Below are positions 1 to 64,000 of a stretch of DNA of 64,000 nucleotides, in pieces. Within the stretch, counting starts at the first letter, position 1, and every line of letters begins with the position of its first letter. The position numbers and the translations under genes were made by a program. Source of the DNA: Ramazzottius varieornatus (lineage: Eukaryota > Animalia > Tardigrada); assembly GCA_001949185.1 (NCBI GenBank), contig BDGG01000014.1, positions 465,378-529,377 on the forward strand. Reading direction: 5' to 3'. Below the pieces are notes generated by a model. It was not told where the DNA came from, made no database searches, and saw only the letters and a list, made by a program, of their open reading frames with translations.

Positions 1-248
1 CTGACTGGCTCATTTTGGCAGGGAAGCCACGAAGAGCTGACAGAAGACGTATGTAAATACCCCTGGAACCCAACGGTTTTGTACTGTAGATGAGAAGTAT
101 CACCGCAAAGCAAGCGGAAGAAATTCGGCGGGACATCAACCGGGAAAAGTTCTTGCGGCACCTCTTTCTCGGTCGGACTGTTTAGAGAAACTAAGGGTAA
201 CCTGACGGTTTTGCACAGCACTAAGCCACACGGTGCGAACCACAGGGT

Positions 249-1140
249 TTACTTTATTGCGGTCTTTTGAGCCGAAGATTTCTTGTCAGCACTATTGGCT
301 TTCTTCCCCACAGGTTCATGCAAAATGGACAAGCTAATCAGCAACTGCGCTGAGTAGTACGTCCCCATCACAATTAACTTCTCATGCTCTAGCCCCTCTA
401 CAAACATATGCCAGGCTAGACAACTGTCGGAAATTACAAAACTAACTGCGCCACAAACAGCGATCATCAGCCAAAACAATTTCTTTCCTCTTTCCACCTT
501 CTGGCTTTTTGACTCGTTCTTTTTCGCACTTGTCACTTTCTCCACCCGATAGCGCACTATCGTTCGCCATAACATGCTGCATATCAGCAACTGATATACC
601 AATAATGCCACAGTGAATATCTTATCGTCAAAGACTTTTGGTAGGAGGAAGAGATAGTAGGAGAAGCCGGCTAGGAGGATAGGAAATCCGATGGTCCATT
701 CAGCAGGGCGAGTACCCGAAGCCAAGATGTAGGATACATGGCCGGCGCCGAAAGCTAGCATGCCGGGAAGAAAGTAACCGAGGCTTGACAGTTGAAGGAA
801 GACATCACCGGCAGCGGAGAAAAGTAGCCCGATGAGGATGCAGAGGGACTGACGTGAACGTGAGGGGATGCAGACGCCGCGTTGAAGCACAAAGATGGCC
901 AGGGCGACGATAGGCGCAGCTTTGGTCAGACATGCTTTGAAGGTGACTTCGTCGTGGGGATGTTGGAAGGTGGTGTAGAGGAATGTGGCGAAACAGAACG
1001 GAAGTGTCCATCGCAAATCTTCCGAGCTCTGGAAAAAATGATCGAACGCTAGTTCCCGTAAAGTTGGAGCACGCAAATATAAGAATAGAACCGTCCAAAT
1101 TGAGCGCGAGATTTTGCTGACATACCAGTTTCCCCGTCAT
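249..1140 (-). CDS. TMEM86: Lysoplasmalogenase-like membrane protein (TMEM86/YhhN family)
   Basis: Hydrophobic multi-TM ORF with LKAAP-like, GLLFSAAGDVFL, FLPGMLAFGAGHVSY, GAVSFVISDSCLA and MGTYYSAQ motifs. Micro-exon 1140-1126 (MTGKL) is joined through a GT-AG intron (1125-1029) to exon 1028-249. A possible further exon is described in findings. Confidence 0.88.
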
Positions 1141-1816
1141 TCCTGCAAATATGAAATGTTAACCCGTTGGCAAAAGCGGGATTTAGATCCAACTTGTTAG
1201 GGGAAGAAACAGGAAGTGGGAACACAGCTGATTTCCTGCTTAATGTTGGTGTATACTGTAGTTAACTTACAGTATCAGCTGAGTTGTAGTCTGGACGTGG
1301 GCACTTTACAAGTCGACGATGAACCGCACAGTACAGACAGTGCAACGAAAAGCCCGGCATAATGGGCAGGTACACAGGCTAGGTTGTTTGATGATAGTGG
1401 AAAATCAGATTTAGCTACTGCGTATAGCGTGCCCTGGTTTTCCTGTCATCTGACTTATTGCGTAGAACTTCCGGTATGAAGGGGCGAATTTAGCCATTTG
1501 TACGCATACGAAACTGCAAAACTCCGCACCAGAAAGCCATGTACTCAGACAAGATCTTGTCCACAAGTCCGCTGGCAGTTTTGCCGCTATGGTGCCCGAA
1601 GGGGTAAAAGACCTGTTTAGTCAAGGGAAAGTAGAGAAACTCAACCAATTTCTCCAGACCAACTTGACTGCTTAGTTCAACATGAAAAGTAATATTTGTA
1701 GCCATTACAGCATCATGCGTTTGTAAAAACTGCGGGTGTGTCTTGTGATTAAAAGTTTGATAGCGGGTCCTGACACCACCTCATAACTTTTGCAAATTTT
1801 CCAGCTTTTTTCAAAC

Positions 1817-3213
1817 ATGCAGCTATCATTAAGTATCTTTCGCATCCTCTGTTTTCCTGGCGTCGGATTGTCTCAAGTCTCAATTTTACCAAAGATAGTC
1901 CAGATAGATTCCCCACAAACCCACAGCATCGACCCGATGTCTCTTCCTTTGCCCCTTATTACCAACAGCGCGAAACACAAGAGTCAAGAAATCCGCCAGC
2001 CGCCTGACGCCACGCTGAACGTCCCAAAAGGTTTTACAGTCAACATCTTCGCGAGCGGCGATCCTCCTAATGTTTTCCAAAAGCCTCGCCAGATGATATT
2101 GGCGCCGAATGGGGACATATTCTTGTCCGATACGGACGTCGACGGTAAAGTCTACGTTTTGCGAGATCACGAAATGGATGGAGTCGCTGATGAACGCTTT
2201 ACTTTCGCCTCTGGTTTGATCAAGCCTTACGGCCTCGCTTTCAATAATGGATTTCTATACGTCGCTACTACTCATTCGGTAGTCAGGTTCCCCTATCAGT
2301 TCGGAGATACGCGTGCAAGCGCAGATCCGGAAACGGTTGTGCCTTTGACCGAAGACGGTAAGTGGCTGGGTAGAACCATCCAATTTCAGATAGGACGGAC
2401 AAACAGTACGACTGACCGTCTCGCACTGACAGTCTAAATCTGGTTTTTCCCCCCACAGATGAAGGACATACCACACGTGACATCAAGTTTTCTCTGGATG
2501 GTTCGGAATTTTTCGTCGGCGTTGGGTCTTCTGGTGATGTTCTCGCTGCCGTTGGTTCTACCGGGGATTCGCTCGTCGAAGGCGATCCTCTTCGAGCGGC
2601 CATCAGTGTCTACAACGTCAGCGGCACCGATCGACAGACGTTTGCTTCAGGCATTCGTAATCCAGCCAGTTTAGCTGTCAATCCCGTCAACGGTGAGCTA
2701 TGGACCACCGCCGCTGAGCGTAACGGATTTGGCGAGGACTTAATTCCCGACTATGCTACATCGGTGAAAGAAGGGGGATTTTACGGATATCCTTATTCGT
2801 ACATCGGCAAGAATCCTGATCCGAGGTTCGCGCACGACAGACCCGACCTTGTTGATCAGGGGATCGTCCCAGACGTGCTGTTCATTGCCCACTCAGCACC
2901 GTTGGGCATGACTTTCTACAATGGTACAATGTTCCCCAAGGAGTACCAGGGAGATGCCTTTGTGGCGCTGCACGGATCGTCTGATCGGCAGGAACTGACA
3001 GGGTACAAGGTTGTCCGCATCAAGTTCGACAACGGAAAGTTGGTCAAGAACGAGTACGAAGATTTCTTGACTGGATGGCTCAGTAGTCCGGACGACAATA
3101 AAGTCTGGGGTCGTCCAGTAGCTGTCGCCGTTGCTGGCGATGGGGCGCTATTAATCAGTGATGATGGGGCAAAGAAAATATGGCGGATTAGTTATTGCGG
3201 AGACAAGTGCTAG
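1817..3213 (+). CDS. Secreted PQQ-dependent sugar dehydrogenase (glucose/L-sorbosone dehydrogenase beta-propeller family), copy 1
   Basis: Exons 1817-2357 and 2459-3213 with a phase-1 intron GTAAGT...CCCACAG. Signal-peptide-like N-terminus. Motifs LNVPKGFTV, APNGDIF, GHTTR, GIRNP, GGFYGYPY, HSAPLG, LHGS, GRPV and LISDD. Confidence 0.85.
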
Positions 3214-4036
3214 AGCAACTGTGGCATTACTAGTTCACTCAGAAATGGCTCAGCTAATGTAACAACAACATCAGCAACGAGCATTTGTTCCGAATCTACG
3301 TTCAGTGGACAACAAGATGTACTGCAGCCGAAGTTCGGTCAGCTTCTTTGATATTGTCTCAAATTTTTCTTATCGAGGGTAGAGGTGATGCATGCGTTCC
3401 TGTTTTGTTAGACGTAAAGCACAAGACAAAAACGCTTTCAAAAATGGGTGTCAACAGGAACCAGGCGGACTTAGCGAATCGAATGTGGGCGTTGACTTGA
3501 CACTGGGTTTGATTCCTTGCCCGTACTTAAAACGCTCCGCCCATTTTGAAGCTTATTCCGTTATGCACTTTTACCATGCGGTGTGGGGTTTTGACATTTC
3601 TAAAAAGTAAACACAACAGAGTATGCGTTAAACAACGATCAGGAGGGTGGATCAGCAGTTTTGTCGCAAGTGTTACCGGAAAGGCGATTGTATGTACTGT
3701 ACGGATGCATCAATGCTGTATTACTGTATTTTTAGGAAGTGGAACATCTCTAGGCGGTGGCGTTATTGTCCTGGTAGAAACGAGCGTGAAACAGGTTATA
3801 TGGTTCCGGAAGCATGGTTAGGCTTCAACGCTGTTTGTTTTGTTTTCTTTTCTCGTGAACAGAAGAAGTCTGCACCTTTGGACAATCAGACAGCAGGCTG
3901 ATAGGTGCACTGGAACACCAGTGCACACGTGTTATCTGGTTTGGGGTTTTCCTTTTACCCGCAACTTTCTGCTTGGATAAACCGAGTCGTGTACCCTCTT
4001 TTCGCTTCGTTTTCTGGGGGCAAATCTAGCGTCAAA

Positions 4037-5511
4037 ATGCGACTGTTCTCGATCTTGGTGTGCCTGATTAACATCTGGAACCCCAGTTGGTCCCAACAGC
4101 TACCAAGGATCAATCAAGTGGACAACCCGCAAACTTACAGCATCGACCCCAATTCACTTCCACCACCTTTTGCCACCAGCAGCGCACGGCGCGGCAGCCT
4201 ACAAATCCCACAACCGCATGATGCAACGTTGAATGTCCCTAAAGGCTTCACAGTCAACATCTTCTCCAGCGGAGAATTCCCCAATGACTACCAGAAGCCT
4301 CGACAAATGGCCCTGACACCCAATGGCGACATCTTCCTCACTGATATGGAAGCCGGTGACGTCTTCGTCCTGCGGGATAACAATAATGATGGAGTAGCTG
4401 ATGAACGCTTTACTTTCGCCACTGGTTTGACTGAGCCTTTCGGCTTGACTTTCAGTGACGGGTTTTTATATGTGGCTGACGTCCATTCAGTTGTCCGATA
4501 TCCATACAGATCGGGGCAAACCAAGGCAAGAAGTGCAGCTGAAAAGATTGCAGACCTAACAGATGGTAAGGTGAAATAACTGGGAACTGGGCAGACAACC
4601 ACGACCAGACTTGTTTTTTAGGTGGCGCACGTCCTCAGTGATATTGCTGAAATCTTGCGCCGCTTGAAAAGTCGATCTGCTCGAGTGTTTTTGACGAGCT
4701 TTCAGCTGGCGTTTCAGGAACAACGGCTGCTTGTCAAATGCAAGGCTGTTCTTCGTTGAACACAAGTTTCCATTATGATATTGCAGACAGGGGACACAGC
4801 ACACGGGACATTAAGTTCTCCTTGGACGGTTCCAAGTTTTTTGTAGCAGTGGGTTCTACTGGCAATGTGAACATCGAGCGTGATCCTCTTCGAGCCGCAA
4901 TCACGAGCTTCAACCCCGACGGCAGCAACCGTCAGACCTACGCTACGGGCCTCCGTAACCCAGTCAGTCTGGCCGTCAACCCCGTCAACGGCGTTCTGTG
5001 GACGTGCGTCAACGAGCGTGACGAAACGGGTGACGACTTGGTTCCCGACTATGCCACTTCGGTGCAAGAAGGGGGCTTCTACGGCTGGCCATACTCGTAC
5101 ATCGGCCAAAACCCGGATCCCAGAGTCCCGCAGATTAGACCGGACTTGGTCAGCCGAGCCATTGTTCCCGATGTCCTCTTCACTTCGCATTCAGCTCCGC
5201 TGGGTATTACCTTCTATACTGGTACGCAGTTTCCTAAAGAGTATCATGGGGATGCATTTGTGACGCTGCATGGCTCGTGGAATCGCCATAAAATGACGGG
5301 TTTTAAAGTTGTGCGCATCAAGTTCCAGAATGGGAAGGTGATCAGGAACGAGTACGAGGATTTCTTGACTGGCTGGCTGAGAAGTGCCGATGACAACACA
5401 GTTTGGGGTCGTCCAGTTGGTGTCGTGGTTGCGGCCGATGGGTCCTTGCTGGTCAGTGATGACGGTGCAAAGAAAATATGGCGGATTAGTTATTGCGGAA
5501 ATAATTGCTGA
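4037..5511 (+). CDS. Secreted PQQ-dependent sugar dehydrogenase (glucose/L-sorbosone dehydrogenase family), copy 2
   Basis: Exons 4037-4565 and 4787-5511 with a phase-1 intron at the same codon as copy 1. Signal peptide MRLFSILVCLINIWNPSWS. Canonical motifs GHSTR, GLRNP, VNERD, VPDY, GGFYGWPY, HSAPLG, HGSWNR and WGRPVG. Confidence 0.88.
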
Positions 5512-5965
5512 TACTTTTTTGGTTCTACTGGCAGATACCTTGCGTAATTGCGGCATGATGAACGGTTTACGTTTAATGTTGCGAATGGAATGTTCCATTT
5601 TACAAAACATGGCACGATGGGACTATATTGCTAGAATCGGACAATCATAAGTCATAACTCGTCTAGGCAGTTTCCTTGTCCTTCTATAAATGCAGTATCA
5701 TGGTACTGAAGAGACGGTAACACCAGACACTTCTTTCGGCTTGTTTACTGGTTGTTGAGCCGACAATAAAAGATCAGCGGTGGAAGGAAATATTCTCCGG
5801 CTATAAAACGTATGAATCAAGTCCGCCGACTCTCGAAGACCGAACGACAGAAAATAAAATGAAAGCCGGGTGGGAGTGCTGATTGCAACAGAATAAGCGG
5901 ATGGATTACTGCTCGTCAGTGATGAAGCGCGAGCCAAAACTTTGGCGTTATCAGCTAGTTGCTGC

Positions 5966-6736
5966 TACTAACAAAGGATTTACGCCAGGCTGTCCAATCT
6001 GATCTCAAACAAATACGAAAGATAGAAGAGAGTTTGCTCCATACACTGAGATAGACTGAATCGGCGGTATAAAATCCTGGAAAACACCGCAGGAAGCGGA
6101 AGTGACGTCAAAATTCAGGGCGGATCATCAGTGTGATAGTAAATCAACCGATGTGATTGTTCACTGGTTGATTTCATATTGATCGATCCCGTTGCACTCC
6201 GCATGGTTGATTTTGATATCCATTAACTCTGGAGTAAGAACAGAAGCTGATGGATAATCTCACTGCAATGTTTTGTCGTGTTAACGGCAATGATACTTTG
6301 ACCAGTGTCTTCAGCTGCTTATCAGCCTCGCTTGGTTGATCGTCCAGTTGGAAGAACTGCTTGTAGTCGTCCTCCAGAAGCTTCAGAAGATTCAACGGAT
6401 TGACGGAATCCATAGCGGCCAAGTGTGGAGGTCACTCAGTAACGGAACGAAGAAGGTAAGAGCAAAGAAGGAACAGGTACAACAGAACGGGAAACTGCAA
6501 GTGCAGCGGGATCAATCAATATGAAATCAACCAGTAGGCAACCAAATCGGTTGATTTACTATCACACTGATGATCCGCCCTGAATTTGACGTCGCTTGCG
6601 CTTCCCGCGGTGTTTTCCAGGATTTTATTCCGCCGATTCAGTCTATCTCAGTGCGTGGAGCAAACTCTCCTCTATCTTTCTGTCGTATTTGTTTGAAGAT
6701 GAGAGTAAACAGACTGGCGTAAATCCCTTGTCAGTA
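5966..6736. mobile_element. Foldback/MITE-like element with ~230 bp imperfect inverted arms
   Basis: 5966-6198 is the reverse complement of 6500-6736 (e.g. GGCGGATCATCAGTGTGATAGTAAATCAACCGAT / ATCGGTTGATTTACTATCACACTGATGATCCGCC). No clear target-site duplication (TSD). Confidence 0.8.
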
Positions 6737-8164
6737 ACCATAATAGTATCAGTGGAACTGCTGAGTTGAAATGGGTTTAGTCAAATGGAAAACGGATTTT
6801 TCGCGATAGTTCCGAATATCGCTTTTTCAACGCAGGGTTGTGAAGAAAATTCGGAATCTTCAACGGTACCAAAGTGTCAGGAAATGGCATGATTAGACTT
6901 CAAGTAATTTACCTCCAACCCTCCTAGGAAAGTCGGGAATAAAATTAATTTCTTACAATATCGAACAAACAGTTCCATTCCACTCAAATTGACACGCTTT
7001 TCGAATGATACATGTTCGGGGATGAAAATGCTCCTGAAGCGAGATATCGCACATCACGTGACCAACAACTCCACATTCACCAAATCATTTAAAAACATGC
7101 CACCTAGGACAACTTTTGACGTCGATTTCGATACGTATGCTAGTGGTCTGCCGCGAGATCTCTCGCATCTGAAATAGGGTCTTATGGAGGGTTAGAGGTT
7201 AGATACCCCCGCCTGCTGTGGTAGCTCTTTAGTGTCGCTCCTCGAGCAAGGAAACGCACTGGATGTAAATTTTGAAAGAATTTGCACCTCTGTGGTATTT
7301 TACAATGGTTAGTTCTACCTACCTTGTATGGCATCACAGAATTCACACATGACGTCACTGTAGGCGTCAAGTTTAACCCAGTGCAGACAGCAGTTCCTAC
7401 CCGTCTCTTAGGAGGGGCTTTACGTGATGGATGACGCCATAGGTGAAGTCTATGAAGTAGTGGAATACTGGACCCCAATTTTCTTCCTTCCATAACTATT
7501 TCACTAGTCGTCGGACAGGACTTCTGTCACGTATCTTCAAAAGGCCATTAACTTTCCCATAAACCTACACCATTATCTTCAGTTAGACACCTGAACGCAA
7601 AATCTGAAAATGCGTCTCCTGAACAATTTGGAAAACTTTGAAAATCCGTCTTTTATTTGACAAAACCCAAATAATCTGGCAATAAACATGTGCAGCCAAA
7701 CAAAAATTGTTGTTGGCCGAGTTTCCGCTCAATGTTATGACGATGGAGAGCTTGACTTGAAAACCAAACTTTGTCGGACAGTGCTTGAACAAGCTGTCGA
7801 CTTTTGCAAAATTTTCAGCCCGGTTACCAGGAGCAAAACTTGCGAATTTGGTTCCGTGCATCGGTGTTATTTTAATCATTATAATAGGAAATCGATATTA
7901 ATAATTAAAATCGTTTTAATTCTGCGGGTTGGTGTTCGTTTGATTGATTGACCCATAATAGGAAATCGAATTTTAATTTTGATAATTACAATTCGTCAGC
8001 GATAATTAATTTTACTTGCAGTCAGCTGATCACGTAGACTTAACATTAGCACGTGACTTTTAATAATTTTAGTTGCATAGTAAAATAACACTGGCGTGCA
8101 TTACAAAGCTTTAAGCTCTTCTTCCAGCCCACTGATGACGTAGTGGGGGCAGTCCACCTCGTAC

Positions 8165-8580
8165 TAGAGCACTGGGCCGCAGGTCCAAAAGTACGCTGTA
8201 ACTGTGCTGCGCACATTACCAGGGCGCTGTACGCTGTGCTGTGCTGCACAACTTTCATGCCCAGTGGCTAAGCAGCTGTGCTGCAGATGCACCTTGACCT
8301 GGTGCAACTGCGCGGAACGCCGATGTATTGACGTGGTTTGTAATTCAGTCACGCGAAATCGGTAGTCAACCTGGAGAACGTTGCCCTAAAGTACGGCAAA
8401 GCTGAGACGGCTGACGTTCGAATGCCCAAAAACTGTAATTTTTGTTAGGTTTCGGTATGTGCATCTGTGCGGTAGTCTATGTCTTTCTGCTGTATGCTGT
8501 GCCGCACAAATTTCGTCAGTTCACGCGCTGCAGCTGTGCTGCAGTACAGCACATCGCATGCGGCCAGATTCCGTGCTCTA
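8165..8580. mobile_element. Non-autonomous hAT-type MITE, copy 1
   Basis: Termini TAGAGCAC...GTGCTCTA. 8-bp TSD CCTCGTAC/TCTCGTAC. Near-identical second copy at 20227. Confidence 0.88.
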
Positions 8581-8752
8581 TCTCGTACGTGCAGTCGGCA
8601 ACACGAGAGACAGTCACAACTCAACAATCAAGCTATCGCAACTTTGGGACCCATTTTCGCATTTCCGGCTGTCTCACTCAATGACACTCATCCATAAAAT
8701 CGGTCTGATATCATAGTCTTCCAGTTTACTTTTGTGCATTCCGCAAAGCAAG

Positions 8753-10915
8753 ATGGCTTTCTCCTCCAGAATCCTCAAATTTGCCTCGCTCAGAGTAATC
8801 GTGAGGCAGATTCATAATGCGACTATCAGCCGTCCGGCTGGCTTTCCAGAATCCACCAGGACGATCGACGAAAGTAAGTGCCGTCATAACAATATGGGCC
8901 AGCGGCAGAGTAGATTAATAAGGCGGGGCTAGTTGGGAAATATGGAACGGGAACAAGGAGAAAATTATCTGCAGTCGCCCAATCAAGATTGTCCAAGTCG
9001 AAGGTTTTGCTCGCTGATTGTTCATTTACGAATATTCTTTAATTTCATGTCCCGCTTCATATGGTGTTATCTGTCCACGCCTTACCGATCTACGCTGCCG
9101 CTGGCCCATATTATGGTGAACACCTGTCTACCTGTCTTTATTTTCAGTGCGAGAAAATATGAGAAATCTGGTTGGTACACCCACAACTTTCAAGTAAAGC
9201 GATCCAGCTGCACCTTGGCTGTTTGCGGTCACGAGAAAAGAATATTCAGCGTAAATGCTCTCTGTTGTAGGGAGTCGACAAGAATCCAGCATGCCGTTAC
9301 ACCTCTTGCTGAGAGTCAGGACGAGCTACCTCCTCGCCGTTTGTTCGACAGCTATGATGAAATTATCATTCCACTCAAAGACAATGTTACGAAACGAGAG
9401 GAATACTACAATGCCTTCCACAAAGTCAGATTTGGTCGACTGCTTGAGGATCTCGATATGTTTGCAGGTGCGTGTCTCGTATTCATATATCAGGCAGTGC
9501 GCTCAATGCTGCTAGACCGATGCGCCGTTACATCGCAGCACCAACCTACACACCGTTTCTGTTTTGTAGTGTGGCTCACGTACAAACATACGCTCTCAAC
9601 GGAAGATATGGCGACTGCTCGTTCCCCCATGGGAATCGTTACTGGAATGGTGGACAGGATTGACGTGGAGACTAGGGATATTTCCGTTGAGAAAGATATC
9701 ATGTTACGGGGGTTGGTAACATGGGTTGGGCAGTCATCAGCTGAGACGCTGCTTTTGATGGAGCAACCTAATGATCAAGGAGAATGGGTAAAGTTACTGG
9801 AGGCGAGGTTTGTCCTCGTGGCTCGAGATCCTAAGACTAGCCGGTAAGATGTTCAAGCCTTAGTGACCTAAGCGTGTTTTCGAAACTGGATGCTATTTTG
9901 CAGGAAAGCCTTGCTGAATCCATTGGTACCGTCGGGCAAGGAAGAAGAGCTCCTCAACACCGAAGCTACCGGTATGCTTATCAGATATTTTTTTGCTTTG
10001 GCCAGCTTTATTGAATTTCGTTTCACAGGAAGTTATACCAGGAGGAGGCAATGGATGGAGGAGTCATTATTCAAGATGCCTCCCAATGCTGATGAAACTA
10101 AACTCATCCATGACAAGTTTTTGCAGACGGTCGACCCAAGGTACGGTGGAAAAATCGCGTGGTAAAATATTTTCAGCGCATCTCATAATAAAAATTTTCC
10201 TCTTTTACAGGGAGTCAGTTTTCTCGTACAGAGTGAAGCCGGCCAACTCAGAATGGTTGTCTGACGCGGTACTGAAGAACGTGCATATTTGCCATCCTCA
10301 AAGCCGTAATATATACGGCAAAGTCTTTGGTGGATTTCTGATGCGCAATGCTTTCGAGCTTGCCTGGGTGAACGCTTACATGTACTGGTAAGGTTGATCT
10401 CTTTCTCCGGGTTTTCTTCCACTTATTTGCTGCGTTCGAACTGGGTCTTGTCTTTTTTTACAGTGGATCGCGACCGTTAACCTTGACTGTCGACGATATT
10501 AAATTTCGGCGACCGGTCGAAATCGGTTCCATACTTCTGATGTCGGCCAGGGTAAGTTTAATGTACCGTGGAGGTTAAACCTCTCTTGTTTTCCTAAAAA
10601 TTATGGGTGGAGGAACAAGGAACCGATGGGTTGTAGTTGGTGTATACGGAAGGTCCGCACATGCAAATACGCGTTCACGCCGAAGTGATCGATCCACAAA
10701 CACGAAAGCGAGAAACGACCAACACCTTTTACTTTACCTTCCGTGACGCCACGGGCAAAGCCGTGAAAATCATTATGCCTAAGACGTACTCTGATGCCAT
10801 GATGTACTTGACTGGCAGGAGACACTTTGCCGCCTCGAAACATTACCAAAGGTTGATCGAACTCGCCAAACCTGATGGAGACGGTGCACCAGATAAGGCC
10901 GGTCGAGAATTTTGA
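8753..10915 (+). CDS. ACOT9: Acyl-CoA thioesterase 9, mitochondrial (double hotdog fold), multi-exon
   Basis: Spliced exons give LAESQDELPPRR, VRFGRLLEDLD, IVTGMVDRID, FVLVARD, ICHPQSRNIYGKVFGGFLMR, VDDIKFRRPVEIGS, TTNTFYFTF and MPKTYSDAMMYL. Mitochondrial-targeting-like first exon 8753-8873. Confidence 0.93.
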
Positions 10916-11220
10916 ATGCCTCTAGTCTGGTCGTTGGTTTTGTGATCTCGTACTTGTGTTCGTTTCTTCCGGTTCGAGTCTGCAGCGTGCAGCGTTCCTT
11001 TGTAGTTTTGTGATGCTAGAATAGGTGAAAGTTTTACAGGGTCTCATTCCCAAGTCTTAACCTCATGAAAACAATTTACGCTGAATTTTTGTTTACGGGC
11101 CCGATGGAAATCGTCCCTCAAACGAGGGATATAAACATCTTGTTCGATAACAGTACCATAGCCATTAATTTCAGCCTCTTCAGTCTACAGTTAGATCGTG
11201 TGTCTTGAGGGAATACGGTG

Positions 11221-12209
11221 TCAAGCGGCTCCGGGTTGTGGCGCAGCCGGCCTTGGAGCACCAGGAGCAGGTGCGCCAGGCACAACAGGAGCTTCTTGAG
11301 ATGGTGCGCCAGGCATCGGCGCGCTTGGCGCTGCAGCTCCTCCATTGTTGGCCTGAACTTCCTTCTTGACCGCTTCGATCTTTGCGGTGAAGGGAACTGG
11401 TGGTACAGCTTCTGAGTCTTTGCAGGGTGGGAAAGGCATCTTGGTTGTGTCCCAGACAGTGAAGTGGAGGTCCATATCGGCGAAGCAGTACTTGTTCAAC
11501 TGCCTATTGATGGCGCTCTTTATGTAAGCCTTGGTCGCGGCGTCCAGTTTAGGCGGCATGACGCGCGTATTGACGAAGAACATAGGAACGTCGCAGAGGT
11601 TAAAGGTGGCGTTGGCGTTGGGTTTCAAGCAACGGGTCGTGATTTCCACCATTGTGTAGTCGGTGAAGAGAATGGCGAAACTGCCCTTACCTGTGAAACA
11701 ATGTAAGGTTTACTTTAGGAGGGACAAGAAATGGTGCGCCACTCACTGGAGTTTGTGGCGGTGCTGGTTCGCCACGCTTCACTGAGCTTCATGCCGGTGC
11801 CGGTGAAATCGGCGGTTTGGAAAATGGGGAAACAACTGTAAGGTTCAGTCGGTTTAAGGTTGAAGACGAGAGACTGACTGCGCCACTCCATGGCGACAAC
11901 CAGGGGGTTCTTGGTGCGTGTTCCCAGGACCGTGTAGGTGTTGACGGCGTTGGCGTCGTCAATGCCCGGCGTAACGTACATGTACTCGTACCACGTTCCC
12001 GCCATCTGCAATGGAGGTGAGGCTGGACAATTTACAAGGAAGTGGGAGGTATAAGTATAGGATCTTTATACAGTACCAACCTTTTCCACCTCGAGACCGT
12101 TCATGCCAGGAATATCCAGCGGTATGCCGCATTTCTTTGTTGACATTCGTTGCCCGCGTGTTATAGATATGAAAAGCACAGATGCAAGCACGGCGAACGA
12201 GAGCGCCAT
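11221..12209 (-). CDS. Secreted lipocalin (ApoD-like) with Pro/Ala-rich C-terminal tail
   Basis: Exons 12209-12081, 12005-11747 and 11690-11221 join in frame. Signal peptide MALSFAVLASVLFISITRG. Lipocalin SCR1 (MAGTWYEY), SCR2 (LFTDY) and an SCR3-like NTR; several Cys. Confidence 0.78.
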
Positions 12210-13481
12210 CCTGGGACTTTTAGGAACAAAATCTACAAAGCAAAGAAAACTCGAAATAGAAATTTGTGGTGGCAAAAATGAGAGGAACCTTACAGACAGG
12301 TAATGTTTTATACATACTCGGCCACGGGAGGTACATCATCAGTATGCAACAAACTTTGCGAGGTCACGCTGACGTGCACGATATTCATGCTCGAAGTAGC
12401 TACACGACACTGTTGAGGGAAAGTTGCAAATCTGGCAAATCTTGGTGTCTCACATCTTGAGATTTTCCGGCAATTGACGTCACCCGTTTGCTGTGCACTG
12501 CAAAGTTATGGAAGAACGGCTGCCCATCATTCCAAAAATCGATGACCAAAGGCTTGCAACAGGACAACGCAGTAGACGCGCATTGTTGTGTCGCTTGAAA
12601 TTGAGAAAGCTGTATTTCACGGTAATTTGCCAGGCGGAAGAGAGACATGAAGGATCGTATCCTGCGATAAGATCAAGGAGGCCGTACGCGTGTTGGCTGG
12701 CCCATAAAAGGTGATATGTCGGAGCAGAAACGTAGTACACGAACGACGGGATATCATAGGTCAGTAGCTTGTCATATTAGCTTGCTATTTTACCGGAACG
12801 CGCACACCTTCAACAGTTCAAGCTAGTCTAAGGCTTCTTCGGGAGAAAGCTGGGCTCCTGCTCACCCGCTTCAGGTAAAGCTGGGCTCCTGCTCACCTTT
12901 CAGCCACTGGTCAAACCTCTGGTTTGAGTGCCAAGCGTGCCAACTTGGAATGTACGCGTATCTGAATGTTCCCTAGATCCTCATTCCTCATGTCAAAAAT
13001 GGGCCAGAAAGTCGCCATGACCAAAAGCGCCAGTTAGCAAAAACCAGCGACTGTTGTTATGGCGTTAACCCGCGTTTGGTATGAATAGTTATTAGGTGCC
13101 GAAGTACCGTATGACTTGTTTAGTCGGCGTAAGGGCTGACAGGATTGTTCTGCTCGACCTTGAGTGCTTATCGTGAGCACATACTAGGATCATAAAGCGA
13201 GGCAATTCACTATGGTGTACTAAGTAAACTCTGTGAATTATATTGCTACAGCACAAATATCTAATTGTAGGCGTGATCTTCCGTGTCCTTCCTGTAATCT
13301 TTGGCCAATCTTGAGTACGCAGAATCCTGCAATTCCCTTTAGAAAAATATTTACAAGAGGCAGAAGTGGATGTTGTAGTACTGGTCATATGTAAATCACA
13401 AATGTGGCGGTAGCAAAGACGATCAGACACCAGTTCGAGCCAGGCGTTGAGGGCGACGCGGACAATGGATGGAAGCTTTCC

Positions 13482-14522
13482 CTAGTAGACGTAGTGCCTG
13501 GATAGCCCCAGGTTTGGACTTGGGCTCAAGTGAGTAGATCTATACCATGGAACATACGCAGCGCGAAAGGCTGTCCGGAAGTCTGGAAGAGCGAGGACAA
13601 ACCACACCGGATCTAGCACGGCATTCAGCTCGTAAAGTATGGCAGCTGGTGTGTTCAAGCTGTCGATGCTTGCACCGAAAGTTATTATCAGGGTGTAATA
13701 CAAATTTTCGGGCGTGTAACAGACAAAGATGGTTAAAGTCATCAGCGTAAGCATCAGGAATCCGTGGTCAGTTTTACGTAATAGCACTCTCCAACAAAGG
13801 AACTGTCTATACTGAGCGCGGCGGCTACCAAGGGAATTGCTGGCTTCGCCGCTGCTGCTCGTCGGTCGTATCCTGATCAGACGTCTTTTGGATAATTGGT
13901 AGCAGACCACAACATACGCCAGGATGATGAACAGCTCAGGGCCATTGTATAGTGAAAATTGCAATGTCGTCCACCACACTTTGTTGACGTCAGTGTTGAC
14001 CTGACAGCCGTTAGTTTCTTCCGGTAACCGATAGTACAACGCATCCACCACAAGACCTGGCACGGTAACGACGTGGAGGTATATCCACATTCCCAAACAC
14101 GCAATTACCGCTGTTTTCTTAGTGTGTTGACGGTAAGACACGGGATAGGTTACTGCCCAAAGTCGGTTCATGGCAATCAGGACGTGAGAGTTGCACATGG
14201 CGCTCTGGGCTACCGTCGAGGCGTATTGGTACAAGGTGCAGATGGACGTGCCGGTCCACCAAACAGTGTAGACGTCGTTTAGAAGCTCCAGTGGGTAGTA
14301 CAGTACCGAGCACATGGTGTTAGCAGCTAATAAGTTGATCAGGTAGATGGTAAAGGGCGTTCGGAGGGACACATGTTTGGCAAACAAAAGGATGACACTG
14401 AGGTTGGTGCATAATCCCCCCACTAGCATGAACACATTGAAGGTGGAAATTGGTGTCCAAGTCAGTACGTTACCGGTACCGTTAGGCCTCCCAGTGAAGT
14501 TAACTGCTCCGCTTCCCATCAT
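13482..14522 (-). CDS. Intronless rhodopsin-like (class A) orphan GPCR, subfamily A
   Basis: 346 aa, seven hydrophobic segments, LRTPFTIYLINL, Cys at top of TM3 and in ECL2, AMNRLWAVTYP, CYTP, LDPVWF, N-terminal N-glycosylation sequons. Confidence 0.9.
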   Translation of the reverse strand: MMGSGAVNFTGRPNGTGNVLTWTPISTFNVFMLVGGLCTNLSVILLFAKHVSLRTPFTIYLINLLAANTMCSVLYYPLELLNDVYTVWWTGTSICTLYQYASTVAQSAMCNSHVLIAMNRLWAVTYPVSYRQHTKKTAVIACLGMWIYLHVVTVPGLVVDALYYRLPEETNGCQVNTDVNKVWWTTLQFSLYNGPELFIILAYVVVCYQLSKRRLIRIRPTSSSGEASNSLGSRRAQYRQFLCWRVLLRKTDHGFLMLTLMTLTIFVCYTPENLYYTLIITFGASIDSLNTPAAILYELNAVLDPVWFVLALPDFRTAFRAAYVPWYRSTHLSPSPNLGLSRHYVY

Positions 14523-14961
14523 TGCGATCTGCCCTAAAACAGAAGAACGAAGTGGTGGCTGCTGCGAGACTTTGGTAGCGTAGGTCGACCGTCTGTTGAT
14601 GGTATATCGATGGAGTTTTATGTCAAGAGCTGGCCCTGGACTGCAGGACGTACGCTGGGAGACTGTCAGCTCACCCCCCGGGACTGCGTCAATAAATCGA
14701 AGTCTGATCTTTTAATCCAATCAGTAGACCACAAGATCAGCCTTGATGACATTTTGTCGTCAAGTTCCCTGTACGACCAGCTGATTGGCCGAGCCTGACG
14801 CTTCAACAGATATCAAGCCATAAGGTTGTCTGGTTAATATTTTCCTATACTGCTTCACTCTTAACACCACGATCGGTAGCCTCAGAGAGACATCCGTTAC
14901 TTTTACTCTAACACGAGCACGACGCAAATTGGGGATTACGTGAGAGCAGGTGCTTGGCTGA

Positions 14962-15284
14962 GGCTTGGCGCAGGCAAGACAAATTAAGCCAATTGACTTA
15001 AGTAATGGAAGGAAATTGACCAAACTGCCCGAATTGCCCAAGTTTTCTCATAATTGCCTGAACGCATTCAATGGTTGTTCGTGGTGCTAGTCGTATGAAG
15101 AAGTGCGTTTGCGCTATCCACGACCTGTCGTTACGTACCTTCAATTACCGCGACGTTCTGGAATACATCACGGAAGCTTAGGTTAATATATAGAACTCCG
15201 GGCCATCAGGGGTAACCTCCGGGCAATTATGGTGAAAATTGATCCAAAGTCAATTGCCTTGAATTGTCTTGCCTGCGCCAAACC
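14962..15284. mobile_element. MITE with ~38 bp terminal inverted repeats (TIRs), PIF/Harbinger-like
   Basis: GGCTTGGCGCAGGCAAGACAAATTAAGCCAATTGACTT ... AAGTCAATTGCCTTGAATTGTCTTGCCTGCGCCAAACC, flanked by TGA/TAA. Superfamily assignment is tentative. Confidence 0.65.
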
Positions 15285-17871
15285 TAAAGATAGGTTTAAT
15301 TAAGATCACCAGACCATTTGTTATAGCCTCCCTGTATCTCATCTAGATGAATGTCTAAGACAACAGGCCTGATCCGTTGTGTACAGACAATCCACTTATG
15401 GCCTGCAAGTTATTTAGCCGACGAAAGGGGGAAGGGTGGGTGGGCCGAACCCTTTAATCCGACCATGCTCGAAAGGTCGGATCGATAATGACGGTCTCGC
15501 TCGCGATTGCCACTTTACTGTGGTCAATTAGCCAAGGGACGATCTTAGATGAAAGAAGTCTGCCAAAGGTGATGTACGAGAGGCCGTAAACATGGATTAT
15601 ACTCCGTCGGCGTAAATTCACGTTTATGGGCCGGCCTTTTTTGTCTGAAGGACAAGCAGACGTGGCAACAGATGACTTGATTTTAAGTATCGGGTTGCTG
15701 CGACAACCTTGGCTCTTCGAGCCTCGGGTTATGTACTGTCACGTCAGCACGGGACATGATGTGCGCCCTAACGTGCTTCGGTGCCGCTCGTTTTACCGTC
15801 GAACTTCATTTGCACGATCGACTGATGGTGGCGACACATCCACGGTGAAACTGAAGATCAGGGAATTATGACGGAGTATATTACAGTGCGTGGCAGCCAA
15901 CCTGAGCTCCCCGGCTTTCTTCGCAGTAAAAAATTCCAGCATGCTGCTTTTATTTGATTCTTTTTCCACCGGCTCAGGCAAGTATCACGTGCGGACGTAT
16001 GACTTGCAACTTTTGAGGCAATAATTTTCGCAATACGCTCTGTGAACTGGCCACGGGAAGAGAAACCTGAGCTTGAAACCGCAACAGGAAGTTTTTCTTC
16101 CTCTTTTTATAAATTTTGTTCTCCAGGCAGTGGCTTAACGATTTTGAAGCCAGTCATGCCGATCATCAAAACAAAGTTAAGTCTCCATAAGACTAATTTC
16201 ACGGCGACTTCGAAACACTGAAAAGCCGGAATTTCCGTTTTTCCGGGTGCAAAAACAACCTGCAAAATGCGCCACTTTTGCGAGGTAGGGAGAATAGAAA
16301 TTGGTCCTGCCTCACGGACTTCTTGAGAACTTCTGGTGGGCTGCTCAGCGGATTCCACAGGGTGTACTCTTCGTTTAGCGGAAGTTGATTTGCGATTTGA
16401 ATTCTTTCAGCTCGTGGAATGTGAGATTTCGTTTTGGTATCTTGTTCAGGTTTCCACCCGTATAACTTTGGCACCCACTGTTTTGAAAGAAAACCTGATA
16501 GTGCTTTTGAAGAGCGTGAGTCGGAGTACTCGATCACGTACAGAGATTTTCGAAAGAATCCGAGCGCTGCAGGAGATTGTTTTCCGAAAGTGCTAAATTT
16601 TTTACAAAACTGCATTGATTACACTGATTCTGCAGCTTGACCAGCATTGACGAATTGTATGTCGAAGAACTATTTGAAAGCTAAATTTTAGTGCATTTTA
16701 TTGCGAAAGATTTGGAGGCGAACTCTTGTCCCGAAAGAGAGATTGATGTTCGGGTAAAAGATTTGATGTTCGGGAATGAGTTGCATGTCATACTTACGCA
16801 CTTGACACACTACCATCCTACTCCACGATTTGCTGGCGGATCTAAAGACAACACATTTTCTGGTGGGAAGTTGAACTGGTCAGACTCGGGAACTCAAAAC
16901 GATGCTTACGTTTCTCCGACTCGAAATTTTTGAGTGATCTAGTCCAGATAGAAACGGTCTTTTACACTGTGAAACAACCCGCCTGTTTACCCTAGCTTAA
17001 AGTAGCAGCTTTCCGGGCGTTTCGCTAAAGAAAACATGGAAACAGACAAGTTCTAGACATATATCTACCACAGGGTCTTACGTCGGGTTGACAACGGTAT
17101 GGCCTGATTTCATGCAAACTAAAATTTCTCAGAGTAAGTTCTTACATAACCAACCATCAAATCTGACGTAGAAATGAATGGGTTATCCGTTATAAACAAG
17201 TCCAGAAGAATTCATGACTTGTGAGAACCGTGAAAGTCGATCAGAAAGAGGAGCTCAAGTTGGCTGCTACGCACTGTGTGTGCACTGAAATGGCTCGGCT
17301 TGGATCGGCACTAATCGCACAGCATCAGTAGCGCGCACGTGTACCTCCTCGTCTAACTCATACCCTTTGCTAAAATCCATATTTCTTCGATCTCTTTTAG
17401 GCTACTTCAGGCTAAAGTAGTAAAAGAAAAACTGAATGTAACGTTGTTGTTTACCTTAAATTTTTTCCGATTTTTGAAGCATGCGAGCTGGGCGAAACAA
17501 AACATTATGTGTAACATGACGAAGTACCAAACACCGAAATTAGTTTCTCCCAGTACATTGCAACAACCCAGGCTCCGTTGCTGGGATGGTAGCGCGTTCT
17601 TCATACTGGCGAAAAGTAAATCTTTTCCATTCTTGGGCCGCAGACGGACAGTTGCCGGGACTCTCCCGCTCGATAACGGCGATCTGTTTGGACTGTCACT
17701 CCTAGGCTGGACGGGACTCGTAGGACCGAAATGGCGCTCGAGTGATGTCGGCTGCATGGTTTACCGCCAGATTGACTACCGGCTCTTGAAGCAACCGTGT
17801 CACACAAACAGTCATGTCAGCATCGGACCAATATCCTGCTCATAGCTTGGCAAAGCGCCTCGTTGGGATTT

Positions 17872-18897
17872 CTAGCAGCAACTGAATGTGCGGCTAAACT
17901 CGGCCCGAAAGTTTGGCAGGGCGAGCACAAACCACAGAGGATCGAGAACAGCGTTTAGCTCATACATAATGGCTGCAGGTAAAGCTAGACTGTTGACGCT
18001 CACCCCGTTAATTACTAATATGGTGAAGTAAACATTTCCTGGTGTGTAGCAGACGAGAATGGTCAGCGTCATCAGGGTGAGCATCAAAAATCCGTGCTCA
18101 GATCGACGACCCCATAATCTCCAGCATACATAGCGGCTACACGGGGCAGCTCCGTTATGTGCAGAGTGGTGTGGTCCCGTGCTGGTTGGGTGTCCGTGGG
18201 TTGAACGAGCCATACCGGCCAGCCGAGATGCGCGCTGCACCGGTTGCACGGCAGACTGTCGACGCTTAATCGTTCGGTAACAGACGACTAGATATACGGT
18301 TAGAATGACAGCCTCGGGTATGTTGAACAACAGAAACTGGATTGCTATCCACCACCATTTATTGACGTCGGTGTTAACCTGACAGCCGTTTGTCTCTTCC
18401 GGCAAACGGTAGTAGGCAGCGTCCAGCACAAGGCCAGGAAGAACCAGGAGATGAACGTAGGTCCAGGCCAAGAGGCAGACGATGGTCGCTGTTTTATTCC
18501 TGTGTTGACGGTAGGAAACAGACGACGACACCGCCCACAGACGGTTCAGCGCGATGAAGACGTGAGCATGCGACATGGCGCTTTGTGATATCCAGGATGC
18601 GTACTGGTACAGAGTGCAGATATATGCGCCAGACCACCATACAGCGTAAGCGTCGTTCAAAAGTTGTAGAGGGTAAAGGAAAACGGAACACATTGTGTTG
18701 GCCACCAGTAAGTTGACCAGGTAAATGGTGAATGGTGTACGGAGAAGGGGATTCTTGAAGAACAGATGGATAACGCACAGGTTAGTGCACGTCCTAGCAA
18801 GCATTATAAACACGTCAAAGGACAATAATGGTGACCAATTCAGCGTATTGGCGGTCACGTTCCAGCCATCAGTCGAACTATTCGTCTGGTTTGCCAT
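17872..18897 (-). CDS. Intronless rhodopsin-like orphan GPCR, subfamily A (paralog of 13482)
   Basis: Seven TM segments. Shares YYRLPEETNGCQVNTDVNK, HGFLMLTLMTLTI and YELNAVLDP with the 13482 gene. First ATG at 18897. Confidence 0.9.
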   Translation of the reverse strand: MANQTNSSTDGWNVTANTLNWSPLLSFDVFIMLARTCTNLCVIHLFFKNPLLRTPFTIYLVNLLVANTMCSVFLYPLQLLNDAYAVWWSGAYICTLYQYASWISQSAMSHAHVFIALNRLWAVSSSVSYRQHRNKTATIVCLLAWTYVHLLVLPGLVLDAAYYRLPEETNGCQVNTDVNKWWWIAIQFLLFNIPEAVILTVYLVVCYRTIKRRQSAVQPVQRASRLAGMARSTHGHPTSTGPHHSAHNGAAPCSRYVCWRLWGRRSEHGFLMLTLMTLTILVCYTPGNVYFTILVINGVSVNSLALPAAIMYELNAVLDPLWFVLALPNFRAEFSRTFSCC

Positions 18898-19471
18898 GGT
18901 CACCACGTTTAGCCACGTTTCGTAGCTTAACTGGAATGATTGACTCTGGAAAAAGGTCGGTTACGTGTTGTAAGTAGTGAAGTGAGACACTACTCAGCTT
19001 AGTGAGACACCACTCGGTGTGATGCATCCTGTTCACCCTTGCCACTCCAGCTACTTTCTTCGTAATGCTAAATATGTTATTCCGCACAGGAAGAGCATCC
19101 ATAAGTGATGGCCTCAGCAGTAGCCGTGCCCCGGTGACGTTTCGCCGATCTAGCTGAGCGCTGAACCAGTCAAGTGATCCGAACTTTTACCCTGGAGCTT
19201 TGGAGGATTTGTATGGGAGCAATCCACGGTGTAAGCTGGGCTTAGGCTCTTGATGAAAATTAATAAACCAGGCTCAAGAGGGCAAAGAACCAATGGAATA
19301 TATGTGGTATACTCCTGAGTGTGCCTCTTTACTGGGAATGGGAATTGTGCACCCTTCTGCTAATTTCTGATTTCGGTTGATCGCTGTAAAATATGGTCAG
19401 AATAGACCATTGTTGGTATGCCGGTGCTGATTCTATAGACCATGACATGCCGTGGTGCCACGGCGTTCGCT

Positions 19472-19521
19472 NNNNNNNNNNNNNNNNNNNNNNNNNNNNN
19501 NNNNNNNNNNNNNNNNNNNNN
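19472..19521. other. Assembly gap (50 N)
   Basis: Run of n characters. Confidence 1.
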
Positions 19522-19794
19522 TATTGGTTGTCTTCGGTGCTAATAATCCAGACGCCTTGCTCTGGTCATTCGGTCGGCCGGAACCGGAGATATAGAATGT
19601 CGAACATGAGATTGTGTGTTTTACGCGGCGAAAGACCCCGATCGGTATATCAGCAAAACTTTCTCTGTGAAGCGCGGAAAAATTCACATGTAGGCTTGTT
19701 CGAAAGATCGATAGTGGCTCTACGTTATACGGACAAGCAGATTGTGCTGACTATTGGCTGGCGCCCTTAGCACGATACCGAAAACAAGGTAGTT
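19522..19794. mobile_element. Right half of a foldback element related to 25325-25813, truncated by the gap
   Basis: Shares GAAAAATTCACA(T/C)GTAGGCTT...AAAGA(T/C)CGAT...CCCT(T/C)AGCAC...AAGGTA with 25490-25813. Confidence 0.65.
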
Positions 19795-19951
19795 TTTGAC
19801 ATTCGTTGACCGAGTACTGCCAGTTGAATTGTTGATGAGATCGCGTTAAAGCGACATGATCGTGAAGACAAAACGTTGTCCTCGTTACAAATCTTTGGAA
19901 TATCAAAATCGGCTGACAACGAACGATGTTAAGAACTTCTAAACAAAGATA

Positions 19952-20210
19952 CAGTCCTACCTGCGAGATGTGACAATTGCTTTTTCTGCGACTTTACATC
20001 AGTTTTGAACGAGACTGCCCGGCAGACGTCGCACAATACGATTAGCCGATAAACGTCTTATTCAAGGTTAACTTGATCAAGTAATCAAGTATACAACGGA
20101 TCAGCTAATCGGTCTAGGGCGAACAGTGTGGCGAGCAGCCTCGTGAACATATGGACCGCCCAAAACTGGAAATCGGGCGATTGAACTGTCACATCTCGCA
20201 GGTAGGACTG
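19952..20210. mobile_element. Tc1/mariner-type MITE
   Basis: Perfect 24-bp TIR CAGTCCTACCTGCGAGATGTGACA, flanked by TA on both sides. Confidence 0.9.
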
Positions 20211-20226
20211 TAGGGGGTGCCCAGAT

Positions 20227-20668
20227 TAGAGCACTGGGCCGCAGGTCCAAAAGTACGCTGTAACTGTGCTGCGCACATTACCAGGGCGCTGTACGCTGTG
20301 CTGTGCTGCACAACTTTCATGCCCAGTGGCTAAGCAGCTGTGCTGCAGATGCACCTTGACCTGGTGCAACTGCGCGGAACGCCGATGTATTGACGTGGTT
20401 TGTAATTCAGTCACGCGAAATCGGTAGTCAACCTGGAGAACGTTGCCCTAAAGTACGGCAAAGCTGAGACGGCTGACGTTCGAATGCCCAAAAACTGTAA
20501 TTTTTGTTAGGTTTCGGTAGGTGCATCTGCGCGGTAGTCTATGACTTTCTGCTGTATGCTGTGCTGTGCCGCACAAATTTCGTCAGTTCACGCGCTGCAG
20601 CTGTGCTGCAGCACAGCACAGCTGCAGTGCACTGCAGCGCATGCGGCCAGATTCCGTGCTCTACTCTA
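20227..20668. mobile_element. Non-autonomous hAT-type MITE, copy 2
   Basis: Near-identical to 8165-8580. TSD GCCCAGAT/GCCGAGAT. Terminal CTCTA is duplicated. Confidence 0.88.
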
Positions 20669-20739
20669 GCCGAGATACCTATGAGAGACAGTCTACATGG
20701 CTGTTTCTCGCCATGTCGTGCAGAACAGTGGGTACGGTT

Positions 20740-20952
20740 GGGTGACGTTAACTCTGTCCGACTAGGCGTGGCTGTGTCGGAGGCTTTGATGGGCCGACTC
20801 TAGACACTGGCTTCTGGGGTCGATTTTTGAAGTTGATTGACAATCAAGAACTTGACCAACTTGACCAAGCAGCCGTGGCAGTTGGTGTCCAGATTCAGCC
20901 AATCAGAGCCTCGGACACAGCCACGCCTAGTCGGAGGGATTCACGTCGCCAA
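20740..20952. mobile_element. Small foldback MITE
   Basis: TCCGACTAGGCGTGGCTGTGTC (~20757) is inverted at GACACAGCCACGCCTAGTCGGA (~20914). Imperfect arms of about 70 bp. Confidence 0.72.
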
Positions 20953-21786
20953 TAGTATCCCCTTCATCTACTTCCACCTCCGGCAGGATTTTTTGGACAT
21001 CTAGAGAGCCACGTAAGACTACCAGATGTGTTTTACACCCTATGGTTGTTGTGGTCGCAAAATCTGCCGTGGATAGTTTTCCAGGTTACGCGTCTTGAAT
21101 CAATCAACCGACAAAAAGGCCAGGTCATCAGCCCTACCCCGATCTCCTCCTTCTCGACGATCTTCAAACTCAAGCGACGTTCATCCAGCTTCCAATTTCC
21201 TCTCCTATGTGTGCTGAAGGCCACATAAGTCTACCAGGTACGTTCTGTACCCTATGGTGCTGTGTTCGTAAGCTGCCATTGTGCAGTTTTGCAGGTGGAT
21301 TCCCCCGATCAGCTGTTCCCGACGTGAACCAGTCAATCAAGAATCATTCGTATGGGACCCGAATCATTCGTATGGGACCCGTATACTGGACCCGAAAAAC
21401 GAAAACCAATTCCACTTCTCTCCCTCTCCGAGCCTCCCCTTCTCCACCTTGTCGATTCTGCCGCTTTGGGCCTTAAAGAAACAACACCGGGGACAAGCAC
21501 GCTTCCACCCGGTTCCTTGTAGGTTGTTTCCCACATCGATATAGCGGAATATGATGAGGTAGAACGTTTTTGCTGGTTAGAGTTATTTTACAGTGTACGA
21601 CAAAATTAACCGTTAAAAACGGGCGTAACACTCCAGCTGGAGCTCACTTACCCCTCAGCCAATGACAATTAGGTTTTGCTGTCAGCGCAAATTTCGTTGG
21701 CATTAGCCATCTGGCTCCATCCAATACCTATCTTTAACGGTTTATTTTGTCGTACACTGTAGGATGCTTCGTTGACTTTGCCTCTC

Positions 21787-24152
21787 AGGATGTCCCAGCC
21801 TCACTGTAAGATACCATGTGCGGAGTGTGGAGAGCTCTACACGGCCAGAGGCATGAGCAGACACGTTAGGAAGCCGACGTGCGTGACCAACCAAGAAAGA
21901 AAGAGAAGGGGGAATGCGGGTCCTGCAAGCCAATCAACTAGTACTTCCCCCGAACAGCTGTCCGCTTTGAAGCCTTTCCACGAAGTCTTGCAGCAACTCA
22001 GAGCGTCCACCAAGGTCCTCCGTAGGATTCCGAAAGGAGCACAGATCTTAGCAGCGACAAGCCTGACAGAGAAAATAGAAGATGTGGTCGAGAAGAAGTC
22101 CGAATCGTCGTGGCGTAGTCTTATGGTGTTTAGTTTTGCAGGTCTCAAACAGCCTGTCAAAGAGAACAATAAGAAACGCAACCTAACCACCGCCGTCAAG
22201 AACAACTTCTCCAAACAAGAGCTGAACATTGAACCAGCAGATAAGCAATCCGCAAAGAAACAGCCAAAAGAAGCAGTGATAAAGAAGCTGGTAGAAGGGA
22301 AGATTAATGATGGTGACGTCAGTGGAGCGCTACGTGTCCCTTCCTCCAAGGATTCCGTAGCAGCTTCAACACCGGAAGTTCTGGGTATCTTTGGGCAATA
22401 ATCCACCAGAAAGTCCGGATAGTTCTTTTCCAGATCCCCCAGACAGGATGATACTTCTGGTTGAATTAACGGTGGAAGAAGTGGTCGCAGCAGTGAAAAG
22501 TTTCCCTAACGGATCCGCGGGTGGTGTTGACGGGCTTAGACCTCAACGCCTCAAGGACATGCTGGCCGGTCCCTCGAACGGAGCTACGGCGGCACTGTCA
22601 GAGGCTCTAGCGAAGCAGGTGATAGTGGAAGGAGAGATATTGGGGCTAGAGCTTAATCCAGCCTATTGCGAGCTGTTCGCGTTCGGCGGATCCAATTAGG
22701 AGCGCCAAGCCAACCAAGAAGCAGCAGCTGAAGCCTGTCCTGGTATCCTGTTTCCATCCAGGAGTGACCTGAGTCTTCTAGGTGCACCACTGCTGGAAGA
22801 AGCCGTCAGAGCAAAAACCAGTAAGATTAAGCTGGTTCACTCAAACCTTAACTTGCTGTTTGCCCACCAAGCCCTCTTCCTGCTCAAGAACTGCCTCTGC
22901 CTTCCGAAGCTTCTCTACATTCTGCGGTGCTCTCCTGTCTGGAAGGCTCCGTGGGTGCTGCAGGAATTCAACGAGGTGGTCCGAACGAGTCTGGCGGAAA
23001 TCACCAACGTCGAGATGACTTCCGGCCCACGGCGACAAGCAACACTCCCAGTCAGTCTAGGTGGATTAGGCATCCGTCGCACGGAGGAGATCGCGCTTCC
23101 TGCCTTCTTGGCATCGATCCATTCCGTACGTCAACTGGTGCCGACATCCTTCCTGGAGCTGACTTGGACAGTGAAGTAACCCTCGCCGTTTCCAAGTGGA
23201 GTCTTCTCACCGCAGCTGTTCCTCCTGTGCCAGATCTGCGTCACCAGCAGAAAGCCTGGGACATGCCTCTTCTCAAAGAGATTTACGAAGACCTCGCAAG
23301 TTCCTCTTCAGATAACAAAAAAGCCAGAATTCTTGCCGTTTCAACAAGGATTCTGGGTCTTGGCTGCATGCGCTGCCCTCTTCCTCGGAAGGCATTGTTG
23401 TCGAGCAACCTCCTCGACAACAACGCCTTCCGTGTCAGCGTTGGCATTCTTTTGGGCGCCAAGCTGTGTCGTCCTCACATCTGCCACTATGGTGCCAGTG
23501 GACGAGTGCGGTCAGCATGGTTTGAGTTGCAAATTCAGTGGCGGTCGTTACCGCCGACACAGCGCACTAAACGAGTCGCTCAAACGTGCCTTGACATCAG
23601 CCTAGATACCTTCCATCCTTGAACCACCAGGGATCTTCCGGAAGGACAAGAAAAGACCAGACGGTATGACACAAGTCCCATGGAAGAACGGTAAGGAGCT
23701 CGTCTGGGACGTCACAGTGGTTGACACCCTGGCGCTCACCAACTTCGCTTTGTCAACGGTGGAAAGCCGGATCAGTCGCTGGTGCCGCCGAAAGAAGAAA
23801 GATTGCCAGGGACCAGGACATCAGAAGCCAGTTCTTGTTCTACCCTGTCGGTCTAGAGACCCTCGGACCATGGGGAACCTGGGCGACGGAGCTGTTTGAA
23901 GCGATCGGAAGAAAGATGGAGGAGGTGACAGGAGAATCTAAGGTCTTTTCTTTCTTTTAACAGAGAGTGTCAACAGATATCCAGCGTGGAAATTCTTATT
24001 TTGTTCTCTCCACAGTAAAAGACACCAAGGGTCTCGATGAGTTTTTTTACGTTTTAGATGTGAAAAAAGGGAAGTCTGTCCGGGTGTTGTTGTTTGTTTT
24101 TGTTTCGCTATCTTCGCGCTTTTTGAAGAACAGAATATTGTCTTTTCAATAA
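21787..24152 (+). mobile_element. Degenerate RLE-type non-LTR retrotransposon (CRE-like), internally deleted
   Basis: N-terminal zinc finger (CAECG...RH...C), RRIPKGA, SAGGVDGLRPQ, GLELNP..CE, LPKLLYILR, QATLPVSLGGLGIR, CCHC knuckle (HGLSC), RH..LN, endonuclease [21 protein letters not shown], and AATAAA at the 3' end. Multiple frameshifts and stops. Confidence 0.88.
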
Positions 24153-25324
24153 AGATTTCAATTCATAGTATCCGCTGATGCAGAATTTCTCACGCCTAAC
24201 ACAGAAGCTAATCGTAAGGCGCAAAGCTCGGTATGAGGTGAACGTCATAATTCGGCCGAAACGATTTTTCCCTCATGATATTACTTCGTATGAAATAGAT
24301 GAATTAAACAGACACGTCTCCCTCTCATGACTAATTCCTCTGATCAACACCTTTTGGCGCTCTCCGACCTGCTGGTACCTTGAGGTGAGAGATCAGTTTA
24401 ATTCAAGACCCGGAGGATTATTTCAGCCGAGGAAGCAGCAATACGAAACTGGCCTCCAGCAGTTCGCACGATACCAGTGCTTTCTTGTTGTACAGCTGAT
24501 ACCCACGAAGAGCCAGAAACGGCGCATTTTAGTGCCAGTATTGCTCTAATGATGACCTTCAAGCTGCAAAAGCTTCTCCGTGACAAGCAGAGGGAAGAAA
24601 GGAAATGTCGAAAAGAAAATCACAGAAAAACCACCATGCGCAAGACAGCCATTTGGAGCACAAAGGAAGCCAGCAGTCGGATCTTTGCAACACTTTACCC
24701 ACGCTCGACGAGCAAGGTTGACGCACCAGGAAGATGATACGAGAGGCGATCTACAGTATGACGTCATGGAATACGAAACTTCACTTCCGAGTATAATATT
24801 CGAGTTTTAATATTCCTTGAAAGGGTTTCAAATTTCATGAGGTGAGCTGATTTACTGTAATGAGGTATTGCCACTCATATACTGGATGGACAGCGGTTAA
24901 AAGTACTATACAGTGTATTGTTAGGATGACACAACAAACCATAAACCTATTGCTGAAGATCTTAAGCAAACTTCGCCTGTCTTCGAACACGTGTGCAGCG
25001 TGTGAGGGCACAGAAGTTGTTAAAGGCCTTCTTCATGTCAACTTCAGCCGGGAGCTTCTTTTGTTTTCCTTCCGACACTGTTGGTTTCCAGTACTTGGTA
25101 TAGTGCGAAACCACATCTAGTAAATAAGTATACACTGGCTCCCATAAGTGATTGGCCATCCATACCAGCATTCAAAAATTCATAACTTCCTTCGTAGTGA
25201 TCCCATTTTGACATTCCAGAAATGCGTGAGGAGCCCAACGTTTTATTATAACGACCACGTGACTTTCGTGCGAACTCTCATCGATCAGTCTACTAGTAGT
25301 GCTCGGCCTAAGAACCTTTGGAAC

Positions 25325-25813
25325 TACCTTATTTTCGGCACCGTGCTGAGGGTGCAAGCCAGCACTTGCCGCAATCCGCTTCTGAACGTAAGGTAGAACC
25401 AACATCGATCTTTCAAACAAGCCTATGGGAATTTTCCGGAGCTCTGTAAAAACAGTTTTGCTAATATGCCAACTAGGAAGTGATTTCGGTTGTCTTCGGC
25501 AGGGAATGTTCTGTTAGCCTTGTCTCTGGTATCCTTGCCCCCAGGTTACGTTTGAATGGTAGCCACATCAATGAGAACGACTCAGCTTTCTTGTTCAGGT
25601 CTTTCTGACAACCGCAGCGGAAGATATCGAAAGTTGTGTTTTTTGTGCCGGGGAAAACCCAGACTGGCATGTTAGCGAAACGTCTTCTGCAGAGCTCCGA
25701 AAAATTCACACGTAGGCTTTGCTAAAAGACCGATGTTAGTTCTACCTTACGATGAGAAGTGGATTATGCCAAGTGTTGCTGCACCCTCAGCACAAGCCTG
25801 CGAAGTAAAGGTA
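25325..25813. mobile_element. Foldback element with ~150 bp imperfect inverted arms
   Basis: GTGCTGAGGGTGC...CGTAAGGTAGAAC...AAGCCTA...CGGAGCTCTG on the left is mirrored by CAGAGCTCCG...TAGGCTT...GTTCTACCTTACG...GCACCCTCAGCAC on the right. Confidence 0.75.
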
Positions 25814-27035
25814 CATCACTAGCTAGTGGTCCTGACCACTGTGAAGCCCGAGCGAATGCGATAAAAACAAAGCGAGGAAACAAATGACGAGGGTGACGGG
25901 TGACGGGTGACGAGGGTGACGCTCTTCTGACCACTGAACCCCCTTCCCCTTCCTTCCCTCTTCCCTCTTCCCTCTTCCACCTTCTTCCTCTCCCTACCCG
26001 GTCTGTCCCCTGCCTTCATTGCCCTTTGCTTTACGGAGCCATCGCGCAAATGAAGAGCGGAGCGGTGCCCTCGGGTCCGCCGGAGTCGATTGAGTGGTAC
26101 TGCGATTAAACATTTGTTGTTTCCCGGATCAAGTTACACGTCTGTTTTGAGTACCGAGATTGCGATATCAGAAGGCTCCATCATTTGCGACATCTACTGA
26201 AATCGTGACAGGCTTGAAAGGACCTCGCTTTATCGAGGTGTGTCGAGTAGTATAGCGGTAATACGCAGCCGTCGCTTGCCGAGTCTGTTTGGCGAACTTG
26301 CGTCGTCACAAGGGAATTACGCCAATCCGGATACTCCGATTCTGATACCAATATGGCAGAAAGGTACAGAAGAGTCTCTTCTGTAAACCAGAATGGACTT
26401 TGTGGGCGGAAATGATTTTGGGAGGCCCCTACAAAATTAGGGATCGGGGGAACAGTTGCCGGACAAGTCTGTCCCGACGACGTAATCAACGCGCTTTGAC
26501 GTAAAACACTTGGAGTTGCTTCTTCGACTGCCAACAAGATGATCAGCTGACCGATGTAGTTTGCATGTGAGCCTGACAGCTTGTATTCGAGCAACACTAA
26601 CCTTTAATGGCGGGCAGTTCGGATGTGCTAGAACATTCGGCTCCACCGAACGTTCGGGACTAAATTGCACCATATTTTACGGCTTCTAAGCCCGGCGCTT
26701 GGCCGGATGGGTGATTCCTTCATGTTTCTAAGCCCTCACCGGCTTCCTATGCACGTCTGATTCTAGCAGAATATGGTCCATCGCTTGCTTGATTGACCTG
26801 GCTTCGAGTTACTTGCTGGTTCTGACTACATAGACTGCTGGAAGTCCCTTCGGGGTTTGTCTACTAGCTGAATAAACACAGTACAACACAATATAATGCA
26901 GAAGTACCCCAGGTGATCATGTTTATTGCCCTGTTCTGACGAGCCTCCGTGCCATGACATTGCCCAAATAACATTGGGAATAAGTCCACGTTTGCTGCAG
27001 CGCATTTTGGGTTCACTGCGGGCATAGTCGGGGCC

Positions 27036-27457
27036 ATGTATGTGACATATGTGTCAGAGTCCATATATCCTGCATAGTCCCGCAGCATTGATTGCTCGAA
27101 TGGTTAAGATGGCATCAGGTTTGTGGGAAACTTCGACAAAGCTTTGTCGCAACAGGAAAACACAACAGTTTTTATCGGTTCAGAACCCTGCCCAGTAGTT
27201 GTAAGGTGGTGCGTGACAACTGTGCTAAATACAATGAGACGCGACAAGCACATGCAACCACCACTGGCACGAGCAAATTGACGCAGCCATTGCATCAGAC
27301 CTGTACCGTCATCAGTTCCGATTGGCGTGTCAGTGTGTTTCCGCCTCCTCCAATCAGGTCTGAGATTGTGTTTCCACTGATCCGATAATACCCTGTTACA
27401 CAGCTGCGGGACTATGCAGGAAATATGTGCTCTCTATATGTCTATGTAACATGAATA
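27036..27457. repeat. Imperfect inverted repeat (probable old MITE)
   Basis: ATATATCCTGCATAGTCCCGCAGC (27063-27086) vs GCTGCGGGACTATGCAGGAAATAT (~27403-27426). Weaker symmetry extends outward. Confidence 0.55.
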
Positions 27458-29495
27458 TCACATACACGAGCCATACGTGAACCATGCTAGCCGATATGAT
27501 TATCAAACTTCTGGGCGTCGGAGTGCCGCGGGCGTACCATGATGAATGAAAAGTTAAGAGAAGGCATGTAAGGTATGTATTAGTCCGGACAGTTCCTGGC
27601 TGTGAAACTTACGCGAAACTGAAACCGTTGTTCTACAAGTGAAGTCACGAAACAAGTCTGAGACTAAGATGTCCGTTGAACGACTACAGTTAAAGGAATA
27701 ACCGGTCGGAAAAATACCAGAAAGCAGTCGAGTGTGTAGCGTCAATGGTAATACAGTATATGCAATCTCACTTGATTCCCACACCTGAGTACAGTAGGCG
27801 GTGCGTGTCTTGAGCCAGGTATATACTTTACGGATCTCCGTTACGGAAGAAAGGTTCATCTTGATTAACCTCTGCATAAGACAGTGAGAATACGAAGCCA
27901 TGAGTGGCTCCTCAAGACGCATATCCTTTGGCGTATTGTAAAAGCTGGACAGGACGCTGGACACGGACGTTGGATGCTTTCCGGTTGGACAGCTGTACTG
28001 GACAACTGGACTGGACAGACTTATTTTAAACCGAGTAGAAACGCGACGGAAGCACAAACACATTTTTCTGTACTCTCCAAAGGAAGCAGAGATGACGCAG
28101 CAATCGAAGGAAATCCCGAAAGCGAAAGCCATAATGACACCTTGTCCGGCAGATCTGTCTCAAAGGCGCGTCAGGGACGGAAAATCTGAGGACCAGTTAT
28201 TCTGGTCTTCAATCCAATATTAAAGGAGGAGCGAGCGGCGGCGGACTGCAGTGTGGTTATGGGAAGCCTCTTGTGCTACTCCTAGCACCTTTGAACAGTG
28301 AACTGCCTCGTGCGGTTCTTTGGTGGTGGTCAGGTACTGGCGGTTATCACGTCGCCCCACCGCGGCGCCGAAGGCCACTTTGATTCTAGTCTTTGGGCCT
28401 AGATCTCTTTGATCTCGAGACCTTTTTGATCTTGTTCCGAGGTTCGATGACCAGACTGCGTACTGCAAAACAGCATCGACGCGTGAGTCAGCACTGCTGT
28501 AACTCAGCGTTCCCGTGTCTCTTCTGCTGCTGATTGATGGTCAACTGGTAAGCGTTCGGTAAGGCAAACAACCAACAGCCCGCGGTGCGGATCTGATCGT
28601 GGACCTCAATGAACTCAGCACCGTCAAGCTGGCCTACGTCACGCTTAAATTAATTGGAGTTAAGTTTACAAAGACACCCGTGATTAATGTATACGTAATA
28701 CGCGGGGCACAAGGTAGTGCCGCGAAAGGCAGTGCACTCACCAAGGGAAAGTTTCGAGCAGTAAAACAGCTTGTAACAAGCGTTTCCCAAAACAGCGATA
28801 CGGAAGTCCGTACGTACGTGTGCAGTTCTCACCAATGCAATTTCTGGCAATTTTCTACGGTTGAGTTCTCAATTTGCCGTCTTTTCTTCCTGTACCAGCC
28901 TTCACCTTCGCGCGTGTATGCGGATCAGTGCGTAATTTCGAAGAAATTAGTATGCGGTGTATTTCGGTAGTGCGGGTGGTATGCGGAGCCACTGGGGCTG
29001 GCTAACTGAACAACCGTTCCCTCGTGGTGATCCACTGAAATCCTAATGAAATTAATCAAATCGCCTGCGTTCCCGCGATGTACCTTCCAGTCTGGATGAT
29101 TCGAAACATACTGTAAATATTCGCTGCTATCACGCAGTACACTGAGTCCCATAAGTGTCTGTCCACCACTGTCGCAACCACAAAATTCTCGCCCTTCGCG
29201 TCAACCCAAATCGATTCTAGCTTTCCTACGTGTATAGTAGAAACCTTGAGCAAGGTTTCGATCACAGTGGATTATAACTAGAGCTGACTGTCGTGGTGGT
29301 AGAACTCGGAGACCTAAAACGCGACACAAAACATAAACCTGACTTCAGCAGACCGACTCCATGAAAAAACTAATTTCTTCCCAATCTCAAACTGATTTCG
29401 CCCTTAGAAATTCACGGGTGTAAATTAATTCTAGGGGTATTAAATCAACAAGCAGTCAGCTGATTCCATTGAAGTTCTCGAAAAATTGCTTCAAA

Positions 29496-31793
29496 ATGGG
29501 TCGCAAGCTGAAGGGGTACAGCGACGATATTCGAAATCGTGTCATCAAGAAGCACCTGGATAAAGTTCTAAACAGGGAGATCGCTCGCCAGATGGTTCTT
29601 CCACACTCCAGCGTCAACTTCATGATCAAGAAGTACAAGGAGACCGGCAGCGTCCAGAACAAACCTCGGTGTGGATGAGAGCGAATCACTACTCCCCGAT
29701 GACGGACAGACCTATCGTACGAAGAGTTCTGAAAGAACGACGCATATCTGCTTCAGAGATCAAAGAGATCCAGTTGGGCTTACTAGTGTCGATTTCAAAG
29801 GAAACAATTCGTCGCCGGATTCGGGAGAAAGGCCTGAACGGAAGAGTAGCTCGGAAGAAACCGCTCATTAAAAAGCATGCTCGACAAAAGCGTCTGGACT
29901 TCTGCAAAAGGTACGGGGAAATGGCGTTTTCTTTTGGGACAACGTCTTATGGTCAAACGAATCTATCCGGTGCGGAAATATGACTTTTTACTCCTGGAAA
30001 CACGTCAACTTCAAAACCTCATAGTTACACTCCCCCTTGTCCGTTTGTCCTGAGCCTTTTTTCCAGTCACTCTGTCAACTCCTAGCTATCGTTTGGCATT
30101 CTATCAACCCAAGTTTTTCAGCTTCGGGGTAGGGCAGGATTGGTTTGTCAGAATCATGGATAACCAAGGTTTTAGGCGATTCAACTATTTGAATTCTCTC
30201 AATGCGTCAGCGTATCTTAGGCAGGCGCTAAGATATGCGTCGTTTCTCGTAATGAAGCAGCTAACCGTTGAACCGTAAGAGGTTGGGTACGTCTTCTCCG
30301 CTCTGAAGATTCCTAGGTCGGAAGTCACCCCTTGGGAAGTCCGCAACTGAAGTTAAACAACAACGTCCAGAGGGAGCATGTCGACCTCGATCCTTCCCGA
30401 ACTCTTGCAAAACCTTCAAGAGAGTTTGAAGTGTCTTCTTAAAATCCTCACTGGACATTTAGACATAGCCCGAAGGGGAAAAGATCAAGAATTTTGATAC
30501 CCCGCTTACTTCGCGCACCGTACGATGAACGCAAATTTCGCCTGCCCGTAACATGCCGTTTCTGAGTGAGACCGAACTGATCCTCATGTTACATTGTTAC
30601 TAGTGACAAAGACTGGGCTCTGTAGATCATTCTGAAGCAAAAACTGGAATTACTGCAGGAAATTTCGAATCGTGCGAGGCACCATAGGAAAATCATGGTT
30701 ACCTACTGATTGCTATCTTACAATCTAGACCGCTATGAAATCTTTCCGCCAGGCATAATGATAGCTGCAGACTAAACCTCTCTAGAAAGGGGAAGAACGA
30801 TGAAAAAACTTGCCGTTGACAAAACAAAATTATCCAGTCGACTCAAAGCGATCCTGTTGCAGGTCAGCTCTAGAGTGCTCATTGAACAAAACGCTTCCGC
30901 AAAACTGCAGGAAGTGAAACTGGAAACTATCCTTCGTACATCAGAAAGAGGGGTTCTGATACCAAAGTATTATCACTGTGTCGCAGAATTTCAGCACCTC
31001 CAGCGAGAAAGAACAATTTCTTCCGCAGAGGCTACCAAAACTGGCTACCGAGACTTCATCATTTCTCTTCCCCTATTCTCTTACAGTACAGACACGAACA
31101 CGATGCCGAAAGAATGACTGAAGTACCTTGCTAGTATGAGTGGATAACCTGGTCAAGAATTCCGAGGTTCGAAGCCAGGAGAAATTTTTGAAAATCTTCG
31201 TCGGGGGAGTAACAAGTCATACTTCCGCACCTGATAAGTTCAACTTGTTTGGAACGGATGGGAAGGTTATGGTGTGGAGAAAGCCAGGTGAAGGTCACCG
31301 GCCGGAGTGCACGGTTCCGACGGTCAAGCATGGTGGTGGAAACGTCATGGTATGCGGTTCTTTTCGTCCGCATGTGTCGGAAATCTTGTTTATTGTGAGG
31401 GAAAACATGGACAGGCCCTAGTACAGAGCCATTCTGAAGAAAAATTTGAAGCAGTCAGCGAAGATACTGAAGTCCAAGCGTGGATGGCTGTTTCAGCACG
31501 ATCATGATCCCAGACATGATTCGGTTCTTGTAAACGACTGGCTCAAGAAAAACCATCCAGAACTGCTGTTCTGGGCTCCGTATGGTCCAGACTTGAATCC
31601 CATAGACCATTTATGGGCACAAATTGAAAGAAAACTGAGGGGAAAACATCCAAAGAACATTGGCCAGCTCGAAGAAGCTATCGAAGAAGTCTGCTTCGAA
31701 ATTGAGCTTTAGGATTACCGAAAACTCGTTCATTCGATGCCGACACGCATTGGGGAGGTGAGGGAGAACGACGGTTTTTCATCGAGCTATTGA
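29496..31793 (+). pseudogene. Tc1-family (DD34E) transposase, degenerate and split by an insertion
   Basis: HTH region, ARKKPLI and WSNES at 29496-29965 continue as KFNLFGTDG, TVKHGGGNVMV, FQHDHDPRH, PDLNPIDHLW and LVHSMPTR at 31237-31793. Frameshifts and a stop are present. Confidence 0.92.
29966..31234. mobile_element. Non-autonomous mariner-like element (1269 bp) nested in the Tc1 transposase
   Basis: 29-bp TIRs TCCGGTGCGGAAATATGACTTTTTACTCC / GGAGTAACAAGTCATACTTCCGCACCTGA with TA duplication. Removing it restores the WSNESKFNLFG reading frame. Confidence 0.88.
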
Positions 31794-32925
31794 ACGTTGA
31801 AAAGTATGGGCAAAAGTTTTTCAGAAATATCTTCTGCCCGAAAAGGTAACGCTGCGCAACAAATAATCATTTTCTACCGTCTCGTGTTAGAAAATTGCTT
31901 GAGAATTCAGTCTCAGATGGATCTTATCAATACTTGCATTAGATGAGTTCCCAAGCTTCATTTGAACTGTATGTGGTTCGGTTTTGAACGCGTAGGATGG
32001 AAGATGTTTGCCGCGAAGTAAAGTTGAGAAGGGTGGAAAGATACTTATGGCGCTCAGTGTACGTCATCGTACACGTAAAGTACAGCCCTGGTCCGGTTCC
32101 ACTGGCTGCGCAACGCCCTACGGGGTGCATCGTCACGTACGTGTACGTACTGCGCGATAGCATCGACAATTTTACAGTGATCTGTGCGCCTTAGGCCGGC
32201 AAACAAAAGGCGAAGACTGCCTTCTCGAGCAGCGCAGGGGTCCATTATTAGTGGCCGGGATCGTGCGCCACTCGGCAAAGTAGCTTTCCACCTTTCCACC
32301 TTTTGTACCGGCCCCCGACCAATTGCAAGGCGTATAGATCGAGTATCGAATCTTTAACACTAGATTGACTAGAAGCTGCATTACGTTCGCAGACGGTCCG
32401 ATTAATTTCATTAGGATTTCATTGGATTACCACGAGTACTTTAATGTCATAAAGTGTTCCAATTATGGCTGGCGCTTTCGGGAATTCCTTCGATTGCTGC
32501 GTCACTTTTGTTTCCTTTGGAGAGTACAGAAAAGTGTGTTCGTCGTTCCGTCGCGTTTCTACGCAGTTTCAAATAAGTTTGTCCAGTCCAGTTGTCCAGT
32601 ACACCTGTCCAACCGGAATCGTCTGACGTCCGTATTCGGTGTCCTGTCCAGCTTTTACAACATGCCTATCCGTTTTCTCGAAGTACGGAGATAGAAGGCT
32701 AGGTCAAATGCGATTGTACTGTAGTATCCTCCTCTCGAAATATTCTGGTGAAGGCTCATGAAACATCAATAACAAGCTTCTCACTACCTCGAACGTCGGT
32801 GAAGGGCTGTGGCCTCCGGTGTTGTTTTCCATTTCTAAAGATTTTTCCGGACGACACCTGAATATATTCAGCGTGACAATATCTATTTATTGGTTTCGGC
32901 AGCCAGGTTCTCCTGAAAAGCGATT

Positions 32926-34029
32926 ATGGTTTTGGAGAGGTATTCTTACTCGAACGTGTCTGGAAATGCTAGCTTGGTGTTCGAGCCTGGCATCGCCCAA
33001 GTCTACATCAGCGCTATCCAAGCTGTGGTCATTTTTGTTGGGTCGTCACTGGCGCTGACCGCTTTCGCCTCTTTACCGGCCCTAAGGACCCCATTCAACT
33101 ACTACCTTATCAGCATTCTTCTGGCAGAATTATTTCTCGCGATCTATCAAGGGATTTTTGCCATCCAAGAATATTATGGACACTGGGTCTTTAGCAAACG
33201 TGCCTGCACCCTGTTCGCATTTATGTTCTTTGCCAGCGAAGGGATCGTCGGAAATGCGCACTTCCTCATCAGCGTCAACCGGACATGGGCGCTCTTCTTC
33301 CCTCATCATTACCGCACCCGTAACAGCAAGGGAGTGACGCTCTTTCTTTGTGCTGGTGTCTGGATCGCCACTGTCATCTTAGTCTTACCGTGGGCTATTT
33401 TGAACGAACAACATTTGGTAGAGCCTATCATCGTTTGTCGCGTTCAAACCTACGACCAATTTGGGTTCTCTATCCTTGTCATGGTACTCTTTGTTTCGCC
33501 CACGACGTTCATCCTGGTCATCTATCCGCTTCTATACTCCAAATATCGAGCCAGGACAAAGGCACGAGTGGGTGTAACTGGTCACGATCAAACAACGCAC
33601 CGTGCTTCAACGGCTGCGAGCAGAAGAAACGTGACTGTGTTTACCGTGGATCAAACAGTTCAATCAACCGATCCTCGAGATGGAGAAGGCAAAGAGAGCT
33701 TGAAATCGCATAACCGTTCATATCGAGGACCAAGAATAACCCGGTGCTTTACCAGCAGACCCGGCTTTTCTCGTATTGGGCAGCGCAAATTGAAGTCCAG
33801 CAACTTCCTCGTACTGTCATGGGTGGCGTTTTGCGCAACGATCTTTTGGGCGCCCAATGTGATCTACGCGGTGACCGAGGTGTTTGTTCACCCCAACCTG
33901 TGGTTTAATAACAAAGCGTTCGCGGGGCTCTGCGCTTGGCTTGCGTGCTCGACGCTGCTGGATCCGATCATGTTTATCACGACCGTGCCTCTTCTACGAA
34001 GTCAAGTGAAAAAGATTTTGAGATTGTGA
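32926..34029 (+). CDS. Intronless rhodopsin-like orphan GPCR, subfamily B
   Basis: 367 aa, seven TM segments, LRTPFNYYLISI, HWVFSKRACT, SVNRTWALFFP, FWAP, LDPIMF. Confidence 0.9.
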   Translation: MVLERYSYSNVSGNASLVFEPGIAQVYISAIQAVVIFVGSSLALTAFASLPALRTPFNYYLISILLAELFLAIYQGIFAIQEYYGHWVFSKRACTLFAFMFFASEGIVGNAHFLISVNRTWALFFPHHYRTRNSKGVTLFLCAGVWIATVILVLPWAILNEQHLVEPIIVCRVQTYDQFGFSILVMVLFVSPTTFILVIYPLLYSKYRARTKARVGVTGHDQTTHRASTAASRRNVTVFTVDQTVQSTDPRDGEGKESLKSHNRSYRGPRITRCFTSRPGFSRIGQRKLKSSNFLVLSWVAFCATIFWAPNVIYAVTEVFVHPNLWFNNKAFAGLCAWLACSTLLDPIMFITTVPLLRSQVKKILRL

Positions 34030-34852
34030 CCTCTTAGAAAGTTCTCAAAAGCGTCGTGTTTTCTCATGGATTGATTCGTTAGCTGACGTTCTGGACGGAC
34101 CGTGTCCTAGATGACGCTGAGCACAGCTGTATTAACCCCGCATGGAGAAAACGTTCCAGCAAGGGTTTGTCCACTAACATTCTCCATAACTCTAGGACAT
34201 CTGCAGAACAAAAAAATCTGGAATCAGACGGACTTCGCGAGATGAAATTCGAGACGAAAACAGTTACCTTCTGTGCGACAAAGTTCCATCAGGGTATGAT
34301 ATGGTACTGTAGAAATTCGCTACGTCCGCGCAGTACGTCATCGTACCCATAAGTACAGCCCCCGGTCCGGCTTTACTACCTTTACATACTTAATCACGAA
34401 GCGTTGCGCTGGCAGTACTCTGGGAAACTGCGCTTTCGATATCGATGTACACATTTAAAAACTGCAGCGATGCCCCAATGGTGGGCGTGTCTTAAGTACC
34501 ACGATGCTGATGAATTACACCCGAGTTTGCAACCTGGTGTCGAGGCGAAGCAAAACAGGTGGAAGACTTGACCGACTCTTTTTACATTCTCATTCCGTCA
34601 ACAGTCCACTTTGAAAATTGTTACACTGTACGGATGGCTGGAAAAAAGGAAATTTTGACAAACTCGCACACGAAACAAATGAGGCGCCTGATGGCTGGAA
34701 TGTAGTGCCAGCACCCGGTAACTCAACGCTTGTGTCAGCATTTACACAGGTTCATGTTGGCTTATGGCTACCGACTTGGTTGACGGATCGTTTTGAAGCC
34801 CTAACTTGTGTCTCTTCTTACGTGCGTAATTGATCTCTAACTCGTTGTAACA

Positions 34853-36397
34853 ATGTTCAATGTGACTCGTTTGAGTTCTGCGCCTGCTATCACACCCGAT
34901 TCTTCCGCCGTCTATGTCGAGATAACTTTTGCAATATGCAGTGTGCCCGAAACAGGGAGTTTATTGTGGCTCCACCATTCGAATCCGCCCTCACAGATAT
35001 AAGTACGACATATCCCAAACTCAAGTTCAGTCAGAACATTCTGGCGGACACAGTCTACAGTCGATGCGAAGAGCTGATGGCTGTCAGCGATGACATGCTC
35101 GCACGGTACTACTTCGCTCGGGAAGAGAAATGGGAGAAAGCTAATCTCTCTGTATTTATCAGCAACATGGCAGGTAAAACCACGTATCAATATAAACATA
35201 TTAATCTGATAGTTCTAACTGATTTTCTCAAGCAGAATCTCTGCTTTCCCGTCGACTGTGACGGCCACGCCAGTGCTAAGCTCGCGATTGTTCTTGGCAG
35301 ACTCACAATCAGGTCCGTAGATGTCAATGTGTTCTCGGGATGTCAATGTCAATGTATTCTCGGGATGTAAGCGTAGAACCTAATTTCTAGCTGTAGTTGG
35401 GGCAGCACATCGCCGACAGACGACATTAAAAATAAGGGAAAATGGCCTACGCGCTTGGGAACCGGACGTGGAGGTACACCTGGAGTGGTGCAGTTTGCCG
35501 AACTGTGCGCCGAAGTAGTCAAAAGCTTCAACTGGACAACAGTTGCTATCGTCGTCGAGGGTCTTCACAGTCCGGTGTGGTACAGCATTGCTGAGGTTGT
35601 TCAGCATACAATACAGAGATTAAGTTGCCACCGCGGTTCACTTTGCAACTGTAGCTACGGTCTTGCTCCGCCCCTTTCGTGACGTGTAACTGCATTATGC
35701 TTTCCGAAGCTCCCCTTATTTTCGGAAAATAGCATAATCGAAGTTACGGTTAGCGGTTGAAAAGTTAAGTTACGATTGAAAATAGCGTGACCGGAACAAC
35801 GGTCAGTTAGCATTGAGAAGCATGGTGGCTCCCCAGCTATTCAAAGTTCTGATCATTTGCTTCGCTTATCAGTGACGTTGCAACTCATTTTTAGCTACAG
35901 TCGGACTTTCATCTGGCGGTGGCAACTTAATGTGTGTATTGAATATTATGCTTGAGGAACGCGTTAATTTGTACAAAATTGTCGATTCGCAAGAGGACAT
36001 TGACTACAACAGACTTTTGGAAAGCATAAACCGTCAAACGCGAGGTCAGTTGATTAGCAGTAATTAACCAGCGTCATACTGCAGAACCCCATTGTTTCCA
36101 CAGTTACTTTGTACATAGCGCCTGGATTGGCACTGCGCAAACTTATGGTAAACACTGTAACGCAACTACGTCTAATTTACAAGCATCGACTATTGTGGCG
36201 TACTTCTAGCTTGCAGCTAGAACGCTGAATATGACACGTGGAGAACATGTAAGTAACACGTGAAATGACTTCAGCTATTTTCGGTCATAAAATTTTCGTA
36301 ACAGAATTGATTATGTGAGGCCCATATATGCATTCGTCTGCTGAAACATTTAAGTCTCGGCAAATTTCACTGGAGATACGGGGACGAGAACGACCAG
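34853..36397 (+). pseudogene. ANF-receptor/natriuretic-peptide-receptor-like extracellular domain gene, disrupted
   Basis: Spliceable exon pieces APPFESAL..YP, KWPT, FNWTTVAIV, DYNRLLESINRQTR, LRKLM, LAARTLNMTRGEH and WRYGDENDQ resemble the periplasmic-binding ectodomain of receptor guanylate cyclases. A MITE sits in an exon, there is a probable frameshift near 34960, and no downstream TM/kinase/cyclase exons are seen. Confidence 0.6.
35614..35936. mobile_element. Tc1/mariner-type MITE inserted in an exon
   Basis: TIR CAGAGATTAAGTTGCCACCGC / GCGGTGGCAACTTAATGTGTG with TA on both sides. A related copy lies at 39381. Confidence 0.85.
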
Positions 36398-36949
36398 GTT
36401 AGCTATCAGTACTCAGGAAGGAAGTTTCATAAGTATGCAAATTATTAGGAGCGGAAGTACTGTAATGCTTCTTGAACTTCGCGAAGCACGTCACCATACG
36501 CGCGAAACATCCCTTAGGGGGCTGGTACGGCAAAATTTTCAGACCAGGGTTCAACCGTACGCGTATGATCACGTGATTCGCGAAGTTCAAGAAGCACTAC
36601 AGTATGGCTTGCAACATTTCGAGGTGAAGTTTTCAAAACTTTTTCCTGACTTCAAAATAGATCTTTCTAATCCACTTTTTCACCTATATTATCAAGGTTC
36701 TTGTGGCATTTACTGGTAGAAATTTTTGTACCGCTGCAGCAGCTGGATGGGGGAAGAGAAAAACACAAACTTTTCGAAGCCATTCTTTACAGCCTTTTCC
36801 GAGAGAATTTTCGTTACTCGCTGCAGGTGCTTTCATCTGGCGAAACGATAATAATCTGTTAGCATCGGGTGCCTACTACTCGAGTTTTTATACAGATTTT
36901 GCGTTTTCACTTCCTACGATTTGGAGGAGAAGGCAATCTAAAGCCGGCT

Positions 36950-38720
36950 TGCAGCAGTAGTGACTTCGGTCCACTAAACAATTCCCGCTGGTGCATACCA
37001 GGCTTTTCTTTCAGCGATCCTGGATTCAGATAGCATTGGTCTATCGCTATTGGTTTGCTGGCTGAAGAAAAGGACGGTATCAAGTGTAAGTTGGTCACCA
37101 TAATATGACCATGGACCTCGTTTTGTGCCAAATTTCGGTTCTAAGTCTTTTGTGATACTTACTGCTAAAACCGTTCATCAGCCCATTAAAGAAGTGTTAA
37201 ACTGTATGTTTATCGGGATAGTGTTGCAGAAGAAAAGAGAAACGTTGAGGTTCGAGAGGTGTGGAACTACTGGCCGGGATGAGGGTTAACGCCCGTGTTG
37301 TCGACGCTATGCTCTCTGGAAAAACATACATTGCAGAGATGCAACCGACCATCGAGGCACCCCGGCCCTTCACAATAACCAAGATTATAAGGCTGACAGA
37401 CCTCAGCGATGGGCGATACACGTTTAGACTGCTTTTTGGTGTCGTAACTAACAGAAAAAGGTTTCTGAGGGTTCGACCATCCGAAAGGAGCTTGTGGGAA
37501 ACCGTATCCCGTTGCTTGGTCACTGCTACCCGCTGCAACGCAAAACGGTGGCGTTTGGTAGCCATAGCCACGATCGGGATATGGGTAGCGAGGGACGAAT
37601 GGCTGTTGGTACGGAAGCCCTGGATAGCAACCGTCTCGGGCAAGCGGGCACAAGATGGTGGGGGTCGCCGCATCCGTAGCATGCACGCATTGGGCGACCA
37701 GAAGTGGTAGTCGAGATGGTATTGGTGGAAGGACCCTGGTTACTGTTGCCTTGTCCGGTCGAAGAGCCTTGAGATCCCTGTGGGTAGTCAAGCAGAACGT
37801 CGGACCATGGGACGATGTCATGATGCAGCCAGTCCGAAGGGTTAGCGCCCAGCTGAGTCATATTTGGGCGGAATTGGATATCATGAGCTTGCCAAGTAGC
37901 GACGGGAAACTTCTTGGACAGCTTTCAGATCACATTGATATATCCAACCATTGGAGAGGCTAATTCCGGGGCGTAGTAGCCTCCAAAACGGGAGAAAACA
38001 GAGAACGCTTCCAACCAATCGTCAAAAGATCGAATAAGACAGTTTTCAGAACCTCCAGCTCCGCGATCGCGACCCGTTGAAGTTGCAGGTCATTCGATTT
38101 CGGTGAGCTTGGCGCGGTTCTGAGGCAGGCAATTCTCCAGGTCGACATACTCACAAAGGTTTTGTAACTTGGCCAAAAGTGCGGGCTCGACAACTGGCAG
38201 GTGAAGGTCAGCTGGGGGAAGAGCTAGGACCTGAGCGGGCTTGCAGCTAGATGCTATGACTGGCGCGGAAGATGGTGCATCGACAGTTGAATTCTTGAGC
38301 ACAGTGACGGATGGTGCACGTGTTGATCTAGGTAGAATAGGCATGAATGATACGGCGGTTGTTGTTGTTGACGTCGTAACAGGTGCACGAAGAGAGTTGG
38401 AGACCTCAGCATGGAGCTGGCAAACTTCGTTTTGGAGCGCAAATCAATCCTCGGACGATGGTTGGAGAGTGCTGGAGCTGGCTAACATCGGGGCCATAAG
38501 AGCCCGTGCCACTCTTGGGGCGGTTGAGCCTGTGTTGGACTTCCGGAAACGTTGACGAGCTGGAGCCTTCGCCTTAGCGCGGGTCTTGCGTTTGCGACGT
38601 GAAGGAACCGTAGGGACTAGAATATCAGGTTGGTCATCAGCCGTACGTCGGTGGATCCTAGTTCGGCGAGCTACAGGCTCTGTGTTAGAGTCTAAAGAAA
38701 GCGAGGCCATGCCGACGTCC
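36950..38720 (-). mobile_element. Degenerate DIRS/Ngaro-type (tyrosine-recombinase) retrotransposon, gag-like and RT-proximal remnant
   Basis: EYVDLENCLP, W.AHDIQFR, the Cys/His motif CQPYNLGYCEGPGC...HLCNVC...H, then LLQHYPD. Heavily frameshifted; boundaries approximate. Confidence 0.6.
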
Positions 38721-39380
38721 ATATATTGTGACAAGAACTGATGGCAAATGTCGCTGATGACAAAATGCGACCGAGCACATGTATTCAAACTGCCGACTAA
38801 ATATTCCAGAAAAGACAACCATCACAACGTGAATTCCCAAGCAACTACCACCAAAAATGTAACACCACTACCACTCGAAAATCTTCAAAGTACGTACGCC
38901 AATGCACGTTTAGCACGAAAGTCGCTAACGAACCTTTGTCGCCCACCTTTACACTTGACTTGCGAGTAATCTTTGAGTGGAGGTATCTCGGTGCGTCTCG
39001 GTAGCTCACGCGAAATCTTTAGCTGTATCAACTGACTTGATTTCTGTGATACAAAAACCAAGGGTTCACGTTGCTCTGATGCTTGCCTGCGCAGCGGCAC
39101 CTGAGGTTACATGTCGTATTCCCACCCTGTCTTACTGTAATTTAGGTGCTGCTTCACCATCAGCTCATCGAGTTCTTCGATTCGAGCAGGTTCTACAGTA
39201 AGTATAAAACTTCCGCGTATTCCTTCAGCTAAGGGAGGAACTGTGCCAGTCTACTCTTTTTAGGCATTTGAACTATCAGTACGTGTAAAGTGACGATCCC
39301 GTTTTCGTGGAAATTCTTACCGGCTGAATAAGCTACGCGGCGTATGTATCGACATGGGCAGGAGTCTCAGCGAGTGACTA

Positions 39381-39646
39381 CACAGATTAAGCAGCCACCG
39401 CTGGATGAAAGTCCGACTGGAGCTAAAATGAGCTGCAACGTCACTCATAAGTGCTGCATCTGCTCAGCACTCTGAATAGTTGGACAGCCGCCATGCTTCC
39501 CAATGCTAACTGACAGTTATTCCGGTCATGCTATTTTCAAAAACAAGGGAGCTCCAGAAAGTAAAATTTAGCTACACGTCACAAAAGGGGCGGAGCAAGC
39601 CGTTACTGCCGTCGGTGAAAGAACCGGAGTGGCAGCACAATCTCTT
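39381..39646. mobile_element. Diverged reverse-orientation copy of the 35614 MITE
   Basis: TA-CACAGATTAAGCAGCCACCGCTGGATGAAAGTCCGACTG matches the reverse complement of 35936-35897, and the interior is collinear. Confidence 0.8.
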
Positions 39647-40435
39647 TATTTTCGGATGTGTAAACGGCCGTGGAACCAAACGGCTCGTTTCGTAATTGCG
39701 CTCATTCCGTCATTTTAATATGCGCAGTTGGAATCAACTAGCGAGTCGAAGGCGTGTCACATACTTATAGAGTCCAACTCGAGATAACCAAGACAATATA
39801 AGACAAGATAATTGATCGTAGACAGCACGATCACAAAGCGCTCTCCGTCATGACGTCAGAAAAAAAGCGGAGGAAGGCCGCTTTTTAGAAAGGTCGGTAC
39901 ATTCATCACCAAAGGTCGGCATACTGATTACTTTTCCAAGTAATACGATAATAACAGCGACGGCTACACGAATTTCTATCTTAACACGTGTTGAGTAGCG
40001 GAAGGGTTTTTTCGTGCTGTATCAGCTTCCAGCTGAATACATTTGTGCTCAGAAACGGAAGGATGCGTGACACTTGGCCCTGCGGTTGAGACGTGTCTGG
40101 AGCAGGAATCGTACCCAAACTAAACGAGTTGTCTGGCCTGCTCCTTCAACAACATCAAGACCAAGTTGACGAGGTTCGCAGCAGTTCAATCTTGGGCTAT
40201 CCAGTTCTGTTTTCCCTATTCCGGTCGGCAGTCAGTGTCAAGGTCGGCAGTTAGTGCTGCACGGCCCTTATAACCAATGTGTAAAAAAGGCCATTAACAG
40301 CTTGCGCAGATCTACAGTGTCAAATACTGTAAGAATTTGCTACGTCCACTGACGCACAAGGCACCTTGACCAGGGCGTTCATACTTTGCAGTGGCGGCAC
40401 CTTGAAGCGGGGAGCGCCGAGGATTGTGGTGCAAC

Positions 40436-41457
40436 ATGTTCAACGACACAGGGAACACCACCGATGGATCCAGCAATCATCGCTTGATCTGGACCGCTTT
40501 TGCGGTGTTTAATACTGTCGTTCCAATCTGCGCACTTTTGACAAATATTAGCGTGATTTATCTGTTCGCCAGGAATGCTTCGCTGCAAACATCGTTTGCG
40601 GTTTATCTTGTGAATCTGTTGATCGCGAACACTCTGTGCTCTGTATTTTACTATCCACTCGAAGTTCTTCTGAACGACCTCTACACTACATGGTGGGCCG
40701 GTTCGACTTTCTGTACTGTTTACTTGTACACCCTATGGATCTTCGAAGCAGCCATGTGCAACTCTCACGCGCTCATTGCCATGAATCGCCTATGGGCGGT
40801 AACCTTCCCGTTTCTTACCGTCGTAAGCACAAAAAGTCCGTCGCTGTTACAGCCTGTTTGTCCATGTGGATATATGTTCATCTTTGGCTGTTACCAGGAC
40901 TTGTACTGGATGCAATGTATTATCGTTTACCAGTAAGTGCAACTGGCTGTTTGATCAACACAGACGCTGGACCCGTGAAAATGTATTACTGGGTCCTCCA
41001 AGTTATCGTCTACGTTGTACCGGAAATGGTGGTTCTGTTTGCCTACCCAGTCATTTGCTTCAGGACGTTCAGATTGAGGCGAGTCACTACATTGCCGTCT
41101 TTGAGTGCAAGAAAGCCGCCAGCCAGTTTGTCGATTCGGATCAGCCAAGGAAACTCTAGCAGTGCTAGACTTCGAGTTCAGTCAGCTGGCCCTTTGAGTC
41201 ACAGATCACATAGGCGGGAAGGAGAACGAGGATTCGTCATGTTAACTTTGATGACGCCGACTATTGCGATTTGTTATACCCCAAGTATCGTCTACTTCAC
41301 GACACTGGTCATGAGTGGTATCAATTTCGAAAATTTGTTTATACCAGCAACGATTTTGTACGAGCTGAACGCAGTATTGGATCCTCTCTGGTTTGTGTTG
41401 GCGCTACCTGACTTTCGAGCGGCATTTCATCGAACATATTGGTCAAGGCGAGACTAG
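40436..41457 (+). pseudogene. Rhodopsin-like orphan GPCR, subfamily A, with 1-nt frameshift
   Basis: TM1-3 are in ORF 40424-40936 (AMCNSHALIAMNRLWAVTFP) and TM4-7 in ORF 40636-41457 (PVSYRR...YELNAVLDPLWFVLALPDFR). The frame shifts at ~40807-40810. Confidence 0.8.
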
Positions 41458-42608
41458 AAGAGAACATGTCCAAGCAACGAGAATTCTATAGTCTTGGCTG
41501 CAGGTAGGTCATGTGCATATCCGTAACCTGAACCTTCGTTCCCATGACCGTTGCGCTGTTTGATCTGACAACTTCACTATTACTCAGTACACCGACGTTC
41601 CAGTCCCTTCTTCAGCAATCTACAGCACGTTTGTTCCAACAGAGTGTTTTGGGCAGGAGGTACATTCAAGAAGAGAAATCATCGATCAGTAAAAATCACG
41701 GACCAGGCTTTTTCGCCACCGCGGCCCGGAAGAGCGTACGTACGTACGTGTGCAAATCACATCTCTCAACATATGCCCTTCTCGGCACTTCTTCAATTTT
41801 CAGTTTGTCGTGTTTTGCGCCTGGTCCATAACTTCTCTTCTCACTTGTATGTAAGAAGGAACAAAGGCCTGCCGCTCTCCTATCCTCTACCGGTGATCAG
41901 GCTGAAGTTTCCTGTTCTATGTTCCGTATGTACTGCGTTTCAGGTAGTCGTGTGGAGTTTCTAATTTCTCTAAGCCTTTTACTTACGTTTTTGATTCGGT
42001 ATAAGTCCAGAGGCACCGCGGCTTGTTTGTGAGATCAGTATGGGGATAATTATTACTGCCAAGCAATCACATCGCCAGAACTACTTTCGTCCCTGGAACG
42101 TGACGAAGTAAATCTATAGCAACCTCCGACCCTCGAACTGCTTCAGGTTCCAGGCCAGTTTCGGTATTCGATTATCATTGACACGAGCTGGAGCGCAGGA
42201 ACCCTCATTGGAGTTTCATGTGCTGAGTGAGATGTTTAGAAAAGGCAGCGATCCGTTCCTACGTAGACTGCATTTGTACTGCGTCACAGGTCCGTTCTAA
42301 GGCAGTCCCACAGTATTTCACAGTCCTTTTTGAAACGGGAGGCGGAGCTTACAGTGCGCAGCAGAGAAAAACGTGCGCGGACTAGGGAAATCACGAGCGA
42401 GACGTCAGACATGCTACATGGCCACGCAAAGCGAGACTGTGCAGCCGGTGCAGAGCGCTGCCTTTTCGTTCAGCTATAGTACGTAGGTGACCGATGCACA
42501 TTAATACACGTTTCTCCGGTTCAATTTCCGTTTCGCCGTCATTTCCGCATGTCGCATAATTTTTATTGTCCCGCAATTTCTTATCGTACGTATGCAGCTC
42601 GACAGCCC

Positions 42609-43057
42609 ACGAGGAGATTTTACTAGCGCTCCAGTCTTGTTTCACAAACTGAAACAGCAGAGAGGTAGAGGGGAGTTTTCTCTATCGCCTGGGCTAGACC
42701 AAGCTGGCAGAAAAAAATCCTGGAAGACACAGCAGGAAGCGGAAGTGAAGTCAGAATCTGGGCGGAACTTGGGCATCAGCAAAGTTCACATCGGCGTCAG
42801 TCAAGTGATTGATTATCTGCTGGTCGATTTGCTATTTGGTTGATCTGGGATACTATAAAATGGGAAAAAAAGTAGCTGATCACAACAGTTTTGACTGTTG
42901 TGTGAAACTTCGTCCTCGAACTACCGCTTCCTGCTGTGTCTTCCAGGATTTTTTTCTGTCAGCCTGGTCTATCCCAGGCGATAGATAAAACTCTCTTCTA
43001 TCTTTCTGCTGTTTCAGTTTGTGAAATAAGACTGGAGCGTTGGCAAAATCCCCTCGT
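42609..43057. mobile_element. Foldback element related to 5966-6736
   Basis: Arms 42609-42744 and 42924-43057 are inverted. Shares AAAATCCTGGAA(A/G)ACAC(C/A)GCAGGAAGCGGAAGTGA with the 5966 element. Confidence 0.78.
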
Positions 43058-43059
43058 CA

Positions 43060-43700
43060 ATCGAACACTTCTCCCACCGGGCACTGTTTCTGCTGAAACA
43101 CTGCCTGGGACTTCCGAAGCTGCTCTACGTCTTCCACTGCTCTCCGACTTGGAAATTTCCTGCAGCACTACAAGCCTTCGATGAAGTTCTTCGTCGCAGT
43201 GTGGCTGAGATCACGAACAACAACATGGGCGGCTCCACATGGCTCCAAGCTTCCTTGCGCGTTAGTATGGTAGGTCTGGGCATCAGACACACACTGCGGA
43301 TCAGCGTTGGACTGCCTAGGATCACGTCTCTGTCAGCCTCCTCTATGCCGCTGTGGGGAAGTGGTTGACAAGTACGAGGCTACACGGTCTGAGCTGTTTG
43401 AAGAGTGCGGGACATCACAGCAGGCATGACAGCCTGAACGAGTCGGTACGGAGAGCCCGCGACTCTAGAGCCACTAGACTTTTGCGAGAGGATGGACTCA
43501 GGCGTGACGGGAAGACCATGATACCTTGGAAGAATGGGAAAGAATTAGTCCGGAATGTGACGGTGGTTGACACATTAGCAAAGTCTTACGTCAGCAAGAC
43601 AACTGGAAAGGTCGGAACTGCAGCCGAAGATGCCGAAGAGAGAAAGATCCAGAAATACCAAGGTATCGCCTCGCAGTACCTTTTCATTCCTTTGGTCACT
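43060..43700 (+). mobile_element. 3' fragment of a second CRE-like non-LTR retrotransposon
   Basis: [67 protein letters not shown]. Confidence 0.8.
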
Positions 43701-44419
43701 GGTTCAAACATTTTGAATTCGTTTTGCACTATCATGCAACCTACTGCTCTGTGGATCGTTTACTTCAAACCTGATGAAGAATGAAAAAGTTTGCTGAGAG
43801 GATTTTAGGAGAACAATTTGTGCATCGATGGTACTACTCTGTCACCTATAAAATAAAGAACCACCCGGACAATGTCGTAGTTTGAATTAGTGTCGGAACA
43901 TAATACGAAGCGATACATGTACACGTACTGCTCGCCACTGGGCTCTCGGCCTACTCTTGGACTAAGTACTCGGCCTCGCGGTTTTCCGGTCCGCTCCGTG
44001 TGATTGCTTCACAGTTGTTCGAAAACTCACTGTGACTCGTCCATGTATTCATGAATTCATGAGCCACCAGACAGCAAACGCATTCGCTAAATCTTTTCTG
44101 ACCGTTGAGTACAGTAATGCTGGGCAGGCGTCACAGCGCATCGGAGGACATTGAAAGATATTTAAGGATGAGAGGCAACTTCTTAGGTTAATAACGACGT
44201 CCATGCGGGAAACACTGTGGCGTGCAACATGAAGTGCGTCCGGGGCGCTAGACTTACCCGGTCCAAACTGAAAAATACTTCGCGAGCAGATCACTAGATT
44301 CCTGTTTTCGCTGAAATGTGCAACAGTTTCCGGGCCGCCGAACAATCGGCTTCCACAACAACAAATGGTACATTGTCGGGCTTCGAGAAATGTTCTTGGT
44401 GATCCATGACAAAGCAGAT

Positions 44420-45480
44420 ACTGCTTGCCATCGAAACCTTGCTTCAGAACCTCCGGAATAGAGGCACTCGTGATTTCGGATGCGACGCGAATCCGAATGG
44501 ATAGTAGTTAAGAGAAACAGGACAGATCCATGACCACGAGAAGTTTTCCGTTCATCTTTGGTCGCACGCCCAAGGGAGAGATGAACATGTTCGGAAGGGA
44601 GGAACAGGGAAAGGGCCGACTGATTGATACAGTCTTACCTTTTCGATGATGGAATTTTCTAGGGCAGAGGAGAAAGAACGGGCGGAAGCGGTGTTGGGTA
44701 TGGCACATGGGTAGTGCGGTTCATAGTATTCGATGTTGGTTTCGTTTGCTATTATTTTGATCAGATCAGTCACAAATGAGGGATGAGGATGAGAGGAGAG
44801 ATACCGGGAGAAAACAGTGGCGTAAAGCGGTGTTATACTTTGTCGGTATTGGCACAGGCGGAAGTGACTTGGGGGAGCGGGGTTCTTGTGGTTGAATCGT
44901 GTATAGCTGGAGTTTTCTTTGCTGAAGTTAGTAAGATCAGTAAAGCAGATTTGCTTGCGTCGACAGTTGCCGGAAGCGCGACATTGTCCACTGTTGACGT
45001 TGCGACAGAGACTTCTGTTCCATCTGCCGCCTAGACGGTCCAAAGTGGCTGCCCGGCTTCGGAGAAATAATTACTACACTTGGGCGAGTTGCCGTAGTGT
45101 CCAATTTGACCGCCCAGTGGGCCCGAGTTTCTCTTTTGCTCTAGGAAACGAAAACAGCTGGCCCTTGTTTTAGATTTTGAGTGGTCCAGGCCTCACCGGC
45201 CCACTGCTCAACGCATTCCTGACTGATAGGGATCACCTTGTAATGAGAACGATAAGCGGCAGAGACGCAGTTACGTATTACGCGCGAGTCCATTCGAGGA
45301 AGTGGGTGATTTCTTCCCGATGAGTGTGATCCGATTTATGGTTGTGCAGAGACAAGTCCGCTTCGCGGTTGGCGGGTACTAGGTCGCCGAGGTCGAGATA
45401 CTCGCGCTGGCCTCTCAGGAGTTCGCGTGATCTGTTTATGGACAAGAGGAAGGTCGGTGGGTGACGATGGCGAGCCGGTG
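44420..45480 (-). mobile_element. Second degenerate DIRS/Ngaro-type retrotransposon remnant
   Basis: EYLDLGDLVP, CRNVNSGQC...C, YLSSHPHPSFVTDLI, VGPFPVPPF, and ISPLGVRPKMNGKLLVVMDLS (RT N-terminal motifs). Boundaries approximate. Confidence 0.68.
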
Positions 45481-46645
45481 CGGCCACCTTGATACTAGAT
45501 GTGCACGATGCTCGGACAAGAGGGTGGAAGCTGGCGGGAGTTAGTTCAGTTGCAACGGGACGTGGCTGCTTAATCTCTGTAATATCATTATGCTCAGTTA
45601 CGTGAACCCAAATCCGAATCTTCTTTAAACGGACCCAATATGATCACCACCGCCAGAGAGTTGGGTTCACATCCTCTTCATAACCGTTGTGCGGGACGCT
45701 GTTGCCAAAACGATGTATCAACGTCGAACGCACTTTTCAACCGCTGCACTAAACCGTTCATGCCATGATTCCCTGGATGAGATTGATCCACTACGGCTGT
45801 CAACCACGCCTGCAACCTCAGGGAATAGCTATGTACCCCCGGGCACACGGTTATTACGGTGATGATTCGACCACGCGCTGGGAGGATCCTAGTCAAGGTA
45901 TTGTGACCCCCCCCCCTCCCCCCACCTTTCAATATTTCACCACCCATAACGATACGATTCCTCTCCCTTCAATACTGACGAGGACGTCAAGTGCAAACTG
46001 CCTAGTCCGTGTTGGTTACAGTGAGACAGACGGCCATCCAGTTGACAACTGGGAAAGCTGGCATCCAGCAGCGTACGGTCCCAAGTCCGGAGACGACACC
46101 AGCTATCAATACTTAGGATGGTCTGGTTGGCGGGCTGCGTTTCCTACAGCGCGATAGTGTGACTGAGGGGCTGAGGTTGTCAATGGACAGCTTGTTACCG
46201 GATACATCCAACCGTTCAGAATATTTTGCCCACCCATCGGATGGTGATAACGTCGAAGCGGAGATCGATTCCGCACCAACCTCTTTTTGACGATGCGCGG
46301 GATTGCGATTCGTTTCCGTTTCAGGAAATCACGGCGGGTACAAGTATCTTTCTGGCTTACTGTATGGTCAATTTCGGTCTTGCTGCGAGCCATCCATGAC
46401 AGTATAGATGGTACAGTGCGGTATAGTAGCTTCTGGTACCTACAAAAAGATGAGGGCTCCAGCGCTCAGCCGCAGTTCTGTTCAAACTCGGTGCCTATCG
46501 TCTCGACAAAATAATCCTTATCGGTCTACTGTACACGTGTACTGGAGCCTCTGAGAGTATCACAGGAGATTCTTGTAGCTTGCCGGTTGGAGTGACGATG
46601 GAGGTACTTCGCAATAGCCAGCAAAATCCTAGATGAAAAAAGACG

Positions 46646-46679
46646 ATCATTTAGCACCGAAATTTCGGTGCTAAATGAT
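46646..46679. repeat. Perfect 34-bp palindrome
   Basis: ATCATTTAGCACCGAAA-TTTCGGTGCTAAATGAT with no spacer. Confidence 0.95.
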
Positions 46680-47220
46680 GGTTTCTGCTTCGTGTACAGT
46701 GCTATAGGTTATCTAAAAGACAAAGATGAGAGTACAAAAGGTCCTCCATGAACGGTCTCGAAGAAAAGATACTGAAAAAGAGGCGGAAATCACTTCAAGA
46801 CTTCTTCTATTGTTTTTTTGTTTTCTTGTTTCACAGGTGTCTCACAAATGTCGCCACCTCCATATGATAATAAATGCTTTACTCGTGGCTCATCGCCAGC
46901 AAAGGATGCTCAGCCTTACACACAAGATGAAAGATGGGGCAAGAAAGCCAGAGGGAAAAGATCGAAAACTAAAAGCTATCACATCAAATGATACGACCGG
47001 AAGTCAACATGTCTCGAAAACTCAAACTCGTAATTTTAAGAAAGGGCAGACGCGTGCACCAATGTGCCGCACCATACCTCAAACACCAATATAACTGCAT
47101 GAGAAACGTAGGACTCCGGTCTTGATGGTTTTATTGCACTCTTGAAATCACAGCATTATACAATAAATGTGAAGGTATTCGGATATATGAAGCCTCACAG
47201 TTTCCACCCCGTACTCTCAG

Positions 47221-48375
47221 TCATTTGAGATGCTTCAGCAGGCAGCGCCAAGGTTTCATGACGAAATCCAAGGACGATCGCGACATTTCTCTGACTTGCT
47301 TCCGCAACAATGGCACCGTCACAATAAATATGATGGGATCCAGACATGTCGAGCAAGCCATCCAGGAAGTCATTGCAAAGTATGTTGCGTCGGTGAAGAT
47401 GACACTGTTGGGAAACATGACCTCCCCCAGGCCAAACAGTACAATCGGTGTCCAGAAAACTACCGCACAAAGGACGATGGAAGTCAACACTAAAAACGCA
47501 TTAGAGTGCTGTTTCTGCTTTGATCGTTTCTCCTCCATCTGCTGCTGTTGGACAAACTTTTTGAACCGTTCCTCGTCATCTTGTCCAAGGTCACCTCTAG
47601 ATTCATGACTGATTGATGTACTTGTCCTTCGCGTTTGGTTGGGTACAGGTCCCAATGTAGCACCAACAGCCGACATGGCGTGAACACTTTTCATTCCCAA
47701 CTGATTCCGTATACGCTGCCGCGCTAACTGCTTCCGTCGCAGCAAAGGATAGCTGGTGATTATAAACGCTGTTGGTGAGACGAATAATAACATGATAATT
47801 GTCGAGTAAGTGTGCTGAGACGTCATGCGAACCCGACACACGTAAACAGGTCCTGCGCTGTCGAGAAACTGTTCGTTCATAATGACCCATGGAAGAATCA
47901 TGGTCACGGTGGCGAACCAGACAGAACCACAGAGAAAAAAGGTAACGCCTGTGGTATTATGCGTGCGAAAGTGGTGCGGAAAGTAGAGGGCCCAGGTGCG
48001 ATTGGCGGCAATGAGGAAATGAGCATTGCCGACGATGCCTTCACCGCAGAAGTAAATGAAGAGGAACAAGGTACAAGAGTGTTTGTTGAAGATCCAGTGG
48101 CCGTAATAGTGCTGGATGGCCAGGGATAACACGTAGAAGGATAATATAACTTGAGCGATGACGATACTGATCAAGTAATAGTTGAAGCGTGTTCGGAGGG
48201 CCGGAATAGACGCAAAGGCGACGAGGCAAAGCGAAGAACCCGCAAATATGATCAGCGCTTGCAGTGAGGCCGTCACAGTTTCCGGAAGGTTTGATGAAAA
48301 AGGTACTGCCGGGTGAGACAAATTCCACAAAGGGAGCATTGTATCGTTGTGGGCGAAGACTGAGCCGTCCATCAT
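47221..48375 (-). CDS. Intronless rhodopsin-like orphan GPCR, subfamily B (paralog of 32926)
   Basis: Seven TM segments. PALRTRFNYYLISI, EGIVGNAHFLI.ANRTWALYFPHH, FWTP and LDPIIFIVTVPLLR are shared with 32926. Likely start MMDG at 48375. Confidence 0.88.
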   Translation of the reverse strand: MMDGSVFAHNDTMLPLWNLSHPAVPFSSNLPETVTASLQALIIFAGSSLCLVAFASIPALRTRFNYYLISIVIAQVILSFYVLSLAIQHYYGHWIFNKHSCTLFLFIYFCGEGIVGNAHFLIAANRTWALYFPHHFRTHNTTGVTFFLCGSVWFATVTMILPWVIMNEQFLDSAGPVYVCRVRMTSQHTYSTIIMLLFVSPTAFIITSYPLLRRKQLARQRIRNQLGMKSVHAMSAVGATLGPVPNQTRRTSTSISHESRGDLGQDDEERFKKFVQQQQMEEKRSKQKQHSNAFLVLTSIVLCAVVFWTPIVLFGLGEVMFPNSVIFTDATYFAMTSWMACSTCLDPIIFIVTVPLLRKQVREMSRSSLDFVMKPWRCLLKHLK

Positions 48376-49128
48376 ACCAGAATGGAAGGCAACGAATCGA
48401 ATTCGGCGCCGGCCCTGAAAGTTCCAGGTAGGAAACAAAATGAATGATCTATCGCTTTTGCGTCCCGCACCACTAAGCTTAGGGTGCACCCGTTTATCGA
48501 AAAAGATGAGCAAAATGGTTTGACATTGACCGAAACTGGCTGTACAACAGTGGCACGCGAGGGACACGTCGTCCAGACGGAATCTTACATTTCTGTCAAT
48601 CCCCGTCGATAAAAAGCCCGCCGACAGAAGATGCGATGAATTTTCAAGAAAAGACGCCGTCAACACGCACACTGCGACCGTCTTCTGGTCCATAGCGATT
48701 TTCCGCAGGATTGGATGTCTTAGACTACTCCCTTCGAGCAAAGGCATCATTTCATGCCGTTCGCATACTCCGCTTACCCTTATCAAGGCTTTATTCTCTG
48801 CAATCTTGTGCCCATCTGCACAGCTTTTTTGTGGGAAATTTGATCGCTACTCCGAAACGACTAATAACAGTCTTGACCTTACTAGGCTACACTGCGAAAA
48901 CAGGAACCACAGATTGGACAAGTAGTGCAGGACAAATCAATACTCTTTGAAGTCTATCAAATTGCCAGGCACTCCACAAGTTAATACCGTACCGACACTC
49001 CCCACATTTTACGCTGTAACAGAAGCACAATGCTCTGCGGTTATTAGATACACTACGCTAAAAGAAACCATACGATAAGGAAGGAATATCTCGCGTTTTC
49101 AAGTACTAAGAAGATAAAAAAAGATCAA

Positions 49129-49338
49129 TACTTTAAAGTGCCAATGATGCGGGACAGGTTTGGGTCCGGGTGCGTGTAAAAAGACCGCGCGGATGGTGGG
49201 TGAAATATCTGGTCAACGTGTGTATCGATCAGCTGATCGCTGCGACATGACACATAACAGCCAACACGGCGCGTACCGGGGGGATTCTTTACGCGGACCC
49301 GGGCCAATCTTGTCCCACTTCCTCGGCACTTTAAAGTA
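49129..49338. mobile_element. Small MITE with ~50 bp imperfect TIRs
   Basis: TACTTTAAAGTGCC...GGGACAGGTTTGGGTCCGGGT is mirrored by ACCCGGGCCAATCTTGTCCC...GGCACTTTAAAGTA. TTAA/AG termini would fit Kolobok-type (tentative). Confidence 0.65.
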
Positions 49339-49429
49339 CTGGTCCTAAACCATCACAACAAACGTAACAAGAAATTACAGCAACCGGTTCCGAGAGACTA
49401 ACAGGAATATTTCTGAACAAGAAACCAGG

Positions 49430-52400
49430 TCAGAAATCAGCGTCCGTTGTGAAGACAAAGTTATCTTCCCGTCTATGCATCACATTCGATCGTTGGTACT
49501 CCCCAACTCGCCGCTCGAAGAAATTGGACTTTCCTTCCAAGGAAATGTGTTCCATAAAGTCGAATGGATTTTCGACGTTGTGAACCTGTATCAAAATCGA
49601 AATACAAAATCAATTAGGAATGGTTTTTTCGACCAGTTTGATGAAATGGAAGAACAGCTCTTACCTTGGGTACGCCGAGTTCGCCGAGTAGTCGATCAGC
49701 CACGAACTGAATGTAGCGCGTCATCAGCACATCGTTCATACCGATCAGCCTCACCGGTAAGGCTACCGTGAGGAACTCGGTTTCGATTTTCACCGCGTCG
49801 CTGATGATTTCGATTATACGTTCGCGCGACGGTGGGTACTTCAAGTGTCGGAATATCAGACAGGCAAAGTCGCAGTGAAGACCCTATATTCCATCGAAAA
49901 TTGATTCGTAATGATAGCCAACCCGAGAATCAAACCACAGAAGAAATACAGCTTGGCAAAAAACCGACACGCTCGCCGTTCCAAGTGGCGCATGCATGCA
50001 GCCAGTTACACTGGAGGCGTGCACCACTGGGACAAACTAGACAAGATTATCATCATAGATGGCGCACGCTTCCAGCCAATATCACTGCAAACGTGCGCCA
50101 CCTGGGGGAAACGATGTGGTCGCGTTTGTTTGCCGAGCTCCGCAATATTACCTCGTCGCGACTTATCAGTTCGTTGCTGTAGGTCAAGCCTGGCATGAGC
50201 CCTCGTTTCTTGAGCCAGAATATGGCCGCGAAGGACCCACTGAAAAAGATGCCCTCAACCGCGGCGAACGCGACGACTCGTTCGCCAAAAGATGCTTCAC
50301 TATTCGAGATCCACCGAAGCGCCCAATCCGCTTTCTTCTTCACACTCGGCATGGTTTCAACTGCGTTGAACAGGAACTCTCTACAGTAGAACGGAGGTTA
50401 AAAAAGAAATTCGGACGGAGACCAAGGAGCTGGTTACCTGTCAGACGGGTCTTTGATGTACGTGTCGATCAGCAAGCTGTACATTTCCGAATGGACATTC
50501 TCCATGGCGATCTGGAAGCCGTAGAATGAGCGGGCTTCAGGTATCTGGACTTCTTGCGAGAACCGCTCGGTTAAGTTTTCGTTGACGATGCCGTCGCTAG
50601 CGGCGAAGAAGGCCAGGATTGTACTGACGAAGAGCTGTTCTTCGTCATTCAGGCTGTTCCAGTCTTCCATGTCTTTGGCCAGGTCTACTTCTTCCACGGT
50701 CCAGAAGGAGGCCGTTGCTTTCTTGTACATCTGCAAAACCCAACAGGAAATCGGCGGGTGCAAAAAACTAACAACGTTTGAAATCACATTCTCGGTTCAC
50801 TTCGAAAAGGGCGGCATATCACAAAATTCCCACCCCAGATGAGGGTCAACCAAGCGCGAGCCGGACACCTTAAATCTCGTCTCCCAAAGTATGTGGCCGC
50901 AGAAGTCTCCCCAATATCTCGTCTCCCAGCTAGGGGTGTCACCTTTTTCTGTCTCCTAGACGCCCTTTTTACCTTGTCGCCCAGAAAAAATCGTCTTGCC
51001 GTTGGGAGACGAGAGTACTGTCCGCAGGCCTGCACTAGCGCTCGGCCCTAGGGTGTCGCGCCTAATATCGTATATCAAACCAAACCATTTAAAATAAAAT
51101 TTAAAAAATTCTAACAAGCAGTCAAGCATTCAAATTGCTCCTCGAGTTAAGAAAAGTATTCGAAAAGCGAAACGTTTTCTCGATTCACATTGAGGCAAGG
51201 CACGCCCTTACTGTTGCATTGGACAACGAGTAAAATTTAAAACATAATATTACAGAAACTAGAAAGATACTACTGCAACAACTGCCGGCCGGTGGCCGGA
51301 AGAATTTTAGCATTTTCGTCGGAAAAACAGCGGTCTAGCAGGTAAAAATTGCTTTCTACTCGAAAATCCTTGAGAATATGGATATTTCCATACCATCTAG
51401 ACAACAGCTAACACGAAATCCGCTGCCTCAAACAACTTCAAAATTTGTCTCAACAACGTTCTGCTTAACATCGCTAGATTACTGATTCAAGCCATGGATC
51501 TGCTCATTCGATGGAATCTTTAGCAGCTGTTTTTGGATATCGGCTGATACATCTGACAAAGGCATCAGGCTGAGTTCCGATGCTCAAACCAGCACTACAG
51601 GAAGGTTATGTACAGATTGTGCTGTAGATCTACTCGGAAGCTAATTCCTGGAGGATACCGCGAGACACGGAAGTAACGGACGTACTGTACGTCGCTGCGA
51701 TGACATAAACTGCTTTGGTTAAAAGTTTCGATTGATCACAAAATTCTGGGCCAAATATTGAGATGTTTTATCAGGTGGTGCACGAGGAGCTGGACCTAAC
51801 TTTGTCCGCTGGCTGAGACTTTGTACATCGCGTTTACATATACGTCTGAAGTGCCTACGACTAGCTCGTTACGCGGTGCAGAAAGCTTTAGCCAGTGGTC
51901 CAGGTACAGCCCCTCGTACCATCGCTCACGTACAACGCATTCTGGTAGTCCGCTTTGTGCCGCAGTATCAAAACACCTGGTTGGTGAAAAACATGCACTT
52001 AAAGAGCTTACCTAACGGCGTCGACTAAAAGCGAATACTTCCGTATCCCACAGTATATCATGTGTCTTGCAGGCTTTTTCTCTTGAATACGTTCACTGTA
52101 CGAACTGTGGAGGAAGCTTTCTCCTATCGTCCTGTAATATCACAACATTCAGGGGCGTGTAGTAAACTTCACACGTTGACAATATTGAGACGCTGGCAAC
52201 AGAAACGAAGTAAATGGACTCGAAAACAAATCTGCTACACCAATTAGCCGGAGAAGTTGTTTCCGAAGTTCTCTTCGACATTACGGTGGTGACCACCTGG
52301 GTACTAGTGACCACCTGGGTACTAGTGACAGCAAAAATTTGAGTGCACTCAGAAGAAATATTGCTCCAGCTGTACAGAACGGCGATATCAGAAGTGCGGA

Positions 52401-53518
52401 AACGTGGTTTTAAAGCCGATTGGAACAAACGACAGAAACATCGACACCATCGTTCCTGCTCATAAACGGCAAGCGAGTACCTTAGAATAACATTTGCTTG
52501 TCGCTCTTCCAGTGTGTATTACGATCACCGTCTGTTTCAGCCCATCTGGCAATCAATGCTGGGGGACTATGGAGAATAAATCAACTCTGACCCCGCTAAG
52601 CCGGTCCAGTTTCCAGCGGTGGCAGCAGTGGTAGGCACTCTGGACACCATACTGTGTACGAGTTACACGGCCAGCCCTCTGTCAGGTTCACTGCACGTAT
52701 GACCACGATGTCTGTGAGCCCACTGAAATCTCTGAAGTCATGGTAGATTTAGCGGTGACAAGGGAGTTAAGGGCTCACGGCACTGTTGACTGGCGATTCT
52801 ACCTTTTACAGGTCTTTTTGCGAGCGAATAAATTGATATTGCGAACGCTAATTTCATTAAAGACACCCTGAATTATTTTCTGGCACCGTGTTCACCCTGC
52901 CAGAGGCACCTCTCTCGTCTAGGGGGAAAAGGTGGAAATTCCTATGTCAGAAGAGCACTAGGGTGGAAAAAAAGACATCAGAGACACCTCTAGTGCAGGC
53001 GTGACTGTCCGGCGCGCTTTTGGGGTCAACGGCACCACCTCGTTCCTGGTACCCCAATCAAAGCCGTTGATTGAGTTAATAGAAAATTAAATTTATTAGT
53101 GTAAATTCTGGAGAATTCAGAAGTTTTCTTCCTCTGCAGGAATTTTCGGTAAAAAATCCAACTTCTCAGAACTTTCAGTCTACATTTGTAGAATACCAAC
53201 ACGAACCTTCCATATATCGTGATACTGGATGGGATACACGACGAAGCGTCGGGAGTTTTCACGGAGTAAAGGCTCGTCAGTATCGTGATTCTGCTTGGCC
53301 GTAGAAGACTGGGCGCTGTCATCGCTTCGCTCAGAAGTGGAGTCGACTTCTGAGCTGGCCGTTTCGGAGGAATCGGTGGGAAACTCTTCTCGGAAGTCTG
53401 CGTGACTTTTCGTGGTGGAGTTAGAGGAGAAAGTGGATGCTAATCGACAAGCGTATCCAGTACTCTCCGCCGTATCTTTGCAGCCCAGCCTCACCAGGCT
53501 ATCTTCCAGCGTTCCCAT
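49430..53518 (-). CDS. RRM2: Ribonucleoside-diphosphate reductase small subunit (class Ia R2), 5 exons
   Basis: Exons 53518-53207, 50730-50438, 50380-50152, 49883-49665 and 49585-49430 join in frame. [71 protein letters not shown], terminal DADF. Confidence 0.97.
49951..50140. repeat. Intronic double-hairpin repeat (CCAAGTGGCGCAC...GTGCGCCACTTGG family)
   Basis: Two hairpin units in RRM2 intron 3. Related units occur at 57367-57494, 58330-58383 and 58942-59003. Confidence 0.7.
51025..53003. mobile_element. Degenerate hAT transposon (1979 bp) in RRM2 intron 1
   Basis: 14-bp TIR CAGGCCTGCACTAG / CTAGTGCAGGCGTG and perfect 8-bp TSD ACTGTCCG. A faint RWN-type transposase remnant lies near 51505 on the + strand. 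Confidence 0.88.
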
Positions 53519-54198
53519 CTTTCTCTAGAGAGAAGTGCGCAAGATCCAAGGGATTTCGGTCAAGTGAAAGGTACGTTATTGAACGAAAGAGGATGAAATG
53601 AAATTGCAAAACTCGACTGGACGAAGACCAACAATGCACGAGCGCGATGGGAATTCCATCTGTTGTGTCTGATGTAATCCGTATGGTGAGCCATGCGGTT
53701 GTTTCTCGTGGTTGACTGAACATACAGTTTTTCCCTCATCGCCTCACCAAACTGTGTACGGTGGTTCGTGGGCATGGGGAGCTGTGCAGTTCGGTTTTAA
53801 CATTGCTCCTCCGAGGATCACATGGAATCGCGAAATGGTCGAGCTCGCCATCGTTTTGTCTCGTTTTGTACGAACTTATACCACTGTACCTGCGAACCTA
53901 ACTCGGTGATGACGTCAGAGCTTCATCATCTATTGCTCGACCTCCTCGATCTTTCAGGGCAGACTTTGTACACCTTGACGTCATACGTTTTGTATGGGAG
54001 GAATCCCGCAGATGCTTAGCGTTAGCAAAAATACAGCAATTCAATTTTGAAATTGTCGTTTTCTTCCAGAATTTTTCCACATCCTGTGCTATTAACCTGC
54101 TGATCAGAATCCGGTACGAAACTTTGGATTGTAACGAGCGAAAAGTGGCACGGTCTTTTCTCGACCTTACGACGTTTTGCTTTGCAGGAGTCGCAAAA

Positions 54199-54444
54199 AT
54201 GATGCGAGGGATGACATGGAAAAGCCTGAAGGCGAATCCATCGTTGATGCCTCTGTTCTTCTTCGTAGGAGCTGGCTCGTTGATGTGTGCAGCGTACCTC
54301 GTTCGACTTGCCGTCAAACATCCAGAGGTCTCGTGGAGCAGAAAAGACGGAGGACGCCCCTTCGATGCATACGAAGGACGACAGTACAAACTCTTTTCGG
54401 AAACCATCGATTACAAGGATCTTAAACAGCCCGTAAAGATTTGA
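54199..54444 (+). CDS. NDUFA4: Cytochrome c oxidase subunit NDUFA4/COXFA4 (MLRQ/B12D family)
   Basis: 81 aa: NPSLMPLFFFVGAG..AAYLVRLA..PEVSW...QYKL...DY. Preceded by a 5'UTR intron acceptor (TTTGCAG, 54187). Confidence 0.9.
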   Translation: MMRGMTWKSLKANPSLMPLFFFVGAGSLMCAAYLVRLAVKHPEVSWSRKDGGRPFDAYEGRQYKLFSETIDYKDLKQPVKI

Positions 54445-54909
54445 TTGATCGTTTGATATTTCGTGCATTATACCTTGTCGGAAGTACTTGTCTGGTCATC
54501 GTGTGCCGTGCTCCTTTATGGATTACTATACGGAAGAAGTCGTTGTTCACAGGCTCCGGAGCTCGGGAGGGCTCTGTGACTCGTGGGTCCACATTTGTCC
54601 GCTGGAAGACTGATTCTTTCGTACAGCATTAAAGTTTTATTGGCGACACCTCTTCCCGACTTTCACTTCGACAAACTAGCTCGACAAGATTCGTTGTCCA
54701 AATGACTGCGTTTCTAGTAGTATTGGCTGAAAGAGTGCGCTAGTCGGACAAGCGATCTTATCGAGTTTGTTTGCCTTGCTTCCAGGTTTCTTCAACAATT
54801 TTACCCAGTGCAGAAACTCCAGATTCATAGTGAATATTGCACTCGATGTTCTCCTGACTGTACACTGAGACACAAACGGAAGAAAAAGATTGACAGGAAG
54901 GAAGAACCA

Positions 54910-55878
54910 CTATGTGAGTTTCGGAGGGTAGACAAAGGGTTCTTTGAATATATTCTGATTGTAAACGATTGGGGCGCCGTCGTATTTCATAAGCTTCGTA
55001 GCACTTCCCGAATACCATTCATCTTCCCATCGATGGTAATCGTTGGCAACTTGATCGCCATAAAGCGGATCCACTGCGCGAAGCGTTCCCCTCAGGTCCG
55101 GGTCAATGTGATGCCAATATCTGCAAAACCAAAGTCCAGTCTTTTTTGAATGACTGCCAGGTGATCGGACGGCAACAACAAGACTTACACATCGTCGAAT
55201 TTTTTTCCCCATTTCGCCCTCATCACTCCCGACAGTTGGTTGTGATCCGCGTAATTCCTCCAAATCATCCGACTGACTCTCCAACGACCCAGGACAGCCC
55301 GTGGACGACTGGTGACGACACAGCGATCCACGGTACACATGTAAGTACTATCGCGCGGAAGTTTGTTGATGTCCTGTTGAACGTATTGTCGAAATTCAGC
55401 CGGAAGCAAGTTCGTTCGATACAACTGCCGCAAACTACTGCGGATCCTTCCCCACCGATGAACGTACGCTCGCTTCCTGGCATCCTTCAGCTGTCGGAAA
55501 TCGTGGTAGTGATGGTTAAATCGCGGTTGCGAACTGAGGATATGTTCTCTGAAGGGAGGCAGCAGTTTGATATGATTCGATCAATCAACATTCAACAATC
55601 AAAGGTGGTTACCGTGGTATATCGTAGTCCCGAATCCAGTCAACGTGCGGTTGTTTCGTATGCATTCGCTTACAGCCTTTCGAGCCCCATGGTTTGCCGG
55701 TCCTCGGACGTTCATTGTAGGGAATGAAGGAAGGAGCAATCGGTACGACAGGCTTCTTCAAGTCCGGACGTTTGCTGGGTGGCTTCTGCGTCACTGTGCG
55801 GACGGAAGTCGTCCATGGCAAGGCTGTCGCGTTAGTTGGTCGAACAAGACTTGTCAGAACGGATCGTAGTGCATTCAT
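54910..55878 (-). CDS. MRPS14: Mitochondrial ribosomal protein S14 (uS14m) with N- and C-terminal extensions
   Basis: Exons 55878-55613, 55548-55189 and 55120-54910. Core DFRQLKDARKR...LPRDS...RCVVTSRPRAV..RWRVSRMIWR..ADHNQLSGV.RAKW. The third exon is inferred from splice signals. Confidence 0.88.
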
Positions 55879-56387
55879 TCTACCAGAAATCCTCTCTGGA
55901 TCCTACGAGAAACCCTCACACAATCATGCTGGAAGATCGAACGAGAGAAGGATTGTGAATTCTGAGGGAAGAATTCAAAGAAAGGTGGTAGGGAACCATG
56001 CAAACAATAATGGTTAAAGCTTATTTCTTGATTTGATTGAATGGAAAACAACGGATGCTTAAGCATTCCAGCAGCTTGACCACGTTACTGCACCATGCAA
56101 TTGTTATCCTGATTACTGTCTTAGCCACTCAGACCGCCCACTTGGGAGGCCGGGGTTGGTTCGAACCAGTCAAATCACCAGATGGAGAGATGCGACGAAT
56201 CAAACTACTGTCCGTACAACCTTGACGTGTCAGCAAATTACGCTCCGAATGTTTTTCTCCTGCGCGAGTGTGATTCTTTCCGGTCCTGGATCCTGATCTC
56301 TTACTTCTCCTAACCAATCCGCACCCTGTACAGTAGGAGGATCTCTTTGCAGGAATCCAGCCACTGACTGCAAGGAGCTCCGGAAGA

Positions 56388-58624
56388 ATGGACCAGCTTG
56401 GAGAGACGGTGCGGAAGGGATTTGGGAATGTGGTGGACAATCTTGGCAAGGCTGTCCGCGATGCCTTCGCGCAGGCGGAAGGATTGGACATTAAAATCAA
56501 CGGGACGAATATCTCGGCACTGGACGATAGCACGGGCAACCTCACAGCCAATGGCACCGATCCACTGCTGTCTGGGAAGAAAACACCTGCCACATTCGAA
56601 GGTTTGGTCGTAGCATATGTTGCCATGCTCGTCATGGCCCTCGTCCCCATCTACTTTGGCTCGTGGAGATCTGTCCGCTTCCAGAAGCACAGCAAGGTAC
56701 GCCCCATTTTTCTTTTCATAACTTGCTGATCAAGTATACACTCCTGTAGGAAGACGGAAATTTCTAATGATGTCGTGCAGGAATAATGGATTAATATTGG
56801 AATTTCCTGACGAATCAAGTTGATTGTTGATTGATCACTTCCCACCAGTGGTTCTTGGTTGATTGCTGATTGGGTGGTGTTTCTTCTTCCAGACTTTACC
56901 CAAAGATCAGCAGCCGGAGAAGATGTCGGCCAAAGATGCCATGATGTTTCCTCTGATTGCCAGCTGTGCCCTGTTTGGGTTGTACCTTCTTTTCCACGTA
57001 AGCACGGTTCTAACTTGCGTCATGGGGAATTAATTTCCTGAAGGGATGGATCGATAATATCGATTCTGACGTAGTTTTTCGGAAAAGAGTACGTCAACTT
57101 CCTCCTTACCGCTTACTTCTTCGTTCTCGGAGTTTTATCCCTTACCACTTTCCTCAGGTACCGACTATTCCATTCTTTGATCTGATGAAGTGTGTTTGGC
57201 AAATCCATACATATTTTTATGTTTCCAGTCCGTTCATGTCGTTGATACCCGGTGTGCCTAAAGAGCCCACCTACAAAATATCCTTTACAAGCCGAACGGG
57301 TACCGCGGAAACTCGTAAGAGAAATTTCTTTCTAGAGAGAGAGAGTCATCTAAGACCAATGGCAATCAAGAGCCGCCCGCATTTAGTTGATAACACCGAG
57401 AACGTGCGCCCCTTGGGAACTCGACGAGATGGGTGTTACAAGTGGCGCACGCTTTCAGTTGATCACACCGGAAACGTGCGCCACTTGGGGAAACATCGTT
57501 GGCGAAATTGCTTGCCGTGCTCGCTTTCTCTGCGTACGAGGAACTAAAATTATTTTCCTGGCACATTTCAGCATACTTCGATTATGAATTTGGCTACAAG
57601 GACGTCGCGGCTTTTGGTCTGGCCGTCGCTTGTGGAGTTTGGTACATGATGAAGAAGGCAAGAAGCTCCTTGAGTTTCTGATTTCCTTCCTTCGATGCTG
57701 ACAAACATTTTGTGTTTCAGCACTGGATCGCAAACAACCTTTTCGGTCTGGCTTTCTCCCTGAACGCCATTGAGTTCTTGACGCTGAACACTGTTTTAAC
57801 CGGTGTGATTCTCCTCGGCGGTCTCTTCTTCTACGACATCTTCTGGGTCTTTGGCAGCAACGTCATGGTCTTCGTAGCCAAGTCCTTCGAAGCACCCATC
57901 AAACTCATCTTCCCACAAGACCTCCTCGAACTCGGCATGAACGCCAAGAACTTTGCCATGCTGGGCTTGGGTGACATCGTCATTCCGGGCATCTTTGTAG
58001 CTCTCATGCTCCGCTTCGACGTCCAGTAAGTTTGGTCCTCCCAACCGCCATTCTGCTTTGGGTGTACTTATCCTTGTGATATTTTAGTTTGCAGGAAAAG
58101 CTGAAACGAAAGGGATACTTTTACTTCAAGGCGACATTCTTCGCCTACTTCCTCGGACTGGTGTCAACCATCGTCGTCATGCATGTCTTCAAACATGCGC
58201 AGGTAACTTCTGTCCACTTTTTGCTCCGTGTCTGGAAGTCCGGAAAACGAAACGCAAGCGTTTTTATCCTGGCCAAAACCAATGACAACTTGTGTCGCAT
58301 GGGGAGAAAGCAAATCCGCCCGTTTGTTTTTCCAAGTGGCACACTCTCTCTTAGTCAGTAGTCAGGGAAAAGTGCGCCACCTGACATACCTATCTCGCAC
58401 GTTTCGTTTGTTGACTTGAAAGTCTCATCCAGATGAAGTATGTCGATTGAATTTTCCAGCCGGCGTTGCTGTACCTCGTTCCCACTTGTCTGGGTACTCC
58501 AATCCTACTGGCCTTAATTAAGGGGGACTTCAAGGAGATGTTCAAGTACGAAGACCATCCCGTCGACCCTGACGCGATAACGGACAAAGTCAAGACTGAC
58601 AAAATCTTGAAAAAAGAAAACTAA
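56388..58624 (+). CDS. HM13: Signal peptide peptidase (presenilin-type aspartyl protease), ~8 exons
   Basis: AMMFPLIASCALFGLY, HWIANNLFGLAF, catalytic FFYDIFWVFG and LGLGDIVIPG, HAQPALLYLVP, and C-terminal KKEN (KKxx ER retrieval). Confidence 0.96.
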
Positions 58625-59116
58625 ATAGACTTTCGATGAATCTTTCCGTTTTATAGTTTAGAGCTTTTTTCATCCTGACCCTTTCCTCGTGGGCAGGCGC
58701 TACCGATGCAATGCAAGAACGTCCTTTCGGTTGACGAAGAGGAACTTTAAATACTTTTCATCTCTGAAGTACCAGCCGCTGAGCGGCAGTCATTTCCTAT
58801 ACTTTATTATTTTGTAGTTTATCTTTCTGACGAGAACGGCCAGGAAGTGAAACCACGAAAATCTTCTTTTTCCAATTTGTCAAATAGATCGGGACATCGG
58901 CAAACGAGATTACACACAGACGTGACACAGTAAGTTAGATCGTTTTCTCGAGTGGCGCACGTTTTCACTGTTATTGGCTGAGGCGTGCGCAACCTGGGGA
59001 AACAACAATCCAGGTAAATTCATTTGTCGACGTCACAGTTTTTGTGTCTACCACAAAGACATCACAGCTGTAAGACAGCAGAAGTAATAACTGCTCAAAA
59101 CTGCTTCCGGTTGGGG

Positions 59117-60133
59117 TCATGCTTTTAGAGAGGCGAAAGAGTGTTCCACTTCAGATATCAAATCAGTATAACTAAAACTACTCGGGTTCTTGTTGAAAGT
59201 ATCCACCAGTTTAATTTTTTCCTGGTCCGCCGTGCCATAGTACAGTTGCATCTGATTCAACAAGCACTGTACTTCTAAAGGATTGAGAATCTTGTGGTCG
59301 TATTCGCCCCGCATCAACACGATGCCTTTCTCTTTGTAGTCCTCAAAGTGAATGACGCTCAAACAGGGCGGTGAGTCTGCTTGCCGCATCTGAAAGCTGG
59401 CCAGCTGTGTGAAGAAACATTCCCTTCCCTGAAATCCCGTGACAAAGAACTCGTACCCACCGTCGCGTGGCAGAGGGTACAGGAAGATGGGGTACTGCGC
59501 AGCCCGTTGGACGATCGTCTCGTACATCTTGGTTGGAACGACCGCGGCGACAGAACCCTCTTTCCCCTTGTGATACGCTGTCCATATTTCCGCGACCTCC
59601 TCTATGGACTTCCCATCGAGCAGCTCAGTCTTCATCATATCTTTCAGCTGTCTTTGCTTGTTGTATACTGGCTTGGCGGAGGCATGGAATTTTTCCGAAG
59701 GAAGTTGTTCTTTCTGCGCAGGATTCTGCATGGATGCCTACTAACCAAAAAACGAATCAAGACAAAGCGTAAAATAATTTTGACCCGGTCCCCTAATCAG
59801 GTGGTCAACCGCCCATTGCACACGCAGTCACAAGCACGTGGTCACAGATAATTTCCGAATACGTCGTACCATATTTCGTTTTTTATTTTCTTCCAGCCTC
59901 CGCTGTAGTTCAGAAGGATCGTTCTGCTGAAGCTCCTTGACTTTGTTGGCGTACTTCCCGAAGTAAGGGTTCTTCACCAGTTCTTCCATCTTCTTCTTCG
60001 ACGCCTTCTGTGAAGTTGAAGTATCGGAGGAGGAGGAAGCGAACACGGCAGGGCTACGTCGGAGTGGAGTGACGAACCTGGCAGTTCTTGCGCTGCTGGA
60101 TAAAGTTATGAGCTTTCCAAGGGTAAGCGACAT
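59117..60133 (-). CDS. ATPAF1: ATP synthase mitochondrial F1 complex assembly factor 1 (Atp11)
   Basis: Exons 60133-59870 and 59737-59117. NPYFGKYANK, EIWTAYH, YPIFLYPLPRDGGYEFF, KGIVLMRGE, QCLLNQMQLYY. Confidence 0.93.
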
Positions 60134-60775
60134 CGGCGAGCCTTCGATGCTCTTGAAATGAACGGTTTCGGGTGTAAGAACCAACACTGGAAGACGAGAG
60201 ATGAAAAGAACTCCAAGAAGAACCAAAGCTGGGAGCGAACACACTGACACTGTAGAAAATTTAAGAAAATTTGATTGCGATCAGCAGCTACCTCGTCTAG
60301 ACCTGGCAATGGTGTGGTTTTACCACCGACAATCCGTCCCGGTTAATGAGCACGCGGCAGACCGGCCAATCAACGGTCAGCTGTCAATCAGTCGGACAGA
60401 TTTGCGCCATGAGTACAGTATCCTCATTTGTTTGTTCTTTTGTTGCTATCGCATTCGCTCGGCCTTCCCAGTGGTCAGGACCACTAGCTAGTAATGTTGA
60501 TCAGCTGATCGACTGATCGACTTCGGACATAGGGTAGCGCCGTCCTCGACGTGTCTTTCGCTCTTGGATTTTCCCCGCGAAAGTTCGTTGTGGAAGCTCT
60601 CATTCTGTTTCTCGTGCGCAGTTTTACGAAGGGAAGATGGAGGAACAGCTGTCAGTGTGATCCGCATGTCCGATCTTCCAGATTATCGAGTCGCTCTTCG
60701 AAGTTCGGACTGGAAGGCGAAGCCACGAATTACTCAAATACCCTCGACGCGCTGGTCTCTATCCTCCGGATTACT

Positions 60776-61975
<1,200 letters not shown>

Positions 61976-62036
61976 CGAGGTTTTTTTTCAGACGTTGTTT
62001 CTAGTTTTACTTCTGCCCCTCATCAAAACACTGTTT

Positions 62037-62116
62037 AGAAGAAATTTATCAATCTATTATTTATCAATTTACAGTTTACAAGAAATTTATCAATTTACAA
62101 TTCAAAAGAAATTTAT
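62037..62116 (+). repeat. Short AT-rich imperfect tandem repeat
   Basis: AAGAAATTTATC(AAT) recurs three times with ATTTATCAATTTACA sub-repeats just 3' of ALKBH6. Confidence 0.6.
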
Positions 62117-64000
62117 CTCAAGACTCCGGTCTTGAGCGAACTCCGTGGTTGCTGAAGTTCGCTTGTTGTGTTGCTTCAGTCCTCGAGCTTGTTTTAATTT
62201 GACCTCCAAGATCGTGAGCTTTTTCTTTCCCAACTCTTCATCCAGAAGATCCCACCACTACCTTCCTTCTTTTTAAGTATCTGCGACCGATCATCCGAAA
62301 GACCAAACTGAAGAAACGAAATTACCTGCTTAGTGTGCTCATAGTGATTCGCACTGCCGTGAAACTCGCCAGCGGGACCAGGCCGTCACCACAGCCGCCC
62401 CTGTTTCGCAATTCATGTTTTCGACCAGAATTGCATAAAATCATGTGATTTTATTCAATTCAAATTCTATGCTAAAGAAGTTTCGCACTCAGCGGCACAT
62501 GATCACAGCATAAGCCACCGGAAATGCGTTACCTTCGCGCGATTAGTCTCTCGTTCTCGAACACTCTTCTGAACCATAGATCTCCCACCAGCAATCACAC
62601 AATTGTGGCTCGACACCGCATACTCACCAGGCTCGCGGCTGTCGAAATGGCAGATAGTTCATTGGCGCATTCGTCACTTTCACACTTTCTCTGTAGTCCT
62701 TTGCGCTTGGTAGTTTATTTGACTGCTGAGCGAACCTTGACCAACAATCCGTCCTTTATGATTTACCGTCACAAGAGAAAACTAAGCATCCAAGAACACC
62801 TAGGTTTCTTCGGATCTCACAACGTAATGCGCCCCCGAAGCAGAAAAACTGGTCAGATTCAAAATTACTTCAGAAATTGTCAAACTGTTGTGGTCCGAAG
62901 TTCTTCCCTTTCCACTTCAAGCGAGAGCTAGCATCTTTGAGGCATGTTATCCGTCCAACGCTTTAGAACTGAGGCGAGTAAAGCGTCATATAGTTGGGCT
63001 TTTGGTACGGGTTCCGGTCGTAATTCACTTCGGCACCAGTTCTGGAACAGCCGCGCTCTCCTCCTTGGTTCTGTACACCGATCTAATCTTACTGAAACTC
63101 TAGTTGACGTTCCTGTCCTTTGTTCGATCATCGCTCGAAGAAGCCAGCTTCTCTGCAAGTGGAAGCATTGTTGTATACGAGAGTTTCACTGACACAGATC
63201 CGCAGTCAACAAACCGATTAAATGCGTCACTTCACATGGGTAAGACAAAGCAAGCTCACCTCGGCATTGCTTCATCGTGGCGATTCAAGCGTCGCAAACA
63301 TTCTTTCCGTGCCGATTCGGCGGAATTTCTTCAGCTTCTCGGCTTGACTCCTTCGCAGCAGAGACTGGTGCGTAGTCTGCTTCTTCGGGGAAATGTCAGA
63401 ACTGTTCCTTTCGCAAGAAGGCGACTCTTCTGGCGACAGCTTCAGCAGTTTATGGATCGGCTCTCTGTGAATCTGGTCGTCTTGCATAGATATAAATACC
63501 ATTTCAATAACTTAATGAAGATTAGATTTGATCAGTTTGCTGTGAACGTAAGTGCTGCTCCTCACAGCAGGACCACATTCCTACAAATCGAAACTTTGGC
63601 GAATGTCAGAAAGAAGGTGATGAGACTCACCGGTTGGCCGCAGTAAGCTGGACAGGTTGCGTAATCTATATGCCTTTGCTATCGTCTTGAAAGGGCAATA
63701 AAGGCTCCTCAATATCGAATTTGGCTGATCATAAAATGCTCGAACCGGGGATATATATTGCACGTATTCAGCACCTTAGTGCCAGAAATCGCCACAGTTT
63801 CATCTCGAGTTTTTCGTTCTCCTCAGAACTGGCAAATTTTCCGATATGGCATTTCGGGTCTTTGTTCTGGTGTGCCTCGCGTTCGCTACAGGCTGCGCTT
63901 ACCAGAATGTCAACAACGGAGCCTCTATCATCACCTTTCCGGGAGATGTCAGGTCAGGTGCTTTGGATAACAGAGAGTTTCAGAACCAGTTCAAACATGG

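Follow-up and report, generated by a model that had tools for sequence, protein, structure and literature searches.

A family of bacterial-type glucose/sorbosone dehydrogenase genes in a tardigrade and its possible use of external PQQ

The tardigrade Ramazzottius varieornatus carries four genes of bacterial origin that encode propeller proteins of the glucose/L-sorbosone dehydrogenase type. The transfer of these genes from a bacterium to the animal is real, and they have remained intact, are expressed and evolve under purifying selection. The explanation that we favour as a whole, and hold to be probable although far from certain, is that the four descend from one bacterial gene for a PQQ- and Ca2+-dependent sugar dehydrogenase and that their products would be loaded with PQQ from outside. 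We know of no validated PQQ enzyme in an animal, and animal use of PQQ as a cofactor is, to our knowledge, a long-running question. If RvY_16740 and RvY_17300 do work on bacterial PQQ, then an animal enzyme would have PQQ as its vitamin-type cofactor.

The transfer itself is already known. S4 Data of Yoshida et al. 2017 (PLoS Biol) list bHd03672.1 of Hypsibius dujardini/exemplaris (orthogroup OG0008212, InterPro Glc/Sorbosone_DH) as a high-likelihood prokaryotic transfer on the basis of phylogeny, expression and presence in both species, and they give RvY_16739, RvY_16740, RvY_17300 and RvY_10993 as the Ramazzottius homologues. Being in a published catalogue, the transfer adds nothing new, and the novelty that an initial annotation of this DNA implied does not stand; a centipede analogue has also been published (So et al. 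2022, see below). The catalogue holds the same family, but as a table row only: donor, intron conservation, per-copy active site, PQQ supply and function are not discussed there, and our literature search found no paper that names any of the four gene ids in its main text. What we add is the donor lineage, the order of events, a residue-level division of the copies into a canonical and a divergent pair, and the absence of a PQQ synthesis pathway in the animal.

The tandem pair and its transcripts

The window (the whole stretch of DNA that was analysed, 64,000 nucleotides) contains two of the genes in tandem, RvY_16739 at 1817-3213 (gene 1) and RvY_16740 at 4037-5511 (gene 2), with two exons each. 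The features are as follows.

249..1076, minus strand: YhhN/TMEM86-type upstream neighbour, given for context only (Pfam PF07947, E 2e-39)
1817..2357, plus strand: exon 1 of gene 1 (RvY_16739), signal-peptide-like start and propeller blades 1-2, with a DUF7133 match; in transcript contigs
2358..2458, plus strand: intron of gene 1, 101 nt, GT..AG, phase 1; skipped at joint 2357/2459 in contigs of 4 runs
2459..3213, plus strand: exon 2 of gene 1, GSDH match, NERD replaced by AERN and HGSWNR by HGSSDR; CGDKC, then stop
2518..2547, plus strand: 30-nt insert of gene 1, which repeats in tandem and in diverged form the 30 nt that follow it; an alignment gap against gene 2
4037..4565, plus strand: exon 1 of gene 2 (RvY_16740, GAV06817.1), signal-peptide-like start and propeller blades 1-2
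4566..4786, plus strand: intron of gene 2, 221 nt, GT..AG, phase 1, at the same codon position as in gene 1; joint 4565/4787 in contigs of 4 runs
4787..5511, plus strand: exon 2 of gene 2, GSDH match, family-invariant motifs all intact; CGNNC, then stop

The two genes were said to have one intron each, at the same codon and in the same phase, and so they do: the split codon lies three codons 5' of the His in GHxTR in both. The junctions predicted for 2358-2458 and 4566-4786 are found in transcript contigs of four runs from four studies, which skip exactly 101 and 221 bases and have no further differences from the window. An unspliced contig at 2328-2487, across the intron of gene 1, is also present in one run. 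These data are Logan contigs, from which level, tissue, condition and strand are not readable; since the runs were labelled RNA by guess, it is the spliced joints only that show derivation from RNA.

Exon 2 of gene 2 is 100% identical to GAV06817.1 (RvY_16740, 417 aa), which lies on a 1.54 Mb contig. Genes 1 and 2 share 70% identity in exon 2 and 63% in exon 1. The 30-nt insert doubles the GSxG(N/D) motif of gene 1, adding 10 residues, and is seen in transcript contigs. Both proteins begin with a hydrophobic stretch and end in a CxxxC, in agreement with the initial annotation, although signal peptides, like the GPI-like tail described below, were assigned by eye and hydropathy only. Exons were searched separately; full-length work was done on the public protein of gene 2 (P0001), and gene 1 was analysed exon by exon. 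The neighbouring genes had been read as TMEM86 and ACOT9. The first is borne out by its Pfam match, while Pfam and PDB searches with the exon pieces of the downstream gene gave no match that would make it ACOT9.

Four copies in one genome

Two further paralogues lie outside the region on which the initial annotation was based. The four loci are the sole GSDH matches in the genome, and all carry the phase-1 intron at the same codon, which supports the claim that the intron was gained before duplication. Synonymous sites are saturated among the copies, against a dN of 0.20-0.40, and the tandem pair has a dN/dS of about 0.13. The GC content of the tandem genes resembles that of their surroundings. 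The copy on contig C15 has a hydrophobic C-terminal tail that looks, by eye and hydropathy, like a GPI or membrane anchor.

In searches for protein homologues, the only annotated Ramazzottius match was the gene 2 product, and the Hypsibius orthologue was not among the matches; the gene 1 product is missing there because of a length filter. An ENA metagenome fragment, P0002, has the same CxxxC end and falls within the tardigrade clade. A metagenome scan with P0002 returned bacterial relatives only, none above 71% identity, and did not bring up any other tardigrade-like contig.

Fold and active site

The proteins had been assigned to the glucose/L-sorbosone dehydrogenase propeller family, and the profile and fold searches agree. 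Exon 2 of either gene matches Pfam GSDH (PF07995) with E about 1e-12, and exon 2 of both genes and full-length RvY_16740 score 47-51 bits, where 25 is the cut-off. For DUF7133 (PF23500) in exon 1, gene 1 reaches 27.5 bits against a cut-off of 27 and gene 2, at 25.4, falls just under it; the TrAA12-like model PF22807 stays below threshold (22.6 bits against 30.9). The AF2 model of RvY_16740 is a six-bladed beta-propeller (pLDDT 90, pTM 0.90). Foldseek ranks TrAA12 and CcPDH highest among its matches, ahead of sGDH and Asd (E 1e-21 to 1e-14), and the best PDB matches of the sequence profile are CcPDH (5.5e-15) and TrAA12 (1.6e-13). By these comparisons the proteins are AA12-like, with AA12 enzymes as their nearest solved relatives, but belong to a distinct bacterial subfamily.

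Residues were mapped with tool alignments and the numbering of the structure papers; positions are those of the gene 2 protein. On CcPDH, R89 corresponds to Arg273, H180 to His363, R233/N234 to Arg430/Asn431, H311 to His539, H338 to His560 and R385 to Arg621; on TrAA12, N252/E253/D255 correspond to Asn239/Ser240/Asp242. His180, in GHxTR, aligns with chain residue 124 of CcPDH (His363) and chain residue 127 of TrAA12 (His153). This catalytic general-base His, the equivalent of sGDH His144, is kept in all four copies. So are the side-chain PQQ ligands R89, R233, N234, H311, H338 and R385, which are invariant in 164 bacterial homologues.

The copies differ elsewhere in the pocket. Asp255, equivalent to TrAA12 Asp242 and to the catalytic Ca2+ ligand Asp451 of CcPDH, is kept in gene 2 and in the C15 and C5 copies. 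In gene 1 this Asp, the sole ligand that the catalytic Ca2+ has from a side chain, is replaced by Asn, and Asn252 on the PQQ-pocket floor by Ala; in the C5 copy the HGSWNR loop is two residues short. The earlier statement that both tandem paralogues carry the full motif set is thus right for gene 2 and wrong for gene 1, with its AERN and HGSSDR. Of 113 near-invariant bacterial columns, 109 are retained in gene 2 and 110 in the C15 copy, catalytic His, PQQ ligands and Ca2+ loop included, and on these residues the two copies look fully competent. Since metal or PQQ-pocket residues are altered in gene 1 and the C5 copy, these two, while still constrained, have probably changed or weakened their chemistry. 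Loss of the metal in gene 1 does not follow from the Asp to Asn change, as Asn can still bind Ca2+.

Where PQQ could come from, and whether it is used

Genes for PQQ synthesis were searched for in the Ramazzottius genome, and pqqB, pqqC and pqqE were not found. The built-in controls were uninformative for pqqC, and hence a Sorangium genome served as positive control. Any PQQ must then be from outside. A close bacterial holder of the gene also has no pqqC, so use of scavenged PQQ would be normal for this family. The retained PQQ ligands and the negative searches for pqqB, pqqC and pqqE are consistent with a putative secreted quinoprotein supplied with PQQ from outside.

It could be objected that the genes were indeed acquired horizontally but that their products are PQQ enzymes no longer. 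They might be non-catalytic propellers that bind a carbohydrate or another ligand, as HHIP does, or that sequester PQQ, or they might perform some other chemistry. The six-bladed propellers of the superfamily do include non-enzymes, HHIP being one and a structural match here; two of the four copies are altered at family-invariant positions, one of them a Ca2+ ligand; and the animal appears to make no PQQ of its own. The last point loses force if scavenging is the rule in the family. Moreover, if the original chemistry had been lost, one would hardly expect gene 2 and the C15 copy to retain nearly all of the near-invariant columns in the face of saturated synonymous divergence. We regard the loss of PQQ enzyme function as less likely than its retention, though as the most probable of the alternatives.

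Origin of the genes

The nearest relatives of the tardigrade proteins are bacterial, at 65-71% identity, and those that are named belong to Pyrinomonadaceae, Blastocatellia and other Acidobacteriota. In a careful IQ-TREE analysis of exon 2 the tardigrade sequences form a clade (99/99) inside a 32-row clade that bears the Blastocatellia (99/94). An independent tree of exon 1 gives support of 99 and 99 for the tardigrade clade and its nesting. The horizontal transfer from bacteria that had been proposed is thereby upheld, and the position of the four copies within the Acidobacteriota class Blastocatellia (Pyrinomonadaceae-like) supports one bacterial transfer, which intron gain and then duplication would have followed.

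An old animal family, HHIP-like or with another kind of GSDH domain, that was inherited vertically and lost in most animals is very improbable. GSDH-fold proteins do exist in animals, and the best metazoan match in the table of Yoshida et al. 2017 is the aphid protein X1XDK9 with 246.9 bits; the best bacterial match there has 436.8. Identity to Blastocatellia proteins is up to 71%, the nesting among them is strongly supported in two independent regions, and the genome has no other GSDH-type locus. The exon-1 and exon-2 trees contradict vertical inheritance and place the genes inside Blastocatellia, not in a vertically inherited metazoan clade. An HHIP-like identity fares no better: HHIP resembles these proteins at the fold level only (about 13% identity) and ranks 24th or lower among the fold matches, with 12-14% identity.

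Bacterial contamination or a chimeric assembly, suggested by the high identity to soil bacteria and by past contamination of tardigrade assemblies, is hardly credible here, contradicted as it is by GT..AG introns precisely removed in transcripts of four studies, by the adjoining eukaryotic YhhN/TMEM86 gene on the 1.54 Mb contig, by four dispersed copies with the same intron, by GC like that of the surroundings and by the orthologue listed in Hypsibius (Yoshida et al. 2017). Host-type introns, spliced transcripts, the host neighbour and the long contig support integration into the animal genome.

A scenario for the family

The events could have been as follows. The ancestor would be a single bacterial gene whose product was a periplasmic lipoprotein and a PQQ- and Ca2+-dependent sugar dehydrogenase, with an AA12-like propeller of six blades, and the donor would be close to the Blastocatellia (Pyrinomonadaceae-like). 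After transfer the lipoprotein leader would have been replaced by a eukaryotic-type signal peptide, and a phase-1 spliceosomal intron gained three codons before the catalytic His. New leader and intron would have come first and at least three duplications later. The C15 copy may then have acquired its hydrophobic, anchor-like C-terminal tail, and the lineage of the tandem pair its C-terminal CxxxC.

The proteins would be secreted free of cofactor and pick up PQQ and Ca2+ from food or environmental bacteria. His180 would act as general base while hydride passes from the sugar to C5 of PQQ, as in sGDH and AA12 enzymes, and the product would be a lactone or keto-sugar. It may be that RvY_16740 and RvY_17300 at least are working quinoproteins, secreted or surface-anchored, that run on bacterial PQQ, and that RvY_16739 and RvY_10993, once duplicated, turned to a new specificity for metal or substrate, but we put this more specific suggestion forward tentatively. 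TrAA12 is a very weak enzyme (AA12 structure literature), so kept residues do not guarantee a useful turnover in the tardigrade proteins. In two copies all residues with a known part in binding PQQ and the catalytic calcium are retained, and the family is therefore a direct and cheap test case for animal use of PQQ.

Comparison with known systems

Close bacterial counterparts are the proteins annotated as 'sorbosone dehydrogenase family protein' or PQQ-dependent sugar dehydrogenase in Blastocatellia (Pyrinomonadaceae), which are 65-71% identical over the propeller, equal in length and share the invariant motifs. They have lipoprotein-type leaders, are intronless and end in ...VSYGK. In contrast, the leaders of the tardigrade copies are unrelated, hydrophobic and of eukaryotic type; each copy has one intron, and the C-termini are new, with either CxxxC or a hydrophobic tail.

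We know another example from animals. PQQ-type glucose dehydrogenase genes of centipedes have been read as horizontal transfers (So et al. 2022, Nat Commun). Like the tardigrade genes they are expressed in the animal and similar to PQQ sugar dehydrogenases of bacteria, a likeness drawn by description; they differ in belonging to another animal lineage and presumably stem from an independent event.

E. coli Asd (YliI, 2G8S) and Acinetobacter sGDH (1CQ1) belong to the same superfamily and share the fold and the proposed hydride-transfer mechanism. Their sequences are only distantly similar (14-16% identity, E about 3e-7), and their Ca2+ is held by main-chain carbonyls instead of an Asp side chain. 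E. coli does not synthesize PQQ, and its Asd is loaded with PQQ from outside.

The fungal PQQ-dependent pyranose dehydrogenases of CAZy family AA12 (CcPDH, 6JT5/6JWF; TrAA12, 6H7T/6I1T) are the closest proteins of solved structure, both in the profile and in the fold search. The tardigrade proteins align with them at the catalytic His, at the Arg/Asn beside the PQQ quinone, at the His/Arg that bind the carboxylates, and in the HGSWNR-type and NxxD calcium loops. AA12 enzymes are secreted eukaryotic enzymes that rely on outside PQQ. Identity is about 20%, however, and the tardigrade proteins carry neither an AA8 cytochrome nor a CBM domain. The origin of AA12 is separate, whereas the tardigrade genes came directly from bacteria.

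Gene structure and copy number

The two dehydrogenase-like genes, RvY_16739 (gene 1) and RvY_16740 (gene 2), lie head-to-tail on the plus strand at 1817-5511 of the window. Whether a protein query or a GSDH model is used, only four family loci are found in the R. varieornatus genome (G000): these two, one on contig C15 (probably RvY_17300) and one on contig C5 (probably RvY_10993).

Features of the dehydrogenase family
1817-2357, plus, gene 1 exon 1 (window sequence)
2358-2458, plus, gene 1 intron, GT..AG, phase 1
2459-3213, plus, gene 1 exon 2 (window sequence)
4037-4565, plus, gene 2 exon 1 (window sequence)
4566-4786, plus, gene 2 intron, GT..AG, phase 1
4787-5511, plus, gene 2 exon 2 (window sequence)
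G000:C15:528809-532531, third paralogue (L083), exon 2 at L083:1498-2334 (genome match)
G000:C5:3215965-3219669, minus, fourth paralogue (L084; genome match)

The tandem paralogues, their common intron codon and phase and their CxxxC ends are present in the window sequence as the initial annotation described them. Its splice model for gene 2 predicts the length of GAV06817.1 ('hypothetical protein RvY_16740', Ramazzottius varieornatus, 417 aa, encoded on a 1.54 Mb contig), residues 178-417 of which are 100% identical to gene 2 exon 2. For domain searches each exon was queried singly; wherever a full-length chain was required, the public RvY_16740 protein (P0001) was used. In both genes exon 2 is recognised by the Pfam model GSDH (PF07995) with E about 1e-12. 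Exon 1 matches DUF7133 (PF23500) at 27.5 bits in gene 1, at the curated cut-off of 27, and at 25.4 bits in gene 2, just under it. Identity between the paralogues is 70% over exon 2 and 63% over exon 1. At 2518-2547 gene 1 carries a diverged 30-nt tandem duplication, by which a GSxG(N/D) motif is doubled.

Of the two animal neighbours that had been proposed, the YhhN/TMEM86-type gene stands; the other, a downstream multi-exon gene put forward as ACOT9 (8933-10915, plus), remains a candidate, since searches of Pfam and PDB with its single exon pieces found nothing. RvY_16735, an ammonium transporter some 6 kb ahead of the window, is listed in S4 Data of Yoshida et al. (orthogroup OG0000478, non-metazoan, high likelihood). 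Since the dehydrogenase genes are also in S4 Data, two catalogued transfers fall within a span of about 10 kb.

Transcription and splicing

Twenty public runs, as listed, contain the stretch. Four of them, from four studies, were compared over window 1700-5700 as Logan contigs, which inform on presence and splicing and not on level, strand or condition; the RNA nature of the runs is only a guess on record. In contigs of all four, both introns predicted by the initial annotation are precisely skipped, with a 101-base skip (2357|2459) and a 221-base skip (4565|4787), GT..AG ends and no further differences. Only splicing gives so precise a skip, hence these contigs derive from spliced RNA. In one run the gene 1 intron is also spanned by an unspliced contig (2328-2487), a possible sign of intron retention or of DNA contamination; two isoforms of this gene, RvY_16739.1 and.2, are listed by Yoshida et al. 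2017 (PMC5531438, S4 Data).

The tandem paralogues have in common an exact 33-nt run (3169-3201 and 5467-5499, the final conserved codons ahead of the CxxxC terminus), which accounts for the breaks of every transcript contig at 3198/3172 and 5496/5467, and an exact 24-nt run (2186-2209 and 4397-4420). Both stand against near-saturated synonymous sites elsewhere in the pair (pS 0.66). Short gene-conversion tracts or constraint at the nucleotide level are possible explanations.

Bacterial origin and age of the family

The closest relatives of the tardigrade proteins are bacterial (65-71% identity). Those with a taxon name belong to Pyrinomonadaceae, Blastocatellia, Aridibacter and other Acidobacteriota, and their annotations read 'sorbosone dehydrogenase family protein' or 'PQQ-dependent sugar dehydrogenase'. 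In a careful IQ-TREE analysis of exon 2 (100 rows; quick and FastTree versions were likewise computed), the four copies and P0002 form one clade (support 99/99) within a larger clade of 32 rows, made up of Blastocatellia and unclassified Acidobacteriota (99/94). P0002 is a 220-aa fragment from a 993 bp ENA metagenome contig, 78% identical to gene 2 and ending in CGDSC; its source is probably another tardigrade in the environmental sample. The exon-1 region, analysed in a tree of its own, agrees (99 and 99). The transfer from bacteria that the initial annotation suggested is borne out by this nesting in both trees, and we consider a horizontal origin nearly certain. Contamination is ruled out by splicing, an intron shared by four dispersed copies, the YhhN/TMEM86-type neighbour and unremarkable GC content. 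HHIP-type animal propellers match at the level of fold only (12-14% identity).

The phase 1 intron, which splits the codon three codons before the His of GHxTR in genes 1 and 2, is at the identical codon in the C15 and C5 copies, both of which were read. Because this position is common to all four, the intron is older than every duplication, as had been proposed for the tandem pair. Across all pairs pS is 0.66-0.83 (saturated) and dN 0.20-0.40, with dN/dS about 0.13 for the tandem pair; the C5 copy has the longest branch. By these estimates all four copies are old and under purifying selection.

Leaders and tails were assigned by inspection and hydropathy only. Bacterial homologues have lipoprotein-type leaders, in which a Cys follows the hydrophobic run, and their C-termini read ...VSYGK. 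The hydrophobic leaders of the tardigrade copies are unrelated to these; three resemble ordinary eukaryotic signal peptides, and that of the C5 copy is poor. The CxxxC end of the tandem pair recurs in P0002. In its place the C15 copy has a linker rich in Ser and Thr, followed by a hydrophobic tail that resembles a GPI or membrane anchor.

Fold and active site

RvY_16740 is modelled by AF2 with high confidence (pLDDT 90, pTM 0.90). In structure the model comes closest to the fungal AA12 pyranose dehydrogenases TrAA12 and CcPDH, and next to Acinetobacter sGDH and the Asd-type aldose dehydrogenases; the family sequence profile likewise finds CcPDH (5.5e-15) and TrAA12 (1.6e-13) before E. coli Asd (3e-7). 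Since RvY_16740 nevertheless scores under the cut-off of the Pfam TrAA12 model, the family is an AA12-like bacterial subfamily and not AA12 proper. Residue equivalences come from tool alignments and the numbering of two structure papers (PMC6881789, PMC6881810), with PDB chain offsets of +239 (CcPDH) and +26 (TrAA12), each verified on several residues.

Residues of RvY_16740 and their fungal equivalents
His180: CcPDH His363, TrAA12 His153; proposed general base
Arg233 / Asn234: CcPDH Arg430 / Asn431; at PQQ quinone
Arg89, His311, His338, Arg385: CcPDH Arg273, His539, His560, Arg621; carboxylate ligands
Trp341 / Asn342: CcPDH Trp563 / Asn564; main-chain contacts
Asn252 / Glu253 / Asp255: TrAA12 Asn239 / Ser240 / Asp242; PQQ-pocket floor and catalytic Ca2+ ligands

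The catalytic His and every side-chain PQQ ligand are kept in all four copies. Among 164 full-length bacterial homologues 113 columns are at least 97% conserved; gene 2 deviates at four of these and the C15 copy, as canonical as gene 2, at three, all mildly. Gene 1 deviates at 11 (including N203D, V251A, N252A, D255N, W341S and N342D) and the C5 copy at 12 (including N203D, R289G, R343K and loss of W341-N342, which leaves its HGSWNR loop two residues shorter). The HGSSDR of gene 1 resembles the HGSTDR of TrAA12, an active though weak enzyme (PMC6881810), and is therefore not disabling by itself. Its Asn for a Ca2+-binding Asp, together with an Ala in the pocket floor, suggests altered metal or cofactor handling. 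It is slightly more likely than not that at least the two canonical copies, gene 2 and the C15 copy, would oxidize sugars with PQQ.

Cofactor supply

Neither pqqC nor pqqB was matched in the R. varieornatus genome, and pqqE gave only a 21-bit radical-SAM match; the identical pqqC search scores 315 bits in a Sorangium genome. Nor was pqqC found in a complete Pyrinomonadaceae chromosome (G001, the genome of locus L005) with a close dehydrogenase homologue, which means that this bacterium must obtain PQQ from its surroundings. Reliance on outside PQQ, as in E. coli, thus occurs even near the donor lineage.

Relation to known transfers

In Hypsibius dujardini, bHd03672.1 was listed as a high-likelihood prokaryotic transfer by Yoshida et al. 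(2017, PLoS Biol, PMC5531438, S4 Data), under the tag 'Phylogeny_and_expression_and_perdurance'. It is expressed, has 2 introns, and its best match is bacterial at 436.8 bits versus metazoan at 246.9 bits. The same data give as its Ramazzottius homologues RvY_16739 (two isoforms), RvY_16740, RvY_17300 and RvY_10993, with InterPro Glc/Sorbosone_DH. In our literature search the four RvY ids were absent from main texts, and no paper connecting tardigrades with sorbosone dehydrogenase was found. Eight-bladed PQQ propellers in eukaryotes, a few animals included, are surveyed by a 2026 preprint. The tardigrade transfer is already catalogued, and a comparable case precedes it elsewhere among animals: a centipede ancestor is reported to have acquired PQQ-type glucose dehydrogenase genes by transfer, and these are expressed (So et al. 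2022, PMC9151784).
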